Shown: piece after piece, positions 1 through 64,000 of the stretch
Position numbering within the stretch: the stretch's first letter is position 1
How the letters are laid out: every line of letters begins with the position of its first letter
Origin: Fonticula alba ATCC 38817
Taxonomy: Eukaryota; Protista; Nucleariida
Assembly (NCBI GenBank): GCA_000388065.2
Contig: KB932202.1
DNA length: 64,000 nt
Direction: 5' to 3' (one strand)
Made by a program: the position numbers and the translations under genes
The notes under the pieces: generated by a model
Seen by the model: only the letters and a program-made list of their open reading frames with translations
What the model was told of the DNA's origin: nothing
Database searches by the model: none

Positions 1-255
1 CTGCCGCCGACCGAGAAGAACTGCTTCACCTCCACGGTGGCGGTCAACTTCGACAAGCACTTCAAGGCCTTCCAAATCATCTCGGAGATCGAGCGCTTCC
101 AGTCGATCCCCTTCGCCTTCCGCACGTGGACCGAGCTGCTGGAGATTCTCCTGTCTCGTTGCGACGCCAGTTTGCTGTTCGACGATAACATGATGTACCA
201 GCAGTCCCTGGTGGCCGAGCCGCGCGCCGCGCGCCGGCCCATCGCCCGGTCCTGA
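1..255 (+). CDS. RasGEF (CDC25-type) domain protein, C-terminal fragment; 5' part lies outside the window
   Basis: Frame 1 is open from base 1: ...VAVNFDKHFKAFQIISEIERFQSIPFAF...MMYQQSLVAEPR..., stop TGA at 253-255. This matches the RasGEF C-terminal pattern INFxK...I.EI..FQ..PY and LY..SL..EPR. Confidence 0.75.
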   Translation: MPPTEKNCFTSTVAVNFDKHFKAFQIISEIERFQSIPFAFRTWTELLEILLSRCDASLLFDDNMMYQQSLVAEPRAARRPIARS

Positions 256-483
256 GAGCCGGGCCAGCGGCGGAGCGCCCTCCCCGCCCCGCCGGCCGGG
301 CGCGTGCCGCGAATACCAGCGATTTTGTTGCCCATGTGACAGCCTGCCAGGAGGGGCAAAGGAGCAAGGGGGGCGGTGGGGTGGGCAGGGCGAGTGCAAT
401 CCCCGGTCGGTGGTGTATTGGGCCAGGGCGTGTGTCTGGAGGGTGCCCCCGGGGCATGGTGGCCCGGGCCGGAGGGGGGCCCT

Positions 484-2638
484 TCAGTAGCCGAACCGGT
501 CGTTGAGGCTGGTTCGGCCGTCGCCGGTTTGCCCGGCGGGTGGCTTCCACCCGGCGCCGGGGGCCCGGCCGCCCACTGTGGCCAGGGGGATGGTCTCGTC
601 CGGGAGGATGTCCGAATCGTCGGGCGGCGGCGGCGGCGGCGGCAGGACCCCAGGCCGCGGGCGCTTCGGCGCGGGCGACGCCTCCTGCGTGTCCTCCGGC
701 CCGGGGCGCTTAGGCCCGGGGGCGACCGGCTTCGGGCCCACTGGCTCCCCGGGGGCGGCCGGCTTCGGGCCCACTGGCTCCCCAGGGGCGGCCGGCGTCG
801 GGACCGTCGGCTCAGGCGCGGCCGGCATCGAGGACGCCGATTCAGGGGCCTTCGGCCCGGCGGCCGCGGCCGGCGCGCGGGCAAATGCGAAGGCCGAAGC
901 CGAGGGAGCCGCCACAGCGAGCAACTTATCAATCTGGACCAGGGCCTGTGGCAGGCGTGGGAGTGGGCGACGAGGGGAGCGGGCAAAAGGGGACGACCAA
1001 ACAGTGGGTCAGACGGGGCCAGCCTGCAAGGGAGGGAGAGAGACACAGGGATGCGAGGCCTTCCCACATACCTCCTCCGCCTGTTGGGACGCTCGCCGGA
1101 TGGCCGGCAGACGTTCGGTCAGCTCGTCCAGACGCAGGCGCGTGACATAGGCATCGATGTCGTCCTGCTTGGTGGCCCGCTGTCGGAGCGCCGCCGCCTC
1201 CGTGGCTGGCAGACCGGCCGTGCGTGTGCCGTCGCAAGTACATTGTCAGCATGCGGATGGGTGGCCCAGGGCCGGGGAGGGAGGAACGCAAGGAGAGAGA
1301 GAGAGAGGGGGAAAGAGAGGGACCACCCCCGGGGCAGGGCAGGAGGCCCACGCACTGATGTCCTGAAGCGCGCAGGCCAAGATCCGCTGGCCCTGCTCCA
1401 CGCGCGCGCGGTCTGCCTGCAGCGACGCCAGCGAATGGACGCCGCGCTCGTCGAACCACACATACCGGTGACTGGCCAGCTGCTCGGCCGAGGCCGGGGC
1501 CGCCCCGCCGGTGGTCGTCTCGTCGGCCGCCGCGTCGCCGTGTGTCCGGTCGAAGAAGTCGTCGCGGTCGCTGCGCCCGGCTCGCGACACCGGGCCCGAC
1601 CGCCGGCCTAGGTGCCCCCGCTTGTGCAGGACCCCCAGATGGAAGAGCTTCCGGCAGGCGTCCAGGATGGCGGACAGCTCGGCGTCGCGCTTTCGCGAGG
1701 CATCGCCCGTGCCATTGACCTCTGCAAGGGCAAGCGGACCAGCGGGCAGGCAGCCCCGTGCACCGGGGGGGGGGGGGGGGGGGGCCCGGCGGGGGCCTGG
1801 GTGCTTGCTTTGCGCCCCGGCGCGCATGCGCACAGAGCCCGATGCACCCACCGGGCCAGGCACAGGCGACCCGAAAGCAGGGGGCCCGGAAGCCACGAAA
1901 AGAAACCCGACACCCGGAGGAACACAAGAAGGAGGACCGGGAAGTGCGCAAACCGGGGACACAAAAGAGGGACAGGCGTCAGCGGCAGCCGGGGAAAGGG
2001 GCAGATAGGAAGGGAGAGAGAGAGAGGGAGAGGGAGAGGGAGAGAGAGAGAGAGAGAGAGAGAAACCAGCCCCCGACCAGCGGAGTTGGCCAAGCACGCA
2101 CGGTCGCCATCGCGATTGTACAGAGGCAGGCTGACGGTGGCGAAGAAGTGCGGCCCGGGGCCGCGCGTGGCCCGGGCGAAGCTGCTGGCCGAGCCCCCGC
2201 GCCGGCCGCCGAAGTCCAGCTCGTCGTCCTCGTCGTCGCGCATGCCGACGCGCCGGCCGCCGCGCTCCTCGACCACCTCCACCTCCATGGCCTCGCCGCG
2301 GGACTCGAACCAGGCCGCCAGGACTCGGCGTGGCTCCGACGCGTACGACGCATCGTCCCGGTCCACCGCCAGCGGCGCATCGGTCATGTCCCCGGCGAAG
2401 TTGTCATCGTGAGCCCGGGGGTCATCCTCGCCATCCTCCTGCTCCTCGGGCCTGCGAAGCGGGTCAGTGCCGGGCCGCATGAAGAGAGCGAGCAAGCGGC
2501 GAGAAGGGCAAAAAGAAAGCAAGAACAGGAGCAGAAGAGAGGGAGGGGGCGGGGCGGGACACAACACAGGCGCCGGCGCCAGTGGGAGGCCAAGCGCACC
2601 GTCGCGATGTGACCATGCCCGAGTCCTTCTTGGAGGGT

Positions 2639-2686
<48 letters not shown>

Positions 2687-3542
2687 GCGGCCAGCAACTC
2701 GCGGCGCTCGGCCGCCTCCAGCCGGTCGGCCGCCTCGTCGGTGGTGTTCAGCACAAAGGTGCGCGTGCTGGCCCCGAAGGCGATCCGGTCGCCGGAGAAT
2801 ACCCGCAGGTGCCGGTGCGGCGAAACGCGCTGCTCATTCAGGAAGGTCCCGTGCGTGCTGCCGAGGTCCACGAGGAAGATCTTGCCTGGGAGGGCCACAC
2901 CAGCCCCGGGCCCCCGGCGGGGGAAGGAGCAAAGCCGGTCAGTCACGCGGCCAGCGGAGGGGAGGCCTCCCCCCCCCCCCCTCTTCCCCGGGGGAGGCGG
3001 GGAGCCGCACCGATGGATCCCGGCCCAAGCACGTACCCGAGCTGCAGAACTGCAGCACCGCATGGTAGCGCGAGATCGACGCATGGGTCTGCACCAGGTC
3101 CGAGTGCGGGATGCGGCCTGTGACCGGGGCCCCCACACCCGACCCCCGGCCCCGGCGCCGACGCCGGCGGGCGCAAGGCGCACCATCAAATGGGTCAGTA
3201 TCGGAGCCCGGCGGAAAAGACCCCGGGCGCGGTGAGGGACCCATGCACGGGAGAAGGCCCGCCCGGCGGGGCACCGCACGCACCGACAACGAAAAAGGCA
3301 TGGCCATGGGCATGGAGGTCCAGCTCCCCGAGCAGCTGGTCCTCCTTGAAGACGTCCAGCGTATACCGGTGGGCCAGCGGCGCCCCGCTGGCCAGCGGGG
3401 TGTACCGCAGGGCCGGCACCCCCTCCGGCGGATTGAAGAAGTCAATGCGCTCGGCGGCCGGAACCGGCGCCGGGGCCGGCTGGGGCGCAGGCTCGCCGCC
3501 AAAGGTCGGCCGGGCAAAGCCGTCATCCGCGTCGTGGCTCAT
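484..3542 (-). CDS. SLC4A1AP: Kanadaptin (SLC4A1AP-like), FHA-domain protein, multi-exon
   Basis: ATG at 3542 (MSHDADDG). FHA motifs GR...HASISRYHAVLQF and IFLVDLGSTHGTFLN. Central SEPRRVLAAWFESRGEAMEVE, AILDACRKL and DDFFDRT. The C-terminus WKPPAGQTGDGRTSLNDRFGY* (stop 484-486) matches the kanadaptin end QSGDGRTHLNDKYGY. Introns have GTGCGT/GTACGT donors. Confidence 0.88.
2641..2685 (-). repeat. (CAG)15 coding repeat, polyQ in kanadaptin
   Basis: 15 perfect CTG units on the + strand, in frame as Q15 just after the FHA domain. Confidence 0.9.
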
Positions 3543-3919
3543 CGGGCAAAGGAGAGGGCCGGCGGGCGGGCGGGCGGGCGGGCGGGCGGGCAAGAGGGAA
3601 GAGAAAGAGGCAGAGAGAGAAGGAGGCAGAGAAGGTCTATCTCGTATGTATTTTCCACTGAGGCAGGGGAAGGCAAAGGGGGTGCCCGGCCTTCAAGGGG
3701 GCAGGCGATCGCGGCCGCCCCCCCCCCGGCACATCCGGCACATCCGGCACATCCGGCCCCCCGAGGCCCGGGGCCAGACACGAGAAGCCCCCGGAGTTGG
3801 AGGCCACAAAAGGAAACCACCAACCAGCGAGAGATCTACCAGCCAGGGCGATCTGGCGCGGCGGGGACAGCCGAGTGCCAACGCTCGCGGCCGGGCGGCG
3901 GGGGGGGGGGGACCAGCGT

Positions 3920-5711
3920 CTAGGGCCTCTCCGCGGGAGCCGCCGGCTGGAAGAAGGAGATCTCCAGCACCGCCAGGCCCAGCTCCATGAAGAGGTGCCC
4001 CCGGAGGTCCGGCCGGGCGAAGAGGTCCGGCCGCGACTTGGCCCCGGGCCGGACCAGAGCCCCGACATAGGCCGCCTGCACGGAGGACGGCTTGAACTCC
4101 GGCGCGTGGAGGGCCTCGCCCGGCGTGGCCGGCTGGGGGACCGCGATCTCCGGGCACCCGGCCCCCGGGTCCAGGAGCCCGGTCGGCGTGAGCCCCTCCA
4201 CATGGGGGGCCGCCGGCTCGGTCGGGTCCCGCGAGTAGAAGACCTCCGGCAGGAGGAAGACCGGCGCCTCGGCCGGCTTGGCCGTGGCGGCCAGCACCTG
4301 CTGGAAGCCCGGCGCTATGGGGCCCAAGCGGACGGCGGTCAGCGAGCGGCACACGGCCAGACGCCCACCCGGCAGGCAGCAGGGGAAGGACGGCGACGGC
4401 GGCGGGAGGCGGGGCAGCAGGCGCACCGATATTTGAAAGGGAAAAAATGAGCAGGGCACCGGACACCGGTGGCCTGATGGGGCAGCCGGCGGCGCAGGCG
4501 CCAGGCCCGCCGGGGCCCGGCCCGGCGCACTGCCCGTCGGCGCAGATCCCCAGCGTCCCGAGCGCCTCCAGGAGGGCCACCCCGGCCAGGGCGCCGAGCT
4601 CTGGCCGTGCGCGCGCACGCGTGCAGAGACAGGGGCGGGAGTGGAGCACGGGTCAGGGAGCGGGCGAAGGAAGGGAGAGCAGAAGGAGAGGAGCGGGGGG
4701 GGCAGGGGACGCGACAGTGTCCGCGCAAGGGGCGCGGCCCAGGCCACTGGCACGCACTCAGAGTCCGCAGGTCCAGCAGCACGGACACCGGCTGCAGGCA
4801 GACCCCCGGCCGGTCGGCCGGGCAGTGCCGACAAATGGCCGCCCACTTGCAGGGCAGGAGGGTCACTCGCTTGACGATGCTGCTGGCGCAGGGGCCGGCG
4901 GCCTTGCCGACCGGGCCGGCCCGCTGCAGCAGCAATTGGTCCAGGCGCTCCAGATACGGCAGGACATTGGCCTGGGTGGTGCTCAGCACGGAGCTGATGG
5001 ACGCCGGCAGCCGGGGATACCCGGGCCGGCCGGCCAGCGTCCCCTCAAAGGGACAATTGTCCGCCTCCACCAGGCGGTCCGTCAGGCGAGCGGTGAACAC
5101 ACCGGCCGTGGGCTGGCACTTCCAGCCTGGAGTTGCACCCGGCACCGGCAGGGGGTAGGGGGGGGGGGGGGGGCAGGAGGCCACAGCGTGGCAAGTGGAA
5201 ACCCAGCGACGGACGGATTAGCGACGCCAAATGATCGGGCGAAGGGCCGGCAGCAGGAGGAGCAGGAGGAGCAGGAGGAGCAGGAGGAGGGGCGGAACCC
5301 CGGGCGCACCGATAATCGGGATGTCCACGGCGAAGTGGCCCCCCACGCCGGCAGCCAGCAGGGCATCCACATCGCCGCCGGCCCCGGGCCATGCGGTCGC
5401 CAGCCACCACAGGGCACAGGCCCAGGCCACCGGGAGCCCCGGGTCGGCGGCCAGCGAGTCGGGCAGCGGATGCACCTCGGACGCATGGCCGCCCTTGGCC
5501 GCCGGCCGCACGAGCAGCAGCCCGGCATCGCAGCGCAGGGCGCACGTCGGCAGCACCGGCTACCAGGGCGAGGGCCGGTTCGAAAGCGTGAGCCGGCATG
5601 GTCAGAAGCGCCGGGCCGCCACCAGAGCAAAGACATGTCAAAGGGAGCAGGAAAGCCGCACGAAGACCGGGCCATGCACAGCACAGGACAACACACACAC
5701 ACACACACACA

Positions 5712-5748
<37 letters not shown>

Positions 5749-6217
5749 ACACACACGCGTACCTGACGGCCGATCAAGCGGCCAACACGCTCGGCGCACA
5801 TGCCTACCAAGTCCGGCCAGGCGGCCAAGGCCCCGGAGCAGCCAGCACCCGGCGCCAGGCTCACCGCACACGCGGCCCGCATGACCTCCACCCCGGCAAG
5901 CAGGTCCGGCGGCGACTCGGCCAGTAGGCTGGCCAGCTGCTGCAGGGGCTTTCGCGGCAGGGTAAACTCCAAGCGCCAGCCGAAGGTCGCGCCCACGCTC
6001 ACCAGCAGCGCAATCGTCAGACCAGGAGCCGGTGGCGCCGGTTCGGGCTCTGGCTCCGGCTCCGGCTGCAACCGCGACAACGATCCAGGCCGAGACTGCG
6101 ACTGAGACTGCGACTGCGACTGCGACTGCGACTGCGACTGCGACTGCGACTGCGACTGCGACTGAGAGTGTAACTGCGACTGAGAGTGCAACTGCGACTG
6201 AGAGTGCAACTGCGACT

Positions 6218-6258
<41 letters not shown>

Positions 6259-6501
6259 TGCGGCCGTGAGTCCGGGATTCGGCCCAGTGGAGCTGGAGAG
6301 GGAGCCGGCAGGGGGGAGCATGCTCCCGGAGCCAAAGAGGCATGCCTTGCCCTGGCGGCCAAAACACGACGCGAGGACACCCGGCGCCGGGAGACAACCC
6401 CCCCGGTAACGAGGTCCATGTAGGTTGGATGGGGCTTCGCCGGGTCATTGGCCACGCCCGGGCCGGCACCTCGGGCCCTGTCTACCGGGGCATCATGGAC
6501 C

Positions 6502-6537
<36 letters not shown>

Positions 6538-8863
6538 GGGGCGGCCTTCTTCGGGCGCGGCGAATTGCACCTCTTGGCCGGCTCCGACACATGCCCGGCG
6601 TCCTGCCCCAAGCTGCCAGACAGAGCCACGTCGGCGGCTTCCCCCCGGTGGCGATCGATGCCCGGGCTGGCCGTGGCCTCGGTGTCGAAGAGCGCCCGCG
6701 GGCCGGACCCGGCCGTGCGCCGGCGCTTGGAGGTCGTCGAGGGCGAGCCATCCAACAGGTCGCCCTGCTGCCGGCGCCGGCCGCCGGGCGTCAGCGGTTC
6801 CGGCGAGGCCCCTGCATGGGGGGATCCCACGGCGCGATGCCGGCGGCCGTCCACCGAGCCGGGGCCCGACTGCGACCCCTGGCTCGGGGAACGGGGCCCC
6901 CGCCGCCGGGGGGTCTCGTGCTGCGTGGCGGCCGCCCGCGAGGCTGCCCGCCTGGAGGGCGTGCCGCCGGAGTGCGCGAACAGGGCCCGCACGGCCTCGC
7001 CCTGGCGCAAGCGCCCGGCCCCACGCAGATCCCGGAACTCCTGGGCCGCCACCCCGGGCTCGAACTCGATCTCCTCGTCCTCCACGACAAAGCCGTCGCC
7101 CGTGTCATAGTGGTCGGTGCCGAGCAAGCCAAAGGCCTCGCCCTCGGCCTCGACCTCCGGCTCCTCCTCCTCCTCCTCCACCAGCTCCTCCTCCATGAGA
7201 ACGCCGCCGCCGCCGCCGCCGCCGCCGAGGGTGCTGCCACTGGCCGGGAGGCCCGCAGGCCATATGCGTGTGCGCTGGCTCGACGACCGGCCCAAGGGCG
7301 ACCGAATGCGCCCCGAGCCCACTTTGCCGGACCTCGACGACGGTGATGGCGATGGCGATGGCGACGGCGACGACGACGGCGACGAAGCCAGCCCCGCAGA
7401 ACCCAACGGGGCGGTGGACAGGGAGGCCGCTCGCGTGGGCGCCCCCCCACGCGGAGGGGTCCTGCCGGGCGTGCGCCACGGGCTGGCCGACAGCCCCGGC
7501 GAGGAGCCTGACAACGGCACCCCCGGGGCCCCGGGCGAGGCCCCGGCCAGCGGACCTGCCAGGGCCCCGGACGACAAGCCCGGAGACAGACGAGCCAAGG
7601 AAGCCGCCGGCACGCCAAGTGCCGGCCCCGCCGCCGGGCTGGCGACAGAGCCCGGCGAGGCCACCCCGGAGCTCGACGGGCTCGCCGTGCACACCGGCTC
7701 CGACATGACCCAGTCCCGGATGGAGCGCACCGGGCCAGGGGTCGCCGGGCTGGCGGCCCCGGGACGGATGCGCGCCAGGCGCCGGGCCGCTGCTCGGGAA
7801 AGCAGCGTCTCCGGCATCGGGAACCCGGCCTCCCGCAGGAATGCCCCCATGCCGGGCAGCGACGTCACATACCGGAAGCCGGCCGCCAGGTCCCGCTGCG
7901 GCCGGCCGCCAACCGGCATCTGCACATTGACACGATGGTGCAAGCGCCTCAGCGCTGCCGCCTCCTTTTCCGGCAGCGAGGCCTCGGCCCCCGGCATTCC
8001 CAGGGAGCACAGCTTGTTGCGCAGGTCGCGCTGCGCATGCAGCACCAGCAGCTCGACGACCCCGAACTGCGACACCCGCTGCGCCTGCTCGAGTGCCTGC
8101 TCGAAGCAGGCCTCAATCTGGGTGATGGACTGCACGGGCCAGGCCGGCATCGGACCGGGGGTCCGGGGAAAGATCCACCATCGGTTAGCCAAGCATGTAC
8201 ATGTGTCCCGCCGCGTGCCACGCCCCGGGACAGGGGGACAGCGGGCGAAAAGACATGCGGCCCCGGGGGAGGGAGAGAGAGGGAGAGAGAGAGAGAGAGA
8301 GAGAGAGCGCGCACCACATCGGCCATGCCCATGCACTGCAAGCGCAAGAGTTCCAGGGTCAGGCGGAAGTCCGCGGACCCATCGCAATCGCTCGTCCAGA
8401 AGGAGGGAAAATGCGGCGCATGCAGAGCCAGGGCCTGATGGCGCCACCGCAGGCGGGTCTCCGGCTGCGCGATATTCACCACCCCCTGCTGCCCTGCGCC
8501 CTGGCCGGTGGCCCCGGCGAACAGCATCACCCGGTCCAGGTGCCCGAGCGCCGTGGCGGCCTGGGGCCCGGAAAGCCCGGCCGATGGCGCCGACAGCAGC
8601 ACACACCCGGCCAGCCACTCCAGACGCAGGCGCTCCGCGCCATTGGGGTTGATCTCGTCCACCAGCTGGGAAAATTGCTGGGCCAGGGCGTCCGTGTGGC
8701 AGAAAAAGAGCATGCTTGTGCTCCCGCCGGCGCGCATGCCGGCCAATCGGCGCTGCGCCACGTCTCGGCGGATCAGCTGTACCAGGAGGCTGATGTCGGA
8801 CACGCACTCGGCCGCCGTGGCCAGGAGCTCGCTGGCGGCATCCACGCGCCCCAGGAGGCTACG

Positions 8864-8914
<51 letters not shown>

Positions 8915-11900
8915 AGCGACAGGGGCGGGGTGGGGGTCAGCGTCGTGTTGGGCGATCGTCGGGCCGGCTTGTGCGGGTGGCGTCCAACGGCGCAGGCAGG
9001 CCACCCAGGGAGGGCACCCTCCTGCCCCCCCCCCCCCGGCCAGGCCCATCGGTGACATGGGCCATGGGTCGCGGCCGCATCCTGCCCATGCCCGCGAAGA
9101 GAGGGCCGCAGGCAACACGGCCGCCGGCACAGCATCCCGAGCACACACGGCACACATACAGAAAGAGAGAAAGAGAAGAAAGGCGAGAAGGGATGGAATA
9201 GAACGCGCAAGGCCACGGGCAAAAGACACCCAGCAAACGGCCACCCAGCCGGATGGGCACCAACACACGCACCACAGACACTCCAAGTACTGCATCACCG
9301 CGTCGAAACGGCTGCGCAGGGTCTTGCCCAGGATCAGCGCATCCGAGGGGGCCGGCGTGCGGGCATGCGTCTCGGCCGTTCGCGGCCCATGAAGCCAGTC
9401 CAGATGCCCGCCAACCGAGCTGTCCCGCAGGTATGCCTGGCACGAATGCAGCCGCCGGCTCAGAGGCCGGAGCTCGCGCACCAGCAGATGGCGGCTCATC
9501 ACATGGCGCCAGTGGATTTCCAGCCCCGGCACCAGATCCCCGAGGGCCACCAGCACCGGCACCGGCCACACCAGCAGCCGGGCCCTGTCGGCCGGGCCCA
9601 AGGCCAGCCCGCCATCCCGCCCGCCGAGGCGCTGCCCGGACAGCACGCCATCCAGATACTCGTCCAGCGGCCCGGGCCGCGGGCTGGCCGCCGCATCAAG
9701 CTCCGCCCAGTGGAGACGCACATTGTGCGAGGCCAGGGCCGCGCGCAGGGCCGTGGCCGGCACGGCCGGCGCCGGCTCACCGGCCGGCAGCAAAAAGGCC
9801 CCCTGCTCCTCGAGGAAGGTGCTCAGCTGGGCAAACCCCTCGGCCGGGAGGCCGAAGAAAAACCGGTGCGCCAGGGCGGCCAGCTGCCCGGCACTCAGGC
9901 ACACCCGCATCGGCGCCTGGGTGCCGGCTCGAGAGCTGGCCCCGCCGGTCGGCGTGCCGGGCCCCGGCCGTGTGCCCGCTCGCCGGTGCAGCGGGTACAC
10001 CGTGTGCCACAGGTATGGCAGGCTGCCGAACTTGGATGTCCCGAGGGTGGCCTCCTCGAAGAAGTACGACAAGAAACACAGGACCATCCCCTGGCCGAAG
10101 GTCAGCCATGCCAGCGCCTCGGCCGTTGCATCCACGCGCGCCAGAACCGTTGCTGGGGTAAAGATCGTCAGAAAGGTGTACATCGCCATGTGCGTGCGTG
10201 CGTGCGCATGGTTGCTTGGCAGGGGGAGCCCGGGGAAAAGCACGAGTGGGGGACTGAAAGGGGAAGAGACGGCAGGCTGGGGCAGAACGAACCGATATCG
10301 CGAACAAAAAACAGGATGTCATCGATGCTGCCGCGCGCCCGGGCCAGGGCCAGGGCATGCAAAAGGAACTGCCGGCCACCGTGGTGTAAGTGTGCTGTGG
10401 GAGATGCGTGCATGTGCGTATGCGTGCGGTCCCCATGTGCGCCGGTGTGCCGGTGCGCCCCGGGAAATGGCACACCCTCGGCCCGAAGAGGGAGAAAAAA
10501 AAGCAGACCCAAATCAACACCAAGCCCGGCCCGGTCCGGCCCGGCCCGGCACACGTACCACAAGGATGCTGCGCACATCCTGCTCCTGGTTCAGGGCCCG
10601 GCTGAGACTGAGGCACGCCAGCTGCTCCGCATGGAGGACATACCGCCGGGTGAGCCCGGGCGCGGTGTCGGCTTCCAGGGCCCCGGGGCCGGCATGGCGC
10701 GCACCGGCCGTGCACTGCAGCGCCCGCGCAAAGATGACCAGCGCACCGGCCGGGTTGTTCGTGATCAGGTGGCTCCAGCCGATGGAACAGGAATACACCG
10801 CCTGCAGGCTGACCAGCAGGTCCGGCGACAGAGCATGCCTGCCCGCGCCACCCGGCTCATTCAGCTGCTGGGTGATGATCTTCAACGCGCGAACCCCGTG
10901 AAAGACCGTCTTTTGCTTGACCTCGCGAAAGTGCTGGCTCCCCAGCCGGCGCTCGGCCCCCGGCATGATGGCCATGCACTGGAACACCTGGCCCAGGGCA
11001 AAGTGCGCCAGGTGCTGCAGCTCAATCCGCGATGCCCCGGTGAAGCACCGCCGAAAGGGCTGGTGGCGACTGGTCACCGGGTCGGCTGCCGCCGGGGTCG
11101 AGATCACCCGCCGGAGGGTGCGCTCGGCCTCGGGAAATTGGCCGGCCCTGCGGTCCGGCCCCATGCCACCGGCGGGGTCGGGCGAAGGAAGGCCCGAAAG
11201 TGCCCATACACACATGCATGCCACCGACAGCCGGTGACAATGGTCATGGCAGCCATGTCAACACACTTGCACCAGGGAGAGCACCGGCAGGATGGGAGGA
11301 GGGCAACCGGAAGCCAGTTGGCAAGGGTCGCACAAAAAAAAATACCTCCCCCACGCCCCGAGCAACCACGGGCACCGGCGACGGCCCGGCACCGACACGC
11401 ACCGGAATTGCAGGAGCCCCAGGGTGATCTCGGTCAGATAAATTTCCCACATGGCCGCCTGCGGCTTGGCCAGGTCGCCCGGGTCGAGGCCGGCCGGCGG
11501 CCCGGCCGCACACCGACACGGGCTGGCGCAGGCCCCACAAAAGCGCAAATGCGAGAAGTCCGGCGACAGGGCCTCGGCCCCCGGGCCAACCTGGTGGTCC
11601 GGCACCAGGTCCATGTCCCAGGCGGCGGCCGGCGTGGGCCCCACCGCCGCCCGGGACCCGGGCATGTGGCATGCGCCGCAGGCGCCATCCCCGCCCGCCG
11701 GCCGGCATGCACACCGCCAGCCCTGGCAGTCGGCCAGGCCCCGGAACAGGCACGATCGCGCGGCCCGGGTGAACAGCAGCGCCGCATCCAGGTCCTCTGA
11801 CAGGGAGAGCCCCGACAGGGGGGTGACAAGTCAGCTCACAGCAAAAAAAAAACGCCAGGCGGAGCACGCGATCCGAGAAGGGGGGGGGGCTGTTGCCCCG

Positions 11901-12447
11901 CCCGCCTCGACGCACTCGAATCGAATGCCAAGAACGCCAACACCAGCAGCGTATCCGCCGCATCGGGCCACGCCCGATCGGCCAGGCAAATGGGGAAGTA
12001 GGCCAGCTTGACCGCCACCGCCGATGCCGTCAGCGAGTCCACCAGGGGAAAGGCATCCGCATGGGCCAGCCCCGGCACGCCCAGGTGCGAGGCCAGCCCG
12101 CCCGCCGGGCCTGGCTCGCCGACGGGGAGAACTTGCGGAATCCCCCGCCCGCCGGACCGGCCATCCACCGCCTGGCCAGTTTGAGAGAAGGGGTTGAAGC
12201 GCGTGACCGGGTGAAAGCCCGACGGTCGGTACTTCTCGATGTCGCTGCCGAAGGTTGTCAGCAGCATGTCCACCAGCCACACCTCCCGCGGGACCTCGTC
12301 CAGGGTGGAGAAGGCCCCGAGGAGGGTCTTCTGCTCGATTGAGAGGCGCCGCTGGCTGTCGGCCTCCGCCTCGCGCCAGGTGTTCACCCGCTCGGACCAG
12401 CGAACCACCTGGGCAACCACCGCCGCCGCCACGCTTGGGAGGGACAT
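3920..12447 (-). CDS. Large multi-exon protein: TPR-like helical N-terminus, long low-complexity/acidic middle, possible UBL-like region; candidate divergent Tonsoku/TONSL-like protein
   Basis: A chain of GC3-rich exons links ORFs 11836-12447, 11258-11665, 10514-11224, 7949-10243, 5082-8807, 5218-5556, 4339-5184 and 3920-4846 through GTGCGT/GTACGC...AG introns. TPR-like segments include QHLAHFALGQVF and YSCSIGWSHLITNNPAGALVIFARALQC. Coding status is well supported; family assignment is weak. Confidence 0.6.
6090..6260 (-). repeat. Coding SP/SQ dipeptide tract including three SQLHSQ-type 18-nt units
   Basis: + strand arrays (gactgc)n, ctgagagtgcaactgcga and (gacggc)n translate on - as SPSPSP...SQSQLHSQSQLHSQSQLHSQSQSQ... 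Confidence 0.85.
8862..8914. repeat. Intronic (GTGC/GCAC)n tetranucleotide microsatellite; similar arrays near 15673-15703, 43985-44032 and 56958-56990
   Basis: Directly visible tandem GTGC (+) = GCAC (sense) units. Confidence 0.85.
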
Positions 12448-13009
12448 CTCGTCAGGGGGGGGGGGGGGGGATCGGAGAGCCAGAGGGGCCCGGGCGCGGA
12501 GAGGGGAGGAAAGACGCGGAGGAGGGAGGCAGGGGGGGGGGGGGAGGGAGGGAGAGGCTCGGCCTCAGGGGAGGGGCGCGGAGAAAGCCGCGAGGGGAGA
12601 TCGGCGCGAGGCGCGAGCGAGGAAGGGTGTCGCGAGCAGGAAACAAGAGGGAGAGGCGGTGCGGAGGCGTGTGTGGGGGAGGGTGTGGCGGCCCGCGTGA
12701 ACGCGACCATGCCCGCTTGTGGGTTGACACCGCCGGGGTGTTCCCGGCGGCGGCCCCGGCCTCCCCCTGGTGGATGCCGGACGTCGCACGCAGATCGTCC
12801 AGGCGTGCCGCCGGTCGTGGGCATCGGGGGGGGGGGCGGGGGGGGCACGGCCACGGACCGGCGCGCCACCCGAGAACACGCTAGCCCCCGACTGAGGGGC
12901 GGCGGCCGATCGATTTTAAATAAAAACCGTGTGGCCGCCGCCGAATCACGTTGGTGGTCAGCTCTATTTTGATTTCGCCCCCCCCCCCCCTACACAGCTT
13001 CAGCTCCGG

Positions 13010-13065
13010 CCGCCAGCCGCCAGCCGCCAGCCGCCAGCCGCCAGCCGCCAGCCGCCAGCCGCCAG
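13010..13065. repeat. (CCGCCAG)8 heptamer tandem repeat in a divergent intergenic region
   Basis: Eight perfect 7-nt units between the 12447 (-) start and the VPS18 (+) start. Confidence 0.9.
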
Positions 13066-13550
13066 CCCCGACAAGGGCCGGGAAGCCAGGCCCGGGGTAC
13101 GTGTGTCTGTGTCATCGCCGCGCCTAGCACACACGGACGGCGCATCCCGGCCGGGCAGGGCGCCCCGCCAGCACACACATTTTCGTGCACTTCGGCCCCC
13201 GGGAGGGGGGCGGTTCTCGCCCGGCCTCCAGAGCGACCTCATCGGAATCCCCCCCNNNNNNNNNNNNNNNNNNNNNNNNNNNNNNNNNNNNNNNNNNNNN
13301 NNNNNNNNNNNNNNNNNNNNNNNNNNNNNNNNNNNNCCCCCTATGCCGGGCACCTTGCCTCCGGGCATATGATCGGCCCGGCTGGCGCGGCCGCGCCCGT
13401 GCGTTCCCTCCTCCTCCCTCCCCCCCCCCCCCTCCTCCTCCCTTGCCATGTGGCCATCCTCGCGCACATGCCCATGCCGGCACCGCAGCAAACACGGCCC
13501 CGCCCCCACTCACATGCCCGCACACCCGCCCGCTTGCCCACGCCCCGGCG

Positions 13551-15043
13551 ATGTGCACACAGAGCGCCCCGGTGGCCCACGATGAGGGCCTCCCCGCGTT
13601 GTTCGAGCTGGAGTCCATCAGCATCGCCGGGCACGATGTGCAGCCGGTCCGCATTGCCACCGCCAACAGCATCATCGTCACCGCCACCACCAAGAACATC
13701 CTTCTCGTGCTGGACCTCAACAACCCGGACAACATTGTTCGTGCGTGCCGCGCCCCGCCTGGTCGCCCTCCCCCCGCCGGCGCACACCCACACATCCCCG
13801 CATTCCCGCCCCACTTGCACACACTTACACCCATCATCACTCCCATGCGCATACACACACGCACATGCAGAACACGACCTCCCCCAGCCGGCCAGCCAGC
13901 TGGTGGCCCTCTTCCTGGACCCGCAGGCCCAGCACCTGCTCATGTCCTTCCAGAATGCCAAGACCTTCTACCTGGCCATGGGCCAGAAGAAGGCCCGCCT
14001 GCTGGAGCGCCTCAATGGCCACATCATCACCGCGGTCGGGTGGAACCCCCGGCGCGATGCGCCCGGCGGCGGGGCCGGCGGCGCCGATGGCGACATCCTC
14101 CTCGGCACGGCCGAGGGCCTGCTCCTGGAGCTGGACATGCATGCCCCCTCGGAGGAGTCCATCCTCCGCCGGCGCTCGGTCAAGGCCATCTTCACCTGCC
14201 CCAAGGAGGACGTCAAGACCCCGGTGGTGGGGATCTTCTCGGAAATCCGCGGCAAGTACCTGCGCGTGATCGTGCTCACCACACACCACTTCCTGCAGTT
14301 CTCCGGCGCCCTGGCGGCCGAGCCGCGCACGGCCGGCGATGGTGCCGGGGCCTCCGGCGGCAGCGGGGCCGGCGCCGGCGGGGCCGGCGGGTCCGACCGT
14401 CTGGGCACCTCGCTGCCCGGGTCGACCCTCCTGCAAGATGGCGCCAGCCAGCTGGTGGGCAGTGTGGCCGCCGGCATGGCCTCGGCCACCGGGGCCGGCG
14501 GCGCCTCCGCCGGTCTCTTTAGCACCTTCTTCGCCGGGTACACCGGCAACTACCTGGACACGGCCCTCGTGTCGCCGCCCAATGTCCCCTACCAGCTGAA
14601 CAACCACGGTGTGGCCTTTTCCACGGTGGCCGCCACCTCTGACGGCCGCCAGGCCGAGTCCTTTGCCTGCCTGCTCGGCGCCAGCCTCTACCATGGTAGC
14701 CTGACGTCCACCGTCGGCGAGGGCATGCCCGTGGTCGGCACGGCCAAGTTCATGCCGCACCCGAAGCTGGCCGACGAGCCGGCCGACGCCGTTGTCCCCA
14801 ACTCCATCGTCCTCACCCGGCATCACATCCTGCTGCTGATGGGCGACCAGCTGGTGGCCTTTTCGCGCATCAGCTTCAAGGTTGTCTTCAAGCATGTACG
14901 TCCCCCGACCCGTCAGCCAGCAGGCTTCTGCCGCCGCCGCCGCCGCCGCCCCTCTTTGGCGTCGCCTTGCTTCCGGCGGGGGGCCCTCGCTCTCACACGC
15001 CCCTGCCCTTTGTTCCCTGTGCCCCTTCCCCCCCCCCCCCCCC

Positions 15044-15074
<31 letters not shown>

Positions 15075-18000
15075 CGCCCATTGGGCCTCCTGCTCACCCC
15101 GCCCGCATCTTTCCACCCCCCCCCCCACACCCCCCGGCTCCGTCCCTTCTTCCGGAAACACCCCGGCAGCGCTTCCGCGAGACGCCCATCCACATGACGG
15201 CCGATGCCTCCAGCGACACCATCTGGCTGGCCACCAATAGCACCATCTACGAGGTGGTCACCGAAAATGAGGACAAGAACCTGTGGGAGGACTACCTCTT
15301 CGACGAGCAGCTGGCCAAGGCCCTGCACCATTGCCACACGCCGAAGCAGTTCCAGCGGGTCTTCCGGTCCATCGGCTCCGCCGCCTGGGCGGACAACAGC
15401 TATGCCATCGCCGCCGCCGCATGGGCCCGGATTACCGGCAACAATTACAGCTTCGAGGACATCACCCTGCGCTTCTTGAATTTGGTGCGTCCCTCGGCCG
15501 ACATCCCGGGCGGCCGGTGTCCCGCTGTGCGGCTGCCACTGACAAGTCCCCCGGTGTCCTGATCCCCCCCCCCCTCCTTTCTCTCTCTGGCCCCTTCGGT
15601 GGATGGCATGCATATGCACACAACCACATACATATACACACATGTGCACATGCAAATATGCATGCACGCATGTACGCACGCACGCACGCACGCACGCACG
15701 CACGGACAGGCCTCGCGCCCCTCGCCCGAGCAATCCTCCGCCGGGCGCTTCGCCCTGCTGGTGTATCTCCTGTCGCGGTACCAATTCTACGAGAAGACCG
15801 ACGTCACGCAGCTCAACCTCCTGGCCACCTGGATCACGGAGATGTTCCTCAGTGAAATGTCCCGCGAGGCCGTCCTCCAGGCGGCTGCCCAACAGGTGAC
15901 CGGCTCCGGGGCCGCCACCGCCGAGGGCGCCGCATCGACCAGCAGCACCGGCCGTGAGGCGGCTCTGCGGGCCCAATTTGCGCGGTTCCTGAAAACCGGT
16001 GTGGCCGCCGTCCCGGCCCCCTCCGGGCTCCTGCACCAGGACTCCAACCAGGAGGACCATTACGCCGACCTGAACTTCCTGCTCCCCGGGCACCACTCAC
16101 CGTCGGCCTCCTCCCCGAACCTCAAGCAGCCCAGCCAGAACCCCGGCAAGGACCACCTGGATCGTGCCACGGCCTATCGGCTGATGGCCTCCTATGGTCG
16201 GACGCGCGAGATGCTGGACTACGCCACCATGGTCGGGGACTTCGAGCGAGTCATCAGCCACCACCTGCAGGTGGGCAACTACGCCGACGCCCTGGCCATC
16301 GTCATGAAATACGTACGTCAGCGTGTGCCCCTCTTTTTCTTTTTTTTTTGCATTCCCCTCCGGCCGAGCCACCCTTGCCTGGGGGATGTGCCCTCCTGCC
16401 TGTCCTGTTGACGCCGCCCTCTCCCTCCCCCGCGTCCATGCGCACACACACACACACACACACCAACACACCAACACCAACACACCAACACACCAACACA
16501 CACACACACTAACACACTAACACCGACACAGCCCTCGGATGATATCTTCTACAAGTTCGCCCCCACGCTCATGGAGCACCTCCCCCGGGAGTTCATCGAG
16601 TTCCTCGAGCGCATTCGCGACCTGGACCCCAAGAGCCTCCTGCCGGCCCTGATGAAGTACACCGCCCGGCGGACGGCCGAGATCCAGGCCAATCCCCAGC
16701 TGGCCAAAACCCTGCCCAACTACGCCATCAACTTCCTGTACTTCTGCATCGAGCACCGGAAGAACCGCGACGCGGCCGTGCACAACTACCTGCTGTCGCT
16801 GCTGGCCCAGCAGCCGGACGAAACCCAGCTCCTGGACTTCATTCGCGCCCACATCAACCTGGACCCGGCCTTCAACCTGCAGTATGCCCTGCGCATTTGC
16901 ACGCAACATGGCCACGCCCGGTCGGCGGTGCACATCTATGCCGCCATGGGCCTCTACGAGGAGGCGGTCTTCACCGCCCTCACCAAGGCCAAGGACATCG
17001 AGCTGGCCCAGTCCTTCCCGGAGAACCTCAAGGATGGGGACCTGGTGCTGGACAGTGCCACGCGCCTGGGCGGCAACAGTGGCCGGGATCCGGGCTCCGC
17101 GCGCGGGTCCTCCTCGGCCGTCGTGGCCGCCGCCATCCCCGAGGATCTGGAAGGCCTGCGCAAGAAGCTCTGGCTGCAAATCGCCAAGCATGTGGTCGAG
17201 GAAAACAACGACATCGAGAAGTGCGTCCACGGTCTCCCCCTCCTCCTGACCGGGACATTCCCGGCCGTGGCCGGGGGGGGGGGNNNNNNNNNNNNNNNNN
17301 NNNNNNNNNNNNNNNNNNNNNNNNNNNNNNNNNNNNNNNGGGGGGGGCGCGCGGAACACCCTGGCAAGCCCACTTCCCTTCTTGCTCCCCCTGCCTCGGT
17401 TATGGCTGTCGACGGCCATGTGAGCCCCTTGTGACTGACGACCGCGCCCTTGTTTCTTTTTTCCTTTCCATGACTCTCCCCCCCTCCCCTCCCCCTCTCC
17501 GTGCTCGACCGGCATAGGGCCATGGAGTTCGTCGAAAAGTGCCCAAGCCTCCGGATTGAGGATGTGCTGCCCTTCTTCGGGGACTTCGCCAACATCGATC
17601 ACTTCCAAGACCAAATCTGTCAAGCCCTGCGCAAGTACAGCAAGGAGACCGAGTCCTTCCGCGAGCGCATGGACTCCACGTCCCACAGTGCCGAGCTCCT
17701 GCGTGAGGACATCCGCGCCCTGCGCGCCCGGGCCGCCTCGGCCCCGGTCACCTCCAGCTGTGGGCTTTGTAACCGTGGTCTTCTCAGCCGGACGGCCATC
17801 GTTTTCGCCTGCTCGCATGCCTTCCATCTGGACTGCGTCATCAACCAGGTGCGTTCTTTGCGCCCCCTCGGCTCGGCCAGTGCCTTTTTTCTTCTTTTTT
17901 TTTTTTTTTGCTTCGCTCCCCCCTGCCCAGCCAAAGGACTCGGTGCAGATGTGCTGACCGCTGCCATGTTTGCCATAACCCATGCCCGGTCCACTGCGGT

Positions 18001-18446
18001 GCTCCGCCCTCCAGCGCAAGCGCTTCGCTCCGCTGCACGAGCGCGCCAAGATCCAGGAGCTTCAGAAGCGCATCTCTCAGAACACCGCCACCGGCCGGCA
18101 GGACACCCTCCTCAGCTCGCCCCTTGTGCAAATGAGCAAGGTACGCCGTCCGGCGATGGGGGAGGGGGGCGGGGAGGGGGGGGCCTTCGACACCTGGGCC
18201 CCGATGCGCACCACCCCCCCCCCCCCCCCCCCCCCTGTTGTCGCTTCGCACCTTCCCCACACCATGCTAACTCACCAACCCGGCGCATACGCACACACGC
18301 ACACGCACACACAGAGCGAACTCGAGGAGATCGCCTCGTCCGAGTGCGTCCTCTGCGGCGAGATCGCCATCGCCGCCGCTCTGGACAACCCCTTCATTCT
18401 GGACACCGACGAGGACCGCATGATCGCCAACTCGTGGAAGTTGTGA
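13551..18446 (+). CDS. VPS18: Vacuolar protein sorting 18 (HOPS/CORVET subunit, Pep3), multi-exon
   Basis: N-terminal beta-propeller motifs LFLDPQAQHLL and LNGHIITAVGWN. CHCR-like helical region (AVHNYLLSLLA, LQYALRICTQH, AVHIYAAMGLYEEAV, RKKLWLQIAKHVV, AMEFVEKCPSLRIEDVLPFFGDF). C-terminal RING CGLC...FACSHAFHLDC...ELEEIASSECVLCGE. Stop at 18444-18446. Start codon is the best guess. Confidence 0.93.
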
Positions 18447-19568
18447 AACAGCGGGCGTGATGCGGCCCCGTGGGTCCTCTGCGGAATGACATTCCCCGGA
18501 ATGTGCATAGATGAATACACATATCTTTGACATTCTGATCCGCAACCCTCGCTCGGGCGCCGAATTTTCTGGCCCGTGTCCGCGTCCGGTCCGCGCCCCG
18601 ACCAGGCGAGGGGGATTGAGGGCTCTACCGGCTGCAGGGCGCTCCCTCCCCTGTCCCCTGCGCACGGGAAGATGGGGCCGACACGAGAGGGCACGTCTGG
18701 CAGGGGGGGGGGGGGAGGCAAACGAGAGGCCGAGAGCCCCTACCACCGGGCGGCTCCCGAGACTGGCCGCGGAATCGAAAAGACCCATGGGCCGCCGGGG
18801 CGTACCCGGCCACCAGTGGCTGCGCGGCCAGCTACATGGCTGTCTTTTGGTGCGAGAGCCAGGCGGGTGCGCTTGGGCGCATCCCGCACGTGCACCCTCC
18901 GGTGGCACCCTGAGAGCACGCCCCCGGGTGCCGCCGCCGCGGCCAAAAAAAAAAGTGGCCGCTCGTCCCCCCACTGCTGGCATGTTTGTCCAGGGGTGTG
19001 CAGGGGCAGGGCCCCCGCGCCGCGCCCCCTCTGCCCCGAGGGGGGGGGGGGGACGGGGCGGGACGCGGTCGCGCGCCCAAAATGGCCGGCCATCTCCCAA
19101 TTGATGTCGGGGCCGCTACACCTTGCCGGGCCGGCGCCGGGGGTCCGACCCCGGCGTCCAATTCAGGGTGGGCAGCGCCAGCCCCCCTCCCCCCCCCCTC
19201 ACGGGCAGCCGCGGTGGCAGGGCGGGAAACAGAGCGGCAGCCCAGACAACGCCACAGCCGGGGAAAGAAGTCCAGGGACCCGCGCGCCAGAGGGGGGGGA
19301 CGCACATCATGACGGAGACACACCCCGGCGGCCACCAGCCCTGTCCCCCGCAGACCGGCCCCGCCTTCTCCCCCCGCCCAGCCGCCCCGGCGCCAAGGAA
19401 CTGCCGCGCGCGTGCACGGGGAGCCGGCCACATAAATGGCCCCCCCCCGGGCCGCGGCCTGCCCCAGGGATCAGACACCTCTTTTTTTTTGAGTGCGGAA
19501 TTCCTCTGCCCTCTGCCCTCGCGCCCCCTTTTCACCTCTCCCCCCCCCCTCCGCATACCACCGACAAC

Positions 19569-20246
19569 ATGAGCTGGGACAACACCCGCGCCGTGGCCGA
19601 TGCCGTCCACCAGCACCTGAGCCCCACCAACCCGGCCGGCTCCTTCCTCATCACCGGCTACAAGGACGACAACACCCTGACCGTCCTGGAGTCTGGCACC
19701 GGTGCGCGCACCCCCAGCTGCACCGCCACCCACCCACACACACACGCACACGCACACGCACGCACGCACGCGCGCACCTCCCGTCGCTGACCCCCCCGAG
19801 CACCCTGCCGTGTCCCTCCCATGCGCATGACCCCAGGCGGCGTCGAGGTCCTCAAGGAGCGCCTCGCCGAGGACAAGGTCCTGTACATCCTCCTCCGCAT
19901 CACCGACATCAAGGACGGCAACGCCCTCTACCGCGACGTCCTCCTCAGCTGGTGGGGCCCGAAGGTCAGCAAGATCAAGGCCGCCCGCATGCGCACCCAC
20001 CACTCCCTGGTATGTGTCCCCCCCCCCTCCCCCCTCCCCTGACACACATGCACACGCACGCACACACACACCTCCATATGCCCCCTTCCTGGTCGCTGAC
20101 GCACCGCTTCTCCTCCCCCCATGCAGGTCTTCGACACCCTCCGCCCCAACCACAGCCAGCTCGAGGTCCTCGGCAAGCGCGAGTTCACTGAGCAGATCAT
20201 CCGCGACCGCTCCAGCCCCGGGTCCGGCTCTCACGTCATTGAGTAA
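19569..20246 (+). CDS. Single ADF-H domain actin-binding protein (coactosin-like), 3 exons (19569-19701, 19837-20009, 20127-20246)
   Basis: Spliced product MSWDNTRAVADAVHQHLSPTNPAGSFLITGYKDDNTLTVLESGTGGVEVLKERLAEDKVLYILLRITD...DVLLSWWGPKVSKIKAAR...VFDTLRPNH...FTEQIIRDR... Intron phases are consistent, and the GxGG, L.E.KV.Y.LLR and W.GP.V motifs fit ADF-H/coactosin. Confidence 0.8.
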
Positions 20247-20528
20247 ATCCCCCACAAGCTGCCCGCCCTCGCCGCCGCGCGCGCCCTTCCCGTGTGGTGG
20301 CCTGTGTACACACATGCCCCCTCCACACACACACACACACACGCGCGCGCATGTGCGCGCGCTGTGTGACAGAAAATACACCCAATGTCAACTCACTTTC
20401 CCACTGCTACCCTGCCACCCCTCCGCGCGCCTCCTTTTTTTTTTCCGGGCGGGGCAACAAGAAGAAGCACGAAGAGATCTTCATTGGAGGGGGGGGGGGA
20501 GGGGGGCTTTCGCCGACCGCGCCCGGGC

Positions 20529-23457
20529 TCAACTATCGACCTCCTCCGGGCTGGCCGTGCTACGGCCACCCCGGCCGTCGGGATGCCGCAACATCCGGGC
20601 AATCGACTGACCAAGCATGTCCACCAGGGCCTGCTGACTTTGGAGCCCGGCCACCAGGAGACGGAGCTCGCGCGCCAGCCGGCCCGCCGGCGTGACCGGC
20701 CCGGCGCTCTCCACATCTCCGGCGCCTGAGGGCTCGCCGGCCACCACGACCGGGCGGTGCGTGCCGGCGGGGCCCGGCCGATGCCGCTGCTGCAACAGGG
20801 GCGACACCACCCCGAGCAGACGCTCGGCCTCGCTGCCCCCGTCCCCGTCCCCGCCGCCGAGGGTCGACTGGCTGGCGTCGTCACCAGCCAGGTCGGCCGT
20901 GGCGGTCCCCAGCCCGCCGGCCACCACCCAAGCGGTCGTCAGCCGCAGGCGCATGCAGGCCTGGGTCACCGCGCGCCGGGCATCCGGCTTGGGCCCAGAT
21001 TGCGAGGCCGTCCGCTGCCGCCGCCGCAGCCCCGGGGAGGCCACGGTCGAGCCGCGCCGGCCTGCATGGGGGCACGCATCGGCCGCCCGGCCGCAACCAA
21101 GCGCCCAGCCCTGCACGTGCAGCAGCGCCGACACCACGGCCTCCTGGCCGCCATTGGAGACGGGTCCCGATGGGAGGTGCGGCGCCCCCTGGCCCCCGAG
21201 GATGGTCGCCACATCGTCCACCGCCGCGCTGGTGAAGGCGTCCGACACAAAGAGCCCCCGGTCCTGGTGGCGGGGCGCCGGTCGTGCGGCAAATGCCGCG
21301 GCAGAGGGGCGGTGCATATATGTCAGCCAGGGTGCGAGAAAGGCGGGGCCCGGAGCGGCGCGGGGGAGGGCGAGACAAAGGCGGCAGAGCAGGCTGCTGC
21401 AAGCGCACCAGTCGAACGTGCAGCGCAAAAGCCGACACGCAGTACCAGAGAACCTGCTGCAGGGCGACAACCGGCGCGGGCTGCCCATCGGCATTCTCGG
21501 CCGCAAGCACAACGACCGGCGATGGCGGCTCGGCATCGGCCGAGGGGGCGGGCTGCGCGGCCAGGGTGGCCGCCGCCGCCGCCGCCTTCTCGATGTTCAG
21601 CAGCTCCCGGCGTCCATCGACCACAGCCGCGCCATACAGCCGGGAAACGGCCAGGAAGTCCCGGAAGAGCAGGCCCTCACACGGGCCGCCGGCCGCCGGC
21701 GGGATGGCGTCCTCCTCGATGACATGCGGCCGGCAGGATAGGCAGCTCGGGCTGCAGGCCGACGCATCGCCGGCTCCACTGAAACCATGCAGCCGGACAA
21801 CATAACTGTATGCCAGGCTGACGGCGGGGGGCGAGAGGGGGGCGAGAGGGGGGCGAGAGGGGGGCGAGAGGGGGGCGAGAGAGGGGCGTCAGCGGTGGCA
21901 CGAGGTGTGAGAGGGACGGAAGGCCCAGGCCCAGGGGGGGCCGTGGCTCTCGGTCTCGAGGAAGAGGAAATGTGCGCACAGGAAGTCCAGCAGCTGGACC
22001 AGGATGACCAGGTGGTTGATGCTCGGCGGCAGGCGAGTTGAAAGGGCCTGCTGGAAGAGGGCACACCCGGAGCGTGCCCCATGTGCTGCGCATGGCGGGG
22101 AAGGAAGGCTGTCAGTCTCACCGCCGGGCGGGGGGGGGGAGGCTGGGAAGGGGCACGACTGGCACAACTGGCACAGGGCGCGCACGCACCGACATCCTCC
22201 GGGTGAAGGAGGACCGAGGGAACGCCATCCGGCCGGGGGGCCGCCCGTCGCCGGGTCGCCCACCATGGGGCCCAGCGCCGGGCCTGGTCCATTTCGCGCG
22301 CCCGAAGCTCGGCCACGGACGTGATGTCCAGGGCGGCGGGGTCGCCATCGGCGGCTGCTGCCCGCTGGCCGGGCCCAGCCGCCGCCGGGGGGGAGATCAT
22401 CTGCTCGAAGAGCGCCACGCCAATGGCCTCGGGCGTGTCGTCCGGCCGCGCGGTCCCGGCCGCGCGGATGGCCTCAATGCCCGCCGTCAGGTGCTCGCGC
22501 AGGGTGCGTGCCTCCTCGGTGGCCTGCTCCGGATCGCCAAGGAGGATGGCTCGCACAAGCTCCAGACGGTCCTCCGCACTGATGGACGCCCAGAGGGCCG
22601 GGGCCGGGGCATTTTCCGGGTCGGCCAATGCCTCGAGGCCGCGCTCGTCCGCCGGCGCCTCCTCCCCATCGGTCAGCTCGCCGGCTGCGGCGTCCGTCGC
22701 ATCATCTACCACAGCCCCAGGCCGGGGCGGGGGGGGGGGGGGGGGGGAGAAAGAGCAGGTGCGAGATGGGCATGTCAGCGGCAGGCGGGCCTCCCTCCAG
22801 TCTCCGAGAGGCAGCACAGGGTGCCAACATACCGAAAGCTCGATCCGGCCGGATTGCCGCCGCACCGGGCCGCTCCTCGTGCCAGGCCCGGGTCAGGGCC
22901 CGGACCACCGCCCGGCCGTCCTCCCGGTCGGCCCGCTTGCCACGCAGCTCGCCAACCACCTGGTCGCGGGAGAAGTCCTCCCGGCAGCGGACGTGCAGCG
23001 GCGAGTCGGCGAAGCACCGGACCGAGCAGTAGGGCACCTGGCAGCGGTTGCACCGGTACGGCGCGGCCACCGGCGCCGTGCGGAAATCAAAGTCCGACCC
23101 CGCCGGTGGAGGGGCCTCCTGGTGGCGCAGGAAACACAGCTGGCAGTCCTGCAAGCGGGCCTCGCGCAGCTGTGCCGTCTCGCGCGCGACCGGGCGAACG
23201 GTGGTCAGCCGTCGGCTGATGGGAGCCGAGGCCGGGACGGGGCCCGGGTCGCTGGGCTCCTCGTCGGCAGCCGACGATTGGAGGATCGTCACTCGGCCGA
23301 CCTGAGCCGGGGCGTCTGGCGCGCCAGCCGGCGGCACGGCCCCCTCCGGCAGCGAGAACACCGACCGCCGGAGGAACCGCCGCGACGAAAGCATCGAGCT
23401 CAGGGACACATCATCCAGCGGACTGGCCGAGGCCGGCGCGCCTGGGGGAGGGTCCAT
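20529..23457 (-). CDS. ZNHIT2: HIT-type zinc finger protein, ZNHIT2-like, multi-exon
   Basis: CQLC...YRCNRCQVPYCSVRCF...HVRCREDFSRDQVVGELRG closely parallels the ZNHIT2 motif YTCPRCNAPYCSLRCY..HGTCAENFYRDQVLGELRG. ATG at 23457. The 3' end (stop 20529) was inferred by exon chaining. Confidence 0.78.
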
Positions 23458-25519
23458 TGCCGGGCCGATGGTCTGCACAAAACTGGTGCCGAGGCAAGCG
23501 GGGAGGGAGGGGGGGGGGGGGATGAGGAGCAAGGGGAGGGGCGAATGGAGGGCAGATCCGTCCCACGCAAGGGTACAGAGTCAAGTGGAGGAGGAGGAGG
23601 AGAGGAGGGGGGATTTCTCCGCCAGATCGCCCCTCTCCGGGACGAGTCAGCCCGAAAAAGCCCCTCCCCCTGCCGCCGGATGCCGCACCGCGGAGGCGGA
23701 AGACGAGTTGGGCGCGATCCCCCCACCACCACCACCACCACCACCGCACATGGCGTGCCCCCACGGCGACATCGGCGAAGACCCGGGAGGGGGGGGGGGG
23801 GCAGTCAGGCAGGTACGGGGGGAGGCGGGCGGACGGGCCTCCCCCACACCGACCTCGGGGGTCGATCGGGCGGGAGGCGCCGCCTTTGAACACGTGTACG
23901 TCATGAAGAAGGAGGGCGTGATCCGGGCGAGCATGGCCGGCCTGGGCCACCGCGTTGCCCGTCCTCCCCCCGAGACCCGTCCCCAGCTGGAGGGAGGGGG
24001 AAGCAGCGACACGCGCGGCGCAGGCGACGGCGTCCCCCCCCCCCCCTCGCCCCCGGTGGCAGCGGCGGCGGTGGCGACTGCGGGGACAACACATCTGCGC
24101 CCGTGTATTGAATAGGAAGCGGCAGGGACACATATGCGGGTGTCCGGGCGCGGTCCCGGGCCGTGTTCTTCTTCTGGCCAAAGTGTGAGGCCCCCCTCGC
24201 TGTGGATGCGCCCCCGCATACCAGAGGCTGCCCCCCTCGCCCCCTGGGAAATCGTGCGGCCAGCCATGTTGCACCGGCGCGGCTCCACAGGCTCCCCCTG
24301 CTCGAGGGGGCACGAGGGCGTGCGGCCGCGCCTCGCGGCCCCCCCGGCGCCCGTGCACATCACACGTCGAGATACGGAGAACCAAGGGGGGAGGGGGGAG
24401 AAAACAGCGGTACACAAAGAGAGGTGAAGAGAGAAAGATGGAGGGAAAAACACACGGAGAACACGCCTGATGATATAAGGGGGGGTGGATATTGGACAAG
24501 GTAACAAGTGGGGGGAGGGAGGAGAAGGAAGGAGGGAGGGGGTTGCGGGGAGGAGGAGGAGAGAGAGAGAGGGAGAAGGAGACAACGGGGAAGCAACGCC
24601 CGGCCCCCAGCCTGGGAGGAGGGAACCCCCGGGGAGAGGGAGGAACAAGATGCCACCCCGATGACGTATGGGGCACCGGGGGCGCGCGCAGAGCAACACG
24701 GAGGACGACCCCCCTCCTCCGGATCCCGCCCCGCTGTGCGCATGTGCGTGAGGGGGGAAGGCACACGCACACACATACACAGGTAATAGAGGGAGCAGGA
24801 GAGGGGGGGGGGGAAGGACTACGGCTCGCGCGTACGCACACGACAAGGGGGGAGAGAGGAAGGGCGAGAGGGAAGGGAAGACACGCGCGCAACGCAGGAA
24901 CAACAAGAGCGAGGGGGAGGGAGGGGGGGGGAGCGCGCGAATGCGCAAGCACACACGGAGAAGGTGAGGTGCGCACACACACACACACACGCACGTACAC
25001 CCCCGCCCTCCCCCTTGCTCTGCCCCTTTTCCCAGCCGACGCCGCCCCACAGACCCCCTTCTGTTCACCTTCTGTGCGGTGCCCCGTGCCCCCCCCATAA
25101 GGGGCGGGCCTTGCCTCCTGCCCCCCCCCCCCCGCCTCTTCTCGCGCAGGCCAATGCTCAGCCCGGGCCTCCTGCCGAAAGGCAAGGAGGGGCGCGCGGG
25201 CGAGAAGGGGGCATGCACACAGGGAGGGGGGAGGAGGAGCGAAGGCGTCTTCGGAGCAAGAAGGAGAGAAGAAGAGGAAGAAGGGCCTGGCGGCTGGCGG
25301 CGGCGGCGGCGAAGAAAGGAAGGGGAGGCATATGAGACCGCACACCACCACCACCACGCATGGGGACATGTGTGCACGACCTCCTCTGCTGCTCACGCAC
25401 GCACACACACACAAGGAGGGGAGGGAGCCAGGCTGCCGCTGCCGCTGCTGTTGCTGCTGCCGCTGCTACCTGGAGAGGCGCACCGTCGTGCAGAGCCCCC
25501 GCGCCCGACGGCCGCCGCC

Positions 25520-27219
25520 TTAACCGGAGATGTACTGGCTGTAGTTCTCGGGCAGGGGGTCGATGGTGGTGTCGTACAGCTTGCGGATCTGGTCGATGAG
25601 GACGAGCTCATCGTCGGAGCAGATGTTGATGGAGATACCCTTACGACCGAAACGACCACCACGACCGATGCGATGGATGTAGTTCTCGAAGTTGCGAGGG
25701 ATGTCGAAGTTGATGACCAGGGACACCTGCTGGACGTCGATACCACGGGCCAGCAGATCGGTGGTGACCAGGACACGAGAGTCACCGTTGCGGAAGTTCA
25801 GCATGACGCTCTCGCGGTTCTCCTGCGACAGCTCACCGTGCAGAGAGGCAACCGGGAAGTTGTTGCCCTCCAGGAAGGAGGTCAGGTGGTCGACGGTGCG
25901 GCGGGAGTTGCAGAAAATGACGGACTGAGTGATGATCAGGGTCTCGTAGAGATCGCGCAGGATCTCCAGCTTCTGGGCGTGGGTGTTGGCGCCGATGTAG
26001 AACTGGCGAATACCCTCGAGGGTGAGCTCCTCAGCGCGGACCAGGATCCGGGTGGGGTCCTCCATGAAGGAGTCGGTCAGCTCGAGGACCTCCTGCGGCA
26101 TGGTGGCCGACAGGAGAACCACCTGCGAGTCCTTGGGGAAGAGCTGGAAGATCTCGCGGATCTGGTTCTGGAAGCCGCGGGAAAGCATCTCATCAGCCTC
26201 ATCCAGGACGAAGATGGCCAGGCGGGAGAGATCCAGGATGCCACGGTGAGCCATGTCGCACACACGGCCCGGGGTACCGACAACGATCTGCACACCGCTG
26301 CGGAAGGCCTCGATGTCCGAGCGCAGGGGGTACCACCGATGCAGGCGTAGATGGAAGCGCGCAGGTGGGTGTTGACGCTGTTCATGAAGTTGAAGATCTG
26401 GGTGGCCAGCTCACGGGTGGGAGCCAGGATGAGGGCCTGGCAGTGGCGCTGGCTCAGGTCGATGCGCTGCAGGACCGAGATGGTGAAGGTGGCGGTCTTA
26501 CCGGTACCGGACTGGGCCTGGGCAATGACATCGGAGCCGCGGATGATCGGGACGATGGCGCGCTGCTGAATGGCGGAGGGGTTCTCAAAACTGCGGACAT
26601 CGCGCCACCGGGAGGGGAGGGGGGAGAGGGGGAGAGATGTCAGGCACGGCGGGAGGGGGAGGGGGGTGGAAGGGCGGAAAGCCCGGGGCCGGGAGCCGCC
26701 GAACGACGTACCCGACACCGTAGACACCGCGGAGGAGGGCGTCATGGAGGCCCATCTGGTCGAAGGAGGTGTAGATGTCGAGCTCCTTCGACGCCTGGAT
26801 ACGCGGGAACGGGGAGGAAATGGCGGTCAGCACACTGAGACGGGGGGGGCGAGAGAGAGAGAGAGGGAGAGAGAGGCAGATGCATAGGTCGGGCCGTGGT
26901 GGCCGCGCGTGTGTGCTGTTGTCGGGGGTCAACAGGAAGGGGGGAGCGAGAGACCCGGGCGCACCTCGATGTTGATGTCGTTGTTAACCCTGTGTTGTGA
27001 AGAAGGGCCAGCACATGCCGGGGGAGGGAGGAGGCCGAGAACAAGGGGGAGGGGTTAGAGGAAGGAGGGAGGCGACACGCGTGGCCGTGCACAGGCGGGT
27101 GGGGGGGGAGAGGCCGGCAAGAGGGAGAGAAAGCGCGCGCAAGAGAGAGAGAGAGAGGGAGAGAGAGAGAGGGGAGCAGGCGATCAAAAGGGGGGGAGGA
27201 GGAGGGAGGAGACGAACAT
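25520..27219 (-). CDS. eIF4A: Eukaryotic initiation factor 4A (DEAD-box helicase), 4 exons, with an apparent 1-nt frameshift at 26326-26330
   Basis: Spliced [49 protein letters not shown]...AQSGTGKT...LAPTRELA...VGTPGRV...VLDEADEML...SAT...[13 protein letters not shown]. All DEAD-box motifs are present. Stop at 25520-25522. Codon use (GGT, CGT) differs from neighbouring genes and suggests high expression. Confidence 0.95.
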
Positions 27220-27530
27220 GGTGATGTTGGGGGTCTCTATATTGTGATCCAAACACAGGAATCTGTGTGACACACACACACACACAACACGCGGCGAGGG
27301 CCGGAGGGAGGAGGCAGAGAGAGAGGGAGCGCGAGGGCAAGCGAGAGGGTGCGGCAGGGCAGCGCGGGGCCGGAGAGGACGGAGGGAAACGGGGTCAGCA
27401 AGATGTGTGTATGTGTGCGAGTGCGAGTGCGCGCGCAAGAGAGGGGGAAGGGGGAGCGCGGCCGGAGGGAGAGGGGTGGGACGCCGAGTAGGCAGGGAGA
27501 AAAGGGAGGGTAGCGGGGGATCATCACGCG

Positions 27531-27593
27531 GGGAAGAGGGAAGAGGGAAGAGGGAAGAGGGAAGAGGGAAGAGGGAAGAGGGAAGAGGGAAGA
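27531..27593. repeat. (GGGAAGA)9 heptamer tandem repeat upstream of eIF4A
   Basis: Nine perfect 7-nt units about 310 nt upstream of the eIF4A start. Confidence 0.9.
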
Positions 27594-30285
27594 GGGCGAG
27601 GCCGGCTTGGCGGGCACGGGCACGGTAATGGGGCGGAAGGCGGTTATGGGGGGGGGGCGAGGAGCAGGGCAAAGGAAGCAAGGGAAGGGAGCAGGGCTCG
27701 GGGGGCATAAGGGGGCGGGGCGGGGCGGNNNNNNNNNNNNNNNNNNNNNNNNNNNNNNNNNNNNNNNNNNNNNNNNNNNNNNNNNNNNNNNNNNNNNNNN
27801 NNNNNNNNNNNNNNNNNNNNNNNNNNNNNNNNNNNNNNNNNNNNNNNNNNNNNNNNNNNNNNNNNNNNNNNNNNNNNNNNNNNNNNNNNNNNNNNNNNNN
27901 NNNNNNNNNNNNNNNNNNNNNNNNNNNNNNNNNNNNNNNNNNNNNNNNNNNNNNNNNNNNNNNNNNNNNNNNNNNNNNNNNNNNNNNNNNNNNNNNNNNN
28001 NNNNNNNNNNNNNNNNNNNNNNNNNNNNNNNNNNNNNNNNNNNNNNNNNNNNNNNNNNNNNNNNNNNNNNNNNNNNNNNNNNNNNNNNNNNNNNNNNNNN
28101 NNNNNNNNNNNNNNNNNNNNNNNNNNNNNNNNNNNNNNNNNNNNNNNNNNNNNNNNNNNNNNNNNNNNNNNNNNNNNNNNNNNNNNNNNNNNNNNNNNNN
28201 NNNNNNNNNNNNNNNNNNNNNNNNNNNNNNNNNNNNNNNNNNNNNNNNNNNNNNNNNNNNNNNNNNNNNNNNNNNNNNNNNNNNNNNNNNNNNNNNNNNN
28301 NNNNNNNNNNNNNNNNNNNNNNNNNNNNNNNNNNNNNNNNNNNNNNNNNNNNNNTGCACGCCAGGGCTGCCGCGCGTCCACCCCGCCGCGGCTGTGGGTG
28401 CCGCGCTCACAAGGCGCGCCAGGCCCTCTCGAATTTTCTTCGCCACGAAGCCCGCGCACGCCCCCGTGCTATGGTGGACCGGCTCCCGAGGGTCCCCTGC
28501 CACCTAGCCGGGTCTCGTGCCAGTCGGCCGGGCGTCGCACAGGGCAGAGCCTCGCGCAGCCCCGCCAGGCGCCCCCTCCCGGGCCGCCCGGCCAGCCAGG
28601 CTGGCGTCTTGCGCGCGATACAGCCCCCCCCCCCCCCCCGCCCCGCCCCTGTCTAGACGGCCGGTATCCCCGGGCGCCCGGCCGCGAGGGGGGAGGGCAC
28701 GGCCACGCGTGGCCACCTCGCGCAGGGCGCGGGCGCGCACCCGAACAAGCGCGCGCACACCCGCACCCACATGCACGGCTCCAGGAATGTCACTGTCCGC
28801 ATGTGTCCGCTGCCGGGCTCCCCCGTCGCCGGGGCGATGACATCTGTAAGGGCGGTCTCGCGTGCACATGCACGCCGGGGGTGCACAGAGGGCTCCGGCG
28901 GAAATGGGCCCCCGCCCCTCCCTAGCTGGGTGCCCCGCACATGGGGGCGTGGCAAGAAAAAAAAAAAGACAAGGCGGCGCGGCGGGCCACAAACAAACAC
29001 CCCGCCCGGCGCGGGGGACCGGCGAGAAAACAGCACTGGCGCGCGGCGGGGGCCCGAGACACCGACGGCAGGGGCAGGAGGGGGGGGGGGGGGGTTTTAC
29101 AGCCGCCGCCGCATGGTAGTTAGGTTTAACTTTCCGGCCTAGGTTCCGTCGAGCCACCCCCCTGTCGGGGCCTGCTTGCCCCAGTCTAGTCTCCCAAGCC
29201 GAGGGGGTCCGCAGGCACCCCCCTCCCCTTTGGGGGGGGGGATATCCCCACCTGGCCGAGCGGCAGCGGATGCGCCACCAAACGCGAATATATGCGACCG
29301 GCATTATAAAGTGGCCATTTGTGCCGAGCCCCACTGGTGAGGGGGATATATACAACGGCGCGCCTGGCGAGACTGCCGCGCGCGCCCGCCCTCCTCTCGA
29401 ACCCCCCCCCCGCCCCCTTATACCTCGCTTAAGTTCGGGAAGCCAGCCGGCCGAGGGGGGTGCCGCGCTCCCGGGGCTTCGGACGGCTTGACATGAGAGC
29501 ACGCACGCCCATCACGCGACATCGGGGAATAACATTGCGGCCACACTTTCGGCCTCACACCACCACGCCCCCGTGCACGCGCCCGGAATCCGTCGGCAGC
29601 CGGAATTCTTCACTCCCAGATTGCCGACGCCCCATACCCAGAGCCACGCTTGTTCCTGGAGAAGGAGATTTCGCGGCGGGGCCCACGCGCGGCGGCGCCA
29701 GCGCGGGGGCGTCCCTCGCCCGGCCCTCGGTGGCACCTGCGTGGCTCCGCCGCCTGCACAGTCCCCCCCCCCGGGCCGCGGGCGCGGCAGGGCGAGAGAG
29801 TGTCCTCCCCCGGCCCCGTGGCCCCTCTGTCCCCCCCCCCCAGAGCGGGCCGATTGTGGGGCTGGACAAGCCGCGGTGGCGCAGCCCCGGCGAGGCCCGC
29901 CCGCAGGCCCGCCCCAAGGGCGCCCGGACCCTGGGNNNNNNNNNNNNNNNNNNNNNNNNNNNNNNNNNNNNNNNNNNNNNNNNNNNNNNNNNNNNNNNNN
30001 NNNNNNNNNNNNNNNNNNNNNNNNNNNNNNNNNNNNNNNNNNNNNNNNNNNNNNNNNNNNNNNNNNNNNNNNNNNNNNNNNNNNNNNNNNNNNNNNNNNN
30101 NNNNNNNNNNNNNNNNNNNNNNNNNNNNNNNNNNNNNNNNNNNNNNNNNNNNNNNNNNNNNNNNNNNNNNNNNNNNNNNNNNNNNNNNNNNNNNNNNNNN
30201 NNNNNNNNNNNNNNNNNNNNCCCCCCCTCCGGCGGGCCATCTCCCCTCCCCCTCCTCCTCCTCTCGGGTTCCTCTTGTCGGCACC

Positions 30286-31977
30286 ATGTCGAAGAACATC
30301 CGCCCGAAGGACCTGAACCACGACAATGCCGACGGTAGCGGCCGTCGGTTCCGGGTACGCCTGGCGCCTCCCTTGTGCCCTTTCCCCCCTCGGTGAATGC
30401 CTCCTTGCTTCCCCCCGCCGTATTGCTGACCCTCCTTTTCTCTCTTCCCTCCCCCCCTTCAGTACACGACCTTTGCCGAGCGCGTCACCGGCGTCGACCT
30501 GGCCACCATCCAGCGCTCCCAGCTTCGTGTGGACAAGGATCTCATCAAGGTGCCTCCCTTCCTCGGACACCGCTCTCTGTGGGCTACCCCCCCCCCCCCC
30601 CCCCCTCCTCGATGCTGACGGTTTCCTCTCCCTCGCGCCCGCTCCCCACCCGGACAGGATAACGACTCGCTCCTGTGCCACAAGCTCACCGAGTGGCGGG
30701 AGCTCGACTGCTCGACTGCCTTCTCCAACTTCTCGCGCGAGCTGATGCCCCTGTGCGGGTCGCTGCCGCTGGTGCTCTTCAACCGGGAGCGCATCGTCGA
30801 GTGCTTCGAGAAGCACCTGGCCGTGCCGGACTCGCTGGCCATTCGGCCGGTGTCCACCCTGGTGACCTACTTCGCCTTCGATCTGCAGGACGAGTTCCTG
30901 CCGCTCTTCCCGCGCATCTTCACCGCCCTGGTGGCCCTGCTGGAGATCACCGAATCCGAGGTGGTCGAGGTGCGCCGGCTGCCTTGCCGCCATCATGGTG
31001 GCCGATCTACTGTTTGATCCCCCCCCCCNNNNNNNNNNNNNNNNNNNNNNNNNNNNNNNNNNNNNNNNNNNNNNNNNNNNNNNNNNNCCCCCCCCCCCCC
31101 CCCCCCGCCCCCTCATCCAGCACTCACCTCCGCCGTCGTCCGTGCAGCGTCTTTTCCCCCCTCCTCGGGTCCGGCAACAAGCAGTATGTGCGCCGCTTCG
31201 CGGCCGAGTCGTTCGCCTTCCTGTTCCGCCGGCTGCCGGCCGACAAGGCGGCCCTCGTGCTGGACCTCCTGCTGGCCGAGATGCCGGCCAACAAGGCGGC
31301 CAATCGCCGCCAGACCCCCCTGGCCACCGGCCAGTCTGCGGCCACCCTCGGCAGCCTCACCTCCATGGAGGCCCTGGCCGCCTTGAGCCCGCAAGCTTCG
31401 GACTTTGACGAGAGCCTCTGCTTCCTCTTCTTCGACGTGATCAAGGTGCGCCGTTCGCGCACGCGGGCCCTCTCTCCCCGCCTGGCGCCTCAACCTGTCA
31501 CTGACCTGCCATCGCCACTGTGTCATTGTGTCGCGCCCACCGCGCCCACCACTACCACCGCACCGCCACCAATAACAGGGTGTCCCCGGCCGCCTGCACT
31601 CCCGCGGCACGGATACCCTTGTCATGCTGCTCGACCGACTGGACCAACTCTGGACCGAGGACCTGGCGCGTGCCGAGCGCTTCAAGGCCGTGCTCATCGG
31701 GCTGAATGTCCTCCTGTGCGGGCACTCCGAGCGCGAGCACTCGCAGGTGGCCATCCAGGTGTATCTGGACCGCCTGGCCGACCTGGGCAGCCTTGGCGAG
31801 ACCTCCCTGGCGGCCGGCACCCGGTACGCCGTCTGCATGCGCCTCCTGTCGGTCTGGCTCTCCGGCCGTGGCGGCCAGCGTGTCGATGGTGCGCACACAT
31901 GCCCCCGCTGCTGTTCCTCCTCCTCCTCCTCGCTCCACTCCACCGTTTGCCATCCTCCCCTCGTGGACACCTTCGCA

Positions 31978-32010
<33 letters not shown>

Positions 32011-35000
32011 CGTCGGTGCCCTCCCCGCCCCGCCGCCGCCGCCGCCGCCGCAGACTGGGCGGCCATTTGCTCCGGGGTCCTGGCGCCATCGCGCGCGGTG
32101 CTCCTTGCCTGGTCGGCTCCCGACGCCTCGGCCACCCTCCTGGATGGGCCGGCCTCCCCGGGGCAGGTGTTCGTCGCCTTTGCCGGGGTCCTGGCGGCGG
32201 TGCTGCGCTTTGCCGGGGATCTCCCCCGCGCGGCCATCTCCCCGCTAGCCAGCCTGCTCTTCACCCTGGTACGCGGCTGCCCGTCCCATGATGTCCCCCC
32301 CCCCCCCCCGCCCCTCCTTGCTCGCGGACGCATAGCACTCACCAAGTTGCCGCCACATGCCCCGGTACAGCCTCTCGGCATTTCGCTGGCCGTCTGCCGG
32401 TCGGTCCTGGAGGCGGACCACTTCTTCCAGCATGCCCTCGGCCCGTGCATGCAGGCCACGGCCGCGGCCCTGTTCGGCCCGGCCCCGGAGGCCGCCATGC
32501 AGGCGACCGCCTTCCTGGCCGAGGTGCTGCCGCTGCTGCTGGAGGATCCTCGGGCGGAGGGGATTCTGACGCGCACGCCGGCCGGCCTGGTCCGGCTGCC
32601 GCCGGTCCCGGGGCGCGTGCGCGCCGGCGAGGACCACTTCCCGGAGCACTGGCGTGAGACGTGCAGCCCGGCCAGCTGGCCCGGGCTCGACCGGGCCGAG
32701 CTGCCCGGCGCCTGTGCCACGGTCGTCGCCATCAGCACGCTCCTTCGTCGGCTGGACCTCGGGCCGGGTGCCACCGGGGCCGGGGTGCTGGACGCCCTGC
32801 TGGGGGCCGTGATCGGGCATCTGCCGCGCGCGGCCGGCGCCCCGGGGCTGCCCTATTCCGGCGTCGTGAGCCTGGGCCTGTTGGACCCGGTGGACGCGTG
32901 TCTCCTGCACACGGCGGCACATCTGATGGAAACCCTGGGCCACCTTCAGGCCGGCCTGGGGAAGGAGGCTGCCCTGCATGATCGCCAGTGGTTTGGCCAG
33001 CTGTTCCAGCTGGCCCCGGTGTGCTACACCTCCGGGCCGCTGTTGGCCGGGCTGGTGGCCGTGCTGCAGCCGCTGGCGGTGTCCGATGACGAGTCGGAGG
33101 CCGGGGGTGCCCTGCCTGCGGGGGTCCTGGCCACCTTGCCGGGGCTGGTGGAGCCGCCGGCCCCCGGGGCCCCGGTCGAGGCCCCGGAGCTGACGCCCCT
33201 CGGCACGGTCATCCTGCAGATGGGCGCCTCCTTCGACACGTTGACCCGGGTGTCGGCGCTGCGGCTGCTGCGGCTGCTGGCGCCGGGGCTGCTGGGCCCG
33301 GCTGCCGGGCCGGATGCCGCCACCACCGTGGCCACTCTCCTGGCCCGGCTGCTGGCCGTGGAGGCCATTCCCCTGGACTTGAGCACGCACCGTGAGCGCC
33401 TGCTGGAGCAGGATGCCCTGGGGCGCTATTGCGCCGGGGCCCGGCTGCCGGCCCCCTTTGACCGGCTGCCGACGCTCTTCCTCCTCTCGCAGATGGCCGT
33501 CAATTTGCGGCTCATCTGGCCCAACACGCGCGAGCACCTGGCCCGCGAGGCGGCCACCCGGCCGGGGCCCTTTGCGATGGTGGTGGCCGCGGCCCTGGAG
33601 CAGGCCCGCGCGTCGGCCATCGAGGCCGCGTCGCTGTCCGGCGCATCGGCCGGCTTCACCGGGGCCTTCCTCCCGGTGCTGGGTCTGGCCGAGGAGCCGT
33701 GCCTGGCGGCCCCGGCCCCGGGGCAGGTGGTGCGAGCCCCGCGCCGCGACCACCGGACCACCATCAACCCGCGCTTCGAGATCGTGGACACCTTCACCGA
33801 TGGGCATGTCCGTGCGCTGGCGGCCAGCGTGCGCTTGCTGCTGGCCCCGCCGGTGGCCCTGGCCTTGCACCTGAATGGTCGGATGGTGGCCACGGTGACC
33901 GGCTCGCGGCTGGACTTCGCCGCCTTCGAGGTCCGGCTGTGGGACATGTTGCAGGAGGCCACCTCGGCGGCCGAGCGCATTGGCCGGTCCCTGGTGCCGC
34001 TGATGCTGGCCACCATGGACAAGTACCTGGAGGTGTCGTCCCTGCTGCAGGACGCGTCCCCGGCTGCGGCCGCGGGCGCCACCGCCGCCTCCACCGACAA
34101 GGATGCCGAGGAGGATGCCGAGGAGGATGCCGACGAGGAGGAGGAGGACCTGTCCGCCACCATGGAGGTCGATTCCTCGGCGCCGGCGGCCTCCCCGGAG
34201 GAGGCCGACTTTGTCGATGCCCCGGAGATGGCCCCCATCGAGGGCGCGCCGGTGGACGCGGGCACGGGCCCGGCGCACCTGCGGGCCCCGCACCGGCGTC
34301 ACATGGGCCCGCTGTTGGAGGCGCATTTGGCCTTCCTGGCGCGCTTCCGCGCCGTGCGATCGGTCTTCCAGGGTGAGGCCCTGCGCGAGCGGGTGCTGCT
34401 GCTCCTGTGCCAGGGCGATGCCCGGGTGCAGCAGGCGGCCCTGGAGGCCCTGCTGCGCTGGCGCCCGCTGAACCTCGACCGGTATGCCGATGCCATCGGG
34501 TCGCTGATCCATGAGAAGCGCTTCCGCGGGGAGCTCAGCCAATTGATGGCCTGCCTGTGTGATGAGCACTTTGTCCGGCACAAGCGCGTGAAGACCGACA
34601 ACCGGGTCGAGAAGTACGGGTCCTTCGGGACCACGGGCCTCGAGCCGGCCGACCGTCGGGTGGTCATGGAGGTGGTGCTGCGGGTGCTCTTCGGCAAGCT
34701 CTTCGCTCGGGATGGCCGGGCCAAGAAGGCGCTGGCCGGGCGGCGCGTGGCCATCCTGGCCCTGCTGGCCCAGGGGTGCACCCCGGAGGAGCATGCCCTC
34801 TTTGTGGGGCTCATGGTGCGGCCCTTCCTGCGTGGATCGGCCGACGACCCGGCCCGGGCCCTCTTCACCGGGCCGGAGCACTGGCCCACGCCGGAGCAGC
34901 TGACCTTCCCGCCGTCGGCCGATGCGAAGTCCGTGCCACGACGCTCTTCCGATCTCATGCCCTCTTTGTGGGGCTCATGGTGCGGCCCTTCCTGCGTGGA

Positions 35001-38000
35001 TCGGCCGACGACCCGGCCCGGGCCCTCTTCACCGGGCCGGAGCACTGGCCCACGCCGGAGCAGCTGACCTTCCCGCCGTCGGCCGATGCGAAGTCCGTGC
35101 CGCTGGTGGCCACCGCCCCGCGGGCCCTGCAAACCGGCTTCCTGTCCACGGCCGGGTCGTTGCTGGAGCAGCTGGCCGGCCGGGCCCAGGGCTTCATGCC
35201 GCTCTTCATGGCCCTCTTCCTGGCCATCGGCCAGGGGAAGCTGCACCACCCGGCGGCCGGGCACGCGGTGCCGGATCTGCCGCTGGAGCAGCTGGTCCTC
35301 CGCCGGCTGGCCGCCGTGACCACGCAAATCCCGGGCTTCGACTATTCGCCCTATGTGGCCACCATCCATGCCGGGCTGGTGACCCCGCGATTGGAGCTCT
35401 TCACCCAGGGCCGCGGCTTGCAGCATCGGGTGGGTCTGCTGGAGCTGCTCCGGGCATGGTCGTCGCAGGCTTCCTGCGCGGCCTTCCTCGGCCCGGATTA
35501 CAGCCCGACCTTGCTGCCGACCTTGGTGGGGCTGCTGTCGCACCCGCAGGCCTCGGTCGAGGTGCTGCAGGCCATCATCGACATCGTGGCCAACCTGGTG
35601 GCCGTGGTGGATGGCCAGGCCAGATCGGAAGAGCGTCGTGGTCGCAGGCTTCCTGCGCGGCCTTCCTCGGCCCGGATTACAGCCCGACCTTGCTGCCGAC
35701 CTTGGTGGGGCTGCTGTCGCACCCGCAGGCCTCGGTCGAGGTGCTGCAGGCCATCATCGACATCGTGGCCAACCTGGTGGCCGTGGTGGATGGCCAGGCC
35801 CCGGCCGACTTGTCCGATGGCAAGGCAACCATGCAGCGGGAGCTGCGCGCGGCCCAGGCCGCCATGCTCCAGCCTGCCGGGGCCGATGCCGGCACCGTGG
35901 CGACCGAGTCGGGCCCGGTGGCGGCGGCCCGGCGTGCTTTGCTGGCCGTGGTGCCGGACTTCCTGCACCATGTGCACCTCCTGCTGCAGCGGACGCTGGC
36001 TCGCGACCCGGGGGCCCGGCAGCGCGTGCGTGCCGAGCGCATTTCGGCCTTCGCCCACGCGCGTGCGGGCATGGCGGCCGCTTCGACCCTGGCCGATGGC
36101 GGCCTGTCGGATGACCATCTTGGGCGGATTTTGTCGATCCTGGCCCGGCTGAGCCGCGGCCTCGGGGTGGCGACCGCCGGCGCGGCGCCCGGCTCGGCAT
36201 CCGGCATCACCGATTCCACGGAGCTCGTGGCCCTGATGTCGGTGCTGGCCGTGCGGCCCAGCGCGCGGCTCTCCGAGTCGGCCATGGAGTCGGTGCTGGA
36301 GGTGGTGTCCAATCTCCTGCCGGGGGTGCACCTGGCGCGCCTGGGCGACCGGCTGGCGGAGATGCGCGGCGCGGTGGCCGCCCCGGCCGAGTGCCCCAGC
36401 CGCCGGGTGGAGAACTACTCGGCGCGGGCCCGCGCGGCGCTGGGGGCCCCGGCCATCGACGCTTCGGTGCCGGTGACCGCCGGCCGGCCGGCCGCCGAAA
36501 TGGGCCACCCCCTGTCGGACCTGCTGGCGCCGCTGTTTGCCTCGCTGCGGACGCTGCCCACGCGGGCGGCCCTCTGTCGGGTGTTCGTGACCATGGCCGA
36601 TGCGGTGCCCAGCATGGGCCCGCTGGCGGCGGCCCTGGTGGATTTGCACACGGCCGACGCCCAGTTCCTGGATGTGGTGGACTGGGAGCGCCGGGCTTCC
36701 GGCTTCCGGGCCCTGCGTGAGCAGGTCATGCCGACGGCCCCGGCCGCGGTTTTGGCCCCGGCCCTGCATGCGTTGTCCTTCTTCCTGCGCGATGTGGATG
36801 ACTATTCCCTCCGGTCGAATGCCAGTCTCTGCTGGAGTGCCCTCCTGCAGCGGATCCAGGCCGGGGCTCATGTGGGATGTGCGACGCACAGCCCGGCCGA
36901 GCAGCACCACCTGGAGCTGCTGCTGCTGACGGTCTTCATGGCCGGCATCCGCCGGGCCATTCGCTTCTCCAAGGAGGCCGTGCAGCAGGAGTTCCTGCAG
37001 CTGCTGGGTCAGGCGGTCAACCTGCTTGGCCGGCATATGCCGTACTTCTTCTCGCTCTTCCACCTGCAGTTCAGCGCGGCCACCGTGCGCAAGCGCCGTC
37101 GCCAGCAGGAGGAGGATGAGGCGGAGGCGGAGGCCGAGACCGAGGCGGAGGCCGAAGCCCCCACCGCGGCCGAGGGCTCTGACGGCGCTCTCCTGGGCGG
37201 ATCCGTGCCGCTGTTGCTCGGGTCCGAGGAGGCGCTGGCTGCTTCGGCGGGTGGCGACGCCCTGGAGGGCAGCTTCTTCGAGAATGTCTTCCACCTGCAG
37301 GCGTCTCGGCGGACGCAGGCCCTGCGCCAGCTGCGCCAGTCCCTGCGCGAGAATGACACCCCCGCGGAGGCCCTCATCGGGGCCACTCCGCCGGAGGAGG
37401 GGGCCCTGCTGCGGGTCCGTGTGGACCTGGGCTTCCTCAATGAGTTGATGGCTCCGCTGGCCGTGCGCCTGGCATTGGAAAGCATGGACGCCAGCCTGCA
37501 GGATGAGGCCATCGCCCTGTTGGGCGCCATTGCCGGGCACCTGCCGCTGGACAAGTTTGTCTTCCTCTTCTGCGACATTTCCGGGCGCTTCGATCGCCCG
37601 GCGGCCAAGACCCGCCTGCTGATCCGCATGCTGGTGACCGTGGTGGATGCCTTCCACTTCACGGTGGGCGAGCTGGACCCCGCGGTCCTGGCGGCCGAGG
37701 GGGCCATCGTCGATGGCGAGCCCGGCGACGGGGATGAAGGTGGCCCCGAGTCCGAGGACGAGGGCGACGACGGGCCGGAGGGCGGCGACCCGGGTCCGCA
37801 GGGCCCGACCGACAAGGCGCCCGGTGCCGAGCTCGACTCGGACAACGACGAGTCGGATGACGAGCCGGAGAGCGCCGGGTCCAAGGGGCCCGCGACCGCC
37901 GGCGATGCCGGGGCCAAGGGGCCCAAGTCGCGGAAGGCCTCGCCGGCCGAGGCGATCCTCCGTCCGGCGGCGGTCCTGTCGCGCGAGGCCCTCCTCCGCC

Positions 38001-41000
38001 TGGAGGAGCCGGCGCGCGTGCACTACTCCATCACGGCGACCCTGCTGCCGCGGCTGTATCGACTGGTGACGCGTGGCGCGGCGACCGCCATCGCGGCCGG
38101 GACCGGTGCGCGGAGCAAGGCCGCCGCGGCCGCGGCCCTGGGCGGCTCCAATTCCACGGTGTCCTCGACGTCCATGATGTCGATCGCGGACAATTCCACC
38201 TCGGTGCGGGCGGACGCGGTGACGCGCCTGCCGCTGGCCCTGTCGGCGGTGAAGCTGATGCGTGCCCTGCCGGAGAGTGCCATGGCCACGCGGCTGCCCT
38301 CGGTGCTGGCCACCCTGTCGGCGCTGATGCGGTCCAAGGATGAGGCCGCGCGTGACACCACCCGCAAGACCCTGGTGGCGGTGGCCCGGCTGCTGGGCCC
38401 CCGGTACCTGGTGTCGATTGTGTGCGACTTGTCCTCGGCCCTGCGCCGGGGGTATCAGGTGCATGTGCTCGGGTTCACGGTGTACACCCTGATGGAGGCC
38501 ATGATGCCGTCCCTGTCGCCGATGCGCGTGGTGCCGGAGCTGGTGGAGGAGCTGGCGCGCATTTTCACGGCCGACGTCAGCGGTCTGCTGGCCGAGGAGA
38601 AGGACGTGGCCGGCCTGGCGGCCAAGGGCATCGAGAGCCGCGTGTCCCGGGCCCCGGAGGGCTTCGGCCTGATCGGGCGTCTGGTGGTGCCGGAGACCGT
38701 GCTGCTGGCCCTGGGTCCGGTGTGCGATGTGCTGGCCAGTGTGGAAGACTCGCGGACCAATCGCCGGGTGGAGGCCCTCCTCCGGCGGCTGATCGCCGGC
38801 ATCGTGCAGAACCGGCACTTCCCCCGGCGCGAGGCCCTGGTGCTGGCGCACTCGTTGATCGTTCGCCGGTCGCCGGTATTTACGCACACCCAGCGCATGA
38901 CGGCCGCGGCGCAGGCCACTCGGGCCGGGCCGCGGCGCAACCGCGACCAGGACCTGGACCCGGATTCGGACATCCGTGGCCAGGGGGTCGGCAGCACGGC
39001 CTTCGGCATTTCCGCCCGCCATGAGCAGACCTTCCTGGTGCAGTCGCTCAATCGGCCGGATGCCGAGCGTGATGCCGGGCTGTCCCATGGTGAGGCGGCT
39101 GTTCGGCGCTTCGCCGCCAATGCCCACCTGTTCACGGATGCCGGGCTGGGCCTGGTGACGGCCGTCATCAAGAGCCAGCATTCGGAGCGCATGCGCGCGT
39201 CGGCAGCCGACCGGGCCGCCGCCGCCGCGGCCTCCGGCCCGAAGGTCTCGCGTGCCGGCGATGATGATGGGCCGGCCTCGGCGGAGCCCGACCATGTGTC
39301 GCATGAGACCGCCGACCTGGAGGCCGCCGAGTCGGAAGCCGCCGAGATGGAGACCGCCGACCCGGAGGCGGTGGCCCGGCGTGCGGCCCGCATGGCCGAG
39401 GATGTGGCCCTGCTGGACCCGTTTGTCGAGCCGCTGCTGGGGTTCCTGTCGGCCCGGCGGAACCGCCTCCTGCCGCCGGCCCTGACGGTGTCCTCGCGGC
39501 TGCTGCAATTGCCGCTGCCCTCGCTGGATGGGCGCCATGAGACCGCCTACGCGGAGAAGCTCTTCCAGATTGTGCTGGACAGCCCGTCCACCGGGGACGA
39601 GGTGGCCCTGGCGGCGCTGCGGGCCTTGACGCTGGTGGTCCGCCACCGGCCCAAGGCCATCGTCGACCCGGGCAAGCTGGAGCGTGTCATCGCCGTGGTG
39701 TCGCCGGAGTTGGAGAGCGCCGATCCGCGTGTCCATGGCGCGGCCTTCCCCTTCTTCCGGGCGTTGCTGGCCCGGCGGGTGGTGTCGCCCGGCATGGAGG
39801 CCACGGTGGACCAGCTGTCGCGGCTGCTGGTGGTGTCGCCGGAGCAAAGTGTGCGCAGTGCCTCGCGGCAGTTGCTCCTGCGCTTTGTGCTGGATTACCC
39901 GCTGCCGGCCGGGCGCCTGGCCGGGCTGCTGCACTGGCTGGTGGAGCAGCTGGCCTATGAATTCGAGCTGGGCCGGCTGTCGGTCATCCAGCTGCACATG
40001 GACTTCATGCGGTTCCTGCCGGCGGCCACGGTGCAGGCCAATGCCCTGCTTTGGCTGCTGCCGCTTGTGTTTGCCCATGTCGGCGATCAGGCCACCCAGT
40101 GCCGTGCCCTGGCCGGGGCGGTGATCGGCGCGCTGGTTGCCCGGCTGGAGCCGCGGCCGCTGGACCAGGTGCTGGCGCTGCTGCGGAGTTGGCTGGCCGG
40201 TGGCCGGCCGGCTCCGGCCCGGTCGGCCCTCGATGGGGCCCCCCGGCTGTCGGCCCTGACCCCGGCCCCGGCGAACCCGGAGCTGGCGCGCGCCGGGGCC
40301 CAGCTTGCCGGGCTGCTGAATGACGCCCTGGGCGATCGGTTCCAGGGGTCGGCCGCCATCATGGCGCCTCTTCTGCTGGACCGGCTGGTGGAGCTGCTGA
40401 CCGGGCCGCGCAGTCGCCAGGTGGATGCCATCTGGCAGACGGTTTACTCGATTCTCGGGGCGCTGATGAAGCTGCTGCGGGATCACCCGCAGCGTGTGGG
40501 CCCGCGCCTGCACTGGCCGCTGCTGCTGCAGACGGATGTCCTGCGCCGGGGCCTGCTCTTCCCCCATGCGTGGGTGCGCAAGGCCACCGCGCGCCTGGTC
40601 GGCCAGTTGCTGGCCATGGCGGATGCCGAGTCGCTGGTCATTCGTGATGCCTTGGCGGCCCATGTGGCGGCCTCGGCTGCGGCTGTGGCTGCGGCCGATG
40701 TGTCGGCCTCGGCCCCGGCCCCGGCGACGACCGGCTCCTCCACCCCGGACGAGGGGGCGCCCGTGCGGTCGAAGCGTGCTCAGAAGCGCGCCCGTGCGGC
40801 CCAGCAGGCCAAGAGCCTGGAGGGGGAGGAGGCGGCCCCGGCGGCGGCGGCCCCGGCGGCGGCCCCGCTGCCTCCCCTGCCGGCTCCGACGCTGCTGCCG
40901 CTGGTGGTGTCGCTGGCGCGATTCTCCCTGCGTCAGTTGTACTCGGACAACCTGGACAGCGAGCATGGGGACCAGATTGTGCGCAATCTCTTCTTCCTGT

Positions 41001-42346
41001 CGCGAGTGCTGTACCAGCATGGGGACCTGGTGTCGGCGGATGCGGCCCGGCGTGAGGCCGAGGCGGCGACCTCCACCCCGTCGGCCGACGGGGCGGACTC
41101 CGACGATGCGGACTCCGACGACGAGGCCCTGTCCGGCCTGCAGGAGGAGGAGGACTCCGCCGGGGCCGGGGACGATGGCCTGGGCTCTGCCTCGCGGCGG
41201 GTGGACCGCCAAGAGGACTACTCGCTGGCCAGCCTGACTGCCGGGGAGTCGGGTGCCTCGGACAATGACGCCGACGGCGCCGACAATGATGACCCGCTGC
41301 CGGCTCCCTCGGCCTCGTCGCTGGCTCTACGGGCGGCGATGGCCGAGCGCGGCCCGGCGGCCAAGCGCCACCGTGGCCACGCGGCCGGGTCCTCCGAGGA
41401 GGAGGCCGATGCCCAGGAGGCCGACGCCCCGGCGGCGGACATCATGTCCTCGCTGCTGGTGTCCGAGGAGGATCGCCAGCGTTTCGTCTTCGGCAGCTGC
41501 TCGTCGGCCTCGTTGCTGTGGCTCTTCCGGCGGATGTGCCAGATTGCCCGCCGCGAGCACCTGACCAACCGCAGCACGAAGAAGGTATGTGCCTGTTTTC
41601 TTTTTTCCCTTCCCGCTCCTTCGGTCGACACTTGGTTTGTCCCCTCCATCGTGGAAGGGGGGGGGGGCAGGGGGCGGGGGGCGGGGGGCGGGGGGTGGCC
41701 ATGCTTCCTTCCTTTCGCCTTCACCTGCTCTCGGCGTTTTCTCACACCTCCCCCGCTCGTTTGATTGGTTCATCACCCATGCCACCCTCTTGCCCTGGCG
41801 TCCCGTGCCTCGCCTCGCGCGCACCCCCGTGCAACGTGCACACACGCGCACACACACACACAGCGCACGCTCGTCTTCAAGTGGATCGCCGCGGTCTTCC
41901 AGATCCTCTCGCCAGAGGATCGCACCCTGCTGGCGCCGATGGCCCTGCTGCCGATTGTCCGTGTGATCTCCCTCTCGGCGGACACCCTGCCCGGTGGGCC
42001 GGACCTGCCCCAGCGCCGGGCCGAGCACACGACCCTGCAGCGCCTGGCCGAGGAGGTGCGCGGCCTGCTGCGGACTTCGGTCGGCGGGGCGGACACCTTC
42101 GTCGAGCTGCACGATGCCACCCTCAGATACCTGCAGGCCCTGCGCCTGGACCGTCGTCGGCGCACCCGGCAGCTGGCCATCCTCCGGCCGGAGGTGGTGG
42201 CTCAGCGCCGCGAGCGTCGCAACGAGCGCACCCGCCAGTCCAAGCGGTCGCTGTCCGAGGCGCGCCAGCTGCGCCGGCCCACCGGCCACCGGATCAAGCT
42301 CACTTCCTCCATGCCGGGGTCCGGAGTCCATGGCGAGAGCCTGTGA
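30286..42346 (+). CDS. UTP20: U3 snoRNP / SSU processome component UTP20 (HEAT repeats), multi-exon, interrupted by two artefactual insertions
   Basis: N-terminus YTTFAERVTGVD, KLTEWRELDCSTAFSNFSRELMPLCGSLPLVLFNRERIVECFEKHL and FAFDLQDEFLPLFP. Later YVRRFAAESFAFLFRR, ENVFHLQASRRTQAL, LRRGYQVHVLGFTVYTL, LLLRFVLDYPL, LAYEFELGRLSV and LLFPHAWVR. Stop at 42344-42346. Confidence 0.93.
34938..35640. other. Illumina adapter remnants (assembly artefact) flanking a 666-nt library fragment
   Basis: CACGACGCTCTTCCGATCT at 34937-34955 and its reverse complement AGATCGGAAGAGCGTCGTG at 35622-35640 are the Illumina paired-end adapter end. Each adjoins an exact duplication: 34792-34937 = 34956-35101 and 35462-35621 = 35641-35800. 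Confidence 0.95.
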
Positions 42347-42777
42347 GGAGGCGGCCAGCCCGGCGGACACAAGTGAGGTCCCTTTCTCCATCCTCTCTCC
42401 TTTTCTCCCCCCTTCCCCATGGCGGCCACATGCGCCAATGCCGGCTTCCTTGGCTCCCGGTGCTCTGTGCTCTGGCCATTGGTCTTCCCTTCCGCGCCCT
42501 CCTTTTCTTTCGTGTGGCGGCCGCCTCGGCCGCGCAACCAATAGACTATCTGTTTCAAAGAACGAAGGAAAGCACTCCCCCCCCCCCTTCGCTGGGGAGG
42601 GCTGGGCAGTCGAGTCGGGGCATGTATTGTGTCTGCGACTGCGCGCGCGTGTGTGTGTGTGTGCTTCCGACATTCGGAGGGCGGAGCGAGAGAGGCTTGG
42701 CGGCCTGCCCCATCTATGAGCGCCAGATCGACGCGCGGAGCCGACCACAAAGACCTCATCTTCACGCCGGTAGTGGC

Positions 42778-43985
42778 TCACTCCTCAGCGGGAGCAGTCT
42801 CCTCGGCCGGGGTGATCTCCTCGGCAGGGGCAGGCTTCTCGGCGAGGGCAGGCTTCTCCCCCTCCGGCTCGGCGGGGGCCAGCTTCGCCTTCTTGGCCTT
42901 GGGCTGCTTGGGGGCCTGGTCGAGCTTGATCGCGCCCTTGCGCGTGGGAATGACCGCCTCCAGGACGGCCGGCCAGTCGCCATCCCTCCGGAAGGCCTCC
43001 AGCAGGATGTGGTGGACTGTGGGCCGGGGACGGCACCGGAAGGGGGGAGGGAGGGAGGGAGGGAGGCAGGGGGCTGGTCAATGGGTGTCCGGGGCAAATG
43101 CGAGGCAGGGCATCCGAGAGCGGGGTGGCCCTCGGCCGCGTACCCTGGTTGATGGTAAGCACATGGCGGGTGTCCAGGCGGATGTGCTCGCTGATGGGCA
43201 GCCGAGCGGTCCGGACGCCGGCCTGACGGGCCCGCTCATAGCACAGGCCGGGATGGTGGTTGTTGTCCACCAGATTACCGATGACATAGATGTGCCCCGG
43301 GGCAATTTTCTCCACGACATTCGGTGACTCAGCCGTCAGGTAGATGACGCGGGATTGCCACTGGGCCGGGTCCACTTCCTCGGTCGGGCGGCCGGTCTCC
43401 GCGTCCATGTGCAGGGCCAGGCCGTGATTGGAGGTGTGGCTGGGAGTCTGGCCAGGGGTGTGGCTGGGAGTCTGGCCAGGGGTGTCACTGGTAATCTGGC
43501 CAGGGGTGTCATTGGGAGTCTGGCTGGGGCTTACCTTCGCGATCTGCTCGCCAGCCTGCTCGCCAGCCTGCTCGGTGGTTTGCCCAGCAGACTGGTCCAT
43601 GTCCTGGTCAGGGGCACCCTGCTCGGCGGTCTTGGCCGAGGAAGCCCCTGGCCCGGCCAAGATCCGGGCCACAAGCGACGGCAGCTCCTCGGTCAGGCTG
43701 CCCTGCATGAAGTTGACCCCGCCGGCGCGTCGCCACTCGCTCCAGCTGCAGCAGCGGTCCATGCGCTCGCGGTACTGCCCCCCGAAGGAGGTGGCATGCA
43801 GGTGGAACGGGTACTCGGCCCGGGCGTTGAGCGCATAAATGTGCTCGGTCTGGCGCACAAGCGAGTTGATTTGCTGCGGACCGCGGCCGACCAGGAGAGG
43901 GCATGTGCGTGTGGTCAGCGGTCCGCCGGGGCAAACGCATGAAATGCATGGCCACGCAATGGCAGGCATTCATGTATGTGTGGCA

Positions 43986-44033
<48 letters not shown>

Positions 44034-44553
44034 TCGATGCCGATGTACGCGCAGCTGGCCGACACCGATGGCCCGGGCGCACCTTCTCGCTCATCAGCTC
44101 GTCAAAGCTGCTGTCCAGCACCACATGCACACCGCTGGTGATGAGGGTGTCGTCCATGGGGTCCATCTTGCGCGCGCGCTTGCGCAGGTGCAGGTTCAGC
44201 TCCTTCAGCACGGCCGCCTCGTCGAAGGAGGTCTCCTCGCGCTCATGCTGCTCCTTGATCTCCAGGAACTGCCGGAGGAGGCCGGCCCGCGCGCGGCGCT
44301 TGTCGATCCGCTGCTGCCGGCGGTCCTCGCGGCGCTGCTCGGATTTGGCCTCCCACTCCTGCTGCCGGCGCAGGCGGCGCTGCTGGTTCTTCGACAGCTT
44401 GGGAGCCGCCTCGCTCGCCGAGGGGGTGCCCCCCTCAGCAGGAGAGGCCGTTTCGGAGAGAGGGGCATGCTCAATGGGGGAGGCGGCCTCCGTGGCCATT
44501 GGGGCCATTTCGTCGGTTGCCGGGCTCGGCGGGACGTCGTGAGCGTCTACCAT
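42778..44553 (-). CDS. TRM10: tRNA (guanine-N1 at position 9) methyltransferase Trm10 (SPOUT family), 3 exons
   Basis: KLSKNQQRRLRRQQEWE, VVLDSSFDELMSEK|QINSLVRQ, VIYLTAESPNVVEKI..GHIYVIGNLVDNNHHPGLC..RA...GVRTARLPISEHI....RHVLTINQ|VHHILL....DGDWPAVLEAVIPTRK. ATG at 44553, stop at 42778-42780. Confidence 0.92.
43433..43525 (-). repeat. Imperfect 24-nt coding tandem repeat (PGQTPSHT-like) inside TRM10
   Basis: Units such as ggtgtggctgggagtctggccagg encode QTPNDT/PGQITSDT/PGQTPSHT/PGQTPSHT. Confidence 0.8.
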
Positions 44554-44880
44554 GGTGCTGGGGGGGGGGGGGGGATCGGGTGCGAAGAAAAATAAAAAGG
44601 CGAAGGGCGGATGCCGTGCGCGCGCGCGAAAAAAAAAGAAGGCCGACTGGCAGGGGACAGGCACACAAAGAGCGGGGAGGGGGGAGCAGGTGCAGGATGG
44701 CGGCTGGGGGGCTGGCAGCGGCGGTGGATCGCGCCGCCCGCTCCCGGCTCTTGAGGGCGCGCGGCCGGGCGTTCCCCCGCCCCTCCCCGGTCGATCCCCC
44801 CCCTCTGGGCCGGGCCACGCGCCAGCGCCCGCTGATCGGCCGAGCAGCCACCGCTCGCCGGGCTGGCCCCCCCGGGCCCC

Positions 44881-46083
44881 ATGGAGCGGGAGCTCCAGCG
44901 ATACGGCCCCCTGCGTTGGGACTTCGAGCGGGGCGCTGTTGGCTGTGCGGCGGGATTGATTGCCTGGCGGCCCGTCGCCCGGGCGCCCTGTGCGTCACGC
45001 CAACACCCTCCGCCCTCCGCCCGCCCCCCCTCCTCTGCCGTTCCTCCCTCTGCGCCGCTCTTCTCCCCCCTCCCCCCCCAACACCGCGGCCCCCCCCCCT
45101 GGTGCGTGGTCCCCCCCCCCCCCCCGCCCTCCCCTCCCCCAGATCGACCGCGTTCCCTGTTTTTTCCACGGCCTTTCTGACACACGCCCACGTATACACC
45201 CTCCCGCCCGCCCGCCCGCCCGCCCGCCCACACGCACGCACGTACACATACGCACCCGCCTGCGGCCCCCGATGCAGAGCTCATCGACAAGTGCATTGGC
45301 TCGCGCATCTGGCTGCTCCTGCACGGCGAGTCCGAGCTGGTGGGCACCCTGTGCGGCTTCGACCAGCATGTCAGTGCGTCCAATCCGGCCCCTTGGCCAG
45401 CTGCCTCCTCCCTGGCTTGCCATGTGCCGCGCGGGGGTTCTTTCCTCTGGTTGCCAGACCGTACATTGCGTGGTCCTAACGGCCCCTGCCCCTCTCCACC
45501 TCCCTCCCTCGCTCCCTCGCTCCCTCGCTCCCTCCCCCCCTCTCTCTCTTTCCTTCCCCCCGTCCACCCCAGACATGGTCCTCGAGGATGTCACCGAGAT
45601 GTGCGTTCGCCGGCCTCCCCCTCCTCTTCCCTGGCATGGCGCCCTCCCTCGCCCACACAGACCGCCTCGCCCGCCCCTGCCGCAGGCCTTCTCACGCCGT
45701 GACCGCCGGCCCCGCCGCCCCCTCTCGCAGTCAAGTGAACCCGGATGGCTCGCGTCTGCAGCTCCCGGTTCGCAAGTCCATGCTCCTGAGCGGGAACAAC
45801 ATTGCCATGGTTCGACCTTTTTGCGCGCCCCGATCGTGCGCGTGTCGCCCCGCTTCATCTCGCTCTCCTCCCACGCCTGACATGTTGTTTGCCCGCGCCT
45901 GCACCTCCTCGCCCGTCTGCCCGTTGGCCTGCCCGCGCGGTAGCTCATCCCCGGTGGATCGTACGTTCATCTTCCTCTCCTCCCGCCCGCCCGCCCCCCC
46001 CTCCCCCCCCTGTAATATGCTTCCCGCACCGATCTAATCTCCCTGCTTCCTTTTTGCCCAGCCCCTCCGACATCTCAGCCTGA
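44881..46083 (+). CDS. LSM5: U6 snRNA-associated Sm-like protein LSm5, 6 exons (44881-44914, 45278-45373, 45573-45600, 45731-45809, 45944-45960, 46062-46083)
   Basis: The exons sum to 276 nt, giving 91 aa plus stop: [91 protein letters not shown]. Sm1/Sm2 motifs are typical of LSm5. Exon 1 is the least certain. Confidence 0.9.
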
Positions 46084-46168
46084 GCCCACCCGGCCGCCGG
46101 GTCGCTCGCCCCCCCCTGGGCCCGGGGCTCGGCATCTGGCCGACTCCCCCCTCACACCTCAGTCCACG

Positions 46169-46174
46169 AATAAA
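46169..46174 (+). promoter_or_regulatory. Candidate polyadenylation signal for LSM5
   Basis: AATAAA about 85 nt after the LSM5 stop, in otherwise GC-rich DNA between convergent LSM5 and FEN1. Confidence 0.4.
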
Positions 46175-46417
46175 TGCCCCCTGTACAGTACTTTCACGGC
46201 CATGGATCTCTCTATTGCACACGCTATTCTTCCAGCCAAGGGGGAGGAGGGAAGTGTATGTGTGTGTGTGTGTGCGGCGTGCGACGTGCGACGTGCGACG
46301 TGCGCATGCGTGTGTGTGTGTGTGTGTGTATATAAGGCAGTGTGACAAGGAAAAGGAGCAACGCATCCCCCACCAAGGCAGGGGCCCGCCGCATTCAGCC
46401 GCTCACGCTGCAAGGCG

Positions 46418-46905
46418 CTACCGCTTGCCGGCGCCGGTCTTCAGGGACTTGGCCTTCTTGGCGGCGGTGGTCGTCGCGGCCGAGGGCTTCTTCTTGTTGG
46501 CGGCGGCCTTGTCGGCCGGGGCCCGGGGGAGGACCTTGAAGAAGCCATCCAGGCGGCTCTGCGTCGAGTCGCTGCGAGCCTTGTCCAGGCGCTGGATCAC
46601 CGAGCGCACGCGCTCCTCACTGTGCCGCCGTGCGCACGCGCGCGCGCACGAGAGGGAGAGAGACAGAGAGGGAGAGAGAGAGAGGGAGAGAGAGAGGGAG
46701 AGAGAGAGGGAGAGAGAGAGAGGGAGAGAGAGACAGAGAAGCAGACTGTCAGTGGCAGGAAAGCCTCACCATCCCGGTCTCACTGGCTCCTGGGCAGGAA
46801 AGGATCAAAGCAAGAAGAGGCTGGCACGCACTTGAACCCCTTCTCGGTCACCAAGAACTTGACAATGCCCTCCTCATCGGGGCTCGACCACTTAAGCTGC
46901 ATGTG

Positions 46906-46950
<45 letters not shown>

Positions 46951-48610
46951 AAGGGGCGGGGGAGAAGCACATCAGCAAAGATCCTCGCCGAGTCAGACCG
47001 AGGCAATGACCTCCGGCAACCCCCCTCCCCCCCCCACGCGGCAGACAGACATACGCAGGCAGGCGCCTGCGGGAGGTGGAGGCAAGGAAAGGGGGGAAGA
47101 GCGACGCACCTCAATGTCCGCCACCGGGGTCACCTCCGGAGACCGGAACAGCTCGCGGACCTCCTTGTAGGGCCAGTTCTCCGGGACGGTGTACCTCTTG
47201 GGGTCCAGATTCTCCAGGATGGTCTCGATGTTGCGGTGCTTGCGGATGAATTCCAGGGCACGCTTGGGGCCGACGCCGCGGATGGTGTCGCAGAAGTCAC
47301 ACCCCAGCAGGATGCACAGGTCGATGAACTCGTCCATCGTGAGTTCCAGCAGCTCCAGCACCCGGGGGAGGGAGTACTCGGCGATCGGCACCTTGCGCGC
47401 CTCGCTGTATGTCAGATGCCGGAGCAGGATGGTCGACCCGCACGTCAGCGAGTCCATATCCTCGGAGGCGGTGGCATACACCAGCCCTTTGGCGGCCATG
47501 ACGGCGCACTGGGCCTCTGCCTCGCAGGGGGCCTCGATGTAGGGGATGCCCATGAGCGTGAGCAGGCGCTTGCACTCGGCCGTGTGCTCGGCCGTGACGC
47601 GCACCGTCCGCCGGGAGAACTTGTCCATGTCCGCCTGGTTGCCTGGGGACGGGGCAGGATGGATAGGGGCCGGGGGCGGGGGGGGCAGGGGGGGTCGTAG
47701 CCCGGCGGGGAGCAGCGAAAAGGCGAGCGGTCAGTGTGCGGGGACGTTTGCGCGGTGTGTCGGGGCCTGGCATGGACCGGGCCCCTTGCGCGCATATCGC
47801 TGCTCGTGCGCATGGCCGGCTCCTTGCCGGGCCCTCGGCGACACGTACCCTGCTCAGTGGCCGTCTTCAGGCTCTCTTCGGCCTGCTGGCGGCGCTCCGA
47901 GCGTTTGGACAGCTCGCCGCCCTTGAGGGCCGGCGGCTTGCCATCGAACACGTACACGGGCTTGATGCCGTTCTCGACCATGCGTGCCGTGCGGTAAAGC
48001 ATGCCCATGAGGTGGCTGCCGGTGGGGCGGGTGCGGGGGGCGGGGNNNNNNNNNNNNNNNNNNNNNNNNNNNNNNNNNNNNNNNNNNNNNNNNNNNNNNN
48101 NNNNNNNNNNNNNNNNNNNNNNNNNNNNNNNNNNNNNNNNNNNNNNNNNNNNNNNNNNNNNNNNNNNNNNNNNNNNNNNNNNNNNNNNNNNNNNNNNNNN
48201 NNNNNNNNNNNNNNNNNNNNNNNNNNNNNNNNNNNNNNNNNNNNNNNNNNNNNNNNNNNNNNNNNNNNNNNNNNNNNNNNNNNNNNNNNNNCGGGGCTCC
48301 GGAGCAAAGGAGAGAGGGGGGGGGGGGGGGGGAGACCGCCTGGGGAAATCGGAGGGCCAACGCCCGACAGAAGAGGCGGGGAGGGAAAGACAAGAAAGCG
48401 GGCGGGCGCTCGGCCGGCGCACCTGGTGACCTGGCCCGAGTCATTGGTCAGCACACCGCCGTCGGCCTGGCGCACGGCGATCAGGAACTGGTAGATGGAC
48501 ATCGACGCGTCGATGGCGATCTTCCGGCCGAACAGATGCTTGATCTCCATGTGCCGGACCGCCGTGCCGGCGACGTCGGCAATCAGCTGCGAGAGGCCGC
48601 GGATACCCAT
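46418..48610 (-). CDS. FEN1: Flap endonuclease 1, multi-exon (an N gap lies in intron 1)
   Basis: [12 protein letters not shown]...[96 protein letters not shown], and C-terminal PIP box QSRLDGFF. Confidence 0.96.
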
Positions 48611-49214
48611 TCTTCAAGGTCACTAAGCAGGGGGCAGGAGGATGGGCGAGGGGGGCGAGGGGGAGAAGGCCGGAGGAAGAGCGGGGGCCGATTGCAGGGT
48701 AGACAAGGGGGGCGGGGGGGGGGGGGGGGGGGGGGGGGGCGGGGGAACTGGCGCGCCTCCCAGGCCCGCTGGGCTGGCGGTAACGGCCAATTTAAACCCA
48801 CACGGGCTTTTGCGGCGGCCTGCCAGCGGGGCGGCCCGGGGCAGCAGGTCGGTTGGCATGCGCCGCCCGGCCCCAGGATGGATTGGCACTGGGGGGGCTT
48901 TTGCGGCGGCCCGCTCGGCGGCCTCCCGCCACAGGCGCGGGAAGGGGGCGGCGGCGGGGGAGCGGGGAGCGGGGAGCGGGGACCAGGGAATGTCGCTTGA
49001 AGCGGGGGAGCCCCTGTGCCGATTGTTCTCAGCCCCGGGCGCTTTGTGGCCGCGCCGGTGGCAGGGTCGCCCGGTCCCCCGGCTGGCACATGGGGGCCGA
49101 GGCCGGACATATTGGCAGGGGCCCCCTGCGGGGCAATGCGGGCAATATAACCCCGGTCGGGCCGCCAAGCCCTGCGCCGATCTCCGCGAGAATTTGTTTA
49201 CCTGCCCTGTTGTG

Positions 49215-49245
<31 letters not shown>

Positions 49246-49721
49246 ACATGCGCCTCGGACGGAGGTGGCCGGCGTACGCCCGGATGTCCGGATGCGGTGT
49301 TCCCGCGCAATCTCGGCCAGCCCGCCGGCCCGCACCCCAGGCAACTGCCAGACACCCCAAGGGGCCCCCGCCTGCCTGGCATGCTTGCCCGGCCCCGAGG
49401 CCAGCGCTTCCCTCCTCCCACTTGTCCCCCCGTTCGCCTCCCTTTGCTCGTGTCTCGCCTTACCTCGGTCCCTGCGTCGGGCCTCTCTGCTGGTGTCGGG
49501 TCCGTCGCACCACAGGTTGGGCCACCTCACCACGCCTCCCCCTCCAACTGCAAACACACGCACACACGCACACNNNNNNNNNNNNNNNNNNNNNNNNNNN
49601 NNNNNNNNNNNNNNNNNNNNNNNNNNNNNNNNNNNNNNNNNNNNNNNNNNNNNNNNNNNCACACACACACGCGCACACACACACGCCCTCCCCCTCATCC
49701 CCGCCCCGCCACATCTCCACA

Positions 49722-52700
49722 ATGCCTGGAGGCTGGTGGCCGGGCGAGGCCGACCCGGGCATCGAGCTACGCACAGTGTCACCGCCGCCCAGGCCGGAAG
49801 TCCGCGACGTGGACGACGGGGAGACTTCCGACACGCCGGCCGAGGCGGCGGATCCGTGCGACAGCCGGCCCACCGAGCACCACGGCCCGAGCATTCCCCC
49901 AACAGACCCGGCCCCCCGGGGGATCCTCAAGCGCGCGGCGCCCGGGTCGCTGGCCTCCTCGGAGGGCCTCCCCTGGGCCGGGCCCGGGATGCCGGCGTTC
50001 GCGGCCGAGTCGCACGGCTCGCACGGGGACCCGCATGGGAACCGGCCCAGGGACCGGCAGGGCGATCGCCAGGGCAGCCTCGCCAGCGCCTCCAGCGACC
50101 ATGTGGCCGGGGCATCGAGCGAGGCGGTGGCCAGCGCGTCGAGTGGCACGCTGGCCGGCGGCCGGCCGGCCGGGCTGGACCACCGCATCGCCTCCATCTT
50201 CACCTGGGTGGCGGACACCTTCAGCCTGCATGACTTCATCGAGATCGAGCATGTCCCGGTGGAGGATTTCCCCTTCGCGGGGCTGGCGGCCGCCGGGTCC
50301 AGCTCCGGGTCCGAATCCGGCTGGGCCCCGGGGCCGCAGTCGCCGGCCAGCGAGGTCGACGCGTATGCCCGGTCGCCGGGGCATGTGGCCCCGGTGCCCG
50401 GGGACCTCCGCCGGGGGTCCATGCAGCAGCCGCCGCGGCCGCCGCTGGCCGCCGGCCGTGCGGCGGCCCACCACAACCGGCGGTCCTCCACCCCCTCGAC
50501 GGTGCCGCACCTGGAGGGCCGGCGGTACTCGCTGTCGGCCGGGGGCCGGCATGACCGCCAGGCCCCGGGGCCCGGGGCCACGATGGTGGTGGCCGGGCCG
50601 CCGGCCACGCCGGACCGCTCGACCTCGCCGGCCCCCGGGCTGACGGTCCTCTCGGCCACGGCCCCGGGCGGGCGTCTTGCCACCGCCGGCAGCCTGCTGG
50701 CCGGGCCGGCCAGCGGGGTGGCCGCCCCCGGGCCGCTGCTCACGGTGCGGCCCTACTCCCCGGTGCGTGTGCAGCGGGCCGGCCCGCGGCATGCGCCCTT
50801 CATCGGCGAGGCGGAGTTCCGCATGCCGTCGACATTGGCCCCACTGGCCCGGCCGGCCCTCAGTGCCAGTGTCCTGTCCATGGCCGGTGGCGAGGGGGCC
50901 TCCCCGCCGCCGGGGGCCTATTGGCCGGGGGGGTCCCCGTCACCGAGGCCGGCGCCGGCGGATGGCGGCCCGTCGGCCCTGGGCATGGGCCACGGGTCGG
51001 CGGTTTCCTCGCCAGCATTGTCGCCGTCCTCATCGAGCCCGGGCGCGGTGTGCTCCTCGGCCTCCTCCTGCTCTTCCTCGGCCTCGGCCTCCTCCTCCTC
51101 CTCCTCCTCCTCCTCCTCCTCCTCCTCCTCCTCCTCGGCCTTGGGCTCCCTGCCGAGCCCATCGTCGATGGAGGCCTCTTCCGCGGGGTCCGGCCGGTCG
51201 GCCTGGGCGTCGGGCGAGCTGCACCCGGCGCCGGGGGTCCCGCTGCCGGCGGCCACCCGGCCGCGCATCCGCATCCGCCTGAGCCGGCGCCCGGAGGGGG
51301 ACCTGGCCGATCCGTACCTCCGGCCGCCGACCGTGCATGGGCCCGGGTCCGCGGCCCACGGGCCGACCTCCGGCGTCCGGGCCCTGCGGTCCAGCCACCT
51401 TCGCTTGGCCAGTCGGTCGGGGTCCTACGCCGGGTCGTGCGACTCGGCGGTCCTGGTGGTGACGCCGGTGGACCTGTTCTTCCTCGGGCGCAAGTGGCAG
51501 TCCCCCGGGGACAAGCGCCGGGAGCGGCGTCTCGTCCGGCAGCTGGACACGTCGCGCCCGGCGCGACTCGTCGCCCGGCCGGGCCAGGCCACCCCGGCCG
51601 CCGTCGACACCACCCCCCCGGATGTGACGCGCGACCTGGCGGACGGGTTGCCGGCCGTGCCGAGCCTGGCCGCCACCCCTGGCGGGCCTGCCGACCGGGT
51701 TCCCTCCCTGGCGGCGGATGCCGCCCCCTTGCCCGGGCCTGCTGCCACCATTACGGCGATCCCGGTGGCCGATCGGCGGGGGTTCTCCGCCGGCGCCGGC
51801 GGCTTGACCATCCACACGGCCGGGTCGCCGAGCACCGCCGGCCCGGCCAGCCCCCTGGCCATGCGCACGCTCACCGGCACGACCACCTCGGCCGACTCGG
51901 CCCCGGTGTCGCCGGTCAACCCGGACATTGACATCGCCTCCTTTTTCGGCACCTGGAGCCCGGGGGACCTGGACCCCGATGAGGAAGAGGAGGAGGAGGA
52001 GGACGACGACGACGAGGAAGACGACGAGGAGGATGACGAGGAGGACGGCGAGGAGGATGACGCTGACCCGAGCGGCCCCCTGGGCGCCGGGAGCATCACA
52101 CCCCCGACCGATGGCGGCTCCACCTCACTTGCCTCGCCCTCGTCGGCCCCGCAGTCGGCGGCCGAGCAGGGCGCCGGGGTGGTCGCCGCCCCGCCGCCAG
52201 CTGCATTGCGCGTGCGCTCTCCCCGCCTGGCTCCCGCCCGGACGCGGTGCGTTCTCTTGCTGCTCCCTGCTGCTCCCTGCTGCTCCCTGCTGCTCCCTGC
52301 TGCTCCCTCTCTCCCGCCGCCGCGCGCGTGAGCGCCTGCACACACGCCTGCACACATATCCTCACATATCCTCACATCTACACCCACACCCCCAAATGCG
52401 CACGTCCATGCTCACCTTCGCACCTCCTCGGGACGCGGCATGCCGCCACGACAGGGTGAGCCATCCGCAGTTTGCGGCCGGGCCATTGCCCGGCGGCCCG
52501 ACGGACCGGCCGGCACCGAGCCTGGTGGCCGGGGCCCGCGCGGCGGCGCTACTCGGCGCCCGGCGATCCTCCTGGGCGCCCGTGCTGCTGGACATGAATG
52601 CGCGCAATGCCCGCGGGGGCATTCACAACAAGGATTCCTGGGCACCACGGGCGGCCGGCGGGGGCCCGGTTACGGCGGCCCCGGCGCCGGGCTTCGGCCC

Positions 52701-54166
52701 GAATGACCTGGCCGCCTCGTCGTCGCGCGGGGGCCTCGCCTCGTCGGGCGGGCCTTCGCCCCAGCCCGGCGGGCTGGCGGGGTCCGTGGGCGACGGCCCG
52801 GCCGGGCCCGGGCTGCTGGACGCCAGCTCCTCGGGGGATGCCCTGCCGGGGCCCGGGTCCGGGGGTCCTTCGCCCAGTCGGTTTTCCTGGCGCGGGCGTC
52901 CGGCATCGATGGTCGGGCGCCCGGTCGAGGGGGCGGACGCCCAGCGGCCCGGTCGGGGGACCGGCGGCCCGGCCTCCGCCGGCACGGTGCCCGGCCCCGG
53001 GCGAGCCGCCCTCGGGCCGACCCGGCGGCGGTCCACCATCACGTCGGTCTTTCGCCGGCCGCGCACGCGCTCCGGCTCGGACTCCGACCAGTCGGTGGAT
53101 GTGGGTGCTTCTGGCGACCTGCGATCCTGGCATGCCTCCTCGTCGCCCTCGCCGAGCGGGTCCTTCGGGTCTTCCTCCGGGGCGTCGGCCGTGGAGGATG
53201 CCGAGGGGGCCGGGCTCCGGGTGCGGCCGAGCTCCCCGCCGCCGCCGCCGGCGCCGCCGCCGCCGGCGGGCCCGGAGGCGGCCGACTTGCCCGAAGCCTC
53301 GGCCCCGGATGCGGCGCCCGGCATGGGGCTCGCCCCCGGGGCCGGTGCCGTGGCCGGCGTGGCGGCGATCACCATGGCCGAGGGCACGGCCGCGACACCC
53401 GCCCTGCAGGCGGCCGCCTCCCCGGGGCCGGCCGGGCCCGTTGTGGTGGTGGCCCCGAGCGCCGACCCGGGCCGGGTCGATGGCATCGGCGCCACGGTGG
53501 CCGGGCCCCCCTCCCCGAGCCAGGCTCCCGGGGCCCTCCGACGGAATACCTACTCCACGTCGGCCCCGTCGTCGGGGCTGTCCTCGGCGAGCCTCTCGCT
53601 GCCGGGGTTCCGCCGGCAGCGCTCCGACCAGTCGGTGGCTTCCTCCATGGCCGAGGGGCCGGCGTCGTCCGGCCGGCGGCCCGGCACCCGGCGGCGCTCC
53701 CAAGCCAAGGACATGTCCCCCTCCAGCCGGCCGTCCATCGCGGCCGTGGTCATTTGGGTGAATGCCCTGCTGATCACCATCGGCGTGGCGGTCATCGTCA
53801 CCGTGGCCCTGGTCGGCTCCAGCCGGTACATGCTCGCATGCCTCGCTCTCTTTGCACCGGCCACCGGCCGCTCCCCCTTCCCAGCTAACCCGCCTCGCCG
53901 GTCGCGCCGCAGCGAGACCACCTCCACCATCCGCTCGCTGGCCAACCAGCTGGCCAGCCGGGCCCAGATCAATCTGGACCTGGCGCTTGACAATGCCGAG
54001 GCCCTGAGCTCCGTGCACTTGCCCTACTTCCTGCACTTTGGCCACACGCCGGCCGACTGCCAGCGTGCCTCGCGACCGCTGCTCTACTCCATGCAGCATG
54101 AGTCCCTGCTGGTCAGCATGGTCCACCTGTCGGACGGGCTGGTGCGTGCATGGGTCTCCCGTCGTG

Positions 54167-54197
<31 letters not shown>

Positions 54198-56955
54198 TGT
54201 AGCCCCTCTCTCCGTGCCCCTTTCTTCGCTTTCTCTTTGCCGCCCTCCCGGCCGCCATCGCTCCGCCCACCTTCCCCTCACCAGCCCCACACCGATGATC
54301 ACATCTGCCCCCCCCCCCCCTCCTTTCTCCCTGCGGCTGGGCGGCCCGGCTGCCGCAGGGGAGTTTCTGCGGCGCCTCGCGCGCTGGCACCTCGCCCAAA
54401 GACGACCTCGGGGTCCGAGTCACCCGCATGCAGCCTCCGGCCGGGGACCCCACCGGCCCGGCCACCATGCAGCTGCAGGAGTTCCTCCACCATCCGGAAG
54501 CGTGCTCCCTGTCGGACTTCTCCTGCCCGGTGTTCGACTACCCGCCGCCGCTCGGGCGGGGCCCGGAGTTCTCCCGCTCGTATGACCCCCGCACGCGGAG
54601 CTGGTTTCAGGCGGTACGCCGGCTGGCCCTTCCCGAAGGGCTTTCCTGCTGGCTTTTGCCCTCTGCCTCTCGCGGTTGACTGACACCCGATGCCCCCCCC
54701 CCCCCTCCCTCCTGTGCGCATCTGCCCGCCAGGCTGCCGCCACCACCGGGCCCGTGTGGTCGGATATCTACCTCTACTCGTCGTACCACCGCCTGGGATT
54801 CACGGTTCGTGGCTACTGTGTTGGGGTCCTCCCCTGCTGCTCCCTCTCTTCCTCCCTCTCTCTCTCTCTCTCTCTCTCCCTCTCCCCCGTCTCAGCTCAT
54901 CCCCTGCCGACACCGGGACTCACCCATCACCGGGTCTCGCCCACCACCGGCCCCGGGCTGCCTGCCGGACGCACACGCTAGACCGCCCTCCGGGCGGTGC
55001 CCCTCGACAGTGCGGCACCCAGGCCGGCCAATCACCCGGTCATCATGTCGACGGACGTTTCGCTGGCCGAGTTGTCCACCTCCCTGCGCAAGCTCCTGAC
55101 CGAGGTCCAAAGCCAAGGGGACATGGCCTCCTTGGGGGTCGTGTCGAATGGCGCACACCTGACCCGACGCTCGGCCCTGACCCGGATGGCCGATGCGCTA
55201 GACCGGCTGTGGCCTGGCCGTCGGGCCGGCGCTGCCACCGCCTCGCCCACAACCGGGGATCTCGGCGCGCCGACACTCTTGCTCCTGGATGCGAAGGGCT
55301 TCCTGGTCGGGGTGGCCTTGAGCGAGAGCCACCTCGAGAGCGCGGTCTCCGGATCGGGCTCCGGCGAGCAGGTAAAGCTGGTCAAGACCCCGGCCGAAGG
55401 TGCGTGTTTTTTCCTCTCCCTCTCTCTCTTTTTCTCTGTTTCTCTTTTTCTCTGTTTCTCTGTTTCTCTCTTTCTCTGTTTCTCTCTTTCTTTCTCTCCC
55501 TCCCTCCATCTCCCTCCCTCCATCTCCCTCCCTCCATCTCTCTCCCTCTCCCTCTCTCCCTTTTCTTCTCCCTTTCCACGGCGTGTGCGTGCGTGTGTCT
55601 CGACCGCCATACTCACCCCGCTGCTTGGCCCTCCCCATGGACAGGCTGCACGCACACTTGCTCGGTTCGTGACTGTTGCATGGTGCACTCGCAGGACAGC
55701 GACAATGCGCACATTCGCCTGATTGCGTCGTACCTGGTCGCCCGTGGTGTCATCCCCCCGGCGCCGACCGGCGCCCTGTCTGTGCCCGGCGCCCCGGATG
55801 CCGCTGCCAACGATGTCTCCTCCTCGCGGACCAGCCGTGTGACCTACTTCGAACCGGACGACCGGGTGCGTGCGCCGCGGCCCTGTCGCCTCTGTGGGCT
55901 TGCCATGCCGACATGCCTTCTCCTTTGGCCCCCCTGCTGACCCTGATGCGCCCGCCGGCACATGGACCTGCAGCTGTCCATCGCCCACCTGCAGTATCAC
56001 CGCGGCTCGAACCTCCGGTGGCGCATCGTGGCGGCCTTCGACCGGCAGCAGCTGACCCTGGCCCTGGCCCGGCGCTATGGCACCATCGTCTCGGTGGTGG
56101 CGGTGCTGCTGCTGCTGCTGTCGGTCTTCTTGTCGATCCTGCTGAATCGCTTCCTGACCAAGTGCGTCGCATGCCGCCGCATCTCTTTGTCTCTCCCTTT
56201 CCCTCTCTCTGTGTGTGTCTCTCCTCCCACCCAGACGACTGCGAGGCTCACCATCCCGCTTTCCCCTCCCTCCCTCCCTCCCTCCCCCCGCACGGCCAGC
56301 CCCCTGCTGGCGGTGATCCGGCACCTAGAGGAGGTGGCCGCATTGCAGGAAAGCCCGCAGGTGGTCAAGCGGCGCTTCCGCCGGTTCTCCTTCTTCCCCA
56401 CCTTCCGGTCGCTGTTCTCCTCCTCCGAGAAGATAGACGTGTCGCCCTCTGACGCCAGCCTCGCCACCGTTGGTCAGCCACGCCGGGCAGGCGGCTCCTC
56501 GTCACTGGTATCCTCCAGCCGGCTGGAGATCGAGGAGGTCAATGAGATCCGCGACGGTGCGTGCATTCGCTTCGCCACGCCACGCCTCGGCGGCCGCGTC
56601 CGTTGTTTTCTGCCCTGGGCGCGGGACATCGCCTCCGCGCTCCTCGCAGCTGTTGCCGCCGACTGACGCTCCGTGCCCCGACAAACTGCCGGCCGCTCTC
56701 TGCCTTTGGGGGGGGGGGGGGGTCTCGCCCGGCGGACAGCCCTCCTGTCCTTGCGCGTCGGGTTGATTTCCTTCCTTCGGTATGCCCCGCGGCAGGTGGT
56801 CACGCTGTTGGTCCGGGAAAACCGCCGGCCCATCCTCGGCGTCGATCCCACCGAGGTGACGGTCATGTTCTCGGACATCGCCAACTTCGCCGACCTGACG
56901 CAGGCCTTCGATGATGCCCATGTGGTGGAGCTTCTCCAGTGCGTGTGCACACACC

Positions 56956-56991
<36 letters not shown>

Positions 56992-57775
56992 CACCTCGGG
57001 CTGCTTTTCGCCGGTGCCGCTCGCAACCCCTCACGCTGACACGCCCCCCCCCCCCGCCGCGCCCCTGGCCAGGCGCTACCTCTCCTCCACCATGAGCGTG
57101 GTCGTGGCCAATGAGGGGCTCATCGACAAGTTCATGACCGACGCGCTGATGGCCTTCTGGAATGCCCCGGAGCCGTATCCCTACCCGGATGGGCATGCGG
57201 CGGCCGCCTGCCGCGCCGCCCTCGAGGCCCTGAGCAAGATGGAGGCCGCCCGGGCCGACTGGGCGCTGGCCGGCCTGCCGCATGTGCAGGCGCGCTTCGG
57301 CCTGCACACCGGCATCTGCCTGGTGGGCAATCTCGGCTCGCGGAATCGGCTGAGCTTCACATGCATCGGGGACAATGTGAATCTGGCGTCCCGGCTGGAG
57401 GGCCTCAACCGGGTGTACGGCACATCCATCGTCCTGTCCGGGGCCACTCGGGCCCAAGTGCAGGGGTCCTTCGTGACTCGGGTGCTGGATAATGTCACGG
57501 TCAAGGGCAAGGCCCAGCCGGTGACCGTGTGCGAGCTGATCGGCCACAATGACGTGGTCAGTGCCAATGTGGCGGCCAGCATGCGCTCCTTCGACCAGGC
57601 CCTTCAGCTGATGACCCAGCGGCGCTTCGCCCAGGCGGCCGTCTTGCTGGAGGCCTTCCAGGCCCAGTACCCGGGGGATTTGGCCTGCCAGGAGCACCTG
57701 GCCCTGGCCCGGCGCCTGGCCGCCGACCCGCCCCCCGACGAGTGGGTCTTCCTCCGGAAGATGGACACCAAGTAG
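49722..57775 (+). CDS. Receptor-type class III nucleotidyl (probably adenylyl) cyclase: disordered N-terminus - TM - Cache-like sensor - TM - HAMP-like - cyclase - TPR-like tail; multi-exon
   Basis: Cyclase core VTVMFSDIANF...LIDKFMTDALMAFWNAP...RFGLHTGICLVGNLGSRNRLSFTCIGDNVNLASRLEGLNRVYGTSIVLS...VKGKAQPVTVCEL. Two hydrophobic spans (about 53739-53825 and 56085-56145). Cache-like YDPRTRSWF (54581), GPVWSDIY and MSTDVSLAELS. Exon 1 joins exon 2 in phase 0 across intron 52212-52470. Confidence 0.85.
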
Positions 57776-58281
57776 CGAAGTGCCGCCTCGGTGGCGTCCC
57801 CGTCCCCCGGTGGGGGGAGGCGTGGCCGGCTTGCGGTTTTGCTGCTCGGCCACGTCCATCGGCGCCGAGCCCCCTCGCCCTCCCTCCCCCCCCCTCTCTC
57901 TCTCTCTCTCTCCCCCATATAAACCTGTCCTTGTTTGCACATCCATCACCAGAGCCTTGATGGCCCCCTCGGCGCGCCCTGGCGAAGGCGTAGCGGGAGT
58001 GGCGCCCCGGCCCGAGCCAGGAGCCGGAGGACGGGGGGTCACACAGAACAGCGAGATCTATTGGGACAAGTGCGCCCCGATGGGGGGTGAGAAGGCTCTC
58101 GTGCAGGGACCGGCATGCCCGGTCGTGCGCGCTCGGGAGAGAGAGAGAGAGAGAGGGAAAGGGACAGGCGAGGCAAGGCCCATGCGAGGAAAGAGGCAGG
58201 CCGAGGGGGCAGAAGAGGCGGCGGGGCGGGGAAAAAGAAAAGCGCGGCCCCGGCCGCGGCCAGGCGCCCATCCTTGTGGAA

Positions 58282-60797
58282 CTAGTAGAACGGGAAGCCG
58301 TAGCCACGGAATTGGACGACCGTCTCGCCGTCATGGTCCGCATGGCCATCGCCGGCCATGGGGTCGCTGTCGTCGTCGTCGTCGTCATCGTCGTCGTCGT
58401 CGTGGTCGTGGTCGTCATCGCCATGGCTGTGGTCATCGTCGCCATCGTCGCTGCTGGACCCGTCGCCATCGCGGCTGCCGGGGGTGCTGGAGCCGGAGCT
58501 GGAGACGATGCGCGTGGCCGGCGAGGGGGCCGCCGGGGCCGAGGCCGGCGCGCCGCCGACCGACACCGACCGCGCCGAGCTGGCCGCCACCGCCATGGGG
58601 GCCGCCGGGCTGGCCGGGCGCGAGGCGTCGGCCCCTGGCAGGGTGGCCCGCGCCGGGGCCGGACTCGAAGGGGGTGACCGGGGGTCCGGCGTGCTGGCGG
58701 CCGATGGCTTGGCCGGGGCGCTGCCGGCCGCCGGGCCCTTGCCGCCGGTCGAGGGCTTCGACGGGAGGAGGGCGCTGATGTCCGGCAGCGGCTGGCGCCA
58801 GTAGTGGAAGTCGTTGAATGCCGGCTTCGGGGGCTCCTCCGGCAGGTCGAGCAGCTCGTCGGGCGAGCTTTCCACCGAGATCCCATCATCCGGCAGGGAG
58901 TCGCCCGGCTTGTGGGCCGGGCGCTGCAATGTCAGGCGGCGCTTCCGGCGGATGACAATCGGCGGGAACATCTGGTCCACGATGTCATTGATGTCGGAAT
59001 AGCTGCAAGTGCGAGAGTGGGCAGGCGGACGGGCGGGGGGTCGTCAGAGCCACAGGATGGGCCAGGCGGGAGGTGGCAAGGGGCACCGAACGCACGTCGA
59101 CCGGTAGGTTTCGACCAGCTCCAGACGGATGTTGCCACTGGGGTTGATTGTGAAAATGCGTTCGATCGGCACCATGACAGACTGGTAGCTCAGGGCGTCC
59201 TGCACGGCGGGGACGGTGGGACGGAGGGCGGCGGTGTCAAAACCGGTCAGCGCTGTGTGTGTACGCGATGGAAGAGGATGGGGGGTAGGGGAGAGGGGGT
59301 AGAGGGCTGGAAAGGAAAAGAGGGAAAGAAGGGAAAAGAGGGAAAGAAGGGAAAAGAGGGAAAGAAGGGAAAAGAGGGAAAGAGGGGAAGAGAGGGAAGG
59401 AAGGGAAAAGAGGGAAAGAAGGGAAAAGAGGGAAGGAAAGGAAAGAAGGAAAAGAGGGAAAGAAGAGAAAAGAGGGAAGGAAGAGAAAAGAGGGAAGGAA
59501 AGGAAAGAAGGGAAAGAAGGAAAAGAGGGAAAGAAGGAAAAGAGGGAAAGAAGGAAAAGAGGAAAAGAGGGAAAGAAGAAAAGAGGGAAAGAAAGAAAAA
59601 AAGACCACGGCGAGGGGACACATACCGTCGGCCGGTTGCCGAAGCCCGCATAGAAGGGCTGCGTGTCGGCCGGGAAGAGCTTGAGGATTTCCCCGAGGGC
59701 GGCCATCTTGAAGACGTGCGGCTTGCGCTCGATGACCTCGCGCGTGAAGGCCGCCAGCAGGCGGTCCGGCGCGCAAATCAGCGGCCCCGGAGGCAGCCGA
59801 TGCATGCGCGGCTGAAGCGACCCGTCGGCGTCGCGCGGCGACGACACCAACATCAGCGTGGCCGAGTCCAGGTGCGTCGAGGGGGAGGCACTGGCGCCGG
59901 CGCCGGCGCCGGTGGCGTCGGCCGCCGCCGAGGTCGCCTGCCCCGGCGTGCCGATGGCCCGGGGAGCCGAGGCCGCCGGGCGCAGCGATCCGCTGGACCC
60001 GGACCGGGACAGGGCCCCGCCCGGGCCCGGGGCAGCCGCGGCCCCGGCCCCGGCCCCGGCCCCGGCCGCATGGGCACCCCCCCCGGCGGCCTCGCCGGCA
60101 ATGGGGCCACCGCTGCCCGGGGGCGAGGGCGGCTGCAGGGGGCCGCCGCCAGCGGGGGCCAGACGCGGCGAGTCCGATGGCGTCCCGCCGCCAACCGGCG
60201 AGGCCGGGCCCCCGCCATTGGCCACCAGGGGCGAGGCGGCCCCGGAGGCCGGGGCCGAGCCGGCCGGCGACACCCCCGCCAGCCCGCTGGATGCCGGGGC
60301 CAAGGCCGCCGACAAGTGCGACTGGAAGAGCCCCGACGAGGAGGGCGAGGGCAGGGCATTCGGCGGGGGAGACTGCTTGACCGACCGGAGGAAGCCCCGC
60401 GTGGAGTTGGCCTGGCCGATGGCCCGACTGGTGACATACATCAGCCGGTACCCATTGGACGCGATGTTGCTGAAGAGGGTGGCCACGCCGGAGTGCGTCC
60501 AGTCACGCCCGACCGCCGTGAAGATGTGCCCCAGGGCATCGGACTTGGTGATGGTCCCGTCGATGTCACTGATGACAATCTTGTCCGTGTAGTCCCACAG
60601 GTAGATGGTGGCCGCGCAGCTGGCCCCCTGCCCCGGCGACTCGATGGTGAACTCGATGTGGTTGGGCCCATCCTTCAGGTCGAGGGCCGACTGCGGGCCC
60701 GGCGGGGGGGGGGGGGGGGGGGNNNNNNNNNNNNNNNNNNNNNNNNNNNNNNNNNNNNNNNNNNNNNNNNNNNNNNNNNNNNNNNNNNNNNNNNNNN

Positions 60798-60848
<51 letters not shown>

Positions 60849-63800
60849 GCGCGCGCACGCGGCGGCGGCGGCGACAGCGACGGCAGAGAGAAGAGGCAGT
60901 GCTCCAAAGGTCAGTATCCCGCGCGGCTGCTGGCGGCGCACGGGCCCGGGCACAGAAGGGGCCCTTCGGCAGGCAGGCAGGCAGCCAAGCGAAGGGCCCC
61001 CCCTCCCCCGGGCGGCCGGGTGGCAAGGACATACCAGCTCCTCGGACGTGAAGTAGATCGACCGGACGAAGGAGTTTTGGTCGTTGGCGGCCGGGGGCGC
61101 GGCGCCGGCGAGGGCCGCGGCAGCGTCAGCGGTGGCCGGCGCGGCTTCCGCATCGGCCTCGATGGCGGCCACGGCGCCGGCGGCGTCGGCCACCGCGCCG
61201 GCCGGGTCCGCGGACCCCGGGGCCGGGGCAGCCTCCGGCTCCGGGGCCGGGCGCGCGGCCGGCTCCGCCACTCGACGCCCCCCGCCCAGGCGCGAGAAGG
61301 GGATCCAATACCGCAGCAGGCCGGAAATGCCGCCGGCCGGCGCCGGGACCGGGGTGGCCACCGCGCTCGGCGGCCCGGGCTGGGCATCGGCAAAGCCGGA
61401 CTCGATGTTCAGCAGGGACGACCCCTCGGACAGGGGGTCCAGATCGAAGTCATCGGCCGCATCGGCGGCCAGGTCGGCGGCCGAGGTGTCGGCGGCCGAG
61501 AGGTCCCCGGCCTCCGGCATGCCGGCCGGCCCGCCGGCCACCGCAGCCTCCAGAGCATGCGACAGGGCCGTGTTCAGCAGCGAAGCCATCGACGCATCCA
61601 GCGTCTGGAACAGCCGGCCATCGAGGCTCGGCTGCTCGGCCACCAGGCCCGAGGCATCGGCCGCAGGGGGCGCCTCGTCGGGGCCCGGCGCGTCGGCCGC
61701 GCCGGCCGCCGGGGCCTCGCCCGACGGCATGTCCACCTCCTCGATGTCGTCGTCCTGCGTGTCGGGGTCCGTGTCGGCCAGGTCCAGCAGGGGCCCCGGG
61801 CCGCGGCGCCCGGCGCCCCCGAGCGGGAACCCCACCGTCGGGCTGGGCTGCAGGGTGCCCGGCAGGGAGGCCCCCCCGGAGCCCGGCCGGAAATGCATGC
61901 TCGGCCGCTGGGGCGACATCGGGGTCAGCAGCCCGGACGACCCGGCCGCGCCCAGGGGGAAGAGCAGCGACGAGGAGAGGCTCGGGTGGATGCGCGGCAT
62001 GGGCCCGGACTCGGTGATGCTGGGGGACACCGGGCCCGGGCTGGCGGTGCCGGGCCCCGGGGCGGCGGCCTTCCCGGCATCGAGGTCGCCGGGGCCGGGG
62101 CCGGGGCCGGGGCCGTCATCATTGCCGGCCCCGGCGGGCGGGGAGCCCGGCTTGTCGACCCCGTCGGCCAGGCCCGGCTCGTCGACCCCGCCGGCCACGC
62201 CCGACCCATCGGGTCCCAGGTGCGGCGTGGTGGCCAGCGACAGGGAGTGCTGGCAGTCCGGCCCGGCCACCGCGACCACCGGGTGGTTCAGGTGCGGGCC
62301 GAGGCAGGCACGCGCCAGGACCGCCAGCGCCCCGATCCGCCAGGGAACAATGACCCGGCCGCCGATGCGCACGGCCAGCCGGTTGACGCTGGCGGCCGGG
62401 GCATCGGTCCCGGCGCCGGGCTGCTGGGCGAAGAGCTCCTGGCTCAGCACCGGCCAGCTGGCCACCAGCGAGCCGAGGCCCAGCTTGTCCGACGCCAGCA
62501 GGTGCTCGGCGAAGACCCGCGCCGCGGCCGTGCCCAGCTGCCCGTCGATGATGGGCGACCCGGCGGCCGGGGCGGCCGTGGCAACATCCGCCGGGCCGTG
62601 GCCGCCGCCGGCGGCCCCTGGCGCCGGCGCGCCCGGCATCCCGCCCACCTGCAGCGCCATCCCCGGGAAGAGGACATCCGCGCAGAGGGACAGCTCGATG
62701 CTGGTGGGGTCCGAGGCGTCGAGCAGCGTGGCCCCGGCCTCCAGGGCCGCCTGCACCGAGGGGCGCTGGTGCATCTGCCCGGAGGAGGCCCCGGTCGCCG
62801 GGAAGCCCCCCTCCGAGCACAGGGCCTCGCTCAGCTCGGAGATGCTTTCCTCCACGACGGGCAGCGAGTCAACCGCGCGCTGGCTCAGATCCATGGAGTC
62901 GGGGTCTGCGAAGGCACAGCCGGGCCGGGGACAAAGGGCAAGCGGGGTCAGTGTCGAGGCGCATGGGAGGAGGGGCCGGCGGCCGAGACCCGGGGCCGGG
63001 CTCCGTCTGGGCAAGCGGGGCGAGCGCAGGCAAGATTTGGCCGGCCGGCGGACAAGGCGTACCAGCGGCCTGCGGGGGGCAAGGCAGGGGGAAGGGAGGG
63101 GGGGGGGAGGGGGGGGGAAGGATGGAACAAGGCCGGCCAGGAGGCCGGGAGCAAGGGGCACTGTGTCAGTGCCGCGGCCCGGCTGGGCGGGGGCAGGGCG
63201 AGGAAGGGAGGACCAAGGGGGGCGGGCGGACACACACACGCGCGCGCGCGCGCGCACGTTGACAGGACGCACGGAGTCCAGCTGCCCGGAGGGCGAGCCA
63301 GGGGCCGGGGGGGTGGCGGCCGGCGCGCCGGGAGCCGACGCCTCGGCGGCCGCCGCCGCGGCCACCGCCGACTCCGCCTCTTCCAGGGTGATGGAGGGCC
63401 CCTCCGGGCCGGGGGCCGCCGAGGGTGCTTCCGGGGACACGGCCCCGGGCGGATCCAGCGGGGCGCCGATCTCCGGCGGGGCGCGCCGGACGAAGTACGC
63501 GTCGCCGCCCTGGCCGACGCGCATCGTCAGCTCGGTGGTCCGGCCATTGACCGAGATGAGGACCTGCAAGGGGGAGCAACATCAGCCGCGCATGTCAGTG
63601 AGGAGCCGGCGCCCTGGCCGGGGGCCCATGTGCGGGAGGAGGAGGAGCAGGAGGAGCCGCCGCCGCCCCCTGGCGACAGCGCCCGCGCGCGCACAACATA
63701 CCCGATTGTCCACGGGCCGGAGGAGCTTCAGCTTGCCGAAGCGCACATGCACCGGCGAGGCCCGCAGCTCGCGCACCACGCGCATCTTGGAGGCGGCCTT

Positions 63801-63971
63801 GCGCCCGAGGGGGCTGGCGGAGCCGGGCCCGGGGCCGCCCTCCGGCTCGATCGGCACCAGCACCGGCGGCTGGCGCACCACAATGATGTCGATGGCCCCG
63901 CTCAGGGTCGAGGGGTTGAGGTCCCGGTAGAACTGGGCTGCCGTGCTGAGGGCCGTCTTGAAGAGGTCCAT
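58282..63971 (-). CDS. LPIN: Lipin / phosphatidate phosphatase (Pah1/Ned1), multi-exon
   Basis: N-LIP: YRDLNPSTLSGAIDIIVVRQ...SPVHVRFGKLKLL and [40 protein letters not shown]...GRDWTHSGVATLF, TSRAIGQA, REVIERKPHVFK and PFYAGFGNRPT. Conserved FNDFHYWRQP follows. Stop at 58282-58284. Confidence 0.95.
59309..59604. repeat. 296-nt uninterrupted polypurine/polypyrimidine minisatellite in a lipin intron
   Basis: Only A and G on the + strand from 59309 to 59604, built from degenerate ~19-nt gggaaagaagggaaaagag units. Confidence 0.9.
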
Positions 63972-64000
63972 CCTGGCGATGTGGGCCGACCCGGGGGGGG

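What the first reader, a model, noticed from the sequence alone, without database searches (positions are those of the whole stretch)
49722..57775. Bacterial-type Cache-HAMP-adenylyl cyclase-TPR receptor embedded as an intron-rich eukaryotic gene
Seen: TM1, a sensor region with YDPRTRSWF / GPVWSDIY / STDVSLAELS, TM2, a HAMP-like linker (SPLLAVIRHLEEVA), a single class III cyclase domain (DKFMTDALMAFWNAP; GNLGSRNRLSFTCIGDNVNLASRLEGLN; VKGK) and a helical tail ending DPPPDEWVFLRKMDTK. Established: YDPRxRPWY is typical of dCache domains. The AFWxAP / GNxGS.R..YT.IGD.VN.ASRLEGLN core with a TPR-like PP..W....K tail is typical of bacterial membrane-anchored homodimeric cyclases, not animal 12-TM or fungal Cyr1 enzymes. 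Both metal-binding Asp residues and the N...R pair are present, and Lys in DKF with Thr in SFT suggests ATP use. Inference: a horizontally acquired, then intronised, chemosensory cAMP receptor in a microbial eukaryote, possibly sensing prey or aggregation cues.
Basis: partly seen in the sequence, partly recalled or inferred. Interest (0 to 1): 0.72.

Follow-up and report, generated by a model that had tools for sequence, protein, structure and literature searches.

The report
Amino-acid-type sensor fused to cAMP cyclase
This amoeba gene encodes a membrane receptor whose outer part looks like a bacterial amino-acid sensor and whose inner part makes cAMP. It is not a private bacterial import: it belongs to an old gene family shared with chytrid fungi and the single-celled relatives of animals.

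Summary
On the + strand, 49722-57775, about 11 GT-AG exons in consistent phase encode five parts:
- a roughly 1,250-residue low-complexity cytosolic head;
- TM1, an extracellular sensor and TM2;
- a HAMP-like linker;
- one class IIIb cyclase domain;
- a conserved three-helix tail.

Pfam finds the cyclase on its two exons. The closest solved structures are CyaB and CyaC. The sensor exons map in order onto a profile of the relatives' sensors, which are Pfam dCache_1 and closest to PctA-type amino-acid sensors. All five residues of the published amino-acid-binding motif are present.

The "recent horizontal transfer" reading is only partly supported. The nearest relatives form a clade of chytrids, an aphelid, Capsaspora and ichthyosporeans, and the careful tree puts this gene inside it (86/92). 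One intron matches two chytrids in position and phase.

Caveats:
- HAMP and TPR are not statistically confirmed.
- A Gly found in all 55 aligned homologues, next to a metal-binding Asp, is Thr here.

It is a new member of a known kind. The scan had noted this same stretch in an overlapping window (s1-065555), not on other DNA.

The parts
49722..52246 (+). Exon 1: start of a long Ala/Ser/Pro/Gly-rich cytosolic N-terminal extension. The 3' border is one of three possible donors (52212, 52247 or 52328).
   Evidence: ATG at 49722. The frame is open to 52328. In-frame GC3 is 0.89-0.96. No Pfam family. Donor and acceptor options are listed. An N gap at 49574-49659 leaves the true 5' end open.
52455..53825 (+). 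Exon 2: the rest of the N-terminal extension, running without a stop into TM1 (53737-53817). The acceptor is at 52454 or 52470.
   Evidence: Continuous ORF in this frame with GC3 0.85-0.93. RRx[S/T] motifs occur 5 times against 0.54 expected. TM1 maps to family profile columns 4-35.
53913..54141 (+). Exon B: first helix of the extracellular sensor.
   Evidence: GT-AG borders, 87-nt intron in phase. Weak match at the expected place, family sensor profile columns 40-76.
54359..54613 (+). Exon C: core of the membrane-distal sensor module, ending in SYDPRTRSWFQA. It carries the motif residues equivalent to PctA Y121 (54581-54583), R126 (54596-54598) and W128 (54602-54604).
   Evidence: Family sensor HMM hit, E 2e-9, columns 111-175, beginning at 54353. 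hhalign against A1 gives 91% probability, E 1e-6. GC3 is 0.84-0.92.
54733..54804 (+). Exon D (24 codons): GPVWSDIYLY, carrying the Y144 equivalent (54769-54771).
   Evidence: HMM columns 174-197, directly following exon C, E 7.5e-4. Phase-0 borders.
54982..55371 (+). Exon E: end of the distal module (VIMSTDVSLAELS, D173 equivalent at 55054-55056) and a divergent start of the membrane-proximal module.
   Evidence: HMM columns 212-235. hhalign places 20 columns at the right spot but weakly (E 0.013). The rest of the exon cannot be aligned.
55695..55865 (+). Exon F: divergent part of the membrane-proximal module.
   Evidence: GT-AG borders in phase 0 and GC3 0.81. No significant profile match.
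55974..56161 (+). Exon G: last strands of the sensor (LRWRIVAAF) and TM2 (56082-56144).
   Evidence: HMM columns 307-359, E 2.6e-7. hhalign E 4.9e-5. Best single-sequence hits are to members of the eukaryotic clade.
56300..56556 (+). Exon H: HAMP-like linker. It holds a first helix (NPLLAVIRHLEEVAALQ), a Ser-rich insert of about 55 residues, then the start of a second helix (EIEEVNEIRD).
   Evidence: Position after TM2 and the sequence pattern only. No Pfam HAMP hit. Family linker HMM E 0.38. The insert has GC3 0.86, so it is probably coding.
56740..56938 (+). [quoted passage not shown]
   Evidence: Pfam Guanylate_cyc E 3.5e-3, profile 8-35. Family HMM E 2.8e-19. Scores to the eukaryotic clade are far higher than to the other hits (median 36 vs 19 bits, p 1.4e-9).
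57073..57775 (+). Exon J: the rest of the class IIIb cyclase domain and a three-helix tail ending in DPPPDEWVFLRKMDTK, then the stop. Key residues are Lys 57128-57130, the unusual Thr 57137-57139, second metal Asp 57140-57142, Thr 57359-57361, Asn 57380-57382 and Arg 57392-57394.
   Evidence: Pfam E 6.3e-9. PDB CyaB 5e-19 and CyaC 2e-17. AlphaFold2 model pLDDT 94, pTM 0.91, with helices 164-181, 185-198 and 203-217. Foldseek top hits are CyaB/CyaC over the cyclase part only. The intron before this exon (56939-57072, phase 2) is shared with chytrids.

Best explanation
This is one eukaryotic gene for a type of receptor adenylyl cyclase that is common in bacteria.

Shown here:
- A long disordered cytosolic head leads into TM1.
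- Between TM1 and TM2 lies an extracellular sensor of about 430 residues, homologous to the double-Cache (dCache_1) sensors of its relatives.
- TM2 is followed by a HAMP-like linker, a conserved transducer segment (SF.RY.P), a single class IIIb catalytic domain and a family-specific three-helix tail.
- The gene belongs to a clade of such receptors found in chytrids, an aphelid, Capsaspora and ichthyosporeans. It was therefore most likely inherited vertically within opisthokonts from an ancient gene of bacterial type.

Inferred from established knowledge of class III cyclases and dCache receptors:
- The protein works as a homodimer.
- A ligand binds the membrane-distal sensor module and displaces TM2.
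- The linker and transducer segment pass this on to the two catalytic domains, which form two symmetric ATP sites across the dimer interface and make cAMP.

All five residues of the published amino-acid-binding motif are kept (equivalents of PctA Y121, R126, W128, Y144 and D173), with the same spacing. The most likely ligand is therefore an L-amino acid or a close derivative such as GABA. The receptor would then couple extracellular amino acids (food or lysed prey) directly to cAMP.
For: Gene model:
- GT-AG borders and consistent phases, and GC3 periodicity in the exons.

Cyclase:
- Pfam hits on both cyclase exons.
- CyaB and CyaC are the best solved relatives, with Lys, Thr, Asn and Arg aligned.
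- The model has pLDDT 94, and Foldseek returns class III cyclases.
- The first metal Asp and the transducer segment align to the family.

Sensor:
- Exon matches fall in order along the family sensor HMM: columns 4-39, 35-73, 111-175, 172-198, 212-235 and 307-359.
- hhalign against the family alignment gives E 1e-6 for exon C and E 4.9e-5 for exon G.
- The family alignment A1 is Pfam dCache_1 in 31 of 36 members. Its best PDB matches are PctA, PctB, PctC and Mlp-type amino-acid sensors (E to 2.7e-27).
- The motif residues are seen, and are defined in PMC8915833. That paper also showed amino-acid binding by a Legionella dCache cyclase.

Ancestry:
- Named relatives are listed, and eukaryotic gene neighbours.
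- The opisthokont clade appears, and the careful tree gives 86/92.
- Trees that hold this gene with that clade are not rejected, and score 24 and 30 log-likelihood units above the free quick trees.
- Exons G, I and J each score higher against the eukaryotic clade (p 2.6e-4, 1.4e-9 and 6e-4).
- The phase-2 intron in the codon before R/E-Y-L is shared with Fimicolochytrium and Nowakowskiella.
- 146 of 150 relatives end with the same tail.
Against: - The splicing, the start codon and the unity of the transcript are all inferred.
- The spliced protein was never joined, so there is no Pfam Cache or HAMP hit and no fold for the sensor of this gene. Single exons give no Cache or HAMP hit.
- The membrane-proximal half of the sensor (late exon E and exon F) cannot be aligned.
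- The Gly before the second metal Asp, invariant in all 55 aligned homologues, is Thr here, which could weaken catalysis.
- PctA Y129 is Phe here.
- Exon J sits on a long branch. Quick trees leave it unresolved or pair it with a planctomycete-like bacterial protein.
- Support for the opisthokont placement is moderate, not strong.
- The sensor motif YDPR.R.W looks more like the bacterial consensus than like the ichthyosporean or chytrid versions.
- One shared intron could be coincidence (roughly 1-2% by simple counting, more if proto-splice sites are favoured).
Confidence: 0.68

Rival explanations
1. Lineage-specific horizontal transfer. An ancestor of this amoeba took a dCache-HAMP-cyclase gene directly from a bacterium, independently of chytrids and ichthyosporeans, and the gene later gained introns and low-complexity inserts.
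For: - Quick trees leave exon J outside the eukaryotic clade, once paired with P0011 (SH-aLRT 91). P0011 lies among planctomycete-type genes.
- The highest identity over a shorter stretch is to a gammaproteobacterial CHASE2 cyclase (50% over 170 columns).
- The YDPRTRSWF motif matches the bacterial consensus better than the other eukaryotic versions do. Exon C scores no better to eukaryotes.
Against: - The careful search puts the gene inside the opisthokont clade (86/92).
- The constrained trees are better than the quick free trees, and p-AU is 0.80 and 0.87.
- Exons G, I and J score significantly higher to the eukaryotic clade.
- An intron of identical position and phase is shared with two chytrid orders.
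- A long N-terminal cytosolic extension is shared with the eukaryotic members (sensor starts at residue about 300-720 in them and about 1-20 in bacteria).
Confidence: 0.12
2. A real receptor that is not an amino-acid-gated adenylyl cyclase. Either the ligand is something else (another small molecule, or osmotic or ionic conditions as in Dictyostelium AcgA), or the catalytic domain is weakened and acts mainly as a scaffold or regulatory partner.
For: - A unique Thr replaces the invariant Gly next to the metal-binding Asp.
- Y129 is Phe.
- There is a 7-residue longer loop before the D173 equivalent, and the membrane-proximal module is divergent.
- Chytrid and metagenomic clade members have degenerate motifs (F for W128, M or K for R126). 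Amino-acid binding is therefore clearly not conserved across the clade.
- AcgA is an osmosensor (PMC5055082).
Against: - All five core motif residues, and the 14-residue spacing between the two motif halves, are intact.
- All six canonical catalytic residues are present, and only two positions deviate from columns that are at least 85% conserved.
- GC3 and the open frames argue for a gene under selection.
Confidence: 0.17
3. An artefact: two neighbouring genes (a sensor protein and a cyclase) wrongly read as one, a mis-assembly, or bacterial contamination.
For: There are no RNA reads. The window holds several N gaps. HAMP is not statistically supported.
Against: - The exons follow the same order as uninterrupted relatives, including transcriptome-derived proteins of Amoebidium and Sphaerothecum that carry the sensor and the cyclase in one chain.
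- There is no N gap between 49660 and 57775.
- Nine spliceosomal-type introns and eukaryotic codon periodicity exclude bacterial DNA.
- Exon G (end of sensor plus TM2) and exon I (transducer plus cyclase) flank exon H in the expected order.
Confidence: 0.03

Closest known systems
Bacterial dCache_1-HAMP-class III adenylyl cyclases of about 700 residues (for example P0006 from a Sandaracinaceae MAG and P0011, and the Legionella pneumophila dCache_1AA cyclase WP_154766400.1, shown to bind amino acids in PMC8915833)
   Same: - Same order of parts: TM1, dCache_1 with the YDPR.R.WY ... W...Y ... D..L..LS motif, TM2, HAMP, SF.KYVP transducer, Lys/Thr-type cyclase.
- The same C-terminal helical tail ending PPP.DW.
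- 40-47% identity over the 233 residues of exon J.
   Different: - The gene here is split by at least 10 introns.
- It carries a low-complexity N-terminal extension of about 1,250 residues and an insert of about 55 residues in the HAMP connector.
- It has a divergent membrane-proximal module.
- It has Thr instead of the invariant Gly before the second metal Asp.
The opisthokont clade of the same family. Members include chytrids (Fimicolochytrium P0013, Rhizophlyctis P0005, Nowakowskiella P0019 and others), Amoeboaphelidium P0181, Capsaspora P0198 and ichthyosporeans (Sphaeroforma P0070, Sphaerothecum P0004, Creolimax, Chromosphaera, Amoebidium). In the sources all are annotated only as hypothetical or 'guanylate cyclase domain' proteins.
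   Same: - Long cytosolic N-terminal extension before TM1, same sensor type and same tail.
- Placement of this gene inside the clade in the careful tree.
- The phase-2 intron before R/E-Y-L is shared with chytrids, and Sphaeroforma has one in the same codon at phase 1.
   Different: - This gene has the longest N-terminal extension and a long branch.
- It keeps a complete amino-acid motif, whereas chytrids and several metagenomic members have lost W128 or R126.
- The other intron positions are not shared.
The Naegleria 'bacterial-type adenylate cyclase' with a Cache domain, noted by Upadhyay et al. 2016 (PMC4822843)
   Same: It is the published precedent for a Cache sensor fused to a bacterial-type class III cyclase in a eukaryote.
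   Different: It was not compared here by sequence. That paper states that Cache in fungi is limited to histidine kinases, which the chytrid members found here contradict.
Eukaryotic dCache_1AA proteins: calcium-channel alpha2delta subunits and CACHD1 (PMC8915833)
   Same: They have the same amino-acid-binding motif. The A1 profile hits alpha2delta-1 and CACHD1 structures at E about 1e-13.
   Different: In those proteins a VWA domain is inserted in the Cache domain and there is no enzymatic output. Here there is no VWA hit, and the layout and output are of the bacterial kind.
Dictyostelium adenylyl cyclase G (AcgA)
   Same: It is a single-catalytic-domain receptor cyclase of a social amoeba, whose extracellular sensor directly controls cAMP synthesis (PMC5055082).
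   Different: AcgA senses osmolarity. Its sensor type was not examined here (my recollection is that it is a CHASE domain, which is a lead only). No sequence comparison was made.
Solved class IIIb catalytic domains: Pseudomonas aeruginosa CyaB (3r5g) and Spirulina CyaC (1wc0)
   Same: They are the best sequence and fold matches to exon J, with the Lys/Thr substrate pair and the Asn/Arg pair aligned.
   Different: Neither has the three-helix tail (about 165 of 233 residues aligned), and their sensor parts differ.

Membership tests
Class III nucleotide cyclase (Pfam PF00211) | Significant match to the catalytic-domain profile | tested here: met
   Exon J scores E 6.3e-9, 36 bits against a cut-off of 21.9, over profile 73-178. 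Exon I scores E 3.5e-3 over profile 8-35. Foldseek finds class III cyclases at probability 1.00.
Class III nucleotide cyclase (Pfam PF00211) | Two metal-binding Asp residues, and the transition-state Asn and Arg | tested here: met
   FSDI aligns with the family FFSDI. D23, N103 and R107 of exon J fall in invariant or nearly invariant columns and align to CyaB and CyaC.
Class III nucleotide cyclase (Pfam PF00211) | Conserved Gly directly before the second metal Asp (IGD) | tested here: not met
   It is Thr here (MTD) and Gly in all 55 aligned homologues. The effect on activity is unknown.
Class IIIb adenylyl cyclase | Substrate-specifying Lys paired with Thr (instead of Asp) | tested here: met
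   The K of DKF and the T of SFT align with the K and T of CyaC (DKF... / DFT...) and of CyaB. K19 and T96 are at least 90% conserved in A2. That these two residues define class IIIb is established knowledge, not tested here.
Class IIIb adenylyl cyclase | cAMP synthesis by a homodimer | not testable with these tools
   This needs an enzyme assay.
dCache_1 (Pfam PF02743) | Match of this sequence itself to the Pfam profile | tested here: inconclusive
   No hit on any single exon at E<=1.
dCache_1 (Pfam PF02743) | Homology to proteins that are dCache_1 | tested here: met
   Exon matches fall in order along a profile of the relatives' sensors. hhalign gives E 1e-6 and 4.9e-5. 31 of 36 profile members hit dCache_1, best E 2.7e-21. 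PctA and other solved dCache domains score down to E 2.7e-27.
dCache_1 (Pfam PF02743) | Extracytoplasmic position between two TM helices, with the second helix directly after the domain | tested here: met
   Hydrophobic stretches at 53737-53817 and 56082-56144 flank the sensor and align to the TM columns of the family.
dCache_1 (Pfam PF02743) | Double PDC fold | not tested
   It would need the joined ectodomain. The membrane-proximal half cannot be aligned by sequence.
dCache_1AA amino-acid sensor (Gumerov et al. 2022) | AA_motif residues Y121, R126, W128, Y144 and D173 (PctA numbering), with 13-17 residues between the two halves | tested here: met
   SYDPRTRSWF supplies Y, R and W. Fourteen residues later comes the Y of WSDIY, then the D of STDVSL. 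These align to PctA through the family profile, and the definition is read. Y129, which is outside the five, is Phe.
dCache_1AA amino-acid sensor (Gumerov et al. 2022) | Measured amino-acid binding | not testable with these tools
   This needs ITC or thermal shift on the ectodomain.
HAMP (Pfam PF00672) | Profile match, with two amphipathic helices joined by a connector of about 14 residues | tested here: inconclusive
   No Pfam hit, and the family linker HMM gives E 0.38 on exon H. The position after TM2, a Pro-led first helix and an EI...N second helix fit. However, the connector is about 55 residues longer, and the second helix is 3 residues longer than in relatives.
TPR | Profile match to a TPR family | tested here: not met
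   No TPR hit on exon J at E<=0.01; the only related signal is a weak NCBIfam YbgF hit, E 0.012. Seven of 56 relatives' tails hit TPR_2. The model shows three helices, which is TPR-like at most.

The most novel reading that the evidence does not exclude
Unicellular opisthokonts kept an ancestral, bacterial-style receptor in which an extracellular amino acid directly gates cAMP synthesis. It has no G protein and no VWA insert, and animals and higher fungi lost it. In this aggregative amoeba it would be the nutrient or prey sensor whose silence on starvation, or whose activation by secreted amino acids, sets the cAMP level that governs encystment or aggregation. The RRx[S/T]-rich N-terminal extension would give PKA feedback.
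Probability: 0.22. Interest if true: 0.75.

Novelty: new member of a known kind. Interest (0 to 1): 0.5.

Why it matters
Two published generalisations are too narrow. One is that fungi have Cache only in histidine kinases (PMC4822843). The other is that fungi lack dCache_1AA and that every eukaryotic dCache_1 protein carries a VWA insert (PMC8915833). A whole clade of bacterial-layout Cache cyclases exists in chytrids, aphelids, filastereans, ichthyosporeans and this amoeba.

The member described here keeps the full amino-acid motif. That gives a concrete, testable candidate for how an aggregative relative of fungi links extracellular nutrients to cAMP. This is the second messenger that runs aggregation and encystment in Dictyostelium.

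The conserved three-helix tail that ends 146 of 150 relatives has no solved structure and no described role.

Tried and rejected
- **Read evidence.** There is therefore no RNA evidence.
- **Single-exon searches.** Pfam and NCBIfam on single sensor or linker exons gave no Cache or HAMP hit. Exon C alone against PDB gave nothing.
- **Quick trees.** They left the gene unresolved or next to a bacterial protein. A careful search and AU tests superseded them.
- **Sphaeroforma introns.** Those near the C/D and D/E borders looked shared, but they are 10 and 8 nt away, so they are not shared.
- **Other loci.** The Capsaspora locus is not on record. Amoeboaphelidium and two metagenomic members have no introns. 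P0024, the nearest row in the careful tree, sits on an uninformative 5.8-kb contig.
- **This gene's own product.** No annotated protein of this gene appeared in either protein search.
- **N-terminal extension.** It has no Pfam family.
- **Papers.** Those on chytrid and Blastocladiella cyclases mention 'bacteria-like' cyclases but no Cache sensor. The GPCR survey of animal relatives concerns other Cache proteins.
- **Organism name.** Fonticula alba comes from earlier scan notes only and was not verified here.

Full report
**What is there.** The window is about 70% G+C and carries several N gaps. The exons are:
- 53913-54141
- 54359-54613
- 54733-54804
- 54982-55371
- 55695-55865
- 55974-56161
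- 56300-56556
- 56740-56938
- 57073-57775 (stop TAG at 57773-57775)

They are preceded by an open frame that runs without a stop from about 52455 into TM1 (53737-53817), and by a further open frame from the ATG at 49722 to about 52246. Third-codon G+C is 0.81-0.96 in all these pieces and 0.53-0.80 in the introns. So the long Ala/Ser/Pro/Gly-rich upstream part is coding, and its second half is physically continuous with TM1. The protein would have roughly 2,100 residues, about 1,250 of them in a cytosolic low-complexity head with no Pfam family. An N gap at 49574-49659 leaves the true 5' end open.

**Cyclase.** Pfam Guanylate_cyc matches both cyclase exons: exon I at profile 8-35 (E 3.5e-3) and exon J at profile 73-178 (E 6.3e-9). 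The best solved relatives are P. aeruginosa CyaB (5e-19) and Spirulina CyaC (2e-17). The Lys of DKF, the Thr of SFT, and the Asn and Arg of GDNVNLASRLE align to their counterparts. The first metal Asp (FSDI) and the SF.RY.P transducer segment align strongly to the family (E 2.8e-19). An AlphaFold2 model of exon J, built with 55 homologues, has pLDDT 94 and pTM 0.91. Foldseek returns CyaB, CyaC and other class III cyclases over about 165 residues. The Lys/Thr pair is the class IIIb signature and predicts ATP use; that is established knowledge, not a test made here. Only two positions depart from columns conserved at 85% or more. One is striking: Thr replaces a Gly that is invariant in all 55 homologues, directly before the second metal Asp.

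**Tail.** The last 70 residues form three confident helices. They match a family consensus ending PPP.DW.GV....K. In 146 of 150 relatives the protein ends within five residues of this point. No solved cyclase covers the tail. TPR profiles hit 7 of 56 relatives' tails but not this one. It is therefore TPR-like at most.

**Sensor.** No single exon hits a Cache profile. This is expected for a domain cut into six pieces. Instead I built a profile from the sensor regions of 66 relatives and searched the exon translations one by one.
- The matches fall in order along the 420-column profile: TM1 at 4-39, exon B at 35-73, exon C at 111-175 (E 2e-9), exon D at 172-198 (E 7.5e-4), exon E at 212-235, and exon G at 307-359 (E 2.6e-7).
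- hhalign against a 36-member alignment (A1) gives E 1e-6 for exon C and E 4.9e-5 for exon G. For exon E it gives a weak hit at the right place.
- A1 itself is dCache_1 in 31 of 36 members (best E 2.7e-21). Its best solved matches are the amino-acid chemoreceptor sensors PctA, PctB, PctC and Mlp24/37, followed by alpha2delta-1 and CACHD1.
- The profile match moves the start of exon C to 54359.
- The membrane-proximal half (late exon E and exon F) cannot be aligned.

**Ligand motif.** Gumerov et al. 2022 (PMC8915833) define the amino-acid-binding motif of dCache_1AA as Y121, R126 and W128 (contacting the carboxyl group) plus Y144 and D173 (contacting the amino group), with 13-17 residues between the halves. 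Through the profile alignment to PctA and the family alignments, this gene has all five. Y, R and W are in SYDPRTRSWF. Fourteen residues further on, across the phase-0 intron, comes the Y of WSDIY, and then the D of STDVSL. Y129 is Phe, and the loop before the Asp is 7 residues longer. Chytrid and several metagenomic members have lost W128 or R126, so the motif is not a mere family constant.

**Linker.** After TM2 the sequence reads NPLLAVIRHLEEVAALQ, then a Ser-rich insert of about 55 residues with coding-type GC3 (0.86), then EIEEVNEIRD/ALLSLRVGLISF. This has the position and pattern of a HAMP domain with an expanded connector. Neither Pfam nor the family linker profile (E 0.38) confirms it.

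**Relatives.** A full HMMER scan with exon J found 2,335 proteins at E<1e-30, typically about 700 residues long and 40-47% identical over the whole exon, tail included. Many are bacterial dCache_1-HAMP-cyclases or CHASE2-cyclases. Among the best hits are long eukaryotic proteins:
- ichthyosporeans: Amoebidium, Sphaerothecum, Chromosphaera, Sphaeroforma, Creolimax;
- Capsaspora;
- chytrids: Rhizophlyctis, Gaertneriomyces, Borealophlyctis, Fimicolochytrium, Nowakowskiella, Spizellomyces, Geranomyces, Thoreauomyces;
- Amoeboaphelidium;
- further off, Andalucia and dinoflagellates.

The chytrid genes lie between ordinary nuclear genes such as ribosomal protein L39, dynein and Aha1. Two intronless metagenomic members lie among eukaryotic genes such as Rpc31, Brr2-type helicase, Med6 and a mitochondrial carrier. 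In all these eukaryotic members the sensor starts 300-720 residues into the protein.

**Phylogeny.** In a 73-row tree of the exon J region, the Holozoa (Capsaspora plus ichthyosporeans) and the Holomycota (chytrids, the aphelid and metagenomic kin) form sister groups in one clade. Quick searches leave this gene's long branch unresolved or beside a bacterial protein. The careful search places it inside the 33-row opisthokont clade, with ultrafast bootstrap 86 and SH-aLRT 92; its position within the clade is unresolved. Holding it with that clade gives trees 24 and 30 log-likelihood units better than the quick free trees, with p-AU 0.80 and 0.87. Taken separately, exons G, I and J each score higher against the eukaryotic clade than against the other 131 hits (p 2.6e-4, 1.4e-9 and 6e-4). 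Exon C does not.

**Introns.** The intron 56939-57072 splits the codon (CA|G, phase 2) that precedes R-Y-L. The alignment is gap-free from FSDIANF to this point. In Fimicolochytrium and Nowakowskiella, an intron splits the corresponding codon (AG|T) in the same phase. Sphaeroforma has an intron in the same codon at phase 1. With 9 introns here and 3 in each chytrid over about 1,950 aligned nucleotides, an exact coincidence has a chance of roughly 1-2%. Two Sphaeroforma introns near other borders are 8 and 10 nt off and are not shared.

**Reading.** The gene is a eukaryotic member of the bacterial-type dCache_1 / HAMP-like / class IIIb receptor cyclases. It was most likely inherited within opisthokonts rather than imported recently. 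By analogy with its bacterial relatives, it should act as a homodimer in which ligand binding to the distal Cache module is passed through TM2 and the linker to two symmetric ATP sites. One such relative, the Legionella cyclase, binds amino acids. An amino acid is the best-supported ligand. Both the mechanism and the ligand are inferences.

**Compared with the literature.** Upadhyay et al. 2016 noted one Cache-bearing bacterial-type cyclase in Naegleria and stated that Cache in fungi is limited to histidine kinases. Gumerov et al. 2022 found no dCache_1AA in fungi and reported a VWA insert in all eukaryotic dCache_1 proteins. Papers on chytrid cyclases speak of bacteria-like or horizontally acquired adenylate cyclases without noting a Cache sensor. 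I found no paper in the held library describing this opisthokont clade.

**Limits.**
- No reads could be laid.
- I worked beside those places in all later searches. Two local scripts did touch them, and nothing from them is used.
- The spliced protein was never assembled, searched or folded. This is why Cache and HAMP membership of this very sequence remains indirect.
- The organism name (Fonticula alba) comes from earlier scan notes and was not checked here.

Noticed in passing
window 57137-57139: There is a Thr codon (ACC) where all 55 aligned homologues have Gly, directly before the second metal-binding Asp of the cyclase (MTD against IGD). It takes two base changes from a Gly codon, so it is unlikely to be a read error.
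   Followed up: partly
window 52471-53712 (and 49722-52246): The cytosolic N-terminal extension is enriched in RRx[S/T] motifs. The part next to TM1 has 5 against 0.54 expected (1 of 1000 shuffles), and the first part has 3 against 0.87. These are possible PKA/AGC-kinase sites, hinting at feedback on the receptor.
   Followed up: partly
window 57563-57772; alignment A2: A three-helix C-terminal module with consensus PPP.DW.GV....K ends 146 of 150 relatives, bacterial and eukaryotic alike. It has no Pfam family of its own in these scans, and no solved cyclase structure covers it.
   Followed up: partly
L004 12119-14482 and L008 4184-4312: In Amoeboaphelidium, an N1221/DUF3402 (Far11/STRIP-like) gene lies just downstream of the cyclase gene. 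The same kind of gene lies downstream in an unnamed 101-kb metagenome scaffold. The scaffold is therefore probably from an aphelid-like organism.
   Followed up: no
window 47867-48610 (-): This is the head of a FEN1-like flap endonuclease gene ([10 protein letters not shown]...), interrupted by the N gap 48046-48291. It diverges from the cyclase gene across a region of about 1.1 kb.
   Followed up: no
   Followed up: no
L002 1501-14065: The Sphaeroforma arctica homologue has 22 introns over 12.5 kb. One of its exons is a 26-codon micro-exon that nearly coincides with the 24-codon exon D here, but its borders are 10 and 8 nt away.
   Followed up: yes
proteins P0211, P0224, P0238, P0255: Dinoflagellate (Effrenium, Symbiodinium) and jakobid (Andalucia) records carry dCache_1-cyclases of the same family, outside the opisthokont clade. 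I did not check whether they are nuclear genes or bacterial contaminants.
   Followed up: no
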